Source of the DNA: a bacterium
GTDB taxonomy: Bacteria; AUK180
Length of the DNA stretch: 64,000 bases
Direction: 5' to 3'
Assembly (NCBI GenBank): GCA_023144005.1
Contig: JAGLGN010000006.1
Location: 148,440 to 212,439, forward strand
The notes beneath the pieces are model-generated. The model did not search any database. It had not been told where the DNA came from and saw only the letters and a list, made by a program, of their open reading frames with translations. The position numbers and the translations under genes are program-made. This document shows, in pieces, positions 1 through 64,000 of this stretch. How positions within the stretch are numbered: position 1 is the first letter of the stretch; each line of letters begins with the position of its first letter.

Positions 1-602
1 ATATATATGATCTCGGCGCTTTCCACCGCGATATCTTTTTGTTTTATGGCATCCGCCACTACGAACAGGTCCTTATAATCACAGGTTATATAATATCCGT
101 CGTCCTCTGTTTTCAGGTCCTCGCCGCCGGCTTCGATGATGATATCCATAACGGTATCCTCGTCGGAGCTTTCCTTTTTTACAAAGACCTGGCCCTTCTT
201 GTCAAAGTTCCATGCGACACAGCCATCTTCACCCAGATTTCCGCCGTACTTGGAGAGGATATGCCGGATCTCGGAAGTTGTTCTGTTCTTATTGTCTGTG
301 ATAGTCATCATCATAAGCGCAATGCCTTTCGGGGCATAACCCTCATATAAATACTCTTCATAGACAACTCCGGGAAGCTCGCCCGTTCCTTTTTTTAATG
401 CCTTTTCTACATTGTCCTTTGGCATATTCGCGGCCTTCGCCTTATCAATGGCTGTCCTAAGGGCGGGATTTGAATCTGGATCGCCTCCACCTTTCGCCGC
501 AAGTGTAATTTCTTTCGCGATCTTTGTAAATATTTGCCCTCTTTTGGCATCTGCGGCACCCTTCTTACGTTTTATGGTGCTCCATTTATTGTGGCCTGAC
601 AT
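1..602 (-). CDS. yebC: YebC/PmpR-family transcriptional regulator, 5' part (C-terminus lies beyond the window start)
   Basis: Reverse translation from the ATG at 602 gives MSGHNKWSTIKRKKGAADAKRGQIFTKIAKEITLAAKGGGDPDSNPALRTAIDKAKAANMP..., the YebC signature. GGAGG lies 5 nt upstream of the ATG. The ORF track missed it because it runs off the edge. Confidence 0.85.
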   Translation of the reverse strand, partial: MSGHNKWSTIKRKKGAADAKRGQIFTKIAKEITLAAKGGGDPDSNPALRTAIDKAKAANMPKDNVEKALKKGTGELPGVVYEEYLYEGYAPKGIALMMMTITDNKNRTTSEIRHILSKYGGNLGEDGCVAWNFDKKGQVFVKKESSDEDTVMDIIIEAGGEDLKTEDDGYYITCDYKDLFVVADAIKQKDIAVESAEIIY

Positions 603-723
603 AGCTCCTCCAATTTCATTAAATAACTGTGTATAGTGGTCATTTTAGCAAAAAATAGAGGTTTTTTCAACCTTTACTTTACATTGGAATTTTGCTAAAA
701 TCCGTTAAGATAAAGGAGTTCAT

Positions 724-2367
724 ATGAAGAAGATCGTTGAATGCGTTCCCAATTTTTCAGAGGGAAGGGACCTGGCGAAGATCGAGGAGATCAGAAAAGC
801 CATACTTTCGGTAAAGGGCGTGACCCTGCTTGATGTGGATCCGGGAAATGCCACCAACAGAACTGTGGTTACAATCGTCGGCGAACCCGATGCGGTTGGC
901 GAAGCCGCCTTCCGTTCTATAAAGAAAGCGGCGGAGATCATTGATATGAGCGGACACAAGGGCGAACATCCGCGTATGGGCGCTACCGATGTATGTCCTT
1001 TTGTTCCGGTGGCGAATATGTCAATGGAAGAAGCGGTAGAGCTTAGTAAAACGGTGGCAAAAAGAGTGGGAGAGGAATTGAATATCCCCGTATTTTTATA
1101 TGAATATTCCGCATCCAACGAGAAACGCAAATCGCTCGCATATATCCGCGAGGGTGAATACGAAAAGATGGCGGAAAAGATAATCACAGAAGAATTCAAA
1201 CCCGATTTCGGGCCTCAGGACTTCAATGTGACCGCCGGCTGCACCGCCATCGGCGCGAGAGAGTTCCTGATAGCATATAATCTCAATCTCAATACCACAG
1301 ATGTCAAGCTTGCCAATAAGATCGCGAAAAGGATCAGAGAGAAGGGATGGAAAGAGAAGCAGACCGACGGCTCCAGGAAGCAGGTTCCCGGCCTATTAAA
1401 ATCGGTGCGAGCTGTGGGATGGTTTATAGAAGAATACGGTGTTGCGCAGATATCCGTTAATCTGATCAATTATAAAGTAACTCCTCTTTGGAAGCTTTTT
1501 GAGGCGGCGGAAGAGGTTGGAAGGCAATTCGGCATTCGTATAACAGGAAGTGAATTGGTGGGCTTGATCCCGCTTCAGGCATTGAGGGAGACCGGAGAAC
1601 ATTTTCTTCAGAAAACAGCGAACTCCACCGCGATACCGGAAAGGGATATTTTGAAGATCGGCGTTCTGTCGATGGGCCTCTCAGAACTCTACCCTTTCAA
1701 ACTTGAAGAAAAGGTCATTGAATATAAGATAGCTGAGGAGGGCATACTCTCTTCCATGAGAGTAGATGCTTTCTGTGATGAACTTTCTTCAAACTCCCCC
1801 GCTCCCGGCGGTGGTTCGGTTGCCGCTCTTTCCGGTGCTTTGGCAGCATCTCTGCTTTCAATGGTAGCAAATCTTACCCATGGGAAAAAGAAATACAAAG
1901 ATGCATGGGAAGAGATAGAAAAAGCCGGCAGAAAGGCACAGGATATTAAAAGCAGACTCGTCAGCATAGTCGATTCCGATACGGTCCTCTTCAATGAATT
2001 CATGGCAGTCAGAGGGATGCCGAAATCTACTGAAGAACAGAAAGAACTGCGAAAAAAGGCATTAGAGCAGGCATCTTTGAATATCACACTTTCTCCCTTG
2101 GAATTACTCCGAGTCATGAAAGAGCTGATCTTCCCCCTGAGAATGATCGCGGAAAAAGGCAATGTAAATTCCATTTCCGATGCGGGAGTAGCCGCGTCAA
2201 TGCTTAGAGCCGGGGCGGAAAGCGCCCTGCTGAATGTCCTGATAAATCTGCCTTCGCTCAGCGACAGCGCTAGAGCGGATGAAATTAAAATTGAGGCCGA
2301 TGCGCTTTATGCTGAACTCTTGAAGGGTTCGCAGGAAATATTCGAGCAGGTGAAGAACGATCTGTAA
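724..2367 (+). CDS. Bifunctional glutamate formiminotransferase / formimidoyl-tetrahydrofolate cyclodeaminase (FTCD-like)
   Basis: 547 aa. The N-terminus has VECVPNFSEGRD, typical of the formiminotransferase domain. The C-terminus is a cyclodeaminase-like helical domain. AAGGAG RBS is present. Confidence 0.8.
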   Translation: MKKIVECVPNFSEGRDLAKIEEIRKAILSVKGVTLLDVDPGNATNRTVVTIVGEPDAVGEAAFRSIKKAAEIIDMSGHKGEHPRMGATDVCPFVPVANMSMEEAVELSKTVAKRVGEELNIPVFLYEYSASNEKRKSLAYIREGEYEKMAEKIITEEFKPDFGPQDFNVTAGCTAIGAREFLIAYNLNLNTTDVKLANKIAKRIREKGWKEKQTDGSRKQVPGLLKSVRAVGWFIEEYGVAQISVNLINYKVTPLWKLFEAAEEVGRQFGIRITGSELVGLIPLQALRETGEHFLQKTANSTAIPERDILKIGVLSMGLSELYPFKLEEKVIEYKIAEEGILSSMRVDAFCDELSSNSPAPGGGSVAALSGALAASLLSMVANLTHGKKKYKDAWEEIEKAGRKAQDIKSRLVSIVDSDTVLFNEFMAVRGMPKSTEEQKELRKKALEQASLNITLSPLELLRVMKELIFPLRMIAEKGNVNSISDAGVAASMLRAGAESALLNVLINLPSLSDSARADEIKIEADALYAELLKGSQEIFEQVKNDL

Positions 2368-2537
2368 TCCAAATCCAATTGCAAAAACATCGAGAGCGGT
2401 GCGCTTGCTGTCTGCGGCCACTCTCATTTTCCTCTCGAACTGCGCTCATCTTCATAAAGGTACATTTAATATCCTTGGCTTTTGCTATTCCCAGTGAAAT
2501 TTGTTAGAATATAAAAACATTATAATTAGGAGAGCTT

Positions 2538-4328
2538 ATGTCGAAGGAAATGATGTCAGGAAACGAGGCCATTGCCCGAGCGGCTTACGAAGCCGGAGTT
2601 AAGGTTGCAGCAGCATATCCAGGCACGCCATCGAGCGAAATAATGGAAAATGTTGCTAAGTATGACGAGATCTTTTCCCAATGGGGGCCCAATGAAAAGG
2701 TCGCCTTCGAAGTCGCCTTAGGAGCTGCTTTTGCCGGAAAACGAGCCATCTGCGCAATGAAACATGTCGGGCTCAATGTTGCGGCAGACCCTTTCTTTAC
2801 CGCTTCATACTCAGGGGTCGAAGCCGGATTTGTGATCGTTTCGGCCGATGAGCCGGGGATGCATTCTTCACAGAACGAACAAGATAACAGGAATTACGCC
2901 AAATTTGCTAAGATCCCCATGCTCGAACCCTCCGACTCACAGGAGGCGAAGGACTTCACAAAACTTGCTTTCGATATTTCCGAAAAATTCGACACCCCCG
3001 TCCTGATGAGGGTCACGACCAGGATCTGCCATTCCAAGAGCATGGTGGAACTGAAAGAGCGGAAAGAGACGGGACTTAATGAATTCCCCAAGAAAAATAC
3101 AAGGAAGTATGTCGTAATCCCGGCACATGCCAGGATAAAGAGGGTCATGGTCGAGCAAAGGCTGAAAGACTTGGCGGAATATGCCGAAAACACCGACATC
3201 AACAGGATAGAAGAAGGAACCCGAGATCTTGCATTTATTACCTCCGGGTTCTCTCACAATTATGTTAAAGAAGTTTATCCGGACGCGCATTTTCTGAAAT
3301 TGGGCTTCACCTATCCGCTTCCTATGAAAATGATCCGGAAATTCGTGGATCAGCACAAGAAGGTGATCGTGGTGGAAGAATTGGACCCCTTCATGGAAGA
3401 TCAGATAAAAGTAGCGGGGATCAATGTTCATGGAATGGATATAATCACGAATATCGGGGAACTTAACTCTGATATTATACGCAACTCAATAGAGAATACG
3501 AAGGACGAGGTCAACGATATCGGGGTCAGCATACCCGTAAGGCCGCCCGCACTTTGCCCCGGCTGCCCTCATAGAGGCGTTTTCACGATCCTGAGAGAAC
3601 AGAGCGTACGCGTTATGGGAGACATAGGATGTTATACACTGGGAGTGCTGCCGCCGCTTGACAATCTTGATTGGTGCGTATGTATGGGAGCCGGCGTATC
3701 TATGGTGCAGGGACTTGAAAAAGCATGGGATGATGAACATGCCGATAAGATCGTAGGCATGGTCGGAGATTCCACATTCTTTCATTCCGGCATAACGGGC
3801 CTGGTAGATATTGTGTATAATCATGGTATCGGAACTATTTTCGTCCTGGACAATTCAACGACCGCTATGACAGGAACGCAGGAGAATCCCGCAACGGGAA
3901 AGGATATAAAAGGAAAGCCCGCCACGCGTGTAGATATCAGGAAGATATGCGAAGCAGTGGGGATCAAGGAGATCTACGATGTGGACCCACAGGACCTTGA
4001 TGCCTTGGGCGAAGTAGTGGCTAAGGCCTTGGCTTCAAAAAACCCTACGGTAATAATAACACACAGGGAATGTATTTTACTGCCGCTCCGAGCTAAAGTT
4101 AAATTTACGCCACTGAAGATAGATACGGAAAAGTGTATCGGCTGCAAGAGCTGTGTCTCGGTCGGATGCCCCGCGTTGGCTTATGATAAGAAGTTAAGAA
4201 AAACAAGGGTTCTCCCCGAACTCTGTGTCGGATGTGAAGTATGCTCAAGAATGTGCCCTAAAAGCGCCTTTACCAAGAACGGAGAACCTCTGGTCTATGA
4301 AAAACGGCATAAGATAAGGGGGAAATAA
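2538..4328 (+). CDS. iorA: Indolepyruvate:ferredoxin oxidoreductase alpha subunit
   Basis: 596 aa with a TPP-enzyme N-terminus (GNEAIARAAYEAGV...AYPGTPSSEI) and two C-terminal CxxCxxCxxxCP ferredoxin motifs. AGGAGAG RBS. Confidence 0.9.
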   Translation: MSKEMMSGNEAIARAAYEAGVKVAAAYPGTPSSEIMENVAKYDEIFSQWGPNEKVAFEVALGAAFAGKRAICAMKHVGLNVAADPFFTASYSGVEAGFVIVSADEPGMHSSQNEQDNRNYAKFAKIPMLEPSDSQEAKDFTKLAFDISEKFDTPVLMRVTTRICHSKSMVELKERKETGLNEFPKKNTRKYVVIPAHARIKRVMVEQRLKDLAEYAENTDINRIEEGTRDLAFITSGFSHNYVKEVYPDAHFLKLGFTYPLPMKMIRKFVDQHKKVIVVEELDPFMEDQIKVAGINVHGMDIITNIGELNSDIIRNSIENTKDEVNDIGVSIPVRPPALCPGCPHRGVFTILREQSVRVMGDIGCYTLGVLPPLDNLDWCVCMGAGVSMVQGLEKAWDDEHADKIVGMVGDSTFFHSGITGLVDIVYNHGIGTIFVLDNSTTAMTGTQENPATGKDIKGKPATRVDIRKICEAVGIKEIYDVDPQDLDALGEVVAKALASKNPTVIITHRECILLPLRAKVKFTPLKIDTEKCIGCKSCVSVGCPALAYDKKLRKTRVLPELCVGCEVCSRMCPKSAFTKNGEPLVYEKRHKIRGK

Positions 4329-4909
4329 TGGAAAATCTGAATATATTAATAGTTGGTGTTGGCGGACAGGGCGTGATCCTTGCTTCGGAAGTCCTTACTC
4401 TGGTTGGGATAAAAGCCGGATTTGATGTTAAAAAGAGCGAGATCCACGGCATGTCTCAGCGCGGTGGAAGTGTTTCCTCGGACATCAGATTCAACAAGGT
4501 CAAGGTGCATTCTCCTGTTATCGCCAGAAAAAGCGCTGACTTTCTTGTGGGATTTGAAAAACTCGAGGCACTGAGAGCCATCGATATGGTCGCTGACGAC
4601 GGTATAATAATATCATCCAATTACCGCCTGGATCCGATGACCGTCTCCGCCGGCAGTATGATATATCCCGACGATGTTGAGGGTATTGTCAAAGAGAACC
4701 ATGAGAAGACATATTTCTTTGATCACGTTGAGACCATTGAGAAGATAAAGAATCCAAGAGCGGTAAATATCTATATACTCGGCGCATTGGCTTCATTTAT
4801 TGATATTGATAAAGAGATCTGGATCGAAGTGATAAAGAGCCGCGTACCTCCCAAAACGGTTGAATTGAATCTCAATGCTTTTGAAGAAGGGTTGAAGATT
4901 GGCGGTTAA
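4328..4909 (+). CDS. iorB: Indolepyruvate:ferredoxin oxidoreductase beta subunit
   Basis: 193 aa with ILIVGVGGQGVILASEVL. Its ATG overlaps the iorA stop (ATAATG). Confidence 0.85.
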   Translation: MENLNILIVGVGGQGVILASEVLTLVGIKAGFDVKKSEIHGMSQRGGSVSSDIRFNKVKVHSPVIARKSADFLVGFEKLEALRAIDMVADDGIIISSNYRLDPMTVSAGSMIYPDDVEGIVKENHEKTYFFDHVETIEKIKNPRAVNIYILGALASFIDIDKEIWIEVIKSRVPPKTVELNLNAFEEGLKIGG

Positions 4910-6923
4910 CAACCTCGTATTCTCCATATTGACCGAAGATATCCCCTTTGACGAGATACTGAGAACAAGAAATGTTTTCAGAAATATGATAGAGAAGCTT
5001 TTCTCCGACAATTCCATTGAAAAATCGGATCTGAAATTCTTTGCCACCCGAAACAGATCCGGCTTCATCGCCATGGACATGGAAGAGAAGCAGCCGGATT
5101 ACCGCGAGGAAGTCTGGGGGCCGCCCAAAGCGATATGCTTCGACGGCGCCGAAGAACCCACAAAGGCATTATCCGGATTCTGTAAAAAAGCGGGCATCGA
5201 GATCGGCGAAGCGGAATTTCATGATAAAGGGGGCAAGCCCTACGCTTTTTTCAATAAAAGCATCAAAGGAGAACGGTCCGTAGACATTCTTTCAAGACAT
5301 CTTCCTGAGCTGATCAGCCGACTGCCTTACAAAAAAAAGATGAATTTCGACGGGAAACAAAATTATATCCGTCCGATAAGAAGGGTGCTGTATCTCCTTG
5401 GGGACAAGGTGATCCCCTTGAAGATATTTGATGTATGCAGTTCAAATACCACATTAACAGCCCACTTCTCCCGCGAGATCAAGATAGATAAGGCCGGGGA
5501 CTTTATCGGGCAAATGGAAGGTAACGGTGTTCTGATCGAGCTTCATAAGAGAAAGGACCTGATCCGCAAGCAATTAGCAGCTCTTTCAGGTAATGGAATG
5601 AATATCGAGCTGGAAGATGATAAATTAACATATCTGGCGTTCCTGAACGAGAACCCCAGAGTCCTGGCAGGCAGTTTTCCCGAAAATTTTCTTGACCTTC
5701 CCGCAGAGATCATTGACCAAACCCTTTGGAAGCATCAGAAATGCGTCACTCTTACTAAAGATAATAAGGTGACGAATTCCTATATCACCGTGGTTGAAGA
5801 AGGCTGCGATCTGGAAAAAGTAGAGGCCAATTATTCTGATGTTATGCTATCGCGTTTATATGATGCGCGTTTCTTCTTTAATAATGACCTGAAACATAAG
5901 CCCGATCAAATGCAGAAAAAGCTGGAGCATGTTGTGTATTTCAATGATTGGGGAACCCTCGCGAGGGCCTCTGAATACCTCGTAATAATCGGAGAGTATC
6001 TTGCCCGGAAATTGGACCTTGACCCAAAGATCACCAGAGATGCGGCGCATTATTCAAAAATAGACCTTGTCTCCGAAATAATTTCCGAAAAAACATACAC
6101 CGACCTTCAGGGAATAATGGCAGGATACTATCTCAAGGAAGCGGGATTCGCCAAAGGGATCAGCGCGGCAGTTTCACAGCAATACCTCCCGGCGGGAGAG
6201 AATTCAGCATTACCCGAGACCATCGAAGGAGCGATCCTGTCTTTATCCAATAAGATATTACTGATGGCGGTATCGCATTTTTTGAATCTTCCCGTTACCG
6301 GTTCAAAGGATATATACGGCGTCCGCAGGGCGGCATTGGGATTTTATAAGGTCCTTTCTGAATTCAATATCCATATTGATATAAGCGCTCTTTTGAACCG
6401 CATTGACTTTCTGAATGAAATGCAGAAGAAACAGGTTTATAGCTTTATCGTTGAAAGGATACGGGCATTTGAAAGTGAGGTACACGGTATAAGCCGAGAG
6501 ATAATCGACGCTGCCGCATATTCCCCGGAACCCGATCTTCTCATGCTTAAGAAGAAGATATATTCATTAGAGAAATTCTCCAGGAATCCTGCATTTAGCG
6601 ACACTAAAACTACCCTGAAAAGAGTATTGAACATACTAGAAAAGGGCAGGGCCTTTGAGTTCCAGGAAGATTTTCTGATAGAAGATGCGGAGAAGCAGCT
6701 CTTTGACGAATTCCTTTTATTCAAAGAAAAGGTGGAGGGCGCCGGCGCGGACTTTGACCGGATCTGGAGCGCTATTTTGGACCTTAAGCCCGAGATCGAC
6801 CATTTCTTTGACAAAGTAATGGTCAATGTTGAAGATGAAAAGATAAAAAATAATAGAAAGGGCCTTTTGGCCTTGATCGGCGATATGCTTTTGAAGATCG
6901 CCAACTTTAAAATAATTAGCTAG
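4899..6923 (+). CDS. glyS: Glycyl-tRNA synthetase beta subunit
   Basis: 674 aa, alignable to E. coli GlyS (LLGDKVIP, the C-terminal FFDKVMV block). TTG start overlapping the iorB end. No glyQ is adjacent. Confidence 0.85.
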   Translation: MAVNNLVFSILTEDIPFDEILRTRNVFRNMIEKLFSDNSIEKSDLKFFATRNRSGFIAMDMEEKQPDYREEVWGPPKAICFDGAEEPTKALSGFCKKAGIEIGEAEFHDKGGKPYAFFNKSIKGERSVDILSRHLPELISRLPYKKKMNFDGKQNYIRPIRRVLYLLGDKVIPLKIFDVCSSNTTLTAHFSREIKIDKAGDFIGQMEGNGVLIELHKRKDLIRKQLAALSGNGMNIELEDDKLTYLAFLNENPRVLAGSFPENFLDLPAEIIDQTLWKHQKCVTLTKDNKVTNSYITVVEEGCDLEKVEANYSDVMLSRLYDARFFFNNDLKHKPDQMQKKLEHVVYFNDWGTLARASEYLVIIGEYLARKLDLDPKITRDAAHYSKIDLVSEIISEKTYTDLQGIMAGYYLKEAGFAKGISAAVSQQYLPAGENSALPETIEGAILSLSNKILLMAVSHFLNLPVTGSKDIYGVRRAALGFYKVLSEFNIHIDISALLNRIDFLNEMQKKQVYSFIVERIRAFESEVHGISREIIDAAAYSPEPDLLMLKKKIYSLEKFSRNPAFSDTKTTLKRVLNILEKGRAFEFQEDFLIEDAEKQLFDEFLLFKEKVEGAGADFDRIWSAILDLKPEIDHFFDKVMVNVEDEKIKNNRKGLLALIGDMLLKIANFKIIS

Positions 6924-6933
6924 GAGGATATGA

Positions 6934-9636
6934 ATGGCTGAAAAAATGGTTTATTTTTATGGCGGAGGTGGAGCGGAAGGCAATACCTCTATGAGGAATT
7001 TGCTCGGAGGAAAGGGCGCAAATCTTCATGAAATGGCAAAGATCGGAGTTCCGGTTCCCCCCGGATTTACCATAACTACTGAAGTATGTGTTCATTACGC
7101 CAATTCTGGAAATTACCCGGAAGGCGTGAAAAAAGAAGTGGATGAGCATCTTGAGAAAATGGGAAAGGTACTCGGAAAAACTTTCGGTGACAATGACAAT
7201 CCGCTTTTAGTATCGGTCAGATCCGGCGCGAGAGTATCGATGCCCGGAATGATGGATACCGTTCTAAACTTAGGACTGAACGAGAACGCTCTCGCCGGAA
7301 TAATCAAAAGGACCGGAAATGAGAGATTCGCTTATGACTCATACAGACGATTCATTCAGATGTACGGCGATGTCGTCCTGGAAGTCGATCTTCATCATTT
7401 TGAAACAAAGCTCAGCCAGGTCAAGAAAGAATACGGCGTGAAGCTCGATACGGAACTCAGCGTCGAAGGACTGAAGAAAGTTATTGAAGAATACAAGAAA
7501 ACGGTCAAAGAACACGGCAAAGAATTCCCTGAAGACCCGAAAGAACAGCTTTGGGGCGCGATCTCCGCTGTTTTCGGTTCATGGAACAATCAAAGAGCCA
7601 TCGATTACAGAAAGATCAATTCAATTCCCGATAATTGGGGAACCGCGGTAAATATCTGCTCCATGGTCTATGGAAATATGGGAAATGATTCCGCAACCGG
7701 AGTTGCCTTCACAAGAGACCCCTCGACCGGGGAAAAGAAATTCTTCGGGGAATTCCTCATCAATGCACAAGGCGAAGATGTCGTCGCAGGCACCAGAACT
7801 CCTCAGCATGTCACAAAGAAGGACGCTGACGAGTGGGGAGCGGAGAACGGGATCGATGAAAAGGAAAGATCGGAGAAATTCCCTTCACTGGAAGAGTTCA
7901 TGCCTGAGAATTATAAGGAATTAGTTGAAATTTATCAAAATCTGGAAGAGCATTACAAGGATATGCAGGATCTGGAGTTCACCATTGAAAAAGGAAAGCT
8001 CTATCTTCTGCAGACAAGAACAGGAAAAAGAACAGGAAAGGCAGCCATCAGGATAGCCGTTGAAATGGTCAAAGAAGGCCTGATCGACAAGAAGACCGCC
8101 GTCCTCAGGGTTGATCCGGCTCAGCTTGATCAATTGCTGCACCCCATGCTGGACCCCGAAGCTATCAAGGCAAATAAGCCCGTCGCAAAGGGACTTCCCG
8201 CTTCACCGGGCGCAGTAAGCGGACAAATCGTCTTCACCGCATTGGAAGCCGATCAATGGGTCGAAAATGGGAAGAAAGTCATCTTGGTTAGACAGGAAAC
8301 CTCACCCGATGATATAAAAGGAATGCAGGTCTCCGAGGGAATCCTTACAGCAACAGGTGGAATGACCTCACATGCCGCGGTTGTCGGCAGAGGTATGGGT
8401 AAATGCTGTGTGGTCGGATGCGGTGATATATCCATTGATTACGGTAAAAAAGAAGTAGCGATCGAAAAGGCCGGACTGACTTTTAAGGAAGGGGATGTCA
8501 TCACCTTAGACGGAACCACCGGCAGAATTTATAAAGGTACTCTCGCAACGATCGATCCGGAATTTACAGACGAGTTCACAGAATTCATGACATGGGTCGA
8601 TGAGTTCAGAACAATGGGGGTGAAAACAAACGCGGACACTCCGGAAGATGCTCGGAGAGCAAGGGACTTTGGCGCTGAAGGTATCGGCCTTTGCAGAACC
8701 GAACACATGTTCTTCGGCGGAGACAGGATCAAAGCTATGAGAGAAATGATCTTAGCGGAAAATCTTGAGGACAGGGAAGAAGCATTGGCTAAACTCCTGC
8801 CTATTCAGGAAGAGGATTTCTACGGTATCATGAAAGTAATGAAAGACCTTCCCGTTATCGTCCGCCTTCTCGATCCACCATTGCATGAGTTCCTTCCCCA
8901 TGAAGAAAAAGATCAGAAGATCATGGCGGAAGAAATGGATGTTTCTGTCGAGAAGATCAAACATCTTGTCGAGGGACTGCATGAATTCAATCCGATGCTT
9001 GGCTTCCGCGGATGCCGTCTCGGCGTTACCTATCCCGAGATCAATAAGATGCAGGTCACCGCGATTTTGAGAGCAGCGGCACGCCTTCACAAAGAAGGGA
9101 TCAATGCAATTCCCGAGATCATGGTACCGCTTATCTGTGATGTCAATGAATTCATACCTGTTAAGAAAATGGCACATAAGATCGCGAAAGAGGTCTTTGA
9201 GGAATTCGGAGTGACCTTTAAGTATATGGTCGGAACGATGATCGAAATACCAAGAGCCGCATTACTTGCCGGCGGTGTCGCCAAAGAAGCGGAGTTCTTC
9301 TCCTTCGGCACGAATGACCTTACACAGATGACCTTCGGGCTTTCCAGAGACGATGCGGGAAAATTCCTGCCTCTCTATGTGGACAAGAAGGTATTGGCAT
9401 CCGATCCTTTCCAGCAGTTGGATCAAACCGGCGTGGGAATGCTCGTTGAAATGGCAACAAAGAACGGTAAAAAAGCAAATGACAAACTTGAGGTAGGGAT
9501 CTGCGGAGAGCACGGTGGAGAGCCGACTTCCGTTGAGTTCTGCTATAGAACGGGACTTGATTATGTTTCCTGTTCACCTTTCAGGATCCCGATAGCCCGT
9601 CTGGCAGCGGCACAGGCAGCGCTCAAGGATAAATAA
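6934..9636 (+). CDS. ppdK: Pyruvate, phosphate dikinase
   Basis: 900 aa with the MxxKxVYFYGGG start, the catalytic His region (GGMTSHAAVVGRGMGKCCVVG) and a PEP-utilizing C-terminal TIM domain. Confidence 0.95.
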   Translation: MAEKMVYFYGGGGAEGNTSMRNLLGGKGANLHEMAKIGVPVPPGFTITTEVCVHYANSGNYPEGVKKEVDEHLEKMGKVLGKTFGDNDNPLLVSVRSGARVSMPGMMDTVLNLGLNENALAGIIKRTGNERFAYDSYRRFIQMYGDVVLEVDLHHFETKLSQVKKEYGVKLDTELSVEGLKKVIEEYKKTVKEHGKEFPEDPKEQLWGAISAVFGSWNNQRAIDYRKINSIPDNWGTAVNICSMVYGNMGNDSATGVAFTRDPSTGEKKFFGEFLINAQGEDVVAGTRTPQHVTKKDADEWGAENGIDEKERSEKFPSLEEFMPENYKELVEIYQNLEEHYKDMQDLEFTIEKGKLYLLQTRTGKRTGKAAIRIAVEMVKEGLIDKKTAVLRVDPAQLDQLLHPMLDPEAIKANKPVAKGLPASPGAVSGQIVFTALEADQWVENGKKVILVRQETSPDDIKGMQVSEGILTATGGMTSHAAVVGRGMGKCCVVGCGDISIDYGKKEVAIEKAGLTFKEGDVITLDGTTGRIYKGTLATIDPEFTDEFTEFMTWVDEFRTMGVKTNADTPEDARRARDFGAEGIGLCRTEHMFFGGDRIKAMREMILAENLEDREEALAKLLPIQEEDFYGIMKVMKDLPVIVRLLDPPLHEFLPHEEKDQKIMAEEMDVSVEKIKHLVEGLHEFNPMLGFRGCRLGVTYPEINKMQVTAILRAAARLHKEGINAIPEIMVPLICDVNEFIPVKKMAHKIAKEVFEEFGVTFKYMVGTMIEIPRAALLAGGVAKEAEFFSFGTNDLTQMTFGLSRDDAGKFLPLYVDKKVLASDPFQQLDQTGVGMLVEMATKNGKKANDKLEVGICGEHGGEPTSVEFCYRTGLDYVSCSPFRIPIARLAAAQAALKDK

Positions 9637-9646
9637 TCTCATATCG

Positions 9647-9669
9647 GGGAGGGGCGGAAAGTCCCTCCC
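9647..9669 (+). terminator. Putative intrinsic terminator after ppdK
   Basis: GGGAGGG-9 nt loop-CCCTCCC hairpin 10 nt after the stop, followed by a U-rich tail (tgtatcattgttt). Confidence 0.4.
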
Positions 9670-9722
9670 TGTATCATTGTTTCATGACCATTGGAAAATA
9701 ATAGAAGACAAAGAGGGGTTTT

Positions 9723-10400
9723 ATGGAATTTACAGGAGTCGTTTTCGATTTTTATGACACGCTATGCAGGGTTGACGAAAAGATATTCGTCTCCGGCAGA
9801 AGACAGGTCGCCGAAGCAGTAAATATACCATTTGAAACCTTTTATACTGCGTGGAAAAAGTTCGGAAGAAAGAATATCACCGGCGAATTGCTAACTACTC
9901 AGGATCGTATGGCTGCCGTTTTAAAATCACTTGAAGTAGAGGCAGATGAAAATTCGATTTCCGAATACACCGCGATCTGCGACAATGCCTTTTTAAGGGC
10001 AGCAGAGCCGTACCCTGAAACATTTGAGACAATAAGCTCTCTGAAAGAGAAGGGCATCCCTCTGCATATACTCTCCAATGCTTCGCAGAACGCGCAATTG
10101 ATCGCGCGGAAACTTGAGCCTTTATTGAAGCAATTTGACTCCGTGTATTTCTCCTATGCCCACGGACTGGCGAAACCGGACATAGGATTTTATAAATTAC
10201 TGATCAGGGAACAGAATATTGATCCCCGGAAGTTTCTTTATTGCGGTGACGGAAATGACCGCGAACTTGATATCGCCACATCGCTTGGATTTACTTCGGT
10301 CAAGGTCGACCATGAGGTGATGGCATCATACCGATTCGGAGAATCCACAGATTTTGAACATACGATACCTGATCTGAGAGGAATACTAGAATTTTTCTGA
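9723..10400 (+). CDS. HAD-superfamily hydrolase (subfamily IA-like)
   Basis: 225 aa with motif I FDFYDTL and C-terminal GDGNDRELD. Confidence 0.7.
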   Translation: MEFTGVVFDFYDTLCRVDEKIFVSGRRQVAEAVNIPFETFYTAWKKFGRKNITGELLTTQDRMAAVLKSLEVEADENSISEYTAICDNAFLRAAEPYPETFETISSLKEKGIPLHILSNASQNAQLIARKLEPLLKQFDSVYFSYAHGLAKPDIGFYKLLIREQNIDPRKFLYCGDGNDRELDIATSLGFTSVKVDHEVMASYRFGESTDFEHTIPDLRGILEFF

Positions 10401-10412
10401 ACAGTAAGAATC

Positions 10413-10466
10413 GGTGATAGGATGATAAGTTGATAGGGTTGTAGGTGGAGAGTAGGATAAGAGAAA
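10413..10466 (+). repeat. C-free tandem degenerate 9-mer array (TGATAGGNN-like), copy 1
   Basis: 54 nt with no C on the + strand: GGTGATAGG ATGATAAGT TGATAGGGT TGTAGGTGG AGAGTAGGA TAAGAGAAA. About 80% identical to the array at 30917-30962. Confidence 0.5.
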
Positions 10467-10518
10467 TTTACATAATCCGTCATCTTGAGTGAAACGAAAG
10501 ATCCATCCCTCTCGTTTC

Positions 10519-11421
10519 CTACAATCTCTGAAATCGCTCTGTAACAATCTGAATTAATTTCTCTTTATATTCGGGATTTAACTGAGAATCATCGATCTGA
10601 TCAATAATTAATTGTTTCTTTGCCGTCATATTGTTCATTACTTTTTCAGGAATACTAAATTTATCGGAAAAGGCGGCGAAATCGGTAAGCTGAATATTAT
10701 TTTTCTTGCCATTCAATGCCAGGGCCAGATCCTCTTCGCGCGGGATCACTAATTTTGATGAAACAATATCATATGCGGGAGATAATCGTATATTATTCAT
10801 GTCTGTATAGATTACTGAATAATTCTTCAAATGCGCGTCACCGTTTCCGATTATAAAAGAAAATAGGACTCTTTCAAAGAGGTATTGAATGTCCAGGGCC
10901 GGTATTTCCGAGATCTCATTCAGCTTATTGGCTATCTGCTCCACCGATCCCGTATATTTGTCCTTTTTGGATTTTCCTAGAATCTGACAGAAATCTTCCT
11001 GATTGATCTTTCTGTTATTTTCACGGTCGAATCTCTTTACAATATAGGCATAGGAATCATCCTTCAATTTCATTAAAGCATGGGAAGGAATATCTATTCC
11101 GAGAAGTTCGGCTATTGTCATACAGAGATTTTCATTTTCAGGGATCTGATCATAAACCCGGCTTTGCGGCTTTAAAATATATTCTCCACCTTCTGTAACG
11201 GACATTAATTTCTTTGATCTTTTGTTCAATTTCATTGAAAGTTTTGGTTGAACTCCCGAAATTGACAACTTACCCGCCATCTCCTGAGCTTTAATGGTTA
11301 TTTCACTTAAAGCCAGATCAATACCGGGGATATAACTGACTCCAAAGAGTCTATTTATGCAGGATTTGTGCATTGCCTGATCTGTATTGAGTGGTTTTCC
11401 GCATACCGGACATCTGTTCAT
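10519..11421 (-). CDS. hipT: HipT-like Ser/Thr kinase toxin (HipA kinase core without the N-terminal subdomain)
   Basis: Gly-rich loop LSISGVQPKLS is HipA/HipT-like. The catalytic region has GNGDAHLKN (HipA D..H.KN motif). Preferred start is MNRCPVCGK at 11421, an ATGA overlap with the upstream stop with GAGGAG 6 nt upstream. The first residues form a CxxC...HxxC mini-motif. Confidence 0.75.
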   Translation of the reverse strand: MNRCPVCGKPLNTDQAMHKSCINRLFGVSYIPGIDLALSEITIKAQEMAGKLSISGVQPKLSMKLNKRSKKLMSVTEGGEYILKPQSRVYDQIPENENLCMTIAELLGIDIPSHALMKLKDDSYAYIVKRFDRENNRKINQEDFCQILGKSKKDKYTGSVEQIANKLNEISEIPALDIQYLFERVLFSFIIGNGDAHLKNYSVIYTDMNNIRLSPAYDIVSSKLVIPREEDLALALNGKKNNIQLTDFAAFSDKFSIPEKVMNNMTAKKQLIIDQIDDSQLNPEYKEKLIQIVTERFQRL

Positions 11422-11741
11422 AGGAGCTCCTCTACCGATATGGAGCCAATGGTTTCCCGGCATGTTGAAAGGAGTATTCCAAAATCATCATCCTTGTCTA
11501 TTTTCAATGTAGAAGACACTACTTCAAGATACCAACCCTCCGGAAGCAGTCCCTGAAAGAAGGGGAATAATTCATCGTCCTCATAAGGCGCTTTCCTTAA
11601 CGGTAATGAAATTGAGATCGGCACATTTTCTTGAATGAATTCCTTTTCATATGTGAATTTATACCCACCTTCTGTCTCTTCCAAGATACCCGCTTTTTGT
11701 TCATTTGAGTAAATCACTGCTTTTCTAAAATCACTTCTCAT
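11418..11741 (-). CDS. hipS: HipS-like protein (stand-alone HipA N-terminal subdomain)
   Basis: Matches the HipA N-terminus: ISLPL and FFQGLLPEGW (E. coli HipA SLSLPL / FFDNLLPD). Start is uncertain: ATG at 11741, or TTG at 11756 overlapping hipB. Confidence 0.65.
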   Translation of the reverse strand: MRSDFRKAVIYSNEQKAGILEETEGGYKFTYEKEFIQENVPISISLPLRKAPYEDDELFPFFQGLLPEGWYLEVVSSTLKIDKDDDFGILLSTCRETIGSISVEELL

Positions 11742-11931
11742 CTTTGATAATCTCAATATGATGTCCGAAAAACCGCAGAACCTGATTCAGCTTATCAAGC
11801 CGTATAGTTGCTTTGTTATTTTCCAGCTCTCGGATAAATCTTAGGCCTACACCGGCTCTTTCCGACAATTCAACTTGCGTTAAATCATATTTCTTTCTTA
11901 GTTCTTTAATTCTTTTACCAATATTGTTCAT
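11731..11931 (-). CDS. hipB: XRE/Cro-type HTH regulator (HipB-like antitoxin/repressor)
   Basis: 66 aa with LTQVELSERAGVGLRFIRELENNK HTH. It is the first gene of the three-gene operon. Confidence 0.7.
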   Translation of the reverse strand: MNNIGKRIKELRKKYDLTQVELSERAGVGLRFIRELENNKATIRLDKLNQVLRFFGHHIEIIKDEK

Positions 11932-11948
11932 AATTACCTTTCCGCTAC

Positions 11949-12100
11949 ATTATAATCCCTTTAGGGTATAATGTCAAGAGGATTGCTTAATTATTTATAC
12001 CTCATCGGGTATAATATGGCTGATTTATCGAATTATTAATCCCTTTCGGGTATATATTCACACATACACCCCCAGATTTGCACCCTATCGGGTATAATAT
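11949..12100 (-). promoter_or_regulatory. hipBST promoter (TTGACA-17-TATAAT on the minus strand) with four dyad operator repeats
   Basis: Minus-strand -35 at 11972-11977 and -10 at 11949-11954. Four repeats of TATACCC-N4/5-GGG(A/T)T are centred near 11961, 12005, 12055 and 12089. The first lies in the promoter spacer. Confidence 0.5.
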
Positions 12101-12410
12101 CTTGCATTAAAACATCTGTCGCTTTGGAATTAGTCCTAAAAATGTCTACTTTGTCCACCACCGGCCCCAATGTTTATGTAAACGACCGACTGTTCCAGAT
12201 AAAAATTCTCAAGCAGCTATCATCTTCGATAAAATAACATGATTCTAACATGACGCCGTATAATCGAATATTTAACCCCCTGTTCGACTTCAATTGATTT
12301 TTTTAGGTTTTTATGGTAGCCTTTAATCAGTTGTAGGATGGGAAGGTAGTAGTTGAGTAATTTTCAATATCTCCCAACCAGCGTAGATTTAGTGCTTCCT
12401 TATTGTTCTT

Positions 12411-12439
12411 TTGACAGCAGAAACAAAGTGATTTAGAAT
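12411..12439 (+). promoter_or_regulatory. Putative sigma70-type promoter for the 12468 gene
   Basis: TTGACA (12411-12416), 17-nt spacer, TAGAAT (12434-12439), about 28 nt before the ATG. Confidence 0.4.
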
Positions 12440-12467
12440 ATGATTAAATATTCCAGGGGTCCATTAT

Positions 12468-13742
12468 ATGAATATCGGTATTATTATTGGAAGGATTGGT
12501 GATGTTGATGGGGTTGCTCTAGAAACAGAAAAATGGATACAAGTTCTCAAAGGAATGGGGCATAGGATATTTATTATGTCGGGACGATATGCAAGACATA
12601 TCGTCGAACCGGAAGATGAAACACTTGTCCAGATGCTTTCTTTCTTTTCACCTGAATGTGAATGGGAACAAAAAAGAGCATTTTTTCTTCCGAGATTTGA
12701 AGATCTTGATGAGCTTCTTGATCAACTTGAATATTCCTCCAACAGAATTGCTGTTTATATTTTCAAATGGATCCTTACCAACAGGATAGACATACTGCTT
12801 TCTGAAAATGCCTCCACTCTGCCATGTCATCTTTCGATGGGAATGGGTATCAAAAAAGTTGTTAAAAATACAGGCCTCAGAATTGTGTGTCACGATCACG
12901 ATTTTCATTGGGAAAGGGGGGATAGATATAAATCACCGTTTAAAGAAATAAATGATCTTGTTAACGGTACCTTCCCGCTGCTTTCTCCAAATGCCTCCCA
13001 CGCGGTAATAAATACTTATTCAAAAAATACATTGAGGGAAAAATTTGACATCGATGCTACCCTGGTCCCCAATGTAATGGATTTCAATGAACCTTATGCC
13101 GAAATAGATGAATATAACAGGGATATGCTTGATAATATCGGACTGGGAAAGGGGGATATTCCAATTTTTCAAGCCACCAGAATAGTGAGACGAAAGGGAA
13201 TCGGAACGGCAATAGAACTTATTGAACGGATTCAGGACACTAAAGTGAAATTGATAATAACAGGGACTTATGCCGATGACGAGAGATATGGATATTACAA
13301 GGAACTAATGCAGCTTGTAAAAGATAAAAATCTTAATGGCCGTGTATTTTTTTCTCGCAACAGAATACTCAGTCATAGAACTCAGTCGCACACGGGGAAA
13401 AAAATATATTCCCTGTCAGATGCTTATGCTCATGCGATAGCCTGCACATATTTCAGCAAATATGAAGGATTTGGAAACGCATTTATCGAGGCGGTACTTG
13501 CGAAGCGCCCTGTTTTTGTAAACAATTATAAGCCTGTGTTCTGGCACGACATAGGTTCCAAGGGTTTTAAAACGGTTATGATCGAGGAAAATAATTTAAC
13601 AGATGCCGCTGTGGATGAAATCTTTAAAATAATACACAGTAAAAAATTAAGAGGGGAAATTGCCGAACATAATTACAAACTTGCTCAAAAGTACTTTTCT
13701 TATGATGTGCTGGAAGAAAAATTAGCAGAACTATTTTACTGA
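12468..13742 (+). CDS. GT-B-fold glycosyltransferase-like protein, paralogue of the N-terminal module of the 14038 gene
   Basis: 424 aa. The C-terminal half resembles a GT4-like Rossmann domain (RIVRRKGIGTAIELIE...). It shares CHDHDFHWERG with NNNHDFYWEGG in the 1390-aa protein. Confidence 0.5.
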   Translation: MNIGIIIGRIGDVDGVALETEKWIQVLKGMGHRIFIMSGRYARHIVEPEDETLVQMLSFFSPECEWEQKRAFFLPRFEDLDELLDQLEYSSNRIAVYIFKWILTNRIDILLSENASTLPCHLSMGMGIKKVVKNTGLRIVCHDHDFHWERGDRYKSPFKEINDLVNGTFPLLSPNASHAVINTYSKNTLREKFDIDATLVPNVMDFNEPYAEIDEYNRDMLDNIGLGKGDIPIFQATRIVRRKGIGTAIELIERIQDTKVKLIITGTYADDERYGYYKELMQLVKDKNLNGRVFFSRNRILSHRTQSHTGKKIYSLSDAYAHAIACTYFSKYEGFGNAFIEAVLAKRPVFVNNYKPVFWHDIGSKGFKTVMIEENNLTDAAVDEIFKIIHSKKLRGEIAEHNYKLAQKYFSYDVLEEKLAELFY

Positions 13743-13749
13743 ACAGGCT

Positions 13750-14022
13750 AGTGTACTGTTCCATAAATACCATAACAATGGCTGAAGCTATTTTGTTACG
13801 GATTCAAGGCGCGAGGAACATCGCATACCCACTGCGGTATGTAAGCGACGAGCAACGCAGAAGACAGGAAAAGAGCTTCAGCCCGAAGGGAATATCAGCT
13901 TTGGTCAATTTCTTTCTCTCTTTTCGTTTATGTACCACTAAGGGTACGCCGCACTCATCGTTCGTTGAGATTGACTCAAATCTAAGCATTCCATTGTTAT
14001 GGTATTTATGGAACCGTACACT
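13750..14022 (+). mobile_element. MITE-like non-coding element with 32-bp terminal inverted repeats, copy A
   Basis: TIRs AGTGTACTGTTCCATAAATACCATAACAATGG / CCATTGTTATGGTATTTATGGAACCGTACACT. The body is about 85% identical to copy B (43638-43910) and to the reverse-oriented copy C (62598-63042). No ORF is conserved beyond nucleotide identity. Confidence 0.6.
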
Positions 14023-14037
14023 TAGGGAGGTAAGTTT

Positions 14038-17000
14038 ATGAAAAGCGCAAAGGAAATGATGTTTTCTCTCAGGTCAGAAAAGATAGAAACATGGTTTGAT
14101 TTAGGACTCTATATAGACAGGATACGAGAAAGCAGAGATACACCGCAAACAGAAGGTTTTAATGATTTTGAGAGATTTACGGAGTTTGTTGCCGGGGGCA
14201 TTGCATTTATCACCTTCGATCTTTCAGTCGACGGTGTTTCCACTGAGATCGGGAAATATGCAAAATCCTTCAGGAAAATTATTAAAGATGTACCGGTGCA
14301 TTTTATCCTCGGTAAACTCAGCAATAGGGTAGGAAAAGATATTATAGACCCGTCCTATAAAATATTCGAGGTTCCTGAAATTGTTGGATTCAGTAAATGG
14401 AAACATTATAATGATTTTTTTCACACAGACCTTGAACGGGGGAGTGAGTCTTATAATAGTCTGATTTTGAATTTCTGGGATGAGGTTTTGAGTATAACAG
14501 AGAAATTGGGAAAGTATATTGAAGAAAATGATATAAGATTACTATTTTTAATCAATGCTTGTTCAAATCCCGGAAATGTATCCCTCGCGCTTGCAATGGT
14601 ATTTATTTCCGAGTTTATGGGTCTACCCGTCATAAACAATAATCATGACTTCTATTGGGAGGGGGGCAACAGCAGAATCGATATTGCAACTCAAAATCTA
14701 AACCCCGGACCAAGAGACCATTTTTTCCATAATTCACATATTGGGGAATTTTTTTCCCTGATTGAAGTTCTTTATACCTGGGAATCCCGTTCATGGCTGC
14801 AGATCAATATTAATAATTTTCAATCCCAACAACTTATTGAAAGGTACGGTCATAATCCAGCAAATATAACGGAGATAGGAACGGCAATAGATTTTAAATA
14901 TTATAGCGGCATAGAAAACGGAAGGATACTGGATATATATAAACAATTATTTGATATTTTTAGGAGTAAAAAGAAATATATCAATCCTCTTACTGCCAAA
15001 GAAGTAATTTCAAGAGAATTAATGTCAAAGGAAAATCCATTGCCCGTTTTCATAGGCAGGCGTAGGACCCTGTCATTAAAGGAAATAATTAATGATAATT
15101 TTATTTTTGTCCAACCGACCAGAATAGTAGCACGGAAAAAAATAGAGGTCAATTTTATTTTAATAAAGAAATTATTTGAAAACAAAGAATTTTCAAGATG
15201 CTTTGACAATAATCGACAGTTGAAATTAACTCTTTTAATAACCGGACCAATTGCGGGGGGGCATACCGAATATGCCGAAAGGCTTACTTGTTTGTTTTCC
15301 GAAATGCTGTCTAAAATGGATTCCCGTTATCGAAATAGAATATTTCTAGGATTTATTTTCAGTGAATTTGATCATCCTAATTTCAAAGGTCGATATGAAA
15401 AACCGATTTCAATACCGGAACTGTACAATATTGCATCACTTGTTCTGCTACCAAGTGAAACAGAAGGCCGTGGTCTGCCCATTATTGAGTCATCTGCCTG
15501 CGGGACACCTATTTTTGTTCGCAGGTATTACCCTGAGCATGTGTATTCCGCAGTGATTGGAGAACACCTTTCAATAGAAGAGCGTTTGAAAGTAATCGAG
15601 TTTAATAATGATAATATAGGAACGGAAATTATCGACAAGGTTGCAGATCATGTACTTCATCCCCAGGATTATATGATAGAAGCAGCTGAAAATAAACAAG
15701 TGGTCCGGAACAGATATACGCTCAACTCAATGAAAAACGATATCAGGAATGCGTTATATAAATTATTTCTTCAACTTTGTGATAATTCAGATAGCATGGG
15801 GCTTGCAATCTGGGCTTTAGAACAACATAACCATATTACCGAAAAAGATAATCTGGACTTGGAGAAAATACTGGATACCAATAATCGCCAATATTTGCCC
15901 GGATATGGGAAGATGCGGTTTATGATATTTCTCAAGTCGTTAATAGACCCAAGCTATTTCCGAGTAGAAGAACAGCGGTTCAAAGGGATGGCAATGAAAT
16001 TCGCAAGCAATCTTGTTCAATACAATCCAGACCCCACACCTCTTTCCCAGGAAAAAAAACACAAATTCTTTAACGCTGTGAATGATATATTTCTGTATAG
16101 AAAAGGTGATGTCCCCATAAGAATTGACCATTCCTTTAATTATAGACATCGAAACAAAAAGCATTATCCGTACAGGGACCTTACCTTTCAGGAGCTCACG
16201 GGGGTAATAACCATACTTTTTAATAAAATCGCATCTCCGCCCCCATATATAGAATTCAGGAATGAAGTCAGGCATTTAATTAATTTTAATCAGGCGATCC
16301 TTCAACTCACGAACAGCTCCGAACTTGCTATAGATCATAGAAAAAGATTAAAAGGAAGACTTGAAGAGAATGTCCCGGTAGCATTATTCCCCGGGAATTA
16401 TATAAATTACGAAATGGAGTTTTTTGTTCTTCAACCTATCCGTAAGCGGCTTGGGTTGATGGCGGAAGAGGAACTTACCGCTCAAATTCTTGAGTTAGCT
16501 GAAGATCTCGCTCCGATATACGTAATAAAACATAATGTCCCTATTGGACTTTCGATAACTGCCGATGCGTTAAAAAGCTATATTTCAAGTTCTGATAATT
16601 CAGAGATGAAACTTCTATTCGAATACGGGGTATGTAAAATAATTAAGAGTAATCAGGTAACGGTGGGAGTCCATTTTGAACAGCTTGGAAAGGAAGCTTT
16701 AAGAGCTTTAAGAGATGTAAAAGAGGGAAGTGGCTTTATTATCGCGAGTGGAGACCATTCCGCAATGATGACCGATCTTGTAAATATCGAAACATTTCAT
16801 ATTGGAAGAGCAACAAAAATATTAGCTTCAAAGATAATGGGGATCCCGGTTGGAAGCGGCTATCTTAATTGGGTGCCCGCCGGTCTGAGAAGTTGTCTTT
16901 CTTACCCCACTCCGGTGCAGACTTCTAGGGATTTCAGCGCGGCGCTGAAGAGCTCTGTTTTCAAAAGACTCTCTAAGAAATACGGTGAAGAGAAGATACT

Positions 17001-18210
17001 TGAAATTCTTAAGAAAGATGCCTCAACAAAGGGTTCCCCTGTAATGGATGTTTTAAACTCTCTTGTTTCGGATAAAGTATCAAATAAAGGTATTTCAACA
17101 TCTCAAATCATGGGGATTTACAAGGACGGTCTGCCTTGGGCAGGTGCGATGGCAAGGGTTGCGATAAAGGACAGCCGAAGACAATGGAATTTTAGTATTC
17201 AGGCCCGCGAGAACAATGAGACCATAACGGTACCGGAATTTTGCCGGGATTTTTATAAGAAGACCGGAAAGAAGCCTAATATTGCATGGAACGGCGGTTA
17301 TATACTGAATTCCGAGCTTGTCGGCAAACTTGGCATTTCGGCATCGTATATTGGTTCCTCACTCGGTCTAGTTATAACAGAGAAAAAGATAGTATCTCCG
17401 CCACTCTTCAATAAACCCGCATTTGGTATCTTTTCCAACGGCACATTGAAAATTGAGCGGGTAAATTGTTCTGAAGGAATTACCATTGTTGATACGAACA
17501 AGGAGATCGTTATTACAAAAGATCATTACAACATCTCCGATCCTGAAGACAAACCCTGTTTCTATGACCTTATGTATCCAGATGAATATATCAATGGCAA
17601 CGGCCATGTAATTTTCCGTTTTTCCCGAAATGTTATCAAAGAAATAATTCATACAAAAAAGGGAGAAAAAATTAAACTGTTGCCAGTGGGTCTCACCTTC
17701 TCATTTCCAAAACGATTAGTACCCGAGAGCTGGGATAGAATCGAAAAAGAGGCTATTTTCAAACTTCACTTCTGGAATGATGTTAAACACGCGCTTGAAG
17801 CCGGACCCATGCTTGTAGAGAACGGTAGGGTTTGTATAGATATGGAGTTGGAGGGATGGAAAACCACGAATTCCATTAGTACACAAGCCAGCAGACTTGA
17901 TTATCTTGATATGCGTGGCCCTAAAATAGCGGTTGGACTTGATATAGACGGAAATCTTATTGTCTTAACAGTAAATGGCAGAATAAGGGAATCGGTAGGC
18001 GCGACACATATAGATATGGCGGAAATTCTTTTATCAAAGGGAATAGTGACAGGTATGGGGTTTGACCCGGGCGGCAGCAGTACACTTGTAGTACATAATA
18101 AGATCCTGAATATTTCTCCGTATAATCATAAATATGAGAACGATATATATACCCTTCCACCGGAACCCAGAGCGGTATCAAATGTGGTGATCGGTTATTC
18201 AAGTAAGTAA
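14038..18210 (+). CDS. Large multidomain protein: GT-B glycosyltransferase-like N-terminal module + central unknown region + C-terminal phosphodiester glycosidase (NAGPA-like) domain
   Basis: 1390 aa with AGGGAGG RBS. The N-terminal 600 aa are paralogous to the 12468 gene. The C-terminus (AWNGGYILNS...LVENGRV...GATHIDMAEILLSKGIVTGMGFDPGGSSTLVV) is typical of the phosphodiester glycosidase family. Confidence 0.65.
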   Translation: MKSAKEMMFSLRSEKIETWFDLGLYIDRIRESRDTPQTEGFNDFERFTEFVAGGIAFITFDLSVDGVSTEIGKYAKSFRKIIKDVPVHFILGKLSNRVGKDIIDPSYKIFEVPEIVGFSKWKHYNDFFHTDLERGSESYNSLILNFWDEVLSITEKLGKYIEENDIRLLFLINACSNPGNVSLALAMVFISEFMGLPVINNNHDFYWEGGNSRIDIATQNLNPGPRDHFFHNSHIGEFFSLIEVLYTWESRSWLQININNFQSQQLIERYGHNPANITEIGTAIDFKYYSGIENGRILDIYKQLFDIFRSKKKYINPLTAKEVISRELMSKENPLPVFIGRRRTLSLKEIINDNFIFVQPTRIVARKKIEVNFILIKKLFENKEFSRCFDNNRQLKLTLLITGPIAGGHTEYAERLTCLFSEMLSKMDSRYRNRIFLGFIFSEFDHPNFKGRYEKPISIPELYNIASLVLLPSETEGRGLPIIESSACGTPIFVRRYYPEHVYSAVIGEHLSIEERLKVIEFNNDNIGTEIIDKVADHVLHPQDYMIEAAENKQVVRNRYTLNSMKNDIRNALYKLFLQLCDNSDSMGLAIWALEQHNHITEKDNLDLEKILDTNNRQYLPGYGKMRFMIFLKSLIDPSYFRVEEQRFKGMAMKFASNLVQYNPDPTPLSQEKKHKFFNAVNDIFLYRKGDVPIRIDHSFNYRHRNKKHYPYRDLTFQELTGVITILFNKIASPPPYIEFRNEVRHLINFNQAILQLTNSSELAIDHRKRLKGRLEENVPVALFPGNYINYEMEFFVLQPIRKRLGLMAEEELTAQILELAEDLAPIYVIKHNVPIGLSITADALKSYISSSDNSEMKLLFEYGVCKIIKSNQVTVGVHFEQLGKEALRALRDVKEGSGFIIASGDHSAMMTDLVNIETFHIGRATKILASKIMGIPVGSGYLNWVPAGLRSCLSYPTPVQTSRDFSAALKSSVFKRLSKKYGEEKILEILKKDASTKGSPVMDVLNSLVSDKVSNKGISTSQIMGIYKDGLPWAGAMARVAIKDSRRQWNFSIQARENNETITVPEFCRDFYKKTGKKPNIAWNGGYILNSELVGKLGISASYIGSSLGLVITEKKIVSPPLFNKPAFGIFSNGTLKIERVNCSEGITIVDTNKEIVITKDHYNISDPEDKPCFYDLMYPDEYINGNGHVIFRFSRNVIKEIIHTKKGEKIKLLPVGLTFSFPKRLVPESWDRIEKEAIFKLHFWNDVKHALEAGPMLVENGRVCIDMELEGWKTTNSISTQASRLDYLDMRGPKIAVGLDIDGNLIVLTVNGRIRESVGATHIDMAEILLSKGIVTGMGFDPGGSSTLVVHNKILNISPYNHKYENDIYTLPPEPRAVSNVVIGYSSK

Positions 18211-18243
18211 AAGAAAGAGGAAAGAAAGGTACCTGCTTTCAAG

Positions 18244-18271
18244 TTGAAATAATTATTACATGTGGTATAAT
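18244..18271 (+). promoter_or_regulatory. Putative promoter of the 18292 symporter gene (TTGAAA-16-TGgTATAAT, extended -10)
   Basis: -35 at 18244-18249 and -10 at 18266-18271 preceded by TGG. GAGGAGGA RBS. It has the same architecture as the promoter of the other symporter near 30842-30869. Confidence 0.45.
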
Positions 18272-18291
18272 TTCCAGAGAGGAGGATTCGA

Positions 18292-19791
18292 ATGACCGAC
18301 AAAGTTGTCCTTATGCTGAGTTTCGGTGGATATCTTACATTTATTCTCATTATCGGGATCATTGCATCCAAGTTCAATAAAACACTTTCTGATTTTTTAC
18401 TAGGCGGCAGAAAGCTCGGACCGTGGCTGCTCTCCATCTCCGAAAGGGCATCAGGAGAGAGCGCCTGGCTGATCGTCGGGTTTACGGGAACGGCTTTCGC
18501 CATGGGTCTGAAGGCGATCTGGATCGCGCTCGGATGCGCGCTCGGGATCATATTCAATTGGCTCTTCATCGCTAAAAAACTCAGAGAGGCGGGAGGGAAA
18601 TACGATTCCCTTACGATTCCCGATTATTTAGCGGAGCGCTACGGGGATAAGAGGCACATTCTACGCATCACATCTGCGGTAATGATCCTGATCTTCTATG
18701 TTCTTTATGTGTCAGGACAGTTCATGGGTACTCAGAAGATACTTGAGGTGGCATTTAACATACCGCCGACCACCGGAATACTTATAGGTGCGGCGATCAT
18801 TATCTTTTATACCGCGCTGGGCGGATTTATGGCGGTGGTATGGACTGATTTCTTTCAGGGACTTATTATGCTTGCAGCACTCGTTCTGCTCCCGATCCTC
18901 GGACTGATCAAACTGGGGGGATTCGGCGCCGCGATCGAGATGATCCGGGCGGCAAGAGGGCCCGAAGCGGCAGGGCTCTTTTATTCCGGCAATTTCTGGC
19001 AATCTGTAGCTCTTGTGATATCCGGCCTCGGATGGGGACTCGGATATATGGGACAGCCGCATCTTCTGGTGAGATTTATGGCATTTGATGATACAAAGAA
19101 CATAAAAAAGGGAGCCACGATTGCGATCATATGGACCGTGCTCGCATATACCGGTGCGGTGATAATAGGGATAATCGGACTGGCGGCGCTGAAAGGAAGT
19201 CTTGAGAACGGAACGCTTTTCGGGGCGGTGATCACGGACAAGGAACATGTGATGCCAATGCTTGCATTGAAACTTGTGCCGGCGTTCCTAGCGGGGATAT
19301 TCATTTCCGGCGCGATTGCCGCTATGATGTCTACCGCCGACTCCCAGTTGCTCGTATGTACCTCAACGGTCACCGAGGATTATCTGATCAAGGTGAAAAA
19401 GAAAGACCTCAGCAATAAGCAAATGGTCAGGATCAGCAGAATAGTGACCGTAGTGCTTGGCGTCATTGCTCTTGTGTTCGGTATGCTGGGAAGCAAGGTC
19501 TTTGACCAGGTACTGCACGCGTGGGCCGGGCTGGGCGCGACCATAGGCGTAACAATGCTTCTGTCCATTTACTGGAAAAGGTCAAATCTGAACGGAGCTC
19601 TCTGGGGTATGATCACCGGATTTTCCGTTGTCGTGATATGGAACGCGATAAAAATACTGACTCATCTTGAGGGTGTACCGAAATTCTTTGTTTACAGCTT
19701 TGACAATGAGATAGTGCCTGCGTTCATACTTGCGGTTGCCGTCCATATGATAGTTTCGATAGCAACAAAAAAAACAGAGGTTAGAGGGTAG
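18292..19791 (+). CDS. Sodium:solute symporter family (SSS, PutP-like) transporter
   Basis: 499 aa, multi-TM, N-terminal LGGRKLGPWLLSISERASGESAWLIVGFTG typical of SSF. Confidence 0.85.
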   Translation: MTDKVVLMLSFGGYLTFILIIGIIASKFNKTLSDFLLGGRKLGPWLLSISERASGESAWLIVGFTGTAFAMGLKAIWIALGCALGIIFNWLFIAKKLREAGGKYDSLTIPDYLAERYGDKRHILRITSAVMILIFYVLYVSGQFMGTQKILEVAFNIPPTTGILIGAAIIIFYTALGGFMAVVWTDFFQGLIMLAALVLLPILGLIKLGGFGAAIEMIRAARGPEAAGLFYSGNFWQSVALVISGLGWGLGYMGQPHLLVRFMAFDDTKNIKKGATIAIIWTVLAYTGAVIIGIIGLAALKGSLENGTLFGAVITDKEHVMPMLALKLVPAFLAGIFISGAIAAMMSTADSQLLVCTSTVTEDYLIKVKKKDLSNKQMVRISRIVTVVLGVIALVFGMLGSKVFDQVLHAWAGLGATIGVTMLLSIYWKRSNLNGALWGMITGFSVVVIWNAIKILTHLEGVPKFFVYSFDNEIVPAFILAVAVHMIVSIATKKTEVRG

Positions 19792-20016
19792 AGGCCTATA
19801 GAGAAATTAAAAATGGACAATTGACAGTTGACAATTGCAGAGAGAAATGAAGAATGACGCTTCGCAGTGAACCAGCAGACCCAGTGGAACACGATGCGCA
19901 ATGCACCAGGTAGGTGATAAGGTCGTACGTAGAGAGGGATGGATCCTTCGCGTGATAAGCTCAGGATGACAGAACAATATTAATAACATTCAAGGATGTG
20001 TGGAGAATGTTTCCAT

Positions 20017-20132
20017 GTGATTCTAAACATTGCGAAGAGTGTACAATTGCTTCACAATTTTCAACTCTTCGCTTGGAACCTTTACATCGGGACAGACGAA
20101 CGCCTGAAGCGTACGACATGTCCCATATCTTA
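20017..20132 (+). repeat. Second repeat family, copy 1 (hairpin-containing element of about 115 nt)
   Basis: About 85% identical to the reverse complement of 43549-43637 plus 43911-43938. The core CAATTTTCAACTCTTCGCTTGG...CATCGGGACAGACGAACGCC...GCGTACGACATGTCCCATATCTT contains GGGACA...TGTCCC inverted repeats. Confidence 0.45.
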
Positions 20133-20248
20133 CTTCGCTCCGGTATTCTATTGTTTGAACGGATGATTTTAATGAAAGGAGCGATATAGCGTTTTTCCGG
20201 TCTTACTCCCACTTCGTACTTTCCTTTTGAATGTTATTTCAAATTTTA

Positions 20249-20276
20249 TTGACTTAAAAGAAAAATAATGTAAAAT
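20249..20276 (+). promoter_or_regulatory. Putative promoter for tRNA-Ala (TTGACT-16-TAAAAT)
   Basis: -35 at 20249-20254 and -10 at 20271-20276, about 11 nt before the tRNA 5' end. Confidence 0.4.
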
Positions 20277-20287
20277 ATAACCCTAAT

Positions 20288-20360
20288 GGGGATGTAGCTC
20301 AGTTGGGAGAGCGATGCGTTCGCAACGCATAGGTCGTCGGTTCAAATCCGGTCATCTCCA
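20288..20360 (+). tRNA. tRNA-Ala (anticodon CGC)
   Basis: Cloverleaf GGGGATG/CATCTCC acceptor with G3:U70, D-arm GCTCAGTTGGGAGAGC, anticodon loop TTCGCAA, T-loop TTCAAAT. CCA is not encoded. Confidence 0.9.
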
Positions 20361-20922
20361 TTTTTTCCTTTATCATTTATCTCAAAACTAGTGATCTGAT
20401 TCATAAAACAATAAAAGCAGTCTGAAATGTGAAGTGTGAAGTGGTGAAAAGACGGGATGAAATAAAACTGGATCCCACGGTCGCCAACTCCCTCTGGATG
20501 ACACTTTCCACTTCTTTATTTCCTTCCCGCATCCGCTCAACGGGAGCCCGGCAGCGCCGGGCGACCAACCCAAAAGAGTTTTGAACCATTTAAGCGACAT
20601 TGACATTTTTAACGGCAAGAATGAATGGTGGCGAAGCCGAAAATATCCAATTGTCTGAGTGAGCGAAAGCTAACGAGTTTTGGGATTTTAATGAGTGATA
20701 GCCGTGGTGAGTATCGTTGCAAAAAATGACGTGAGAGCAAAAACGGATCAAAACTCAATTAAATAATCTTTATTCAATTGTCAATTTTACATTGACAATT
20801 CAAAGATGATATTCCCTTCGGGTAGATACTCTTTTTATGTCTTCTGCTTTCCTGCGGCTCTCATGCTGAACAAAATAGCATCAGCCATTGTCAATGGATT
20901 TATGAATTAGCTCACTAATAAA

Positions 20923-21414
20923 TTACTTGAATTTCTTAAGCAATGCGCCAAGAAAGGATGCCGGAAGGCCGTTCAGTATCGTATAATTGAAAACCTTATT
21001 CAGGAAATCATCACCCCAGAGGCCGATCTTCAGAAGCGCCATTGAGATGGTGATCAAAACGAATATAGAAAAGATAGCAAGAGCATTTCCGAGATAAGTC
21101 ATGACCTCATCGGCGATAATATCGTACATAAGATCAAAGTACAAGCCAAAAAGAATGATCGCCCAGATATGATTGGAGGGTCCCATTACACCTGTTTTCA
21201 ATACTGCCGCAATGATGCCCAATAGAAATCCTGTGTGCGGGAACACTATGAGCTTACGGGCAAAGAACAGGATACCCAATGCGATAAGCGACAGTATGGC
21301 AGATGAGAACATGACCTCATTACTAAAGAGAAATTCCCCGAGAAATATCTCAACAACACCCCAGAGCAGTCCGAAAACCAATATGCCAAGAAACTTTTTA
21401 GCTAAGGAACTCAT
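20923..21414 (-). CDS. Small polytopic membrane protein, about 5 TM (possibly an ECF-type substrate-capture component)
   Basis: 163 aa, hydrophobic. It overlaps the end of the upstream helicase gene by 17 nt. A QueT-like role is suggested only by queH in the same operon. Confidence 0.4.
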   Translation of the reverse strand: MSSLAKKFLGILVFGLLWGVVEIFLGEFLFSNEVMFSSAILSLIALGILFFARKLIVFPHTGFLLGIIAAVLKTGVMGPSNHIWAIILFGLYFDLMYDIIADEVMTYLGNALAIFSIFVLITISMALLKIGLWGDDFLNKVFNYTILNGLPASFLGALLKKFK

Positions 21415-23872
21415 CTAATTTCTCCAATGCGCTTTGCGTATCAATCAATTGAATCGAGATCGAAGGGTCGAGTTGAGTAAAAAAGGTCTCATATTGGCCC
21501 TGTCTGTATATCCGTTTATCCAGGATAAAGACTCCGCCCATATCAGTTTCGGTTCTGATAAGGCGGCCGATCGCCTGCTTAAAAGATAATTTCGCCTCAA
21601 AATCCATATAATTATTTATCATCTTTTTCCGTTTTTTCACAATAATATCATTCGGCGGAAGGTATGGCATCTTGAATATTACCAGGTATTTTAATATATC
21701 ACCCGGAAAATCGATGCCGTACCAATAGGCCTTTACGCCCATTAGAACCGCATTTGTAGAACTCCGGAATTTCTCATTGATATATTCCCTGTACCAGAGC
21801 CCCTGTTTTTGTAAAAGGATCTCATGTCCGCTATCGTTATTTGCCGATAATCTCTCGTAAATATTATGCATGTCAGCATAGCTTGTAAAGAGCATCATCA
21901 GGCGGCCGCCGGTGTGATCGACCATCTTCTTCATCGAATGATAGGCAGAATCCCTGAAATGATCCCTTGTGGAAAAAGAGTATGCGGGAATATCGTCTAT
22001 CACGAAGATCTTCATCTGCTCACCGAGATCGAACGGGGAAGACAATTGACGCCATCGGAAGTCTTCAACCCCGCAAAGCCGCGTGAAATACGCCAATGAG
22101 CGGTCCACCGAGATAGTCGCGGAGGTCATCAACAATGATTTGACCTTGGGATAAAAATATTTTTTTAGAAGAAGGTCCGCCAGAACCGGACGGACGCTCA
22201 ATGTCCATCCGCCGTTCTTGTCGGTGGAGAACAAAGATACCCATTCGGTCTCCTCTATGATGCTCTCTCCGGAAAGAGCTTTATTAAGGGTGTCGTATAT
22301 GAAAGACAGGTCCTCTATGAGATTGGATGTCCTCACATTCAGATATTTAGCGGCCGTGATCTCTTTTTCGTGATGATCCCGAATCAGGGAAAGGTATTCC
22401 AGAAGGAGCTTAACCTGAACCATAAGCTTTTGCAGGATGTTAAATACTCCCTCAAGATCATGATTCTCCGTCTCATCATAGAGATTTACATTAATAAACC
22501 GGGAATTCTCTGTTTTGATCACTGTTGACAAAAGTATCCTTATTCGCTTTAAGAATCTTTGGATCTCTTTGATAAATGCGTTCTTATCGGACATCGAGAT
22601 CGAATCCTCCAGATTAAAGAGCTCCTCAAAGGTTCTCATAAATGTACGTTTTCCGGTAGATATCCCCTTCAACACACGGAATATATAGTATGTGGATATC
22701 TCTTGAGTATATGCGGAAACGGCAGCGTCATCCAGTTTATCGGCCTCATCAATAACACAGTCGATATTTTCAAATTCACCCGAGGCGATATAGCCGAGCA
22801 TATTCCAGTGATTAACTACGCCTATATTTGATTTCTTGATCTTTTTGATCGCATTGAAGTAAGGACATTCCTTGAAGAATGTGCAGCGTTTATTTAAACA
22901 ATCCTCCCTTCGGGCGCAGATATCCCTGAAAGTGGAATAGAACTCGCTCTCATCCAGCGTTGCGTGGGGAAAGATAAATTGCGGGAGGTCCTCTTCAAGA
23001 TGGGCATGGATATATTGCGAAATTATGCCGAAAAAGATCAGTTTTTCCCTTTTTGAAAAGAGAGTGGAGCCGCCGCTGCTTTCCACCATCTCCATCTTCA
23101 GAAGGCAGGGATAATTCTCCCGCCCGAAGAGAACGGCAGGACGGAACGGCGGAAGGATCTGCTTCAAAAGGTTCAGTTCCTTTTTATAAACCTGGACTTG
23201 AAGGGATTTTGTATATGTGGAAATGAATACGGGCTCTTTCTTGAAATATGAACGCAGCAGCGCGGGGATCAGATAGCCGAGCGTCTTTCCGGTTCCTGTG
23301 GGCGCTTCAATTACCACCGACCCTGTTGAGTTGAATGCGTCATTGGCAAGGCGCGCCATTTCGATCTGCGACTCTCTCTCCACATACCCTTTGCTTTTCA
23401 TCGTTGAGATCAATGCCGAAAGGGCTTCAAGAACCTTCTCTTCTTCAATGGGAGCGGAGTTCTCTTGGCGGAAAGTCTCATACTTGACCGGTTTAAGCAT
23501 GGCCTTGAAGAGATCCCTTGAACTTATTTCAGGAACCGTTTTCATAGCCAATCGCTTGCGGTCTTCTTTCAGCATAAGAAAAAGAGGTGAAAATCTTCGG
23601 TACTCCTTTGAAGATGAAAGGATCTCCAATGATTGATAAATATATTCCCTTAGCATTGACGGAAGGGCGTAATGCCGAGCCAGAGCTGCTTCTGCCGCTT
23701 CGGCGATATCATGTGTTTCTCCTTCCCCGAAAAAGTTCTTCATAATTCCGGAAAGGGTAAAAGCCACATCCTTGGGAGAAAGGAAGAATACCAGATCCCT
23801 TAATGACAGGTTCCCTGAATCTCCTTCATCGGAAGGGTCTAAAGTTATGCCTTTGAAATTAAGACCGGTCAT
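21398..23872 (-). CDS. DinG/XPD(Rad3)-family ATP-dependent DNA helicase with Fe-S domain and a unique 150-aa N-terminal extension
   Basis: 824 aa with Walker A EAPTGTGKTLGYL, DEAH-type VIDEADKL, a four-Cys cluster (YPCLL...CARREDCLNKRCTFFKECPYF) and a C-terminal helicase motif VI region. Confidence 0.8.
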   Translation of the reverse strand: MTGLNFKGITLDPSDEGDSGNLSLRDLVFFLSPKDVAFTLSGIMKNFFGEGETHDIAEAAEAALARHYALPSMLREYIYQSLEILSSSKEYRRFSPLFLMLKEDRKRLAMKTVPEISSRDLFKAMLKPVKYETFRQENSAPIEEEKVLEALSALISTMKSKGYVERESQIEMARLANDAFNSTGSVVIEAPTGTGKTLGYLIPALLRSYFKKEPVFISTYTKSLQVQVYKKELNLLKQILPPFRPAVLFGRENYPCLLKMEMVESSGGSTLFSKREKLIFFGIISQYIHAHLEEDLPQFIFPHATLDESEFYSTFRDICARREDCLNKRCTFFKECPYFNAIKKIKKSNIGVVNHWNMLGYIASGEFENIDCVIDEADKLDDAAVSAYTQEISTYYIFRVLKGISTGKRTFMRTFEELFNLEDSISMSDKNAFIKEIQRFLKRIRILLSTVIKTENSRFINVNLYDETENHDLEGVFNILQKLMVQVKLLLEYLSLIRDHHEKEITAAKYLNVRTSNLIEDLSFIYDTLNKALSGESIIEETEWVSLFSTDKNGGWTLSVRPVLADLLLKKYFYPKVKSLLMTSATISVDRSLAYFTRLCGVEDFRWRQLSSPFDLGEQMKIFVIDDIPAYSFSTRDHFRDSAYHSMKKMVDHTGGRLMMLFTSYADMHNIYERLSANNDSGHEILLQKQGLWYREYINEKFRSSTNAVLMGVKAYWYGIDFPGDILKYLVIFKMPYLPPNDIIVKKRKKMINNYMDFEAKLSFKQAIGRLIRTETDMGGVFILDKRIYRQGQYETFFTQLDPSISIQLIDTQSALEKLDEFLS

Positions 23873-24908
23873 TGCCCCCCTTCACCAGATTGTCAACCGC
23901 TTCCATATATGCTTTGGTAATAGCGGAGTCGGGCAGGGAATCCACAATGGGATGGCCTGAATCGCCATGTTCGGTAATGCTTCCGTCGATCGGGATCTGT
24001 CCTATCAAAGGTACATCATGCTCTTTTGACACCAGCTCTCCTCCGCCTTTGCCGAATATATGATGTTTTTTGCCGGTATCGGGACATTGGAAATAACTCA
24101 TATTTTCAATAATACCTATTACGGGGATCTCGAGGCGCTTGAACATTACAATGCCCTTAATGGCATCGATATACGCCACTTTCTGCGGAGTTGTAACTAT
24201 TACCACTCCATCGATCTTTGCCTCTTGTGTCAGCGTCAGCTGCACATCACCGGTTCCCGGAGGCAGATCGATAAAAAGATAGTCAAGGTCGGGCCAGCGT
24301 ACATCCGTCATGAACTGTTTAAGGGCTCCCACAACAAGCGGGCCGCGCCAGATCACCGGCATATTCTTTTCAACAAAATACCCGATGGACATCATTTTTA
24401 TTCCGTGATTTTCAATAGGCATGATCTTCTTCTGCTCGTCTGCAAAAGGCTGTTCGTCTTCGGTACCCATCATTGTGGGAATGGAGGGGCCCAATATATC
24501 CGCGTCCAGAAGTCCCACACTATAGCCTTTCTTAGCGGTAGCGATAGCGAGATTCACGGCAACTGTCGATTTTCCGACACCGCCCTTTCCCGAACCCACA
24601 GCGATCACATGCTTGATATTGCTGAGCAGCTTACTTATCTTCACTCCGGGTTTCGGTGCCTGCCCGGGAGGGGAGGCTTTCTTCAATTCCACATTGCACT
24701 TCTCTCCCAGTCCGGCTTCCTTTACCAATGAAAGTATCTGCTCTTTGATCGTATTGAATTTCCCCTGGTCCGTGATATTCTTTATCAGTATACTCACCTC
24801 CCCGTCTGGGCTGATCTCCGCCTTTTCTATCATATGGAAATCCACGATATCCCTTTCCATTCCGGGATAATTCACTTTTGCTAAGATCTTTAATAATTTC
24901 TCATCCAT
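23859..24908 (-). CDS. apbC: Mrp/ApbC/NBP35 Fe-S cluster carrier ATPase
   Basis: 349 aa with an N-terminal DUF59-like domain and P-loop VIAVGSGKGGVGKSTVAVNLA. Confidence 0.9.
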   Translation of the reverse strand: MDEKLLKILAKVNYPGMERDIVDFHMIEKAEISPDGEVSILIKNITDQGKFNTIKEQILSLVKEAGLGEKCNVELKKASPPGQAPKPGVKISKLLSNIKHVIAVGSGKGGVGKSTVAVNLAIATAKKGYSVGLLDADILGPSIPTMMGTEDEQPFADEQKKIMPIENHGIKMMSIGYFVEKNMPVIWRGPLVVGALKQFMTDVRWPDLDYLFIDLPPGTGDVQLTLTQEAKIDGVVIVTTPQKVAYIDAIKGIVMFKRLEIPVIGIIENMSYFQCPDTGKKHHIFGKGGGELVSKEHDVPLIGQIPIDGSITEHGDSGHPIVDSLPDSAITKAYMEAVDNLVKGGNDRS

Positions 24909-25482
24909 TTTTCACCTTCTCTTCTTGAAAGTTCTCTTTTTCTTTCAAGCTGTATTCACATCCGCAGTAATCCTGGCGGTATATATTAAGGGCCTTGGAT
25001 AACCTGATACTCATCATGTATCCGTCCTTCTTCTTGAAATTCGTTCTCAAATAAGCGATCTTCGTTTTCTCTTCGATCTTCGCGCCGAGCTCATCAAGCA
25101 TCTGGATCTTTTTTCTGGGGGAATTAGTCAGTGTAGTGGCGAACATATCAAAATCCTCGCTTTTTGCCTTGAGCGCAGTTTTATAAAGGGAGTTCATGAT
25201 GCATCTTCTACATCTTTCGGAATACTCGCAGAGATGCTCAAATCCCTTTACCGCATCGTGCCATTGATCCGGCTCATACTCCCCTTCCAAAAGCCGGTAA
25301 TGCTGCAATTTGGCAAGGGCCTTGACATCGTTCAATCTCTTTTCATATTCCCTGCGGGGATATATGTTCGGATTGTAAAAATAACCGGTAATTTCATGAT
25401 CTTGTCTCAAGAGCGGTACGGAGTACACGGCATCAGGGGCACAACATATATGTATAAGGACCTTCTTTTTATCTTGACGCAA
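24901..25482 (-). CDS. queH: Epoxyqueuosine reductase QueH (DUF208)
   Basis: 193 aa with LIHICCAPDAVYS and a C-terminal CGCEYS Cys cluster. Confidence 0.8.
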   Translation of the reverse strand: MRQDKKKVLIHICCAPDAVYSVPLLRQDHEITGYFYNPNIYPRREYEKRLNDVKALAKLQHYRLLEGEYEPDQWHDAVKGFEHLCEYSERCRRCIMNSLYKTALKAKSEDFDMFATTLTNSPRKKIQMLDELGAKIEEKTKIAYLRTNFKKKDGYMMSIRLSKALNIYRQDYCGCEYSLKEKENFQEEKVKNG

Positions 25483-25996
25483 GTTCCCTGCCCAGGGTAA
25501 AGGCCTGAAGATTCTCTTTTATATACCGCTTGAAGCCGGTCTCTATCGCATTAATAAAATGCCTTTTCTCAATTTCTTTAAAAAGATGGGAGACCGCGCC
25601 GAGCATTATGATATTCGCAAGGCCGGGCATATTGAATTTCTCCAGGGATAATTCTGTCGCTGCGATCGGCATCTTGCTGCCTTTTGAATCCTCAGTGGGA
25701 ACAAATATGGAGCTGTCATAAATCACCACACCGTCTGCCTTGAGATATTTATTATACTTTTCAAAGGCGGCAAGGTTGAAGGCAGCGTGAATATCGCCAT
25801 CGTGAACATGCGGGAAATCAATGACATCAGAAGAGAGTATCGTCTCACCCTCCGTTATGGCGCCGCGTGCCGCGGCATCATATCTTGCCGTTTGCGCCGC
25901 ATAAAGCCCGGCGAGCATGCCGGCTTCAGCAAGAAGTATCGCGGATTTAACTATCCCCTGTCCGCCGATGCCTGTAAATATTACTTCTTTTTTCAT
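25469..25996 (-). CDS. korG: 2-oxoacid:ferredoxin oxidoreductase gamma subunit
   Basis: Start corrected to MKKEVIFTGIGGQGIV (ATG 25996, an ATGA overlap with the korB stop). The upstream extension in the ORF track is unsupported. Confidence 0.8.
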   Translation of the reverse strand: MKKEVIFTGIGGQGIVKSAILLAEAGMLAGLYAAQTARYDAAARGAITEGETILSSDVIDFPHVHDGDIHAAFNLAAFEKYNKYLKADGVVIYDSSIFVPTEDSKGSKMPIAATELSLEKFNMPGLANIIMLGAVSHLFKEIEKRHFINAIETGFKRYIKENLQAFTLGRELASR

Positions 25997-26748
25997 TTGA
26001 ACTCTCCGATCACGATCTTGCCTTTCAATTCCTCGGAAGTCATCTCCGCCGATTTCTTGATACGCACAGAATTCTTCTTGTAATATTCCAGCATTGCAGG
26101 GGCATCGAGACCCATCGTTTTTCCATAATGCGTCGGGCATTGAGAGATCGCTTCTATGAAAGAGAAGCCGGGATTCTTAAATCCTTCCCTTATGCTTGAG
26201 ATCAACTCCCTTACCTGAAAAGCAGTGAAGCGCGCAACATATGAAGCACCCGCGGCCTTGACCAGGCCGGCGAGGTCAAATCCGTCATATTTATTTCCCT
26301 GGGGGTCGGTAACTGTTTTGAATCCCTTCGGCGTAGTGGCGGAGGTCTGTCCGCCTGTCATGCCGTAAATAGAGTTATTGGCGCAGATCACCGTGATATC
26401 GATGTCTCTTCTTGCGGCATGGATCAGATGATTCCCGCCGATCGTCGCGAGATCGCCGTCACCGGAGATAACAATAACATTCAGATCAGGGCGGGCGGTC
26501 TTAACACCGACCGCGGCAGCGATAGCGCGTCCGTGGGTGGTATGAAGCGTATCCGCGTTAATATTAGGAGAAGATATCCAGCCGCCGCAACCGATACCTG
26601 AAACAAATACCGTTTTATCGATATCAATATTCTCTGCCTGCAGGGCTCTAATGACGGAGCCGAGAACTATGCCGTGCCCGCAGCCCGGACAGAACTTCGT
26701 TGGCTGAGCAGCCATTCTTATATGTTGAAATACCGGACTTGGTCTCAT
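25993..26748 (-). CDS. korB: 2-oxoacid:ferredoxin oxidoreductase beta (TPP-binding) subunit
   Basis: 251 aa with CPGCGHG and GDGD TPP motifs. Confidence 0.85.
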   Translation of the reverse strand: MRPSPVFQHIRMAAQPTKFCPGCGHGIVLGSVIRALQAENIDIDKTVFVSGIGCGGWISSPNINADTLHTTHGRAIAAAVGVKTARPDLNVIVISGDGDLATIGGNHLIHAARRDIDITVICANNSIYGMTGGQTSATTPKGFKTVTDPQGNKYDGFDLAGLVKAAGASYVARFTAFQVRELISSIREGFKNPGFSFIEAISQCPTHYGKTMGLDAPAMLEYYKKNSVRIKKSAEMTSEELKGKIVIGEFK

Positions 26749-27878
26749 ATGACACTCCTGAACTTTCTTATGATCTCTGAGGGATACAAGGGCTCTGAAT
26801 TGATCTTATTAATACCGTATACGGGACATTTTGAGATCTTCTTCACCTCTCCCGCTATCTGTCCCATATTCAGCTCGGGGACAAAGACATCCTTGACTTT
26901 GAGCGAAAGGGCTTTGATCGTTTTATACGGGAACGGCCAGATGGTATTCAGCGTCATCAGCCCCGCCTTTATTCCTTCTTCTCTAAGGGCTTTCACGGAA
27001 GACAGGGTTGAACGAGCGGAAATGCCGAAAGAGATAAAGAGATATTCCGCATCATCCATCATATATCCGTCCCAATCTTCGATTTTCGAACTATTCTTTT
27101 CGATCTTATCGTTCAAACGGTTCACCAATTTTTCATGAGCATCATTATCGGCGGTCTTTCTTATGCCGTTCTCGTCATGAGTGGAGCCGGTGATCATCAA
27201 TTTCTTGCCGTCGCCGAATTTGGGCATATCGGGGACCAAACGGCCGCCGAACGGCGGTGTTTCTCCCTTATTCTCCCGGTTGAAAGCCTCATATTCCTGC
27301 GCGATATCCAGAGTTTCACGGGCATGTGATACGGTTTCATCCAGAAGAAGAATTACAGGAACACGATACTGCTCCGAAATATTGAAGGCCTTGATGGTCT
27401 GCTCGAATGCACTTTGCACCGAGTGAGCCGCAAGGACTATATTATTATGTATTCCGTGCGTTCCCCATCTTGCTTGAAGGACATCGCCCTGCGAAACCTT
27501 GGTCGCCTGGCCGGTGGAAGGGCCTGAACGCTGAACATCCACCACCACACAGGGTGTTTCTGTCATTATGGCAAGCCCTATGTTCTCAAGCATCAGAGAA
27601 AGGCCGGGGCCCGATGTGGCGGTCATTGATTTTACTCCACCCCACGAACCGCCTATCAAAGCGGCCATAGAACCGATCTCGTCTTCCATCTGAATGAACT
27701 TACCGTCGACCTCAGCAAAATATTTTATGACGGATGTCATGATATCACTGGCGGGAGTGATCGGGTAACCCGCAAAAAACCGGCAGCCGGCGGTAACTGC
27801 GCCCAATGCGCAGGCCTCATTGCCGGACATCAGATAACGGCCCGGTGAGACCACCGGTGTAACCTTGATACTACCCAT
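26745..27878 (-). CDS. korA: 2-oxoacid:ferredoxin oxidoreductase alpha subunit
   Basis: 377 aa with N-terminal MSGNEACALGAVTAGCRFFAGYPITPASDI. Confidence 0.85.
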   Translation of the reverse strand: MGSIKVTPVVSPGRYLMSGNEACALGAVTAGCRFFAGYPITPASDIMTSVIKYFAEVDGKFIQMEDEIGSMAALIGGSWGGVKSMTATSGPGLSLMLENIGLAIMTETPCVVVDVQRSGPSTGQATKVSQGDVLQARWGTHGIHNNIVLAAHSVQSAFEQTIKAFNISEQYRVPVILLLDETVSHARETLDIAQEYEAFNRENKGETPPFGGRLVPDMPKFGDGKKLMITGSTHDENGIRKTADNDAHEKLVNRLNDKIEKNSSKIEDWDGYMMDDAEYLFISFGISARSTLSSVKALREEGIKAGLMTLNTIWPFPYKTIKALSLKVKDVFVPELNMGQIAGEVKKISKCPVYGINKINSEPLYPSEIIRKFRSVI

Positions 27879-28095
27879 TTTCCACCTCCTCTATGAATAT
27901 GACCTGATCAGGACATAAGAACTCGCAATTCTTACATCCGATACATTTTTCGGGAAATGCTATATCAGTCAATACATAGCCCTTGGGAGATATCTCATCC
28001 CCTCTTTTATAGAGCTTTACGGGGCAGACATCTATGCAGATGCCGCAACCCTTGCATATCTCTCTGTTCAAGTGAATAATAAATTTCTTTGCCAT
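27871..28095 (-). CDS. korD: 2-oxoacid:ferredoxin oxidoreductase delta subunit (2x[4Fe-4S] ferredoxin)
   Basis: 74 aa with two CxxCxxCxxxCP motifs. Confidence 0.8.
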   Translation of the reverse strand: MAKKFIIHLNREICKGCGICIDVCPVKLYKRGDEISPKGYVLTDIAFPEKCIGCKNCEFLCPDQVIFIEEVENG

Positions 28096-28105
28096 GATAT
28101 TCCCT

Positions 28106-29290
28106 TTAAACCGCGCCGTCGCTTTTCAATTCTTCGATCTGATCCTCATCGTAGCCGTATTCCTTGAGGATCTCGTCTGTATGCTCTCCCAGAAGTGGGG
28201 GGTGTCTGTCTATCGACAGGTCAATATTGGAAAAATGTATCGGGTTCTTCATTAATTTGATCGTACCTGCCGTAGGATGCTTAACTTCCTGAACAAAATC
28301 CCTGGCAGCCATCTGTGGATCCGCGAATGTTCTGTCCATTGTATTGATCGGTGCACAGGGTATATGCTCTTTCCTGAAGAGCTTGATCCATTCATCCCCT
28401 GATTTTTCGGCGATACGCTCAGAGATCATTTTTATTATCTGCTCTCTATTGCTTACCCTTACATCATTCGTTCTATATTTCTCGTCCGAGGCCCATTCGG
28501 GATGACCGAGCAAAGCGGATAATTTACCGAATTGCCTGTCATTTCCGATGCCTATGATGATATAGATATCTTTCGCGTGGAAGGCCTGATAGGGAACTAT
28601 ATTCGGATGTGCGGTGCCATGCGGCTTCGGGATCTGATCACCGATCAAGTAATTATTGGCGATATTGACCAATGCCGAGGTCATACATTCATATAAGCTG
28701 TTGTCTATCATAGAACCCAGTCCGGTTTTATCTTTATATCTGAGAGCGGCCTGTATGGCAATGACCGTATATAATGCGGTAAAGACATCCGCTACGGCAA
28801 CACCGACCTTAACGGGAGCACCGCCTTCTTCGCCGGTGACGCTCATCAAGCCGGACATTCCCTGTATCATAATATCGTATCCCGGAAGATGCGCACTCGG
28901 GCCGTGAAGTCCGAATCCGGAAATATTCGCCCAGATGATATCTTCTTTTATCCCGCGCGCCCATTCATATGTGAGGTTGAGTTTTTCCAATGTCTGTACG
29001 GGGAAATTCAACAATACCACATCTGAGGCCTTCAGAATATCTTCAATTATCTTCTTACCTTTCTCATTTTTGAAATTGACCGTAATGCTTCTTTTATTTC
29101 TGTTTGCGGACAAATAATAGGCAGATTCGGTATCAGCCCAAGGCGGGCCCCATCCCCGAGTCTCATCACCGCCATTCGGATTTTCAACCTTAATGACATC
29201 GGCTCCAAGATCTCCCAGTATCGCTGATGTTGTCGGCCCCGCCAGCACGCGTGACAGGTCAAGTATGCGTAATCCGCTAAGAGGTTTCAT
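28106..29290 (-). CDS. Family III CoA-transferase (CaiB/BaiF-like)
   Basis: Start corrected to MKPLSGLRILDLSRVLAGP (ATG 29290). The TTG-extended version in the track would overlap the symporter gene. Confidence 0.8.
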   Translation of the reverse strand: MKPLSGLRILDLSRVLAGPTTSAILGDLGADVIKVENPNGGDETRGWGPPWADTESAYYLSANRNKRSITVNFKNEKGKKIIEDILKASDVVLLNFPVQTLEKLNLTYEWARGIKEDIIWANISGFGLHGPSAHLPGYDIMIQGMSGLMSVTGEEGGAPVKVGVAVADVFTALYTVIAIQAALRYKDKTGLGSMIDNSLYECMTSALVNIANNYLIGDQIPKPHGTAHPNIVPYQAFHAKDIYIIIGIGNDRQFGKLSALLGHPEWASDEKYRTNDVRVSNREQIIKMISERIAEKSGDEWIKLFRKEHIPCAPINTMDRTFADPQMAARDFVQEVKHPTAGTIKLMKNPIHFSNIDLSIDRHPPLLGEHTDEILKEYGYDEDQIEELKSDGAV

Positions 29291-30812
29291 TTTTCTGCAC
29301 CATTGTAAGCCGTACCTTCTGCTTTTGAAAAATAGAGATCCCGAGGGCAAGAACAAATGTTACGATAAGGGAAACATATATCTTGTCCAGGAAAATATTC
29401 TTAGCGTAATGCTGCGCCCAATAAGCCGCGCCCTCTGTGGAAACCACCGAGATCTTGAAAAGGACCACACCGAGAGATGCAAGAGACGCGGTAACTATCG
29501 CGAATTTGGCGGCGACCGGAGTGATGAAGTGGAACTTATCATTCTGCCGCTTGACGATCAGAAGGAGACCCAGGATGACGATGACCGAACCTGAAGCCCT
29601 GATCGCATAGGAGATATATGAGGTATCAAGAATATAGCCCTTAAAGAACATGGCTGCCGGAATAACGATAAGGCCGACCACAAGGGTTACCAATTGCGAA
29701 ACCTTGAGGAGCTTTTTATCATCAGCTTCCTTATGCAGTATCAGGTGATATACATCCTTTGTCATGATCGTTGATATCGCCAGCATAACAGGGGAAATAG
29801 TTGACAGTATGGCGGCAAGTATACCCGCCATTGCCAGGCCGCCCAGCCACGGAGGCATGAAATCCGGGTTCATAAAGAGATGCGGAAGCGCCTGCTTGGC
29901 TGTTGCCGGCAGGCCGAATTTCCCTGTGGCGACTATCATTCCCAATGTGGAAACAAGCAGACCCAGAGGAGCTATGAACAATGCCGAAAGCAGTGAAGCG
30001 TTTCTGGCGGTCTTGATATCTTTTGTCGCAAAGACCGGCTGTATCGATGCCTGGGAAGCAAATGCCGCCAGCATACCGCCCAGTATCCACGAAATCGCTT
30101 TGAAAACACCGAACCCGAACGGAGATTTAAAGGTCTCTACCGTGGCATTCGCCTGGTAAAGCTCGGGCCGCGCCTGTATGGCACCGTCAAGAAGTTCAAA
30201 AAGCCCCGAAAATCCGCCTACCTTTATAAGCCCTATTGTAAAGGCGACGATAAGCGTGGAATACATAAGAATAACATGCGCCATATTGGTAAATGATACC
30301 GCCCAGATGCCGCCGAATACGGTATATGCGGTAACAACAATGCCGCCGATCAATGTGCACCATTGAGGAGATAGGCCCAATACGGGAGACAAGAGCGAAC
30401 CGATAGCGCGCAATTGAACAAATGCAAGTATATAAAAAGCGATCAAAAAGGCGAAAGATGCCACGACCCTGGTCTTTCTATTGTATATCTTTTCTATCAT
30501 CTCTCCCACGGTATGCACCTTGTTCCGCCTGTAAACCATAGAAAGTGTGAGTGCGAAGATCACCATTCCCAATGCGGTGGAAACATTGTACCAGAGCGGG
30601 GAAAATCCGCTGCGGAATGCCATTTCCGAGGTTCCGATAGTGGAATTGGCACCGAGCCATTCACCCACGATGGTAACCGTGGCGAGCGAGATACCCAGGC
30701 TCCTGCCGGCAAGCAGAAAGTCCGATGATGTCTTTGCTTTTGACTTGGCGAGCCAGCCCAGAAAGATCAAAAAGGCAAAGTACGCAATAATTATGAAAAG
30801 TTGGATCGACAT
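29277..30812 (-). CDS. Sodium:solute symporter family transporter
   Basis: 511 aa, multi-TM, with SDFLLAGRSLG...GANSTIGTSE. Confidence 0.85.
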   Translation of the reverse strand: MSIQLFIIIAYFAFLIFLGWLAKSKAKTSSDFLLAGRSLGISLATVTIVGEWLGANSTIGTSEMAFRSGFSPLWYNVSTALGMVIFALTLSMVYRRNKVHTVGEMIEKIYNRKTRVVASFAFLIAFYILAFVQLRAIGSLLSPVLGLSPQWCTLIGGIVVTAYTVFGGIWAVSFTNMAHVILMYSTLIVAFTIGLIKVGGFSGLFELLDGAIQARPELYQANATVETFKSPFGFGVFKAISWILGGMLAAFASQASIQPVFATKDIKTARNASLLSALFIAPLGLLVSTLGMIVATGKFGLPATAKQALPHLFMNPDFMPPWLGGLAMAGILAAILSTISPVMLAISTIMTKDVYHLILHKEADDKKLLKVSQLVTLVVGLIVIPAAMFFKGYILDTSYISYAIRASGSVIVILGLLLIVKRQNDKFHFITPVAAKFAIVTASLASLGVVLFKISVVSTEGAAYWAQHYAKNIFLDKIYVSLIVTFVLALGISIFQKQKVRLTMVQKNETS

Positions 30813-30841
30813 CTCTTAAAATCCTCCATAATAATAGTGAA

Positions 30842-30896
30842 ATTATACCACTTTAACATTAAAATTCAATCAATTCCATTATCACATAGATAATGG
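30842..30896 (-). promoter_or_regulatory. Putative promoter of the 30812 symporter (TTGAAT-16-TGgTATAAT) with an upstream 8-bp-arm palindrome
   Basis: Minus-strand -10 at 30842-30847 and -35 at 30864-30869. Palindrome CCATTATC-acata-GATAATGG at 30876-30896, just upstream of the -35. Confidence 0.4.
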
Positions 30897-30916
30897 AAGG
30901 TACGAGACGTGAAAAT

Positions 30917-30962
30917 GGATGATAGGGTGATAGGTTGATAGGTTTGTATGTGGAGAAAGAAA
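30917..30962 (+). repeat. C-free tandem degenerate 9-mer array, copy 2 (plus an inverted G-poor partner at 31047-31091)
   Basis: GGATGATAGG GTGATAGGT TGATAGGTT TGTATGTGG AGAAAGAAA. The partner arm AACTAACCTCTAACCTCCAGCCTCTAACCTCTATCCTACTTATCC is of the same type in reverse-complement orientation. Together they flank a GGGACA..TGTCCC hairpin. Confidence 0.5.
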
Positions 30963-31130
30963 CAAATGTAATTGATATTTGACTTCTTCACGGGACACGT
31001 GAAACCTTGTCCCTTGTGCACTGCGAAGCGTCATTCTTCATCTCTTAACTAACCTCTAACCTCCAGCCTCTAACCTCTATCCTACTTATCCCTTTATTGC
31101 ATTTGCGCCGCAAAAGAATTATAATTATCT

Positions 31131-32579
31131 ATGCTGGAAGGAATAAAAAAGATCCTACAAAAATCCTTTAATAAAGATAATCTGGAATTCATCCGACATT
31201 CCAAAAATTATGTGTCGGGGGAATTGATAAAGAAATTCGCCGCCTTTCTGGTTCTGCCCATATTCACACGCTTGATCAATCCCGCTCAATACGGGCTTTT
31301 GTCGCTATTCAATACCCTTCTGGGGTTGATCACTGTTATCATATTTTTTAATATACAGGGAGCATTTTCCAGATACTGGTATGAGAAGGCGGATGATTAT
31401 AATGATTTCGTTCTTTCCAATCTGATTTTTGCCGCATTCCTTTTTGCTGTTTTTTCCCCTTTGCTGATCATCTTTTCAAAGGAAGTGTCAGCTTTCATCG
31501 GACTGCCTACGGGAAATAATATTGTCATTTTCGCGGTATGCGGAGCGGCAGCGGGATTTCCTTTCATAGTATTTCTGAAATACCTTAACACATCTAAACA
31601 GAGCAAGAAATACACTTTTATAAATGTAGTCGAAAGCGTCTCATTATTGCTGATCTCCGTTCTCCTGGTCTATTTGCTGAAAGAGGAGCGGTATCTGGGA
31701 AGGATATACTCAATAATAGGGATAACGGGAGCTTTTTCCCTGTACTCGCTTGCCAAACTGCTGGGAATGAAGGGCAGGTTCAAATTTAAACATATCAAGT
31801 ATGCCCTGCTCTTTGGCGTACCGCTCGTACCGCATGCTCTATCGGGATATGTTTTAGGGTATTTTGACCGCATCATAATCCAGCAATTAACATCATCAAC
31901 TCAGACGGGATTGTATTCATTTGCCTATAATGTGGGACTTATAATGAATATGATAGTTATCGGACTCAATAAAGCATGGGTACCGCAATTCTACGGATTT
32001 CTTCGCGACGAGCGAAGAGAAGCGATCGTGGGAGTGGTAAGAAATTACAGCCGTATCATCTATTTCTTTGCGGGTTCCCTTATCCTCTTTTCAAAGGAGC
32101 TTGTTTTCATATTAGCTGGGAAACAATATCATTCTTCCGCGCCTTTGGTCCCCATTATCGTTCTGGGATATGTTTCATATTTCATCTATACTATTTATGC
32201 CAATTATGCTTTCGCCAGAAAAAAAACATTGTTGATATCAATAAGCACTCTAATCGCGGCCACTGTGAATATTATTCTCAACTATACATTTATTCCGATC
32301 TATGGATATGCGGCGGCGGCGTATACTACCTGGGCATCATGGACACTTTTGATCTTCCTGCACTATTGCAATGTCAGGGTAATATTAAGAGAAAAGGTCA
32401 TATCTCCGCTGATCGTATTATCCCGATATCCGCTGCTGATATGCGCGGCATTGTTCTACTACCTGCAGGAGCGTTTCATCGGAGGACTGCCGGGATTCTT
32501 GTTTAAGGTACTCTTTTATGGTATATTCACATGGATGATGTTCAGAGGTAAATATGGGAATCATAAACAAAGCGGGTAA
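31131..32579 (+). CDS. Wzx-type polysaccharide/oligosaccharide flippase
   Basis: 482 aa with about 12 TM segments. TATAAT lies 5 nt upstream of the ATG, so the transcript may be leaderless. Confidence 0.7.
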   Translation: MLEGIKKILQKSFNKDNLEFIRHSKNYVSGELIKKFAAFLVLPIFTRLINPAQYGLLSLFNTLLGLITVIIFFNIQGAFSRYWYEKADDYNDFVLSNLIFAAFLFAVFSPLLIIFSKEVSAFIGLPTGNNIVIFAVCGAAAGFPFIVFLKYLNTSKQSKKYTFINVVESVSLLLISVLLVYLLKEERYLGRIYSIIGITGAFSLYSLAKLLGMKGRFKFKHIKYALLFGVPLVPHALSGYVLGYFDRIIIQQLTSSTQTGLYSFAYNVGLIMNMIVIGLNKAWVPQFYGFLRDERREAIVGVVRNYSRIIYFFAGSLILFSKELVFILAGKQYHSSAPLVPIIVLGYVSYFIYTIYANYAFARKKTLLISISTLIAATVNIILNYTFIPIYGYAAAAYTTWASWTLLIFLHYCNVRVILREKVISPLIVLSRYPLLICAALFYYLQERFIGGLPGFLFKVLFYGIFTWMMFRGKYGNHKQSG

Positions 32580-33066
32580 ACCCTTCAGAAAATTAAAGTC
32601 CTTCTGCCTGACGCGCGGCGCAAAAAGCCGTCTCGGAGCTTATGGAAAAGGTCTTCGAGTAAATCATAAGTGCCGTTTCAGCAAGCACACATATATAGGA
32701 AATAATTGCCATTTTAACGGGATCTCCATCGAAGGCGGCGGCAAGGTGACCATCAGGGACAACTTCCATTCGGGCCACTCGATAATCCTCATCACACAAA
32801 ATCATAATTATGAAGGAGACGAGCTTCCTTATGATTCAAAATACACTCTCAAAGACATAGTTATCGAAGAAAATGTGTGGCTGGGAAGCAGAGTGATAAT
32901 ACTGGGAGGAGTTACCATCGGCGAAGGCGCGATCATACAGGCGGGAAGCGTTGTTGTAAATGACATTCCTCCGCTCGGCATAGCGGGAGGCCATCCGGCG
33001 AAGGTCTTCAGAAGCAGGGACAAGGATCATTATCAAAAATTAAAATTTCAGAAGAAATTTCATTAG
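32554..33066 (+). CDS. Hexapeptide-repeat (LbH) acetyltransferase
   Basis: 170 aa with repeated [LIV]G hexapeptides (VWLGSRVIILGGVTIGEGAIIQAGSVVV). Confidence 0.75.
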   Translation: MGIINKAGKPFRKLKSFCLTRGAKSRLGAYGKGLRVNHKCRFSKHTYIGNNCHFNGISIEGGGKVTIRDNFHSGHSIILITQNHNYEGDELPYDSKYTLKDIVIEENVWLGSRVIILGGVTIGEGAIIQAGSVVVNDIPPLGIAGGHPAKVFRSRDKDHYQKLKFQKKFH

Positions 33067-34193
33067 AATTTATCGATATAACCCTTCATTATCTTTTCAG
33101 CTGAATTGATAGTGTCTTCAAGAGACGAAAAGCCGATCCAATCGTTCCCAATATGATCCTCTATTATTTTCTTTGTCTGCTCTACCATTCTTCTTGAAGA
33201 TGATGTGACAGGAAATATCTTTCCTATCGCTTTTCTGATAAACACACTATTGACCGTATTGCTTATCTTGCCGAAAAATGTGTATCTCCAACCGTCTATG
33301 CTGTTCAAAGAGAAGGCGGCCTGGACACCGCGGCCGCGCCCGTCCTCATTGATCAGAATAGAGGGCGCCAATCGGCTGAGAAAGTGTATATGGGCATGTA
33401 CGCGATAGCCTACGTGCAGGTCGCAATCGGAGTAGAAGGCGATATTGTCAAGATCATAGGAAGTATCATGGATGCTTATTCTATCCGGAGACAGGGCTCG
33501 TAGTTTATCCGCAAGCGCACGGGCGGTATCGGCTTCCGTTTCGGTCGTGAACTCATCGGCTGAAAGCCCCCGATGAAAGGAAATCTGGAACTTCGCATTG
33601 GGAAAAATTCGGCTCAATTGCAATAGCAGCTCCGCGCTTTGCTCGTGATACACGGATAATTGCGGGGGTGTAAATGCGATCGAGTTTATCTCGGCAGGCG
33701 GCAGGAAGCTATCGGGCAAACCTTCTGGGCGATACCATGCCGGGCAGCCGGTCATTAATGCCGGAAAGCCGTTTTTTTCTAAAACTGTTGCGGTTAAAGG
33801 GTCGCGGCAGCTCAAAGGACCGACGCATTCTTTCATTCTATTCAGCAATCTCAAGGAATCTCCGCTGAATCTATATCCCTTAAGATCAAGCATGTCGCCG
33901 GGAAAACTCTTCCAGCCCAGGCCAAGAGGAATGATAGGGACTTTGATCTGGTCCAGGTCGGCAAAGAGTTTGTAAATACCGGGATACATCTCGCGCCGAT
34001 ACCCCGGACCGCCCAATATTATTATACCTTTGGAAGAATTGATCTTTTCAAGTTGAGAAACGGAGAACTCCTGCCAATGAGGAAGCACCTCGAATTCTTC
34101 GTCCGGTTTATGTTTTTTTAATAATTTCAATGCTCTGTCTGTTATGAGGAAATCACCCAAATTCTTCTTTGCTCCGGTAAGACAAATATACAT
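33063..34193 (-). CDS. Polysaccharide pyruvyl transferase family protein
   Basis: 376 aa with N-terminal LTGAKKNLGDFLI, typical of the CsaB/WcaK family. Confidence 0.65.
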   Translation of the reverse strand: MYICLTGAKKNLGDFLITDRALKLLKKHKPDEEFEVLPHWQEFSVSQLEKINSSKGIIILGGPGYRREMYPGIYKLFADLDQIKVPIIPLGLGWKSFPGDMLDLKGYRFSGDSLRLLNRMKECVGPLSCRDPLTATVLEKNGFPALMTGCPAWYRPEGLPDSFLPPAEINSIAFTPPQLSVYHEQSAELLLQLSRIFPNAKFQISFHRGLSADEFTTETEADTARALADKLRALSPDRISIHDTSYDLDNIAFYSDCDLHVGYRVHAHIHFLSRLAPSILINEDGRGRGVQAAFSLNSIDGWRYTFFGKISNTVNSVFIRKAIGKIFPVTSSSRRMVEQTKKIIEDHIGNDWIGFSSLEDTINSAEKIMKGYIDKF

Positions 34194-35260
34194 TAATTCC
34201 CTAACATATCAAAATTTATTGTCGTATCGTCCGGAATATCCCGGAGTGCGGTCTTGCCCAATGCTTCATCCGCTCTATATGGCGGGATACCAGTGCCGGG
34301 TCTTTTAAAGGTAATATTGTCGATAGTGAGTTTTTCTCCTTTTTTGATCTTGCCGTTTGAGACCAGTGATCTGCGGGCAAAGGACTTGGAGTTCTCCTCC
34401 CCCGGTAGACAGGCTTTCTCTTTAGAGCCGGCAAGTTTGATGAATCTGGAGGCCTTATTCAGAAATTTCTTTGCGTCCTTTGCATCCATGGCATGGTAGT
34501 GGTCATTGCCGGCGAGTGCTTTGTTCAGAGTAAAATGCTTTTCAATGACGCGAGCTCCCAGTACGAAAGCTGAAAATAAATTATCCATTTCAGAGTCGGG
34601 AACCGTATGGTCCGAATAACCCAATACAAGATCAGGAAAATGCTCTTTAAGGTCTCTGATCATAAGAAGATTCGCGTCCTCATCGGGAGTCGGATACTCC
34701 AGAATGCAATGCATGACACCTACCATCTTATTGCCGGTAGAAAAAACCGCGTCAACGGCGCGCCGGATCTCCCTGATCTCGGCTGCGCCCGTAGAAATAA
34801 GCATTGGCTTTTTCTTTTTTGCCATATACTTGATGAACGGTATATTATTTATATCTGAAGAGGAGACCTTGTAAATATCCATAAGGCCCTCTAAATAATC
34901 CGCGGCTTCCTCATCAAAGGGAGTTGACATAAAATCTATTTCCTTCTCCTTAGAATACAGAGACAGTTCTTCGTATTGTTCGGCGCCGAAATGGTCGAAT
35001 TTTTCAAAGAGCTCCCTCTGGGACCCGATACTTTCCTTGCTGGTATCCCAATAGGAAGGGGCTGAGGCGGTAACCAGTTTATCACCCTTATAGCTTTGGA
35101 ATTTGACGCAATGTATTCCGGCGGCAACGGCTTCGTCTATCATGAGTTTGGCGGCGGCAAGCGGGCTTATTTCCCTTTCTTTCGCGATATCATAATAATT
35201 CACGCCGATCTCGGCTATCAGATACACATCCCCGAAACATTTAAACTCTTCAAATCTCAT
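34193..35260 (-). CDS. Nonulosonic acid synthase (NeuB/PseI/LegI family)
   Basis: 355 aa with an N-terminal TIM-barrel (IAEIGVNYYD) and a C-terminal SAF antifreeze-like domain. Confidence 0.85.
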   Translation of the reverse strand: MRFEEFKCFGDVYLIAEIGVNYYDIAKEREISPLAAAKLMIDEAVAAGIHCVKFQSYKGDKLVTASAPSYWDTSKESIGSQRELFEKFDHFGAEQYEELSLYSKEKEIDFMSTPFDEEAADYLEGLMDIYKVSSSDINNIPFIKYMAKKKKPMLISTGAAEIREIRRAVDAVFSTGNKMVGVMHCILEYPTPDEDANLLMIRDLKEHFPDLVLGYSDHTVPDSEMDNLFSAFVLGARVIEKHFTLNKALAGNDHYHAMDAKDAKKFLNKASRFIKLAGSKEKACLPGEENSKSFARRSLVSNGKIKKGEKLTIDNITFKRPGTGIPPYRADEALGKTALRDIPDDTTINFDMLGN

Positions 35261-36903
35261 TTTTTCCTCTCATATGAAAGGATAAAGCCAACCACCCGGG
35301 AGGCACCGGAACCGAGATCGTGCGCGCAGAGGCGGTCGTACATCTTTTTTCTGAATGATGTTGAGCTTGCTATTTTTTTCAATGCCCTTTCCAGCCGGGC
35401 CGGCGAAACAAGATCTCCCCTGCCTAAAAAAAATATTCCGTTTTTCAAAGAAGCAAAACGGTGGCGCATCTCACGCGGGTTCTGTGCCATTACAAGCGTC
35501 GGTACGGCAAGGGATGAGAATTCATAAACCGTACGGCCGGCTGAGGTTATGCCGAGATCTGCTTTCCCCATGAATTCCCCCATATTCTTCACATCCCTGT
35601 AGATATTTACTTTACCATTGTTTCTGTATGTCTTTTCAAGTTCTTTGCTGCCCTTGAATCCCAGTCCGAGAACAACATTGATATCGGCTTGAATATTCAA
35701 ACGGCAAAGCGCATCTAGTGTCTTGGATGTAAGGCCAGCTTCATCGACGCCGCCGAAAGTCACGAGAATATTGTCTATTTTCTTTGCAAAAGGCCTTCTT
35801 GGGATTATTCTGAGATCATTTCTAAGGCAGTAATATTTCCTTCCCGAAAAATGATTGCCGGCGGGATGAGGGGTTTCATACAGGGCATTTATCACCAGAT
35901 CCGCTTCTTTCGAACCGGGACCCATATCCTCAAAACTTACGGTTAATTTCGAATGGCTCTTTAGAAGCTTCATTTCTTTCAAATTCGTATCGAGCGTGTC
36001 ATTGATTATTATATCGGGCGAAAATTGCTCCAGAATGCGCCGGAGGCCCTGAGAATTCTCAAATAATTCCAAGGGATAATTGCTTGATCTTAATTTCTCG
36101 ATACCTTCCTTATGATTTTTTGGAATGGTGAAAAGGACATTGTGATCGACCAGTTCATCCGCAAGGATCAGCCCTCTGTATATATGGCCGAGACCGGTGC
36201 TTCTTTTGCCGATCAGGTTGATCAGTATTTGTTTTTTACCGAGAATATGCGATGCAGAAGCCCAATCTGTCTGGTTATCAATATCAATGCTTTCCTCACG
36301 GGTCAGCGGGAAGACGGCAATTTTTTTTCCGAAGCGGGAACCACTCGCGAGGACAGCTCTATCACAGATCACAAAGCCGCCTGTCTCTTTGAATCTTAGT
36401 GGAAGCTGCTGTCGATTCACTCGCTTTTCATAAAGGGGCGTGTACTTACCTTTGCTGATGCCCCATGCAAGATGCGTATCGGGGGCAGCGGAAAGCAAAC
36501 TGTCATGTCTTTCATTTGAGAATGTTTCCATGGCTTTGTCAATAGAGGATACCTTGAGTGTGGGAGATGTAGGCTGCAGAGTAATAATTATTTTGAAGCT
36601 TCGGGAAAGCATTGCCTCTACTTCTTTGACACCGTGAGCGATAACCGGCTCCAATGTAACATCGTCCGATGCCAGCTGCGAAGGCCTGTTCAGAACCCGC
36701 GCTCCGCATTGCCGGGCATAATATGCGATCTCATCATCATCGGTGGAGACAAAGACCACGTCTATGTATTTTGAGTTAAGGGCATTTTCGATAGAATAGC
36801 CCAATAACGGCTTCCCTTTTAAGAAACGGACATTCTTTCTGGGAATGCCTTTGGAGCCGCCGCGGGCAGGGATCAGGCATAAAACGCTTTTACCGTCTAT
36901 CAT
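35257..36903 (-). CDS. Fusion of CMP-nonulosonate cytidylyltransferase (NeuA/PseF-like) with a PseG-like GT28-type UDP-sugar hydrolase domain
   Basis: The N-terminus CLIPARGGSKGIPRKN is the cytidylyltransferase signature. The C-terminal half (LIGKRSTGLGHIYRGLILADEL ...) is PseG/MurG-C-like. Confidence 0.7.
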   Translation of the reverse strand: MIDGKSVLCLIPARGGSKGIPRKNVRFLKGKPLLGYSIENALNSKYIDVVFVSTDDDEIAYYARQCGARVLNRPSQLASDDVTLEPVIAHGVKEVEAMLSRSFKIIITLQPTSPTLKVSSIDKAMETFSNERHDSLLSAAPDTHLAWGISKGKYTPLYEKRVNRQQLPLRFKETGGFVICDRAVLASGSRFGKKIAVFPLTREESIDIDNQTDWASASHILGKKQILINLIGKRSTGLGHIYRGLILADELVDHNVLFTIPKNHKEGIEKLRSSNYPLELFENSQGLRRILEQFSPDIIINDTLDTNLKEMKLLKSHSKLTVSFEDMGPGSKEADLVINALYETPHPAGNHFSGRKYYCLRNDLRIIPRRPFAKKIDNILVTFGGVDEAGLTSKTLDALCRLNIQADINVVLGLGFKGSKELEKTYRNNGKVNIYRDVKNMGEFMGKADLGITSAGRTVYEFSSLAVPTLVMAQNPREMRHRFASLKNGIFFLGRGDLVSPARLERALKKIASSTSFRKKMYDRLCAHDLGSGASRVVGFILSYERKK

Positions 36904-36973
36904 AAGAACATTATACAGGATTTAAAGAAAATTTCCAGATTGGAATAAATGAGCAAATAAGTTAAAATACTTC

Positions 36974-38359
36974 ATGGACCCCTATTTGAAAGCATATGAG
37001 GAATTTACTGAATTGGAGATCGCCTTCGATCTTGATACTCTTCGGCTGAATGAAGCGAATCCCTGGGAATTGATCCGCTTCTTCGCCTATAATGAATTGA
37101 TGAAGGCACGGGGGGTATTCGGTGAGGGCCAGCACAGAGCACACAAGGGAGTTCTTAAAAAGCTCAAAGAGCATTCTGTGCCGTTCTTCGGCCATGATCC
37201 CATCACTGCACCGAGAGACAGGGTGCTCGTTATCGGCCATCAGAGGCGCATCAAAACGGATCAAGGACTTTATCGCGATGTCTATTGTGAGCCGTATCTC
37301 GAAATTATGCAGAAAAACAATATCCCGTTCAATTATATGGAGCGTCCCTATTCTCTGCCGGCACATTTCACTCCGACAGAAACAAAGAAGGTCTTTTACC
37401 TTGACAATATACTGCTTGGGAAACACGACAGCGGAAGCAAGGAGAACTTTGTTTCTCTGTTAAAAACAAAAGCTGCGCAGTTTTGCAAGGAACTGGGCAT
37501 ACCAAGCGGCCCTTTAATGGCATATATTGACAATGCCGGAAGGCATTTTTCAGCAGGAACTGATAATATCCGCCGTCTTCTTAAAAAGATAGTCCCGAAA
37601 AAGATCGTTATGGCGATAGGATATATAAGGGTAAATCAGCTCATTTCACTGGAAGCGAAAAAAATGGGCATCGAAGTGATCGAGATACAGCATGGGATAA
37701 TCTCCAAATTCCATATGGGATATTCATATGAGAAGTGGCGGAAAAACCCGCCGGCATTTCCTGACAAGATACTTCTTTTCGGAGATGACTGGGCCGCTTG
37801 CGCCCCATTCCCAATAGACAATAAAGAGCTCATAACCTTGGGCGCTCCGCGTTTTCAGGATAAAAAGAAGATATCTCAAGGCATCGGGGCAAGGAAGAAT
37901 ATTCTATTTATTTCACAGGGATCCATAGGAGAAAATATCATTTCGGCGGCACTGGAGCTGGAAAAATCGGTAGATGAAGAATTACATATCGGAATTAAGC
38001 TGCATCCGGCGGAAGTGGGAAGAAAGTCGAAGATATACGATCAATTAAGGCAAAACGGAAATATTGATATATTTGACGGAAATGAGGACATATACGCCTT
38101 ATATGAACAGTACGGGACGGCGGTCGGGGGATATTCCACCGCTTTATTGGAAGCCAGAGAGTTCGGACTGGTTGCCTATTGTCTCGATGTGCCGGGGGTA
38201 CATTATTTCGATAGATTTATTACAAACAAGAAAGTGAGTCTTATTTCCTCTATTCATCATTTAGCCGAAACGATCAAAAAACAGGGCGATAGCAAAAATA
38301 GAAATACGGGGAATATCTTTTCCGATTTCCGGCCGGATAAGTTTCTGGAACTACTGTAA
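36974..38359 (+). CDS. Hypothetical protein, possibly a capsule-type (KpsS/KpsC-like) ulosonic-acid glycosyltransferase
   Basis: 461 aa. The call rests only on genomic context within the polysaccharide locus and a vaguely GT-B-like C-terminus (GGYSTALLEAREFGL). Confidence 0.3.
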   Translation: MDPYLKAYEEFTELEIAFDLDTLRLNEANPWELIRFFAYNELMKARGVFGEGQHRAHKGVLKKLKEHSVPFFGHDPITAPRDRVLVIGHQRRIKTDQGLYRDVYCEPYLEIMQKNNIPFNYMERPYSLPAHFTPTETKKVFYLDNILLGKHDSGSKENFVSLLKTKAAQFCKELGIPSGPLMAYIDNAGRHFSAGTDNIRRLLKKIVPKKIVMAIGYIRVNQLISLEAKKMGIEVIEIQHGIISKFHMGYSYEKWRKNPPAFPDKILLFGDDWAACAPFPIDNKELITLGAPRFQDKKKISQGIGARKNILFISQGSIGENIISAALELEKSVDEELHIGIKLHPAEVGRKSKIYDQLRQNGNIDIFDGNEDIYALYEQYGTAVGGYSTALLEAREFGLVAYCLDVPGVHYFDRFITNKKVSLISSIHHLAETIKKQGDSKNRNTGNIFSDFRPDKFLELL

Positions 38360-39217
38360 CCGCTTCTTGCCGGTTTTAAAAAATATCCCTCGAAACAATC
38401 CGTTTAAATATGCTGCCGCGAGTATAATAAAAAGCAGTCGCTCACGAAGAGTCAATCTGATGGATAAGGTTTGGGATACTGACGCACCGGCCTTTTTGAA
38501 AGGGTAGGATACTAACTTGATCAGAAAACTTTTGACACTCATCGTCCCGGTCTGGGCATGACCGATGCCAATTCTGTATCTCTTCTTCCACATCGACACA
38601 AAGGTTTTCTTGGAATGATGAAGCACGCGCACATCGGGAGCGTATATCATTGAGAAGCCTTTCTCCGTCGCGCTTTTACTCCATAACATATCGGCGCCGG
38701 AAACGATTTCCACAGGAAAGATACCCTGGGAAAGAAAGACAGAATTTCTGATCAATAAATTCCCCCCGGCTGACATCCCCTTTTTGGAATAATTGCGTTG
38801 ATTCACATGCATCTTAGCATCCATTTGTTCCCAGATATTATGATCCGATTCCCTGTATAGCTCGATATGTCCCGCCACCATATCATATTTCCTCAAGTAC
38901 TCCAGAGCATTTTCCAGCCAATCAGCAAGCGGTATACAATCATCGTCTATGAAAGCGATAAGATCGCCCGATACTGATGCCAATCCAAGATTGCGGGCGG
39001 CATAAGATGAGGCGATCGTATCTTCTCTTACTATCTGAACATCCAATCCGTTCAATGATCTGAGATATTTCTCCGAATCATCTGTCGTCAGGTTCAAGAC
39101 CACTATCACCTCGAAGTTATTATATGTCTGTGCCTTCAGAGCCTCCATGCATTGCGGTAATACGCCCATGCCGTTATGAGAAGGTATAATAATCGAAAAT
39201 TTTTCTTCGCTTTTCAT
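38351..39217 (-). CDS. Family 2 glycosyltransferase
   Basis: 288 aa with FSIIIPSHNG and DDDC motifs. Confidence 0.8.
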   Translation of the reverse strand: MKSEEKFSIIIPSHNGMGVLPQCMEALKAQTYNNFEVIVVLNLTTDDSEKYLRSLNGLDVQIVREDTIASSYAARNLGLASVSGDLIAFIDDDCIPLADWLENALEYLRKYDMVAGHIELYRESDHNIWEQMDAKMHVNQRNYSKKGMSAGGNLLIRNSVFLSQGIFPVEIVSGADMLWSKSATEKGFSMIYAPDVRVLHHSKKTFVSMWKKRYRIGIGHAQTGTMSVKSFLIKLVSYPFKKAGASVSQTLSIRLTLRERLLFIILAAAYLNGLFRGIFFKTGKKRLQ

Positions 39218-39248
39218 TGTCCAGCCTTCATATATTTATCTCATATCC

Positions 39249-40601
39249 TCATATGATTATATCATCCATACGGGGAAATTTAAATCCGCTCTGTGTAAAT
39301 TTCGAAATTTCTTCCGTGTATTCAGCGATCTCACCCATTGACCGCTCAAATTGCCTTTTTCTCCGCACTTTTTTACTATAGACGCTACCGTCAAGCAGTC
39401 CGAAATTCGCGCTCATGGGTTTGAACCCGGATTTGCCGGGAGGGGAAGAAAGATATCGCAAAAGCGCGCCGGTCATCGTATTTTCCCCGGGTATAATGAA
39501 CTCTCCTTTCTGCAGGTCCTGCAGCATCGCCAGGCCCGCAACGATACCGCTTACGGCGGATTCAATATAGCCCTCCACGCCGGTCAGCTGACCAGCGAAG
39601 AAGATCCTCTTTTTTCCAGAGTCGATCAGTTTTATCCCATTCTGCAATATGCCTGGTGAATTGATATATGTATTTCTGTGCATGATGCCGTATCTCAGGA
39701 ACTTGGCACCCTGAAGGCCGGGGATCATTCTCAACACTCTCTTCTGCTCCTCAAATTTCAATCGTGTCTGAAAACCGATAAGCTCCACTGCATCGTATAG
39801 ATTGTTCTCAGGTCGCGCCTGGACCACAGCGTGCGGACGCTTCTCAATATAATCCCTGAATCCAACAGGGCGGAGCGGGCCGAAACACAGAGACTCCTTC
39901 CCCCTTGAGGCGATCTCCTCAACCGGAAGACAAGCCTCAAAAAAGAGTTTTTCATCAACATCGTTCAGGGGAACCGTGCCAGCATTTATCAGCTCATCGT
40001 AAAATGCGGAATATTGAGCTTCATCCATAGGAAAATTCAAGAGCTTACCTTCGCCCTTTCCATATCTCAGCCCCCAAAAGGTCTGGGACATATCTATTGT
40101 ATCGGTTCTTATAACAGGTGAGACAGCATCGTAAAAATATAAGCTGTCAGCGCCAGTAAGGGTCTGAATAAAAGAGGAGAAGGACGGAGAAGTAAGCGGG
40201 CCTGTCGCGATGATGATGTTCTCAAAGGCGGTAAGGTCAAGGACCTCTTCCCTCTTGATCTTGATATTGGGATCATTTGACAATTCTTCTGTGATCATGC
40301 GCGAAAACTCTTCGCGGACCACATTAAGGGATCGCCCGGCAGGAACCCTTGTTTCTACGGCAATTTTCAGCACTAGGGAATTCAGACGGCGCATCTCTGC
40401 CTTTAACAGTCCCTTGGAGGTCAGCGGATCCATGCTCTTAAGAGAGTTGGAACAGACTATCTCGGCAAGGTCGCCGGTTATATGGATCCCTGTCATCTTC
40501 TTGGGGCGCATCTCCCAAAGGGTCACCTTTACGCCATTGCTTGACAGAATACTGGCGGCTTCCACTCCGGCCAAACCGCCGCCGATAATATCAACCTTCA
40601 C
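39249..40601 (-). CDS. trmFO: Methylenetetrahydrofolate--tRNA-(uracil54-C5)-methyltransferase TrmFO
   Basis: 450 aa with an FAD-binding N-terminus (VDIIGGGLAGVEAA...LWEMRP) and TrmFO/Gid family body. Confidence 0.9.
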   Translation of the reverse strand: MKVDIIGGGLAGVEAASILSSNGVKVTLWEMRPKKMTGIHITGDLAEIVCSNSLKSMDPLTSKGLLKAEMRRLNSLVLKIAVETRVPAGRSLNVVREEFSRMITEELSNDPNIKIKREEVLDLTAFENIIIATGPLTSPSFSSFIQTLTGADSLYFYDAVSPVIRTDTIDMSQTFWGLRYGKGEGKLLNFPMDEAQYSAFYDELINAGTVPLNDVDEKLFFEACLPVEEIASRGKESLCFGPLRPVGFRDYIEKRPHAVVQARPENNLYDAVELIGFQTRLKFEEQKRVLRMIPGLQGAKFLRYGIMHRNTYINSPGILQNGIKLIDSGKKRIFFAGQLTGVEGYIESAVSGIVAGLAMLQDLQKGEFIIPGENTMTGALLRYLSSPPGKSGFKPMSANFGLLDGSVYSKKVRRKRQFERSMGEIAEYTEEISKFTQSGFKFPRMDDIII

Positions 40602-43384
40602 TATTTACCACCGATGCTTCTGATCACTCCGAGGTAATCTTCATGATATTCTTTATTTACGGGGCGGTCATTCAGCAGATCGGGATACCATTTCTGTATG
40701 AACCGCCCGATACGCGAGATCCTTGTATTATCCTTTTTTCCAGAATAGACCGCCCTTTGAAGTTCAAGCAATTCCACAGCAACCCGGCGGCCCGCATCGA
40801 CAAGATCATCGGACAATTGCTCTTTTCTTAATGCCTCTTTGATCGCTTCCATTTTTTCCTCAATCTTCCCGGAGGTTCCGGCAAGTTCGCCTTTTTCCTT
40901 GCTTTCTTTGATATCTTCGGACAATTTTGAGAGTCGTTCCTGCAGTTCCTGCTGCTTATCAGCAGCCTGCTTCACGGCATCGCTCATCCTCTTATTCATA
41001 CCGGAAGAACGGTATTGTTCCATCATTTTCTCCAGATAACTATTGAGTTTCTGCTGATCTTGTGAAAGGGAGTTGAGCTTTTCAAAAAGATTCATTGAGC
41101 TGCCCGAAGAACAAGAGGAGGCATCCATTCTATCCATGAGGACTATCAGTTTATTTAAAAAGATCGCATTGGAATTCTTGAATTGAGAAAAATATCTCTG
41201 CTCCTTTTTCAGGCGGTAATTTTGAAAACTATTGTATGTATTTTGAAAAGAACTGTGAAGCGAGTGGTCGAACATCATCAGGATCGCGGCAAAAGAAGCC
41301 ATCTCATCTTTCATTGCGGCAAGATTCGATTCCGCCCAGCTCTCCATCTCAGGCGTAAAGTGCGACATCACATCAAGAGCGACGGTCTTCTCGACAAGGG
41401 GCGAAAGGTCAGGAGAGCTATTGGAACGGTTGTTCAATTTATCCGCGGAATAATCTTTGAAATCCGATGATAATTTTTTCTTGCTTTGCTCAAAGGTCTT
41501 TTGCTGCATCTTTTGATTCATCTTTGATAATTCATTTCTTGCTTTATCGGGGTCAAGAAGCTTTTCGTCCTCTTTATCAAAACGCGAGAACAGATCAGAT
41601 ACATCGCTCTTGATCTCGTCCAATTTATCGGTTTGCTTCTGTTCTAATTGATCCAATTTCTTTGAAATACGGGCAGCGTCTAACCCTTTTTTATATTCTT
41701 CGAGCTGTTTGATGATCCTCTCTAATTCCCAGGATATCTTCTCAAGATCGGCCTGTGATACCTTTTGTGACGATGGGCGGGAATCCAATCCCTGCTCCAT
41801 TTTCTGCCGCAGCAGATCCAGCACTTCTTTATTCAAAAGTTCTTTCATGAGCTCCTGCTGCCTTTTTACCTGCTCGATGATCTTCTTTTCAACCTTCAGT
41901 TCTTCCAGTGCTGCCTCCAAGTATTCCATGGTCTTCTCTATCGTTTCGCCACGCTTCTGGATCTCTTGTGTAAGTTCGTTGCTCTTTGAAGTTTTCGGAT
42001 CGAATTTCTTGTCACCGCCATCCAGCGGCTCCGCCTTCATCATCTCAAGTTCCCCGAAAAGCGTACTGCCGACCTCCTCCCAAATATCCTGCAAAGCATT
42101 ATTATCCATAAGAGAAAGAGTGAGCTTTCTTGAGCGGCCTTCCTTTCCATAGCCGTCAAAAGACCTTATATAGATATAGACGTAGCTGTCTGATATATCC
42201 GTTATTCTTTCCAACGGGATCATGTATTTCCCGGAGAGAGACAGCGAACCCTTATTCACTCTCAACTCCCTTATGCCGGCTATTCCTCCGCTTTCCTTCT
42301 CCCAGGCAAATTCAACCCTGTATATCCCATCGGGATCTGTAATTTCGTACCGCAATTCATAATCTCCATAAAAACCGTCCAGTTCAACATCTTCAAGCGG
42401 TTTCGTTATCTTTACCGATGGACCTGAATTGGGCGCGATGGGGATCCTTTTATAGAACTTCCCTGCAAGATAGCCGCTCTTATAAAAGTAAGCGAGAAAC
42501 TCACAGTCATTGAAGGGAATGATGGAAGAGGCAAGCAGATCAGAGCGGTTGCCATCCACGGTCAGAACAAAGGTATCATAATCCCCCTGCGGCTCGATCT
42601 TGTAATGCAGCGTTTCACCCTCAAGCGGTATTCTGTCCCCGGGTTCCAAATTCCTGCCTTGTCTTTTGATATGGAAGTGCGAGCGGAAACTAAGGGGAAG
42701 TATGAATTCCACAGGGATCTCCTTGCTTCCGCCTTTCCAGGTAACGATCAGAGGAGAGCGCTCTATCGCTGGAAGCTCGATCTCTGAATTATTAACACTT
42801 TGCTTAAATAATGGGTCCCTCCCGTCAGAGATAGAGATTTCAATGGCATCGCCATAGGTATGGATATTCATTCTTACTGGATCGGCTGTGAAGCGGTTAT
42901 ACACCAGTCTGTCGGGTGATATCCGCACAAAGGAAGCGGTGGAAAGACCGGTATTCATCCCTGTCAGCAGCCAAGAGAACGCGATGATGAAAAATATCTG
43001 AATATATACCGCTCTGAACAACCAGAAAGGCGGGATGACCGGAGAAGTCCTCTGCATGAGCAGGTCATAGAGTTTCAATATCTCAAAATCGACGGCACCG
43101 GCGTCAGCACCGCTTTTCAATATCAGCGCGTGATATAATCTGTTCCCTTCATCACCGCAATCCTTTTTGATCATTCTCAATACTCCCCGATCCGAAATAT
43201 ACAGAAGAATAATTAATATCAACGGTATCAGAATAAGAAATACGGGCAATCGCGCCCAGATCACGATCGCAAGAAGAATAGGAAGAAGGCAGAGGGATAT
43301 CAGAAGGCCGCGTACAAATTGATACATTCTGAAATGATTGAGAAGCTCCTTTGCTTTTCTCCCGATGCCAGTGTGCTGTTTCAT
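40601..43384 (-). CDS. Membrane-anchored protein with N-terminal TM helices, a beta-rich middle domain and a long C-terminal coiled coil (unknown function)
   Basis: 927 aa. Its stop overlaps the trmFO start by 1 nt. The final 500 aa show heptad-like charged repeats. Confidence 0.6.
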   Translation of the reverse strand: MKQHTGIGRKAKELLNHFRMYQFVRGLLISLCLLPILLAIVIWARLPVFLILIPLILIILLYISDRGVLRMIKKDCGDEGNRLYHALILKSGADAGAVDFEILKLYDLLMQRTSPVIPPFWLFRAVYIQIFFIIAFSWLLTGMNTGLSTASFVRISPDRLVYNRFTADPVRMNIHTYGDAIEISISDGRDPLFKQSVNNSEIELPAIERSPLIVTWKGGSKEIPVEFILPLSFRSHFHIKRQGRNLEPGDRIPLEGETLHYKIEPQGDYDTFVLTVDGNRSDLLASSIIPFNDCEFLAYFYKSGYLAGKFYKRIPIAPNSGPSVKITKPLEDVELDGFYGDYELRYEITDPDGIYRVEFAWEKESGGIAGIRELRVNKGSLSLSGKYMIPLERITDISDSYVYIYIRSFDGYGKEGRSRKLTLSLMDNNALQDIWEEVGSTLFGELEMMKAEPLDGGDKKFDPKTSKSNELTQEIQKRGETIEKTMEYLEAALEELKVEKKIIEQVKRQQELMKELLNKEVLDLLRQKMEQGLDSRPSSQKVSQADLEKISWELERIIKQLEEYKKGLDAARISKKLDQLEQKQTDKLDEIKSDVSDLFSRFDKEDEKLLDPDKARNELSKMNQKMQQKTFEQSKKKLSSDFKDYSADKLNNRSNSSPDLSPLVEKTVALDVMSHFTPEMESWAESNLAAMKDEMASFAAILMMFDHSLHSSFQNTYNSFQNYRLKKEQRYFSQFKNSNAIFLNKLIVLMDRMDASSCSSGSSMNLFEKLNSLSQDQQKLNSYLEKMMEQYRSSGMNKRMSDAVKQAADKQQELQERLSKLSEDIKESKEKGELAGTSGKIEEKMEAIKEALRKEQLSDDLVDAGRRVAVELLELQRAVYSGKKDNTRISRIGRFIQKWYPDLLNDRPVNKEYHEDYLGVIRSIGGK

Positions 43385-43417
43385 AAATACGATGACAGTC
43401 GTTCACGTGGCGAACGA

Positions 43418-43447
43418 TGTGTGAAGTGTGATGTGTGATGTGTAAAG
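43418..43447 (+). repeat. Tandem heptamer repeat TGTGA(A/T)G x4 (C-free)
   Basis: TGTGTGAAG TGTGATG TGTGATG TGTAAAG immediately upstream of the 927-aa gene. A related TGTGAAG x2-3 array lies at 20428-20451. Confidence 0.5.
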
Positions 43448-43548
43448 CGAGGAGAACAAGGCAATATCCACATCCGTAATCGGAAAATCAATATTTCGTT
43501 TAACACTGTAATTTTCCTGTTCCAATCATATCACGCCGGATCCCAATC

Positions 43549-43938
43549 AAGATATGGGACATGTCGTACGCCATCGGCGTTCGTCTGTCCCGATGTAAAA
43601 ATACCAAGCGGAGAGTTGAAAATTGCGAAGCAATACGAGTGTTCTGATTCATAAAGACGGTAACAATGGCTGATGCTATATTGATCCGTATTCTAGGCGC
43701 GAGGAATGGTGCATACCCAGCACGGTATGTAAGCGACGAGCAACGCAGAAGACGGAAAAAGAGCTTCAGCCCGAAGGGAATATCATCTTTGATCAATTTC
43801 TTCCTCTCTCTTCGCTTATGTACCACTAAGGGTACGCAACGCTCATTGTTCGTTGGAATTGACTCAAACCTAAACATTCCATTGTCACTGTATGTATGAA
43901 TCAGAGCACTAAACTCTTCGCAATATATAAAATCACAC
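43549..43938 (-). repeat. Second repeat family, copy 2 (reverse orientation), carrying a nested MITE copy
   Basis: The flanks 43549-43637 and 43911-43938 match 20017-20132 in reverse complement. The 273-bp element sits between them at the position corresponding to 20038-20044. Confidence 0.45.
43638..43910 (+). mobile_element. MITE-like element copy B (273 bp, diverged TIRs)
   Basis: TIRs AGTGTTCTGATTCATAAAGACGGTAACAATGG / CCATTGTCACTGTATGTATGAATCAGAGCACT. The body is about 85% identical to copy A. Confidence 0.6.
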
Positions 43939-43948
43939 GATAACATAC

Positions 43949-44506
43949 TTAACGCTCCTCAGAAAATACAAATGCTTCAAAGGTCAGAAGTTCCGTTGAA
44001 GGGTCTTTCCAGGCCTCGGCCGGAAGGCCGGCTTTACCGAAGCACAGATGAGAAAGAAAGGTCGGAAGATCCCAACCCGTTTCTGTGGCCACCTGAGGGA
44101 GAAATACTCCCTGGCTGAAACCTTTTTTCACCAGCACTCCATGCTGGCCCAATATGATATCTTTGTATGAATTTACTTTTTTCATTGGTGACAATACCGA
44201 TAATTCCACGGTCAGGTCAGTAAGCTCCTCAGGGCGGACATCAGGAAAACGGGGATCGCCCAATGCTGACTCAACGGATGTTTCCAATACGGATTTCCAC
44301 AATGGATCGCGGGCGATGATAAAGCCGATGCAACCTCTTAATTCCCCCGCTTTCTTCAAAGTGGTAAAAACGCCGTATGGCTTACCGTACTTATTTTTCA
44401 ATTCCAAAGACATCTTCATATACTCATTGTTCTTGAGATAAAAAACAATGCTGGAACGGGCAAGGGATAACAATTCTTTCTGGTCGGCGGAGGAGAAATT
44501 TATCAT
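43949..44506 (-). CDS. AMMECR1-domain protein (AmmeMemoRadiSam system protein A-like)
   Basis: 185 aa with the LRGCIGF motif. Confidence 0.8.
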   Translation of the reverse strand: MINFSSADQKELLSLARSSIVFYLKNNEYMKMSLELKNKYGKPYGVFTTLKKAGELRGCIGFIIARDPLWKSVLETSVESALGDPRFPDVRPEELTDLTVELSVLSPMKKVNSYKDIILGQHGVLVKKGFSQGVFLPQVATETGWDLPTFLSHLCFGKAGLPAEAWKDPSTELLTFEAFVFSEER

Positions 44507-45390
44507 TTTTTCACCTTATCATAAAATATGAAGGAGCCGTAAGTGGTAATGAGGCTTCCTTCAAAAAGCAGCACGGCATCATCCGTGTATTTGATCAATT
44601 CCATGTGACCGGCCCGGCGGGCATCTTCTGAAAAGGAATTGAAAAACGCGGTGAGGGCGGCTGAACCCCTTACTTCCCCTTGGTCAGAATAACATTTCTC
44701 TATTGAGGAGATATCTCTGCTTATTATACTCTTGATGAGCGCGGCATCAAATTTCTCTGCCACAGCGCCGGGCTTGGAATAGGAAAGATTGACTGAGGAG
44801 ATAATAAGTGAAGAACCGCAGTGTTCCCTCACCAGGCGGCTCACCTTTAATGCTGTTTCAGGATCTCCCTCGGGCAGCAACACGGGCAGGACGGGAAGCC
44901 CGGGAAAGTGCTTGTGAATAAAGGGTAAGTGCACCTCCATCTGATAGAAAGTATTGAAGCGTTTATAGTCCGCGTCGACAGCAGGAGAGGCGGCGAACGA
45001 TCGGGCTTTACTTCTGTCCATCGGCATACGGGCGCCGGGGATAATAAAAATATCAAAATCCGGCACAAGAGCAATTTCACCCTCATACTCCGCCAGAATG
45101 ACCACTCCATCATAGGCCGCATAATTCTCAGATGAAAGCTCTGCATATGCCATCCCCATTGTCTGGCCGGCGAATCTATAGGCCGCATGAGGAACTATCA
45201 TCCCTCTGATGGTCTTTGGGATCGTATTCGTCGGGGACGTGCTCTCCAGTGTTGTTATCATTTTTTCTAAAAGGGCGGTAGGGCCCGGATAATATGCTCC
45301 CACTCCACCGGGGAGAACTTCAAGGGGTTTGGCGGAACAGATCAAAAGAAGGGCTAGAAAAAGAATGCAGGGATCAGCTTTGGCTCTCAT
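44503..45390 (-). CDS. Memo1-family protein (AmmeMemoRadiSam system protein B-like) with a signal-peptide-like N-terminus
   Basis: Contains GAYYPG and MIVPHAAYRFAG (Memo signature). The N-terminal 22 aa are hydrophobic (MRAKADPCILFLALLLICSAKPL). Confidence 0.75.
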   Translation of the reverse strand: MRAKADPCILFLALLLICSAKPLEVLPGGVGAYYPGPTALLEKMITTLESTSPTNTIPKTIRGMIVPHAAYRFAGQTMGMAYAELSSENYAAYDGVVILAEYEGEIALVPDFDIFIIPGARMPMDRSKARSFAASPAVDADYKRFNTFYQMEVHLPFIHKHFPGLPVLPVLLPEGDPETALKVSRLVREHCGSSLIISSVNLSYSKPGAVAEKFDAALIKSIISRDISSIEKCYSDQGEVRGSAALTAFFNSFSEDARRAGHMELIKYTDDAVLLFEGSLITTYGSFIFYDKVKK

Positions 45391-47209
45391 TTCTGAGTTT
45401 TTTTCCTAACTCCCTATATTTCTCCTCTTTATCCTTATCCGAAGTATTTTTATAGTAAAGGTACAGAATCGCCGCCGACTCAAGAGAATCGACCTCACCT
45501 TCTTCCAAGAAATCAATGATCTTGCTTAGCCACCATATATTTTCAGAAATATCCGCCTTCTTCATGTAGTCGAGCACCTTTTTGATATTCCCGGCAAAAT
45601 AGAAATGTATATTCTTGAAAACCGGCATCATCTCATCTGACTTATGCTTTATTACGAATTGCTTCTCGGCATCCGCATCTCCGTCGGAGGCTATTTCAAG
45701 GTACATAGAAAGAATTTCTTCTCTTGAGAGCTCAGCCGGTTTATCCTTTTCGTCAGGCACCGTGTCTGGTTCGGCTTCCGCTTCTTCGGAAGAGATTTTC
45801 TCGTCATCGTCTACGGGGGCTTTATCTTCGTCTTCGCTTGCAGCTTCAGCAAGCGCTTTTTCCGGTTCCGGCTCGAGTTCAATTGCTTCCGGCTCTTCTG
45901 CAAGTGCGGGTTCTTCCTCGGCAACTGCCTCCGGTTCTTTTTCGGTTGCGGATTCTTCTTCGGTAATTGATTCCGATTCTTCAGCATCAACGGCAGCAGT
46001 ATCCTGCGCTTGCTCTTCTTCCGAAGAGGTGATCTCCTCCACGGCAACATCTTGCGAAGAGGTGGAGGCCGGTTCGGGCTCAATTTCCGCAGGGGATTCT
46101 TTTTTTGCTTTATCCTTCTTTATTTTTTCCTTCTTTGCCTTTTCTTTCTTTACCTTCTCTATTTTAGGCTTTTTGATCTTTTCTTTTTTCGGCCGGGCTT
46201 TTATTTTTTTCACCAAAGTATTGATCCCGCTTATCGTTAAAAATATGATTACAATGGTTCCTAAGCCACCGCTGATATAGATCGCCAATTTCTTGAACAA
46301 GGCCTTCTTCTTAGTCTCTAACTTCCTGCGAAAACCCCCTAATTTCTTTTCCGGATATTTCTTTTCCATCCTGAACAGCAGTTGTTCGGCTGGTTTGAGG
46401 CTGCCGCCGGTCAAAAGGAGATTCAATTCCGCGAGGTCCTTTTTGAAGGACTGGGTTCTTGTATATTTCTTTAGCCATTTCTCTATTCTTGGTGAATCTA
46501 TTCCGCTATTTTTGACATCCTTCAAGAAAGTAAGCCGTTGAGGCAGCCCCTTTAATTCCTGGGCTTTTTCGATTAAATAATCTATGACAAGATTTTCCGT
46601 ATTGATATTTGCCGTTTCCTTTGAAGCAGTGTAGCTTTCACTGAAATACTTCAGGCCCTGGGCCAGCTTTTCTCCGTTCAATTCCTCTCCGGCACCATGA
46701 AAATACATTTCACCGAGATAATAGAGGAGTAGCGGGTTCTTCTGCCAGCCTGTTTCCGATTTTATCTGTTCTTCGGCTTCCGGAAATCGCTGCAATTCCA
46801 CCAGGATCAGATACTTCAGCCTTTTCAAATGATTGGATGTGATAATATCCGTAGAGAGTCGAAGGCCTTTATTGGCCTTTTTCAAGGCTGGTTCAAGATC
46901 TTTCATCTCTATCAGCACCTTGACATATGTTTCATAGTCCAGGGATTTTGTTGCGCGTGGACTACTTGAGTTCTCTAATCTTCTTATATAAACAAGAGCC
47001 TCGGCATACTCTTCTATTTGAAAAAGAGACTCGATCAAGTACTTGTACATTGGATAATTAATGGGAGTTTCTCTGATAATTTCGCGGAATATGGGAGCCG
47101 CGTCTTCGTACTTATTTTCCCTGTACAGCGCCATCCCTTCTTTAGGAGATGCGCCGAATATCATTACCGAGAATAATACCGAGATCAGGAATAGAATTTT
47201 CATCTTCAT
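45374..47209 (-). CDS. TPR-like / membrane-spanning protein with Lys-rich and acidic low-complexity linker
   Basis: Start corrected to MKMKILFLISVLF (signal peptide). Followed by a TPR-like region, a TM helix, then a KEK-rich stretch and an E/A/P-rich acidic stretch. Confidence 0.55.
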   Translation of the reverse strand: MKMKILFLISVLFSVMIFGASPKEGMALYRENKYEDAAPIFREIIRETPINYPMYKYLIESLFQIEEYAEALVYIRRLENSSSPRATKSLDYETYVKVLIEMKDLEPALKKANKGLRLSTDIITSNHLKRLKYLILVELQRFPEAEEQIKSETGWQKNPLLLYYLGEMYFHGAGEELNGEKLAQGLKYFSESYTASKETANINTENLVIDYLIEKAQELKGLPQRLTFLKDVKNSGIDSPRIEKWLKKYTRTQSFKKDLAELNLLLTGGSLKPAEQLLFRMEKKYPEKKLGGFRRKLETKKKALFKKLAIYISGGLGTIVIIFLTISGINTLVKKIKARPKKEKIKKPKIEKVKKEKAKKEKIKKDKAKKESPAEIEPEPASTSSQDVAVEEITSSEEEQAQDTAAVDAEESESITEEESATEKEPEAVAEEEPALAEEPEAIELEPEPEKALAEAASEDEDKAPVDDDEKISSEEAEAEPDTVPDEKDKPAELSREEILSMYLEIASDGDADAEKQFVIKHKSDEMMPVFKNIHFYFAGNIKKVLDYMKKADISENIWWLSKIIDFLEEGEVDSLESAAILYLYYKNTSDKDKEEKYRELGKKLRNESQS

Positions 47210-47240
47210 ATAAGAATTATAACTAATATGAGTAAATAAA

Positions 47241-48188
47241 TCAATACGGAGAGTGTATTGACTGTGGTTTAGGGAAGAAATTCGAAAAGGACGGGCATTT
47301 CTCATAAGGCAGGTGAACACTCAGGTCATTACCGGTCACGGGATGTTCCATCTCAAGCCCGACAGCGGTCAGGAGATGATGATCAAGCTCTATCACTTCG
47401 CCGGAACCTGCCTTTATCTTTCTTCCGGCGGAAGAATATTGAATATCTCCCACAATAGGGTGGTTCAATGCCTTCATATGTACCCTGATCTGATGAGTCC
47501 TGCCGGTTACAAGCCCGAAGGAAAGAAGCGTAAATCTGTCATTTCTGTCTATGACCCTGAACAGGGTTATGGCCGAACGCGGGTTGATCCCGCCTTTTGT
47601 GAACAATTTCCTGTCGGAAGTGGATCTGCCGATGGGGTACCTGATCTCTCCCCTCTCATCCTTGACAATTCCCCAGCATATACCCAGATATATTTTTTTT
47701 ATCCTATGTTCTTTCTGCATTTCCACAAGGTTTTGAAAACAGCGGTCGGTAAGGGCTACCATAAGAAGGCCGGAGGTATCCTTATCAAGGCGATGAACGA
47801 TCCCGGGGCGCTGACGGCCGCCGATATCGGGAAGCGAATCACCATAAAGCTTCATAAGCCCGTTAACTATAGTATCATTCTGATGGCCGATGCCGGGATG
47901 AACGACTTGGCCGGAAAGTTTATTGATGATCAGCAGGTCATTGTCTTCGTATATCTTTTCTATCTTTATATCCGCAGGAAGGATCTCAACTGTTTCGCTA
48001 TCCGTTTCATCCGGAAAGCTGATCTCATCACCCGGATTGAGTTGCTTTGAGGCTTTGGCTGCATGCCCATTTATGCTTACCAGTCCGTCCTTTATTATCT
48101 TTTTTATCCTTGAACGCGACAGTTCGGGCAGGACTTGTGACAGAAAATAATCAAGACGCAGGCCCGGTTCGGTACATCTCAGAAGCAT
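47241..48188 (-). CDS. rluD: RluD-family 23S rRNA pseudouridine synthase
   Basis: Start corrected to MLLRCTEPGLRLDYFL. S4 domain followed by a catalytic HRLDKDTSGLL motif. Confidence 0.85.
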   Translation of the reverse strand: MLLRCTEPGLRLDYFLSQVLPELSRSRIKKIIKDGLVSINGHAAKASKQLNPGDEISFPDETDSETVEILPADIKIEKIYEDNDLLIINKLSGQVVHPGIGHQNDTIVNGLMKLYGDSLPDIGGRQRPGIVHRLDKDTSGLLMVALTDRCFQNLVEMQKEHRIKKIYLGICWGIVKDERGEIRYPIGRSTSDRKLFTKGGINPRSAITLFRVIDRNDRFTLLSFGLVTGRTHQIRVHMKALNHPIVGDIQYSSAGRKIKAGSGEVIELDHHLLTAVGLEMEHPVTGNDLSVHLPYEKCPSFSNFFPKPQSIHSPY

Positions 48189-48189
48189 C

Positions 48190-48558
48190 TTATCCACCGG
48201 GAGTACTGAGAAGATCCCAAAGAACGAAAACCGCCGAGATAGAGACCCCCACAAGAAGCACATTAGTGGTTTCTGCTTTGGAGAGGGGATAAGTAGGATC
48301 ACTTGTGGCAAAGATCATATACCACTTGTACGCCAGAAGCGAATAGGTAAGCGTCAGCGGGAGAGAGGAAAGAAAAATAATGAGCGATCTTTTAAAGGAC
48401 GATTCCTTCTTCGTATCCAATGTTAATTGGAGATCCGGGCCTTCCGGTGCGCTCAGTTGGAACGAGCGGAAAGCCGTACTCGTGGGAAGACAGTCCGGCA
48501 CTGAATGTGAGATCATTATAAAGAGAAGTATAAGAAAAATCGTTCTTTTACCTGCCAT
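48190..48558 (-). CDS. Hypothetical small exported/membrane protein
   Basis: 122 aa with an N-terminal signal-like segment and a C-terminal TM. Lies between lgt and rluD on the same strand. Confidence 0.35.
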   Translation of the reverse strand: MAGKRTIFLILLFIMISHSVPDCLPTSTAFRSFQLSAPEGPDLQLTLDTKKESSFKRSLIIFLSSLPLTLTYSLLAYKWYMIFATSDPTYPLSKAETTNVLLVGVSISAVFVLWDLLSTPGG

Positions 48559-49291
48559 ATTTTCTTAAGATATAATATACACCGGACATGACCGGAACAA
48601 AAATGATGATTATAAGCTGGGAGAAGGTCAGGCCCCAGATAAAGAGATGCTGGTAGTCTCCGCGGAAAAACTCCAGGATGAATCTCAAAATACCGTAAAT
48701 GATAAGATAGATAATAAAATTTTCACCTTTGAATTTCCGCTTGGGAAAGACAATGAGAAGGATGGCAAAGATAATGAACTCACCCATTGATTCAAAGAGT
48801 TGTGTTGGAATATGCCAGCCGGGAATGGTCATGAACCTTGTCGCGAAAAATGAGGTCTCACATATTTCCTTTCCATAACAGCAGCCGTTGAGCAGACACC
48901 CTTGCCGGCCGACCGCATGGCCGAAAGCCAAGCCGGTCACAAAGATATCCGCAAGGTCCCAAAGGTGAAGCTTCTTGTGGATCGCATACGGAATACCGAA
49001 GGCCAGAGCGCCTATAAAACCCCCGAGAAAAACAAACCCAGAGCGGGAAAATATATAATCCATCGGTGAAGACAGAAAGTCCTTCCAATTGAGAATGATA
49101 TAAAAGAGCCGGGCGCCGAGAATCGCGGCAATGACCAGCATTATTCCAAGATCAAAGACCTTATTTCCGTCGATACCGGCAGAAAAGGCAAGCCTTTGCG
49201 CTATCAGAAGGCCGACCAATACTCCCGTGGCGACCATAAGGCCGTAATAAGAAATTACAAAATTACCTATGCTGAATATTTCAGGATGCAT
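48548..49291 (-). CDS. lgt: Prolipoprotein diacylglyceryl transferase
   Basis: Start corrected to MHPEIFSIGNF. Carries the Lgt signature region GARLFYI. Confidence 0.85.
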   Translation of the reverse strand: MHPEIFSIGNFVISYYGLMVATGVLVGLLIAQRLAFSAGIDGNKVFDLGIMLVIAAILGARLFYIILNWKDFLSSPMDYIFSRSGFVFLGGFIGALAFGIPYAIHKKLHLWDLADIFVTGLAFGHAVGRQGCLLNGCCYGKEICETSFFATRFMTIPGWHIPTQLFESMGEFIIFAILLIVFPKRKFKGENFIIYLIIYGILRFILEFFRGDYQHLFIWGLTFSQLIIIIFVPVMSGVYYILRKYGR

Positions 49292-49814
49292 TTTTTCTAC
49301 CTGTGAACTGCATGAGGATGTAAAGCCCGATGCCGACATCTATACAGATGTCCGCGACATTGAAGGTCGGCCATTGACGGTTCTTAATATAGAGAAGAAG
49401 GAAGTCAAAGACCGCGCCGTTTATCATTCTATCAATAATATTTCCGAGGCCGCCGCCGAATATAAGAGCAAAGGCCCATAACTCGCCCTTAAGAAATTCA
49501 TTATAGTGACGGAAAACATAGTACCCCAGAAAAAGGATGCCGACAAGCATTGCTCCCAGTTTTATCCACAGGGGCATGCGAGAAAATAATCCAAAAAGAA
49601 GGCCGTGGTTCTCAACATATACGATCCTGAAAAACCCGGGGATCACCGTGATGCTCCCGAACGGGTCACTCAAAATGTACTTTACTAAATACTTTACCCC
49701 GAGATCAAGGGCAAAGACGATCGCGGTAATGGAAAAGAAGAGATGCTTCTTCAAGAGATCAGACCTTACCTTCTTTTTCCAGTTTTTCCCGGCAGGAAAC
49801 ACAGTATTCCGCAT
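49281..49814 (-). CDS. lspA: Lipoprotein signal peptidase II
   Basis: 177 aa with NxGxxFG-like and FNVAD motifs. The annotated 5' end overlaps the dksA-like gene by 56 nt, so the true start may be internal. Confidence 0.8.
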   Translation of the reverse strand: MRNTVFPAGKNWKKKVRSDLLKKHLFFSITAIVFALDLGVKYLVKYILSDPFGSITVIPGFFRIVYVENHGLLFGLFSRMPLWIKLGAMLVGILFLGYYVFRHYNEFLKGELWAFALIFGGGLGNIIDRMINGAVFDFLLLYIKNRQWPTFNVADICIDVGIGLYILMQFTGRKNAS

Positions 49815-50124
49815 AGGGTTTTGAATTTAACCGGCCTTTTTCTATCTCTTTTCCGCATCCGCTGCAAACGCCGTAATTTCCGTTCTCGACCCTGTCAATG
49901 GCATTATCCACCAATTCAAGTATAGATTGGTCAACATTGATAATATTGTACGATTTTGCTTTTTCAAACTCGTCCCCAGCCATAAGACTGGGATCATCCG
50001 GATAATGAGAGGTGCTGTCACTCGGGGTGATCACATCCTCATTCAAACCGTCAAGAGCATTTTCAATACTTCTTTTCAATTCAATGAGTATTCTCTTATA
50101 GCTTTCAAGTTCCTTGCTTTTCAT
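49759..50124 (-). CDS. DksA/TraR-family C4 zinc-finger protein
   Basis: 121 aa with a coiled-coil N-terminus and a C-terminal CSGCGKEI...CVSC motif. Confidence 0.75.
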   Translation of the reverse strand: MKSKELESYKRILIELKRSIENALDGLNEDVITPSDSTSHYPDDPSLMAGDEFEKAKSYNIINVDQSILELVDNAIDRVENGNYGVCSGCGKEIEKGRLNSKPYAEYCVSCREKLEKEGKV

Positions 50125-52842
50125 CTATCCCTCCTCATTCCATCTATCGATCTGTTCTTCGCAGCGGCGGCAGATGCCCTCCGCAGACAATTCGGTATTA
50201 TAACTCCAGCAACGGGAACATTTCTCTCCCGGCGCCTTACTAATATCTATCTTATATGTTTCGGACATCTTCATGTCTTTTTCAAGAATAACCTCTGAAA
50301 CTATGAAGAACTCCCTTAGGTCGAAATTATTCAATATCTCTTCAAATTTATCATTATTGAAGGAGAGCGTAAGAGAGGCGTCCAAGGAGAGCCCGATCTC
50401 TTTATTTGCCCTCAGATCCTCCATGATCTTCTGGACCTTTTCCCGCAATTCGAACATTATATCCAATTCTCGGTCCCACTCCGCCCACTCTGCCGGAATA
50501 TCATCCCATCTCTCAAGAAAAACCGATTCCTTTTCGGAGAAGAGGTATTTAAATACTTCTTCCGCCGTGAAGGAGAGAACGGGAGACATTCGCTGGACAA
50601 GGAGTTTCACCATATTAAAGAGAACGGTCTGCGCGGAACGCCGCTCCTTTGATCTCGAGGGAGATGTATAGAGACGTGATTTTATCATATCGAAATACTG
50701 CGCGCTCAATGTTACAGTAGAGAATTCTGTCAGCAGATGGTAGATCTTATGGAACTCGAATCTTTCATAGGCGGAATCCAGTTTATTGATCAGGATGTAC
50801 AGCTGATTCAATGCCCATCGGTCAAGCGTCAGCAATTCTGAATATTCGATCTGATCCTTCTGCGGATCGAAATCTTCAATGTTCATTAAAGAAAAGCGCA
50901 ATTTATTTCTGATATTCTTATAGGTATCAACGGTTTGCTTCAAAACATTATGTGAGAATCGGAAATCCTCCGTATAATCGATGCTGGATACCCATAATCT
51001 CAATATTTCGGCACCGTACTGTTTTATCACATCCAGGGGAGATATAACATTTCCGCGTGATTTGGACATAGGCCGGCCGTTCGCGTCAAGGGAAAATCCA
51101 TGTGTCAGAACCTTCTTATAAGGAGGAGAGCCGGTTATTCCGGCAGCGGGCCACATGCTGGACTGGAACCATCCGCGGTATTGATCGGTACCTTCCAAAT
51201 ACATATCTACGGGAACATCTTCACCCATTTTTTTCTTGACAACGGCATACCACGATACTCCGGAGTCAAACCAGACATCCAGGATATTGGATCCTTTTTT
51301 TAGCTTGGCAGAACCACAGGAAGGGCATTTGATATTTCCCGGTTCAAGGTCTTTAAGTTCTTTTGAAAACCATATATCTGTGGAATCTTTTCTTATCTGC
51401 TCAACAAGTGTATCGGTAAAATCAGCGTCGATGAATTCTTCCTCACATTCTTCACAAACAAGAGAAGGAATGGGAACTCCCCAACTGCGCTGGCGCGATA
51501 TACACCAATCAACACGATTCTCTATCATATTTACAAAACGGGTCTCGCCCCATTTGGGAACCCATTGAGTATCCTTAGAAAATCTCAATACGGATGATTT
51601 CAATTTTTCATTCATCGTATCAATGAACCATTGAGGGGTCGCCCTGAAGATCAGTGGTTTGTGACAGCGCCAGCAATGCGGATATGAATGGCTGAACTCT
51701 GCGTATTTCACAAGCAGTCCTTTTTCTTTAAGTTTCTCTACTATAAGAGGATTTGCCTTGAATATATGCATTCCCTCGAACATCTTGAACTCATCGGTGA
51801 ACCTGCCCTTGTCATCGACGGGGGCGAAGATATCAAGGCCGTATTTCTTGCCCACCTGAAAATCATCCGCACCGTGGCCGGGAGCGGTATGCACACAGCC
51901 CGTCCCCTGCTCCAGAGTAACATGATCGCCCAGTACAACAGGACACTCCTTATCTAAAAGAGGGTGGGAATATTTCAACCCTTCCAGTTGATTTCCCTTT
52001 TCTTCTGAAATCACTTCATATTCTGAAATTTCCATTTCTTCCATGGCTTTTGACAGAAGATCTCTGGCTATGATCCAAGTCTCATCCCCGACTTTCACCC
52101 TGGTATAAACAAATTTCGGATGTACCGTGACGGCAAGATTCGCGGGAAGCGTCCACGGTGTTGTGGTCCAGATGACCAAGGAAGTGTTCTCTTCTGACAG
52201 GAGGGGCATTTTCACATAAATGCTGGGAGATGTGTGGTCTTCAAATTCCACCTCTGCTTCAGCAAGGGCGGTCTGACATGAAAAACACCAGTGAATCGGC
52301 TTGCTCCCTTTATAAATATACCCTTTTCGGTACATCTTATTGAAGGCCTCTAAGATATCCGCTTCATAATCATGATCCATTGTGAAATAGGGATCTTCCC
52401 AATCTCCGAGGATACCAAGGGATTTGAATTCCTCTTTTTGTATCTCAATGAATTTGGCGGCATAATCCCGGCACTTTTTTCTGAAAACCGTTACATCGTC
52501 ACCCTTATAATCGCCCTTGACCTTGAGCTCAATAGGCAGGCCGTGGCAATCCCAGCCCGGGACATACGGAGAATGATGCCCCTTCGCCCAATAATATTTA
52601 ACTACAAAATCCTTCAATATCTTATTCAGGGCATGGCCGATATGAAGATGACCGTTAGCATACGGAGGGCCGTCATGCAGTATCTTCTTATCTCCATCCT
52701 TGTTTCTGCCGATGATCTTCCCATAGATGTCGTTCGTGTTCCAGAATTCAACTAACTTGGGCTCTTTCTCCGAAAGATTGGCCCTCATGGAAAAATCGGT
52801 CTTCAACAGATTTAAAAACTCTTTATTGTCTTTAGCGGACAT
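50125..52842 (-). CDS. ileS: Isoleucyl-tRNA synthetase
   Basis: 905 aa with HIGH (PPYANGHLHIGHALN), KMSKS and a C-terminal Zn-binding Cys motif. Confidence 0.95.
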   Translation of the reverse strand: MSAKDNKEFLNLLKTDFSMRANLSEKEPKLVEFWNTNDIYGKIIGRNKDGDKKILHDGPPYANGHLHIGHALNKILKDFVVKYYWAKGHHSPYVPGWDCHGLPIELKVKGDYKGDDVTVFRKKCRDYAAKFIEIQKEEFKSLGILGDWEDPYFTMDHDYEADILEAFNKMYRKGYIYKGSKPIHWCFSCQTALAEAEVEFEDHTSPSIYVKMPLLSEENTSLVIWTTTPWTLPANLAVTVHPKFVYTRVKVGDETWIIARDLLSKAMEEMEISEYEVISEEKGNQLEGLKYSHPLLDKECPVVLGDHVTLEQGTGCVHTAPGHGADDFQVGKKYGLDIFAPVDDKGRFTDEFKMFEGMHIFKANPLIVEKLKEKGLLVKYAEFSHSYPHCWRCHKPLIFRATPQWFIDTMNEKLKSSVLRFSKDTQWVPKWGETRFVNMIENRVDWCISRQRSWGVPIPSLVCEECEEEFIDADFTDTLVEQIRKDSTDIWFSKELKDLEPGNIKCPSCGSAKLKKGSNILDVWFDSGVSWYAVVKKKMGEDVPVDMYLEGTDQYRGWFQSSMWPAAGITGSPPYKKVLTHGFSLDANGRPMSKSRGNVISPLDVIKQYGAEILRLWVSSIDYTEDFRFSHNVLKQTVDTYKNIRNKLRFSLMNIEDFDPQKDQIEYSELLTLDRWALNQLYILINKLDSAYERFEFHKIYHLLTEFSTVTLSAQYFDMIKSRLYTSPSRSKERRSAQTVLFNMVKLLVQRMSPVLSFTAEEVFKYLFSEKESVFLERWDDIPAEWAEWDRELDIMFELREKVQKIMEDLRANKEIGLSLDASLTLSFNNDKFEEILNNFDLREFFIVSEVILEKDMKMSETYKIDISKAPGEKCSRCWSYNTELSAEGICRRCEEQIDRWNEEG

Positions 52843-52960
52843 TTTCTACTCCTGCAAATGAATCGTGTATTTTATCATAATAATTCTACATGTCAAAATT
52901 TTGTATAGGAAGGATGGATGGATGTGTTGAATTCCTACACTAACTGTGGTAAAATCTCAC

Positions 52961-53986
52961 ATGAAAGGAAAGATCCTGCTTCTTACGATATTCCTCTTAT
53001 TCGCCACAAGCAACGCGTCCGCGCAAACGGTGACCATCAAAGCCGTCGGTGATATTATGATGGGGACCAAGTATCCCACCCCTAATCTGCCTCCCGATGA
53101 CGGAAGGGGGTTATTTCTGAATGTCGAGGACACGCTTAAAGGCAGCGACCTGCTGCTCGGAAATCTCGAAGGGGTCTTCTCTGTTTACAATAAGAGCGAG
53201 AAAAATGTAGGCACAGGGAAGTATTACGCCTTCAATATGCCGATATATTATGCGCAATACCTTAAGGACGCGGGATTTGATGTCCTTAATATAGCCAATA
53301 ATCATTCTCGGGATTTCGGCGAGAACGGGCTTTCCGACACGATCTTCACACTGCAGCTCAACGACCTCAAATACACAGGACTCAGGGACACCTTGACAGT
53401 TGTTGATAGAAATGGATTAAAGATCGGCATAATGGGATTCTATTGGAATGATTATTTCAATTCAATACTGGACCTTGAAAGTACGATGCGCAGAGTATCC
53501 GAGAACCGCAACAAGGTTGATATTCTTATCGTGACCTTTCACGGCGGAGCGGAGGGAACGGCTGCGGCGCATACATCCGATAAGATGGAATATATGGGGA
53601 AAACCCCGCGGGGAAATGTCGTCGCCTTCGCAAGGAGCGCTGTAGAGGCCGGAGCGGACCTCGTATTGGGGCATGGGCCGCATCTTCCCCGGGCAATGGA
53701 GATCTACGGCGGAAGGCTGATCGCCTATTCTCTTGGTAATTTCTGCACCTACGGGAGTTTCAGCATGAAGGCTACATTGAAATACTCCCTGATACTAGAA
53801 ATTGAGATGGATGAGCACGGATTCTTCAGATCCGGCAGGATACATCCAATTATTCTGCTAGATCGTGGCATCCCCCATCATGACCCCGAAAAAACTACCA
53901 TCGGGTTGATACAAGAGCTTACAAAAACAGATTTTCCCGACACGCCTCTTCATATAAGCGATAAAGGGGAAATTTCCATCAAATAA
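52961..53986 (+). CDS. CapA/PGA_cap-family metallophosphatase-like capsule biosynthesis protein (secreted)
   Basis: Start at MKGKILLLTIFLL (signal peptide), then VGDIMMG and NIANNHSRDFG. Confidence 0.7.
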   Translation: MKGKILLLTIFLLFATSNASAQTVTIKAVGDIMMGTKYPTPNLPPDDGRGLFLNVEDTLKGSDLLLGNLEGVFSVYNKSEKNVGTGKYYAFNMPIYYAQYLKDAGFDVLNIANNHSRDFGENGLSDTIFTLQLNDLKYTGLRDTLTVVDRNGLKIGIMGFYWNDYFNSILDLESTMRRVSENRNKVDILIVTFHGGAEGTAAAHTSDKMEYMGKTPRGNVVAFARSAVEAGADLVLGHGPHLPRAMEIYGGRLIAYSLGNFCTYGSFSMKATLKYSLILEIEMDEHGFFRSGRIHPIILLDRGIPHHDPEKTTIGLIQELTKTDFPDTPLHISDKGEISIK

Positions 53987-54012
53987 CACATTAATGTGAA
54001 GGAGTTATCGAT

Positions 54013-55140
54013 ATGTCAAAAGTCGCGCTGGTAAAATGTGATTCCTATGATTCGAAGAATGTATTCGAGGCGGTCAAAAGAGCCGTGATGCTGCTGGGTG
54101 GGCCGGAAGAACTTGTTAGCGGAAAAAAGATCCTGCTCAAGCCCAATCTTCTTTCGGCAAAAGACCCTGAAAAGGCCGTCACCACGAATCCCGCTGTTTT
54201 CGAAGCAGTGATCAAGGTATTCGCAAATGACAATAAGGAACTCTTTTACGGAGATTCCCCAGGATTCGGATCCCCGAAAAAGGTTGCTCAGAAGACGGGA
54301 ATATTTGATATCGGAGAAAAGTACGGATTGAAAATGGGGGATTTCACCACCGGTAAAACCGTGAGTTTCCCCGAGGGGCGGACCTGTAAGAATTTCGAGA
54401 TCGCCGCGGCCGCTTTGGAAGCTGATTCCGTGATCAATATATGCAAGATGAAAACACATCAGCTGACAAAAATAACCGGAGCCGTGAAAAATTCACTTGG
54501 GTTGGTCTATGGCCTTAATAAGGCCGGATTTCACGCAAAATACCCCGACGCATTATCTTTTTCGCGAATGCTCATCGACTTAAATCTTCTTTTAAGGCCC
54601 GCGCTTCATATAATGGACGGTGTTATAGCGATGGAGGGCAATGGCCCCGGAGCAGGAGACCCCCGGCATATGGGTGTTATCATCGCCTCGAAGGATCCGG
54701 TGGCGGTGGACAGTTTATTCTGCAAGCTCATTGATCTTGACCCGGAATATGTACCGACCAATGTCTTCGGACAGAGCGATGGGTTGGGATTCATGGATGA
54801 TCTTGAAATACTGGGAGATGATCCGGAAGAGTTCATCAAGAAAGATTTTAATGTAGTTAAGCGGCCGGTGAAAAGCGAGAGCTTCTCGAAATTAAATTTT
54901 TTAAAGCAGTTGATATTAAGAAAACCGTATATCGAAGCGCAGAAATGCGTTAAATGCGGCATATGTATAGAGGCATGCCCCATTGACCCCAAAGCGCTCT
55001 CTTATAAGAAGGGAAAGGATAACCCGCCGGTATATGACTACGGCAAATGCATCAGATGCTATTGCTGTCAGGAGATGTGCCCGCAGAAAGCGATCGATGT
55101 AAAAACTCCGCTTTTCGGAAAATGGTTCGTTTATAAATAA
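54013..55140 (+). CDS. DUF362-domain protein with C-terminal 2x[4Fe-4S] ferredoxin domain
   Basis: 375 aa with C-terminal CVKCGICIEACP and CIRCYCCQEMCP. Confidence 0.65.
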   Translation: MSKVALVKCDSYDSKNVFEAVKRAVMLLGGPEELVSGKKILLKPNLLSAKDPEKAVTTNPAVFEAVIKVFANDNKELFYGDSPGFGSPKKVAQKTGIFDIGEKYGLKMGDFTTGKTVSFPEGRTCKNFEIAAAALEADSVINICKMKTHQLTKITGAVKNSLGLVYGLNKAGFHAKYPDALSFSRMLIDLNLLLRPALHIMDGVIAMEGNGPGAGDPRHMGVIIASKDPVAVDSLFCKLIDLDPEYVPTNVFGQSDGLGFMDDLEILGDDPEEFIKKDFNVVKRPVKSESFSKLNFLKQLILRKPYIEAQKCVKCGICIEACPIDPKALSYKKGKDNPPVYDYGKCIRCYCCQEMCPQKAIDVKTPLFGKWFVYK

Positions 55141-55178
55141 GCAAAATGCCGGAACGGCAAAGATCCATTCCAAAGAGA

Positions 55179-58100
55179 TCAGTCGTCGCCCAATGTTATT
55201 TCAAAGTCTTTTAGAAATTGATCCAGGTTATTCTTCTCGACCTCTGTGGCATCGGCTTTCAGGGATTTGAATATTTCAATACCACTATTACCCTCTGACC
55301 GGTAAAGGTACAGGCCATAGGTCATCCGCGTCATGAACGCATCCTCATTTCTTTCATATTTCCAACTTATTGAGTAGGCCCGTTTTACCAGATCGGCAGC
55401 TTCCGGCAACCTGCCGTTCATGATCAGATATTGGGCGTATGCGCTCATATGGTACATTGCATTGAATTCAAGGGAGAATTTTTCCGCATTTTCAATAGCC
55501 TTAACGAAAGTCATCTCAGCCTCTTCTTTTCGGCCTAAGCGATGATATGCTTCTGCGATATTTCCAAGAGTATAGCACAGACCCTCTGGGTCTTCCAGTT
55601 TTTTTACCAGTATCAATTTCTTCTTATATGTCTCGATCGCCTTGAGATAGTCATTTTTCATCGCATACATCGTACCGATATTCCCGATCGCCTTCATCAG
55701 GATCCTGACATTCCCGATCTCAAGAGCGCTGTCTCTTGTTCTTTCATAGGTTTTCAGGGCTTTGTCATAGTCCTTTTGATGAAAATATACACCGCCAAGG
55801 TTCAAAGACATGACGGAAATATTCTTCTGATCGCCGACCTGAAGCGCCAGCTCCAGTGCTTTCTCAAAATGTTCCTCCGCCAAAGACATATTTCCCCTCG
55901 TATAATGAATGGTACCGATATTCCCCAGGGCAATGCTCTCGGCATCGATCGCCTGCGCTGAACGGGAGATCTCCAATGCTTTCTTGTACTGGGCCATGGC
56001 TCTGCTGATCTTACCTTCCTTGAGAAGGATCAATCCGTTATTGACGCATAAGGCGCTTCGCTCTGTCTTCCTGCGCTTACGGGAAAGCTGAGGAATAATC
56101 GCCAAGGCATTTTTCATTGCCTGCCTGGCAGCGGGGAAGTTCAGAAGATAATATTCTATCAAACCCGTGATCCGGTATGAGGAAATAAGCTTTTTATAAT
56201 CTTTTGCTTTCAGAAAATATGCCCTTGCCTGCGCAATTTCTTTTAGCGATTCATCATATTCGCCGAGACGCATAAGTACCCTGCCAAGTATGAAACGTGC
56301 AGCATTGATCTGCTTTTTCTCTCTCGAACGCAATGCGGTCAGGAGGGTCTGCCGACATATCGGAAGTGACTTGCGCCACATTCCCGCGGCGACCATTGTC
56401 GTAAGGTATCTGATCTCCAATTCAAGGGATCGTCTTTTTCCTTTTTCAATTTTCTGCAGCATACTTATCATTTCCAATGCTTCAACATTTCTAAAATTGC
56501 GCGTCAGGTAAGCGATCGCTTTCGGCAGAAGTTCCTTGCTCTTTGAAATATTTCCGCTCAAAAAGCAATGGCGCGCCATTTCGGGAAGATAAGCATTCTC
56601 AAGACCGAATAAACGGAACAAGGCATTGGCGGTCTTGCGGTGCAGTGACTTTCTTTCATCGCCTAATTGAAGAGAATACGCACTTTCTCTGAGCATGCCG
56701 GAAACAAAACCTATTTCATCCGTCTCGTGGTTCAATGTCCAGATCCCCGCCGTCTCGCCTTCCGCGACTATCGCAGAAATATTTTCTGATCTTCCGGATA
56801 TTTCTCTTAAAAGTCCGACGCTGAATGTGGGGCCCAGTATGGACGCTATTTTCACAAGCCGGTTCAATTTTAAAGGCAATGAATCGATGCGGGAAATAAG
56901 CAGATGCGTCAGGTCATTGGGCAGATCTTTCAGATCGGTTTTTAAAAATATCATGTCCCCCCGCTTCTCCATCAGGGAATTTTCCTTTATAAAGGTTGCC
57001 AATTGCTTTGCGAAAAGCGGATTACCCCTGCTCTTTTTTAGGATCATCTCTACCATCGGCATTGACAGCTCACCTTCGATTATCTGAGAGACCAGGCCGC
57101 GAAGCTCGTCTTTGGAAAAAGGCGAAAGTTCTATTTCTTCATATAGCTCTTCGCGCAAAGCATCAAAATCCGTCCCATCCCTCGATGCCATAATAAGGGC
57201 AAATTTCTCATTTTGCATATTTACCGTAAGATTATTGGCCAGAGCGCGGGATTCTTCGGAATACCAGCTGACATCTTCACATATCAATACCATCCCTTCG
57301 CTTTGTGATATGATCTTACAGAATGTCTTTATGGCCATTCCGATCGCTTTGTGGCGCATTTCAGGAGAAAGTCCTGAAACGGATCTTCCGCCGTCGCCAA
57401 GCGCCAGAAAGTACTCTAAGAACCCCTGAAGATGGGGAAATTCTTCCCATAGAGGATTATCTCGGGTCTTCTCTCTCAATGTTGAAAAATAAGAATTGAA
57501 TAATTCAAGCCTTCCTTCGGGGCTATTCTCCATTCTGATCCCGACAAAGCTCTTTATCGCCTCAGAAAAGGGGACCAGGCCTTCTGCTCCCATTTCATTT
57601 CCCCTTATCACAAGATGCCTGTAACCGCTATCCGTTACAGCTTTCATCCAAAGTGTTGTCTTTCCGATACCTGCAGGGCCGGAAATAAAAAAGGGCGAAT
57701 AAAACCCCTTTGCCGTTGAAATGAAGATATACTTCTGCAGTTCTTTTAATTCCGATTGCCTGCCGAAAAATAGGGCATCGGATACAGTGGTAATCACATT
57801 CCCTCTCAGCCGCATCAATTTTGAGATATGATATTTCCCTTCTTTTCCTTTGAAATCAGCGATTTTATAATATTTTGTGTCGAATATGGGGTCAAAGTGT
57901 TTCAAGGCGGACTGTGGAAGTAGTATATTACCCTTGGACAAGGACATTATCCGCGCTGAAAGGTTAGCTGTATCTCCCAAGACCGTATATGCCGAGCGGC
58001 GGGCGCTTCCCACAAAGCCGCAGAACGCCAGCCCGGAAGCGAGGCCGATGGCAACACCGAAATCTTTCGAGGCCTTCAGCGCCATTGTTCCCGCATTCAC

Positions 58101-58922
58101 GACATCCTGTTCATATGCGGAGGGAGCGCCGAACACAGCAAGAATATGCGGACCCTTATCATTAAAGAACAATCCGTTGAAATAGCCGCCGTAACGCTGT
58201 ATCAGCTCCTTTATACTTCGCGCGGTATCAAAGATCGAATCGATCGGAGCCTCGGAAGAAAGGCCGATAAATGCGGTGATCACATGACGGAACTCTCCCT
58301 TGACCCTCATTGTCATGATCTTGGACGGGATGAAGATCCGCTGCGCTTCATAGGGCGGGGAAGAGATCTTGTTTTTTTGATGTGGCATCTCGCGTTTTAT
58401 GCCTGCTGCGCTCTTATGAATACGGTACTCGCCGGGAGGGCATTCCGCCTGAAGTTCACAGGCCCTGAGTATGGCATCTCCGAAAAAAGAATATGACGGA
58501 TTATCCTTGCCGCCGAAGATTCTCCATTTCACCGTACCGGCGGCCGCACCCTGTTTTATCTTCAATAAAAAACTCTGGCTTTCAAAGGACTGCTCTTTGC
58601 TTTTTATCATTTCCTTATTTATGCTCTTGCAGAGCTCTGGCAGATCCGCTTTGCACGGAAGGGGGAAGATCGCGGTGAACGCGTCGCCGGCAAATTCGGA
58701 AACGAATCCACCCTGATCATACACCACCTTCATTAATTTTGTAAAAACACGGTTTATAACCTGAGAAAGGAATTCCGCGCCAGTGCGGCCTTGCTTTAGC
58801 AGGGCCTCTGTCATTGATGTAAATCCTGAAATATCCGCGAATATTACCGCCGCATCAAGTTCTCCTTCGGCATTATCTCTTTTGTACTGATCTAGTATGA
58901 AGCGGGGTATTAATTTTCTCAT
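55179..58922 (-). CDS. STAND-type signalling protein: tandem class-III nucleotidyl cyclase homology domains + AAA/NB-ARC ATPase + TPR repeats
   Basis: 1247 aa. Cyclase motifs are AVIFADISGFT and FAGDAF, with a second cyclase-like domain around residues 200-370. Walker A is FISGPAGIGKTTL. The C-terminal 500 aa are TPR-like. Confidence 0.75.
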   Translation of the reverse strand: MRKLIPRFILDQYKRDNAEGELDAAVIFADISGFTSMTEALLKQGRTGAEFLSQVINRVFTKLMKVVYDQGGFVSEFAGDAFTAIFPLPCKADLPELCKSINKEMIKSKEQSFESQSFLLKIKQGAAAGTVKWRIFGGKDNPSYSFFGDAILRACELQAECPPGEYRIHKSAAGIKREMPHQKNKISSPPYEAQRIFIPSKIMTMRVKGEFRHVITAFIGLSSEAPIDSIFDTARSIKELIQRYGGYFNGLFFNDKGPHILAVFGAPSAYEQDVVNAGTMALKASKDFGVAIGLASGLAFCGFVGSARRSAYTVLGDTANLSARIMSLSKGNILLPQSALKHFDPIFDTKYYKIADFKGKEGKYHISKLMRLRGNVITTVSDALFFGRQSELKELQKYIFISTAKGFYSPFFISGPAGIGKTTLWMKAVTDSGYRHLVIRGNEMGAEGLVPFSEAIKSFVGIRMENSPEGRLELFNSYFSTLREKTRDNPLWEEFPHLQGFLEYFLALGDGGRSVSGLSPEMRHKAIGMAIKTFCKIISQSEGMVLICEDVSWYSEESRALANNLTVNMQNEKFALIMASRDGTDFDALREELYEEIELSPFSKDELRGLVSQIIEGELSMPMVEMILKKSRGNPLFAKQLATFIKENSLMEKRGDMIFLKTDLKDLPNDLTHLLISRIDSLPLKLNRLVKIASILGPTFSVGLLREISGRSENISAIVAEGETAGIWTLNHETDEIGFVSGMLRESAYSLQLGDERKSLHRKTANALFRLFGLENAYLPEMARHCFLSGNISKSKELLPKAIAYLTRNFRNVEALEMISMLQKIEKGKRRSLELEIRYLTTMVAAGMWRKSLPICRQTLLTALRSREKKQINAARFILGRVLMRLGEYDESLKEIAQARAYFLKAKDYKKLISSYRITGLIEYYLLNFPAARQAMKNALAIIPQLSRKRRKTERSALCVNNGLILLKEGKISRAMAQYKKALEISRSAQAIDAESIALGNIGTIHYTRGNMSLAEEHFEKALELALQVGDQKNISVMSLNLGGVYFHQKDYDKALKTYERTRDSALEIGNVRILMKAIGNIGTMYAMKNDYLKAIETYKKKLILVKKLEDPEGLCYTLGNIAEAYHRLGRKEEAEMTFVKAIENAEKFSLEFNAMYHMSAYAQYLIMNGRLPEAADLVKRAYSISWKYERNEDAFMTRMTYGLYLYRSEGNSGIEIFKSLKADATEVEKNNLDQFLKDFEITLGDD

Positions 58923-59048
58923 CTGCTTCTCATTTCATCCACAATTAGAATATACCGCTTTTTTGCCGAATTTGCAAAATATGATGACCGTACAACCCTA
59001 GTGTACTGTAAATGCTTGAAATAATCGCAGTAATCATTATAATAAAGG

Positions 59049-59882
59049 ATGAATACAATACTTCTATTGGGCTCAACCGGACTTCTGGGAAATGATCTCC
59101 GCAAAAAGGCGGAAGGCCGATTCAATATCATTGCGCCCTCATCATCGGAATGTGATCTTCTGAAACCGGGGAGCGTCGCGGAATTCATTGAGAGAATTTC
59201 GCCCGATATTATTATCAATTCCGCCGCTATGACCAATGTGGATGACGCTGAATTATACAAAGAAAAAGCAATGCAGATCAATGCGTACGCTGTCAGAGAG
59301 ATCGCCAAAGCGGCCAAGGAAAAGAATATTCTCTTTGTGCATATCTCCACTGATTATGTATTCAACGGGACCTCTGAAGAACCCTATTCCGAGGAAGACC
59401 CGCGCAATGCCGCCAACTTCTACGGCTACACCAAGGTAATAGCGGAAGAATTCATACAAGAGACAGCGGAGGATATGCTGATATTCAGGGTGGCTTGGCT
59501 TATCGGAAAGAGAAGAAAAACATTGTTCGATATGATCCGGGAGTTCGACGGAAAACATCTGAAGATCATCGATGATCAATGGGGAGATCCCACATTTTCT
59601 TTCTGGGCAGCTGAGATCATCCTGGAGTCTATTGAAAAAAGGATCCCCCGGGGCATTTACAATCTCACTTCATCCGCAAATATAACAAGATTTGAATTCG
59701 CGAAAAAATTAAAGGAGAAGCTGGGACTGAAATTTGAACTCAGCGCGATCGGATCAACCGCTCTGAAACGCCCCGCATTGCGCCCACGGGCGACATCTCT
59801 GATCAATCAAAAACTCAGCAATGCCCTGAAAAGAAAACTCCCCTCATGGGAAGAGCAGTTAGATCTGTTTTTACAGGGATAA
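59049..59882 (+). CDS. dTDP-4-dehydrorhamnose reductase-like SDR (RmlD family)
   Basis: 277 aa with LLLGSTGLLG Rossmann start and a YxxxK region (YGYTK). Confidence 0.7.
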   Translation: MNTILLLGSTGLLGNDLRKKAEGRFNIIAPSSSECDLLKPGSVAEFIERISPDIIINSAAMTNVDDAELYKEKAMQINAYAVREIAKAAKEKNILFVHISTDYVFNGTSEEPYSEEDPRNAANFYGYTKVIAEEFIQETAEDMLIFRVAWLIGKRRKTLFDMIREFDGKHLKIIDDQWGDPTFSFWAAEIILESIEKRIPRGIYNLTSSANITRFEFAKKLKEKLGLKFELSAIGSTALKRPALRPRATSLINQKLSNALKRKLPSWEEQLDLFLQG

Positions 59883-59887
59883 TGCCG

Positions 59888-62029
59888 ATGAACAAGGAGC
59901 TTGGGAAGCCATCCGAGGTATTTAACGAAGATAAGGTAAAAAAGATCCTTATCGACACCATTCAGAATATGAGGGGAATAGTCCTTACAAAAAGCGATAA
60001 TGAACAGATCGCAATGGCGGTGCAGTTCCTTTTAAAATTCCTCGGCCCCAAACACCGTATGGACTATCATCCCGCAGCGCTTCACTCGATCAGAGTGGCT
60101 ATTAAATGCGTTACTTACTACAAGATATACGACAAAGAGATGATAATGGCGGCGCTTTTGCATGATGTCGTGGAGGATTCCAAGGTCTCTATTGACGAGG
60201 TCAGAAAGAAGTTCGGCTACAATGTCGCTTATCTGGTGGACGGCCTTACAAAATATAAATTCGCCGAAGAAGATGTCTCAAAGATGGTAAAAGAAGCGAC
60301 TTCCCTGATCAAGCTGATCCTTTTTGCGCAGAAAGATATCAGGATCATCCTAATTAAATTCATGGACCGGATAGACAATATCGAGACCATCAGAGCGACG
60401 CCGAATATACAGAAAATCGTAAAAACAAAAGAAACCTTCGACATATACATCCCCATCGCGGACGCCTTGAATATGTGGAAAGTGAAGATGTACCTGGAGA
60501 ACCTCGCTTTCAAGATCCAATACGGTGAATTCGCCCATCTGGTTTACGAGGAATTCTACAATTTCAAGAGCGAGAAATTCAAAGGGACCAATTCGGAAGC
60601 GTATATCAAGGGAAATATCATTAAGAAGATCGCGAGGGAATTAAAAAAGAGAAAGATAAAGATCATGAATCTCAAGTACCGCGAGAAGAGCCTTTACGGC
60701 ATACATAAAAAAATGCAGAAGGTCGCCACCTCCATCGATCTGATCTATGATCTTTTCGGGATCAAGGTCATTGTCGACAGAGAGATCGAATGTTATCAGG
60801 CGCTGGAAGCTATACAGAAGATATTTCCGACATTCATCCGAGTGAAGGATTACATTAAGAATCCGAAGAATAACGGATATAAATCAATTCATCTGGACAT
60901 TCAGGATCCTAAATTGAAGATATGGATAGAATTGCAGATCAAAACAGATGAAATGGAGGCTTATAATGAATACGGGCCTGCGGCACACCCCCTTTACAAG
61001 GGGTGGGAATTTCATTCCTATCAATTCCAGGACATCGGAAAGGTGTATGAGATGCTTGAGAATGTTCTGAAATCCAGAAGATTGAATCCCGAGGTCCTTG
61101 ATATCAATATCCTCACTCCCGCCGGTGACAAGATTACCCTTCCTTACGGCTCAACCGTTCTTGACCTCGCATACCGTATTCACTCCGACATCGGATATCA
61201 TTGCAAACAGGCCAAGATCAACAGGGTCAATATTCTCGGCGAATTGATCGTTTCCCCTGAAGAAATACTGCATGACGGTGACCGGATCGAGATCATAGTG
61301 GATCCGGAAACACATCCCGCGATCGACTGGCTCTTACATGTAAGAACACATGATGCCTTTAAATCAATTAAGAACTGGCTGTATCATTATTATAACTCCG
61401 AAGAAATCGGGAATGCGTTGTCGCGGTCCATTGCCGATCTCGAGAAAAAAGGGAGAAATTCTCCAATATACTCCGTTGTTAAAGGCATTTACAAAGATAT
61501 TTATCCCGCTGACCTGAAGAAGATCAAAAAGGATCCCGTAAAAACAAAGCTCCCTTTAACGGCCATGTATAAGGTTGTAGTGCCAAAGACCGGTGAAGAG
61601 ATCGTTGATTTCAAATTGGCGCTTTGCTGCAGCCCGCTTCAGGGAGAGCCGATAGTCGGGATCAGATCCAAGGACGGAATGGTAATACACAAAGAGAACT
61701 GCCTTACCGCTGGTGCAAAAGCGATACCGATCAGATGGGCCACCGACCATAATGCAAAGAAATGGAAGACAAAGATCTATTTCTCTTTAGAGCAGAAAAC
61801 AGACCGCAGGAAGGCACAGAAGAAATTAGAAAAGATCTTAAAGATGGCGCTAAGCGGATATGAGGGGTATTATGAAAATCTCGAGATCCAATTTTCATCC
61901 GTGGACGAACAAAAGACCTCTTCGGGGTATATTTTCATTGATGTGAATACTTCCAGGGTCACAAGAAAAATAAAGGAGGCTTTCCTGGATGATAAAAGCA
62001 TCTCCGGAGTTCTTCCGAACTGCTGGTAA
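59888..62029 (+). CDS. Bifunctional (p)ppGpp synthetase/hydrolase (RelA/SpoT homologue)
   Basis: Start at MNKELGK, with AGGGA 8 nt upstream. Contains an HD hydrolase domain (LLHDVVED), a synthetase domain (YKSIHLDI), then TGS and ACT-like C-terminal domains. Confidence 0.9.
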   Translation: MNKELGKPSEVFNEDKVKKILIDTIQNMRGIVLTKSDNEQIAMAVQFLLKFLGPKHRMDYHPAALHSIRVAIKCVTYYKIYDKEMIMAALLHDVVEDSKVSIDEVRKKFGYNVAYLVDGLTKYKFAEEDVSKMVKEATSLIKLILFAQKDIRIILIKFMDRIDNIETIRATPNIQKIVKTKETFDIYIPIADALNMWKVKMYLENLAFKIQYGEFAHLVYEEFYNFKSEKFKGTNSEAYIKGNIIKKIARELKKRKIKIMNLKYREKSLYGIHKKMQKVATSIDLIYDLFGIKVIVDREIECYQALEAIQKIFPTFIRVKDYIKNPKNNGYKSIHLDIQDPKLKIWIELQIKTDEMEAYNEYGPAAHPLYKGWEFHSYQFQDIGKVYEMLENVLKSRRLNPEVLDINILTPAGDKITLPYGSTVLDLAYRIHSDIGYHCKQAKINRVNILGELIVSPEEILHDGDRIEIIVDPETHPAIDWLLHVRTHDAFKSIKNWLYHYYNSEEIGNALSRSIADLEKKGRNSPIYSVVKGIYKDIYPADLKKIKKDPVKTKLPLTAMYKVVVPKTGEEIVDFKLALCCSPLQGEPIVGIRSKDGMVIHKENCLTAGAKAIPIRWATDHNAKKWKTKIYFSLEQKTDRRKAQKKLEKILKMALSGYEGYYENLEIQFSSVDEQKTSSGYIFIDVNTSRVTRKIKEAFLDDKSISGVLPNCW

Positions 62030-63204
62030 CGGCTCGCTGATTTTCCTTGATACTCCTTTCGTATCTGCCTTTACAACAAGGTTAAATGGTGTTTCTTCGG
62101 GCAATTTCTCATCTTTCAATCTATACTTCGGTAGAGGGGATAAACTGGAAGATGTTGAGCGTAACTGGGAGATTTTGCGCGAATATCTTGATTTTAACGG
62201 CAAGATCGTCTTGCCGCAGCAAATACACTCATCTACGATAAAATATGTTCCTGAAAATCTCGAACAAGGCGGTATCAACCATATTCCTCAATGTGATGGA
62301 TTGATAACGGACAAAAAAGGGGTCCTCACAGGAGTAATGTTCGCCGATTGCCTTCCGGTGCTTATCTGGGGTACGAGATATGCCGCTATTCTGCATGCCG
62401 GATGGCGGGGACTCGCGTCCGGGATCATTGGAAATGGGGTACGCGAACTTATCTCCAAGGGAGAAAACCCATCAGAACTCAATGCGGCCTTGGGACCGTG
62501 TATAGCCGCGGAAGATTATGAAGTAGGTCAAGAAGTTGTCCGTGCCTTCACCGACGCCGGGCTTGAAAATGCCGTTGAACGGTCAGGCAGCAGCTATAGT
62601 GTACTATTCCATATATACCATATCAATGGAATGTTTAGATTTGAGTCAATTCCAACGAACAATAAGCGCAGCGTACCCTTTGTGGTCCGTAAGCGAAGAG
62701 AGAGGAAGAAATTGACCAAAGATGATATTCCCTTCGAGCTGAAGCTCTTTTTCTGTCTTCTGCGTTGCAAGTGCTCTGATTTAAAATCCGCTGACAATGG
62801 AATGTTTAGATTTGAGGCAATTCCAACGAATAATGAGCACGGCGTACCCTTGGTGGTCCGTGAGCGAAGAATGAGGAAGAAATTGACCAAAGATAAGATT
62901 CCCTCTGGGCTGAATCTCTTTTGCCGTCTTCTACGTTCCTCGTCCCTTACATACCGCCTGCGGGTATGCAGCGCTCCTCGCTCCTTGAATACGACACAAA
63001 ATAGTTTCAGCCATTGTTGTGGTATTTATGGAACAGCACACTCGAGCATCTCTTGTCAAAGGTGCTGTCTTTCAATTGATCGAATTCAAAGTTGCCAATA
63101 TCTATTTTGAAAGGTATAATACATACGGACAGAGTGAGAAATTTTTCTCTTACCGAAGGGACGGAGCGAAGGTAGGAGAGATGCTGATGTTTTTTATCCT
63201 ATAG
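61989..63204 (+). pseudogene. pgeF: pgeF/yfiH (DUF152 purine nucleoside phosphorylase / peptidoglycan editing factor) interrupted by a 445-bp element
   Basis: The 5' part (61989-62597) aligns to YfiH up to ...AFTDAGLENAVERSGSSY (ADCLPV, HAGWRGL). The 3' part (63043-63204) encodes RASLVKGAVFQLIEFKVANIYFERYNTYGQSEKFFSYRRDGAKVGEMLMFFIL, matching the YfiH C-terminus (ETFFSYRRD). Removing 62598-63042 joins the two in frame. Confidence 0.7.
62598..63042 (-). mobile_element. MITE-like element copy C (composite, 445 bp, reverse orientation) inserted in pgeF
   Basis: Outer TIRs AGTGTACTATTCCATATATACCATATCAATGG / CCATTGTTGTGGTATTTATGGAACAGCACACT. An internal partial body is followed by a second B-type start-TIR (AGTGCTCTGATTTAAAATCCGCTGACAATGG) near 62775, then a complete body. 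Confidence 0.65.
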
Positions 63205-63212
63205 GAGAGATT

Positions 63213-63563
63213 ATGAAGATAAATTTTTTTGAACATGGAAAAATCGAAATTGACGGTATAGTTTACACAAATGATCTGATAATCTCTCCGGAAAAAGTGA
63301 TCAAAGACTGGCGAAGGAAAAAAGGGCACAGGCTTTTAAAGGAAGATATCGAGCGTTATAAGGAAATGATCCTGAACTCGGGATATCTGCTCTGCGGATG
63401 CGGTACTTCAAAGAAGGTCAAACTGGACAAGGAGTTTCTGGAGTGGGTCAAGATAAATGACATAATATTTTTTCATGGAGAAACGGGTAGCATCACTAAA
63501 TTATACAATGAAGCCGTGGAGCGGGGGCATAAACCCATCGCGCTGCTGCATTTGACTTGCTGA
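63213..63563 (+). CDS. Small conserved hypothetical protein (possibly Mth938-like/DUF498)
   Basis: 116 aa, soluble. Assignment is by recollection of family features only. Confidence 0.35.
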   Translation: MKINFFEHGKIEIDGIVYTNDLIISPEKVIKDWRRKKGHRLLKEDIERYKEMILNSGYLLCGCGTSKKVKLDKEFLEWVKINDIIFFHGETGSITKLYNEAVERGHKPIALLHLTC

Positions 63564-63595
63564 TGGTATCTATCTATATTCCATAGATCAGAACA

Positions 63596-64000
63596 CTATC
63601 TTCCGGAATATATCTTATTCTTCAATCTTTCGAGTTTTAATTTGAAATCAGAATCCGTTATTCTGAGTTTATCGATCTTTCTTACGGCGTTCAATACGGT
63701 AGTGTGGTCCTTTCCACCGAATTCATTCGCGATAGACGGATAGGAAAGCTTCAAGAGTTTTTTCATGAAATACATGGCGACCTGCCGTGGAATAAGAACA
63801 TTCTTTGTGCGTCTTGTGGAGGTTATTTCCGAAAGCCGGATATCAAAGAATGCGGAGGTTTGCGTCATTATCGAATCAATATTAAGTACACTTTGAGGGA
63901 TAAGCGAACACAATAGGGATTTGATCTGATCGTCAGAAAATTGTTTGCCCTCGATCTTCTGTTTCATGCTTATCCTTTTCAATGCGGTGATAAGGTCCCT
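63596..64000 (-). CDS. dnaA: Chromosomal replication initiator DnaA, C-terminal part (domain IV). The N-terminus lies beyond the window end.
   Basis: The frame is open to the window edge. LIPRQVAMYFMKKLLKLSYPSIANEFGGKDHTTVLNAVRKIDKL matches DnaA DNA-binding domain IV (PRQVAMYL...GGRDHTTV). Confidence 0.8.
   Translation of the reverse strand, partial: RDLITALKRISMKQKIEGKQFSDDQIKSLLCSLIPQSVLNIDSIMTQTSAFFDIRLSEITSTRRTKNVLIPRQVAMYFMKKLLKLSYPSIANEFGGKDHTTVLNAVRKIDKLRITDSDFKLKLERLKNKIYSGR

Follow-up and report, generated by a model that had tools for sequence, protein, structure and literature searches.

A MITE-like repeat family of Atribacteria-type genomes and the probable loss of pgeF through its insertion

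The pgeF gene of the 64-kb window, that is, the whole stretch of DNA analyzed, is interrupted by a composite non-autonomous element (62598–63042, forward strand). The orthologous site is empty in the sister lineage, the insertion is fixed in the lineage of the window, and the reading frame is blocked. The gene is very probably a pseudogene, produced when this MITE-like element was inserted in the ancestor of the window lineage, an event which would have followed the separation from the lineage of GCA_023133295.1. The element contains no transposase gene and is found in dozens of copies per genome, and therefore it was presumably moved in trans by a transposase; the pgeF copy is a rearranged composite of 1.6 units. 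PgeF edits peptidoglycan and is dispensable; losing it to a repeat insertion in one uncultured lineage would be ordinary genome decay and matters little as far as the gene is concerned. A somewhat better lead is the repeat family, which is undescribed, abundant, and confined, within the scans, to a few Atribacteria-type genomes.

The two parts of pgeF and the intact orthologue

The start of pgeF (61989) overlaps the end of relA/spoT (59846–62029). According to the ORF list and the translation, the 5′ part (61989–62597, forward strand) comprises codons 1–203 and ends with ...VERSGSSY. The translated 3′ part (63043–63204, forward strand) begins with RASLVKG... and consists of 53 codons and a stop. 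Each part matches PF02578 (Cu-oxidase_4) of Pfam, the former at profile positions 1–173 (E 2.6e-45) and the 53-aa piece of the latter, searched alone, at positions 188–236 (E 1.1e-7). When joined without 62598–63042, they give a protein of 256 aa which covers positions 1–236 of the 238 in a single stretch (E 5.8e-58), and its alignment with the YfiH-family structures 1rv9, 1t8h, 1z9t, and 7f3v is unbroken across the junction.

The sister genome GCA_023133295.1 encodes an uninterrupted PgeF orthologue, also of 256 aa (P0001), which shows 93% identity to the fused protein and is located in the same gene order as in the window, relA–pgeF–DUF498–dnaA (locus L001). The 5′ part is 95% identical to P0001 and matches, at 100% identity, the first 203 aa of P0002, the product of the other version of the interrupted gene; the 3′ part aligns with the C terminus of P0001. 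The 445-nt element is missing from the orthologous site in L001–L003. In the relA/pgeF region an empty site was found in the sister lineage only, at 95.8% nucleotide identity, and the protein search with the restored PgeF gave no near-identical matches other than the interrupted form and the 93% identical orthologue of the sister lineage. A preliminary description of this DNA had claimed that pgeF is split at exactly these positions, that precise removal restores a full-length frame, and that the fragment from 63043 is the YfiH C-terminus. All three claims agree with the end-to-end profile match, the separate match of the 3′ piece, and the orthologue of equal length in the sister genome.

Between the window and L001, the dN/dS of pgeF is 0.20, which is above the range of its neighbors (0.02 to 0.14; relA 0.065, DUF498 0.024, leuS 0.043), yet far below 1. 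The 3′ part reaches 0.42, based on few sites. A divergent second pgeF may exist outside the 64-kb window.

The insertion was found in assemblies of different samples and assemblers, drawn from ENA, NCBI, and Logan. In detail, L004, L005, and L114 (a 1.44-Mb scaffold) span the entire insert with both junctions, and L115, L117, L119, and L120 reach its right junction. Every window-lineage assembly reaching the junction carries the filled gene; an empty allele on window-lineage flanks was found neither among them nor in the protein collection. The window and L004 differ at four positions over 11.1 kb, and because all four fall inside the element, short-read assemblies may misreport its exact sequence.

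Structure of the insert and fate of the reading frame

The insert carries terminal inverted repeats at both ends (AGTGTACT...AGCACACT). Its length is 445 nt in the window; five other assemblies of this lineage have 444 nt, as they carry a single C at 62957–62958 (forward strand) where the window has CC. The first module (62598–62769, forward strand) comprises the outer left inverted repeat (62598–62629) and core positions 1–172, with an 88% match to positions 1–171 of copy A, a family member described below. It is followed by a complete 273-nt unit (62770–63042, forward strand), recognized by pattern search and by alignment with 29 other full-length copies. This unit starts at an end-like site at 62770 with a left inverted repeat of its own (62770–62800; AGTGCTCTGATTTAAAATCC...CAATGG) and ends with the outer right inverted repeat (63011–63042). 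The two cores are 87% alike and the two left repeats about 60%. The break at about 172/173 is also present in L027, L030, L042, and L048. An origin of the 445 nt by plain tandem duplication was rejected, since the 172 nt of one copy are succeeded by a complete unit whose own left inverted repeat belongs to another subtype.

The junction of the 5′ part with the insert falls between two codons, and the family consensus, read in this orientation and frame, has only one stop. In the 444-nt version (five of six assemblies), both parts of pgeF are in the same frame, and the only in-frame stop between them is a TGA of the element consensus (62986–62988, forward strand); it ends translation, giving P0002, which has 332 aa and terminates in ...LLAP*. 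In the 445-nt version of the window, the 5′ ORF reads through the entire element, the extra C shifts the frame, and the 3′ part is entered out of frame with a stop at 63110, so that the ORF has 373 aa. The earlier statement that the 5′ ORF ends at 62597 is consequently replaced. The arithmetic of 445 nt with the parts in frames 0 and 1 is valid for this assembly and is not a general property, because the other five have 444 nt and one frame. Synthesis would thus stop at the TGA in the majority version and, after the frameshift, at 63110 in the version of the window; in neither would the last 53 residues of PgeF be made as part of the protein, and therefore pgeF is most probably a pseudogene of recent origin. 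This was one of the two possibilities raised in the preliminary description, and it is favored by the sister-only empty site, the lineage-wide insert, the frame blocked in both versions, and the raised dN/dS.

Four other explanations were weighed against this one. It is quite unlikely that pgeF still functions with the element read through as an in-frame insertion of the RPE (Rickettsia palindromic element) kind, the stop or frameshift being an error of repeat collapse. The majority insert of 444 nt is a multiple of 3 and only one TGA short of a read-through product, and the differences between assemblies are all within the element. In addition, the codon-boundary entry, orientation, and frame are those of a family copy in the threonine aldolase gene ltaE. 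That copy is in frame (273 nt, i.e., 91 codons) and adds 91 aa; the ORF with its insert is intact in L016 and L062, L061 represents the empty site, P0192 and P0191 are the products with and without the insert, and the dN/dS of 0.075 in the host part between the two carriers indicates that purifying selection persists. However, the TGA of pgeF is present in all six assemblies covering the position, equals the family consensus, and is a normal stop in this genome (e.g., in the gene ending at 13742); the insert of 148 aa is large, and the gene has a higher dN/dS than its neighbors. The ltaE copy is the sole documented in-frame case, and the pgeF copy is not open in the manner of an RPE. A very small chance is given to pgeF being made as two polypeptides that reassemble into an active enzyme. 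An ATG at 63028, provided by the right inverted repeat 15 nt before the junction, opens an ORF of 58 aa (63028–63204, forward strand) in frame with the 3′ part, and this ORF, which matches PF02578, was predicted by gene callers in L005 and L115, but no Shine-Dalgarno-like sequence precedes the ATG and dN/dS is at its highest in the 3′ part.

The second possibility of the preliminary description was that the element is precisely removed, either from the DNA of a subpopulation or, like an intron, from the transcript. This is highly improbable, even though exact removal restores the full-length frame and the pgeF copy left no duplication. Neither the assemblies nor the protein collection contain an empty allele with window-lineage flanks, and no Rfam family, group I and II introns included, was matched even at E ≤1. 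Moreover, compensatory changes in the 30-copy alignment occur only between the inverted repeats and not in the core, and other copies are intergenic, in both orientations. Finally, many contigs break in the repeat and its internal sequence varies between assemblies, but the likelihood that the interruption is an artefact, with the repeat misplaced in pgeF, is practically negligible, given that assemblies from ENA, NCBI, and Logan agree independently on the junctions and that three of them span the whole insert. The insertional pseudogene is thus the preferred explanation. An intein was also considered and rejected. An intein would be in frame, start with Cys/Ser/Thr, and end with His-Asn before another Cys/Ser/Thr, whereas the translated element ends with ...GTAH in the window and with ...NQNT in the consensus, R being the next residue, and the insert is out of frame in the window.

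The repeat family

The pgeF insert is a member of a MITE-like family with a non-coding unit of 273 nt and inverted ends of 32 nt. The members are short, present in multiple copies, bounded by terminal inverted repeats, devoid of a transposase, and polymorphic for presence and absence, as found in MITEs. Such polymorphism was seen in pgeF (window vs. L001), in ltaE (L016/L062 vs. L061), and between L008 and window position 21398|21399. The family core gave 62 matches in 55 loci, all from two GTDB species, JAGLWT01 and JAIVYW01 "Candidatus Atribacteria," and at least 20 annotated element ORFs bear the locus tag KAI78 of the MAG that contains the window. Most copies are intergenic and some are within genes, with both orientations represented. 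The termini GTG...CAC are invariant, and the ends are in mirror symmetry, with R at position 1 and Y at position 273.

Copy A (13750–14022, reverse strand) is an intergenic member of 273 nt whose 32-nt inverted repeats are 97% complementary, and its 61-aa ORF is P0159 (locus tag KAI78_02910). Copy C (43638–43910, reverse strand), also of 273 nt, is inserted in a second repeat, R2 (43549–43634 and 43910–43949), of which an uninterrupted paralogue is located at 20004–20131. The sister-genome locus L104 was considered as an empty site for copy C and put aside as uninformative, since R2 is missing there and the element has another interior. The junction sequence TAGTGTACT, previously assigned to copies A and C and to 58999, is present in copy A and at 58999, whereas copy C reads ACG|AGTGTTCT. 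A variant of 527 nt (20390–20916, forward strand), which lies 29 nt downstream of tRNA-Ala(CGC), combines another interior with the inverted repeats of the family and its final ~116 nt (20801–20916). The family repeat breaks many contigs, yields spurious 61-aa gene calls, and forms nested composites.

The 61-aa ORF of the element is annotated in more than 25 copies. A protein-coding nature of the family was nevertheless rejected, with non-consensus fractions of 0.075, 0.049, and 0.071 at codon positions 1, 2, and 3 and no excess at the third; a single stop in the 91 codons is also unremarkable for one frame out of six. A structured RNA gene was similarly rejected, as RNAalifold, run on the 30-copy alignment, showed compensatory changes solely between the terminal repeats and none in the core, and Rfam gave nothing. 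The translations of the element gave no hit to Pfam or PHROGs, transposase domains included.

In the search for an autonomous partner, about 0.35 Mb of loci contained no pair of ends around a transposase-sized ORF, no end pairs 0.7–3 kb apart, and no multi-copy large ORFs. Repeated ORFs of 407 aa were discarded as transposase candidates, being an M20 peptidase and a carbamoyltransferase. So was a 5.1-kb end pair in L103, which, as read from its translation, encloses a seryl-tRNA synthetase-like host gene. Metagenome contigs with related ends showed no transposase beside them. The element resembled no plasmid or phage records, and a string search of the literature returned nothing.

Target sites and comparison with known elements

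No direct repeat flanks the pgeF copy, and the sequence gained at the site is exactly as long as the stretch from one inverted-repeat tip to the other. The same equality holds in four comparisons of filled and empty sites, and the ltaE copy likewise has no flanking direct repeats. Among 35 copies, T is found at position −1 in 26 (74%) and A at position +1 in 22 (63%). Nine of the 35 (26%) can be read as TA|GTG...CAC|TA, which consists of the outermost A/T of the apparent repeat plus the flanking T...A; three have TTA/TTA or TAA/TAA flanks and one has CA/CA. Metagenome elements whose repeat agrees with that of the family over its first 26 nt are flanked by TAA/TAA (L074, L078) or TTA/TTA (L086). 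The junctions are TA...TC for the pgeF copy and TA...TG for the ltaE copy, and the respective empty sites lack TA at the predicted position (A|A and C|A). A fixed duplication of 1–4 nt, tried in every register that fits the net insertion, matched at best 57% of the 35 copies, and only L013/L046 (9/12) and L023 (6/8) had longer repeats at their flanks.

A GTG...CAC element of 443 nt with a 2-nt duplication results in the same frame arithmetic as the removal of 445 nt. For this reason, and on account of the TA/TA readings in 9 of 35 copies and the TAA/TTA duplications in relatives, the earlier description of the insertion as TSD-less stands for the pgeF copy, which has no duplication, and is unsafe as a statement of mechanism, where the T...A bias also speaks against it. 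A register shifted by 2 nt, with the target AG kept on the left and two extra bases on the right, reduces the junction mismatches from 3 to 1 in ltaE, but only from 5 to 4 in pgeF and from 4 to 3 in R2; it was rejected, being also at odds with the mirror-symmetric ends.

In the four comparisons of filled and empty sites, the bases closest to the element, up to 2 nt away, differ at 11 of 16 positions, against a background of 5–15%. At the ltaE junction, a nearly invariant Arg codon, AGA, has become GTA. It is conceivable, though doubtful, that the family inserts without duplication, replacing 1–3 bases at each end, and also persists as an RPE-like translated insertion in working enzymes of Atribacterota; the 444-nt copy of pgeF would then be a decayed or mis-assembled in-frame insertion. 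If the odd junctions stem from the chemistry of insertion and did not arise by mutation afterwards, the family would offer a natural model for studying duplication-free transposition with inverted-repeat ends.

IS630/Tc1-mariner elements duplicate TA, and the IS5 groups and PIF/Harbinger duplicate TNA/TWA. The family resembles them in its T/A flank bias, its GTG...CAC termini, and the TAA/TTA duplications of its relatives. It differs from these families in that the empty sites of pgeF and ltaE lack TA at the predicted position and no transposase of theirs is linked to the family ends. IS200/IS605 with the PATEs, IS110/IS1111, and IS607 insert without duplication and have no long terminal inverted repeats. 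The agreement with the no-duplication inserters IS200/IS605, IS110/IS1111, and IS607 lies in the net insertion equal to the element length and in the lack of direct repeats at pgeF and ltaE. IS200/IS605 requires a conserved left flank of 4–5 nt, whereas in the family the left 4–5 nt are not conserved and the flank is biased only at position −1. Like IStrons and group I introns, the pgeF insert interrupts an ORF that precise removal restores; unlike them, the family has inverted-repeat ends, many intergenic copies, both orientations, and no Rfam match at the gathering score or at E ≤1.

The Rickettsia palindromic elements, as far as they are described through the citation of Ogata et al. (2000, 2002) in PMC10969869, are palindromic repeats translated in frame, similarly to the ltaE copy. 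On the contrary, the present family shows no homology to them, belongs to another phylum, and has one in-frame case with the pgeF copy not open, and its codon-position variability shows no protein selection on the element's own ORF. The family resembles bacterial MITEs such as Correia, ERIC, RUP, and Nezha, with their small size, inverted repeats, dozens of copies, and no transposase. It departs from them in having no consistent target-site duplication in 35 copies and no cognate insertion sequence in the scanned loci. Several MITEs have been reported to contain a short ORF of unknown meaning (PMC10969869), and the family has one too.

Insertion in pgeF and its empty site

The pgeF gene consists of a 5′ part (61989-62597, + strand), which encodes 203 residues of the YfiH/PgeF type ending in ...VERSGSSY, and a 3′ part (63043-63204, + strand) with the final 53 codons, separated by an insert of 445 nt (62598-63042, + strand) which starts with AGTGTACTATTCC and ends with GGAACAGCACACT. 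When position 62597 is joined to 63043, a protein of 256 aa is obtained, which matches Pfam PF02578 in a single stretch (positions 1-236 of 238, E 5.8e-58); the separate pieces cover positions 1-173 (5′) and 188-236 (3′). The alignment with solved YfiH-family structures is also unbroken over the junction. Thus, exact excision of the insert restores the full-length gene, as proposed in the preliminary description, but the 5′ ORF, said there to end at 62597, is in fact open through the entire insert up to 63110 (373 aa).

A comparison with the closest genomes had also been proposed, and the search with the fused protein retrieved an uninterrupted orthologue (P0001) of exactly 256 aa with 93% identity, located in GCA_023133295.1 (JAGLWT01) and two further assemblies, where the gene order relA, pgeF, DUF498, dnaA is as in the window. 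The DNA identity of this sister lineage to the window is 95.8%, with a dS of about 0.13-0.27 over the genes compared. The same query retrieved P0002 (332 aa), whose first 203 residues are identical and whose remainder is element sequence. In the window's own lineage (flanks 99.9% identical), all assemblies that reach a junction carry the insert: it is spanned as a whole in L004, L005, and L114 (a 1.44-Mb scaffold), and its right junction is reached in L115, L117, L119, and L120. No protein identical to the restored PgeF was on record in this search. Because all junction-reaching assemblies of the lineage are carriers, the sister holds an empty orthologue, and the restored protein is not on record, the insertion is real, younger than the split of the two lineages, and apparently fixed in that of the window.

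The repeat family and its composite forms

The insert belongs to a repeat family with a basic unit of 273 nt and 32-nt terminal inverted repeats (consensus left repeat AGTGTTCTGATTCATAAATACGATGACAATGG), which is undescribed as far as the literature was searched. Two plain units, copies A (13750-14022) and C (43638-43910), lie in the window in opposite orientation to the pgeF copy, together with several remnants. A scan of the core against one genome per species gave 62 matches in 55 loci, only from two MAGs, JAGLWT01 and JAIVYW01 ("Candidatus Atribacteria"); the window belongs to a third MAG (locus tags KAI78), as the identity of the copy A ORF with protein P0159 shows. The element showed no similarity to plasmid and phage records and no match to introns or other RNA families in Rfam, and its translations had no match in Pfam and PHROG.

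The pgeF copy comprises positions 1-172 of one copy followed, from 62770, by a complete unit; its two outer repeats are a matched pair. Simple duplication is ruled out as its origin, since the second unit opens with a separate left repeat that belongs to another subtype. The break at ~172/173 recurs in left-left-right forms (L027, L042, and L048), in left-right-right forms (L009, L037, L046, and L058), and in a complete nested pair of 545 nt (L030). This recurrence suggests that the composites would have arisen when elements inserted into other copies and one of the repeated parts was later lost.

Longer variants keep the family ends around a different interior, namely one of 527 nt (20390-20916), placed 29 nt downstream of tRNA-Ala(CGC), and one of about 640 nt in the sister genome (L001:11137-11778). 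The latter separates DUF498 from dnaA; at this place, all that is left in the window is a 26-nt remnant of the right end (63573-63597, ...GATCAGAACACT). Short elements with the same inverted repeats have unrelated interiors with abundant GTGAAGTGTGA / CACTTCACAC-type runs (window 43370-43637, L033:898-1201, and L025:2999-3292), which indicates several non-autonomous families with one common set of ends. At 58999-59016, AGTGTACTGTAAATGC resembles the left repeat minus 5 internal nt and would be a solo end; the sister has 142 nt of unrelated sequence at this site (L001:6881-7023). The two genomes also differ by 3 kb at 55179-58922, where the window encodes a 1247-aa AAA_16/TPR/guanylate-cyclase protein and the sister only a 210-aa guanylate-cyclase gene (L001:6191-6823).

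Copy C is hosted by a second repeat family, R2, of at least 128 nt (43549-43634 and 43910-43949; also 20004-20131 on the opposite strand). The combination of R2 and the enclosed element is found again, with the same junctions (GAGTTT before, CGTATTGC after), at several loci across the three genomes (e.g., L019, L042, L058, L007, and L054), and the two seem therefore to have spread as a unit.

Target sites and junctions

The insertion had been described as free of a target-site duplication. Indeed, none is found at the pgeF copy (GCTAT before, CGAGC after), and in four filled/empty comparisons (pgeF; ltaE, the low-specificity threonine aldolase gene; the R2 that holds copy C, compared with the paralogue at 20004-20131; and L008 against window 21398/21399) the filled site exceeds the empty one by the distance from one repeat tip to the other. 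This is true of the pgeF copy, but it may not hold for the mechanism. In an unbiased survey of ends only GTG...CAC was invariant, the first position being A in ~80% and G in ~18% of copies and the last T in ~75% and C in ~20%. Among 35 independent copies, T precedes the element in 26 and A follows it in 22. This bias can be read as the signature of a TA duplication (TA-GTG...CAC-TA), but both sides are TA in only 9 of the 35; three have TTA/TTA or TAA/TAA, one has CA/CA, and the best register for a duplication reaches an agreement of ≤57%. Other small elements, with TAA or TTA on their flanks, have the initial 26 nt of the repeat (GTGNTCTGATTCATAAATACGRTGAC) as their end; they lie in metagenome contigs that are unrelated, some being G+C-rich (L074:8331-, L086, L097, L078, L092, L079, L090, L096, L083/L101, and L095/L103). 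Clean three-base duplications are seen in L074 and L078 (TAA/TAA) and L086 (TTA/TTA); L092 reads TTA/TAA. In our reading of these sequences, the family may descend from a TA/TWA-targeting transposon type, with the pgeF copy retaining half a duplication at best (TA...TC). The frame argument cannot tell the two readings apart, since the same length is left by excision of 445 nt and by that of 443 nt together with one copy of a 2-nt repeat.

At the four compared junctions (pgeF 62596-62597/63043-63044, ltaE L016:1288-1289/1563-1564, R2 43635-43637/43911-43913, and L008), 11 of the 16 bases lying no more than 2 nt from the element are not those of the empty site, far more than the background of 5-15% would give. 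The altered bases are the one to three touching the element; T stands at -1 in all four filled sites and A at +1 in all four empty ones.

Fate of the interrupted genes

The 445-nt length, with the halves in different frames, is correct for the window but not for L004, L005, L114, L115, and L120, where the insert has 444 nt (one C fewer at 62957/62958) and both halves share one frame. Translation of this majority version ends at 62986-62988, a TGA belonging to the element consensus, and the product is P0002. The additional C of the window changes the frame, so that this TGA is bypassed and the 3′ part is read out of register. The final 53 residues are lost in both versions. Window and L004 differ at four positions over 11.1 kb (three substitutions and one indel), all within the element (62598-63042 vs. 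L004:10610-11053), which calls for caution with assemblies of this repeat; the differences would be due either to assembly errors caused by the repeat or to gene conversion between copies.

The preliminary description had left the choice between a recent pseudogene and an element removed at the DNA or RNA level. Removal is unsupported, as the restored protein is not on record and the element has no intron match in Rfam; the ends are not those of an intein either. In a 30-copy alignment, compensatory changes were seen between the terminal repeats only. A 61-aa "hypothetical protein" (MFRFESIPTNNECGVP...LLAP) is called in >25 copies (P0129-P0168), but it lacks a codon-position signature, and such variability offers no evidence for a real gene. 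Within the DNA loci examined, the search for a transposase partner was negative. With the insert apparently fixed in its lineage, the site empty in the sister, and the last residues lost either way, the interrupted pgeF is most likely a young insertional pseudogene produced by a MITE-like repeat (miniature inverted-repeat transposable element) in an uncultured Atribacteria-type lineage, which is ordinary biology; the features of interest in the family are its irregular junctions and the translated in-frame ltaE copy.

For pgeF, the comparison of window and L001 gives a dN/dS of 0.20 (0.42 in the 3′ part, with few sites), against 0.065 for relA, 0.024 for DUF498, and 0.043 for leuS, values that would fit a recently relaxed constraint. 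The right repeat provides an ATG at 63028 in frame with the 3′ part, where gene callers start a 58-aa ORF; no ribosome-binding motif precedes it. A promoter-like site within the 3′ fragment (63092-63120; TTGCCA, 17 nt, TATAAT; 11/12), ~90 nt upstream of the DUF498 gene, could, judging by its consensus match only, maintain expression of that gene despite the insertion.

Plain 273-nt copies are also found in ltaE, in the orientation and frame of the pgeF copy (L016:612-1928 of JAIVYW01, element 1290-1562; L062:3001-4308; L055:4563-5278), and the ORF remains open (439/435 aa). The empty allele (P0191, 344 aa; L061:81-1115) differs by exactly 91 codons. A third genic copy (L014:976-1248) interrupts a PTS EIIA-like gene (PF00359; P0171), and an ORF that begins inside the element crosses the right repeat and continues as the C-terminal part of the gene. 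Both cases were found via their open frame, so the frame shared with pgeF is not independent evidence.

The ltaE ORF with the insert is intact in two or three lineages. Between carriers, the host part shows 25 synonymous and 7 non-synonymous differences and the insert 2 and 5, respectively; the host-part dN/dS of 0.075 indicates that the gene was kept under purifying selection after the insertion, similarly to what has been described for host genes of Rickettsia palindromic elements (review PMC10969869). Next to the junction, both carriers have GTA (Val) in place of an Arg codon (AGA) that is nearly invariant.
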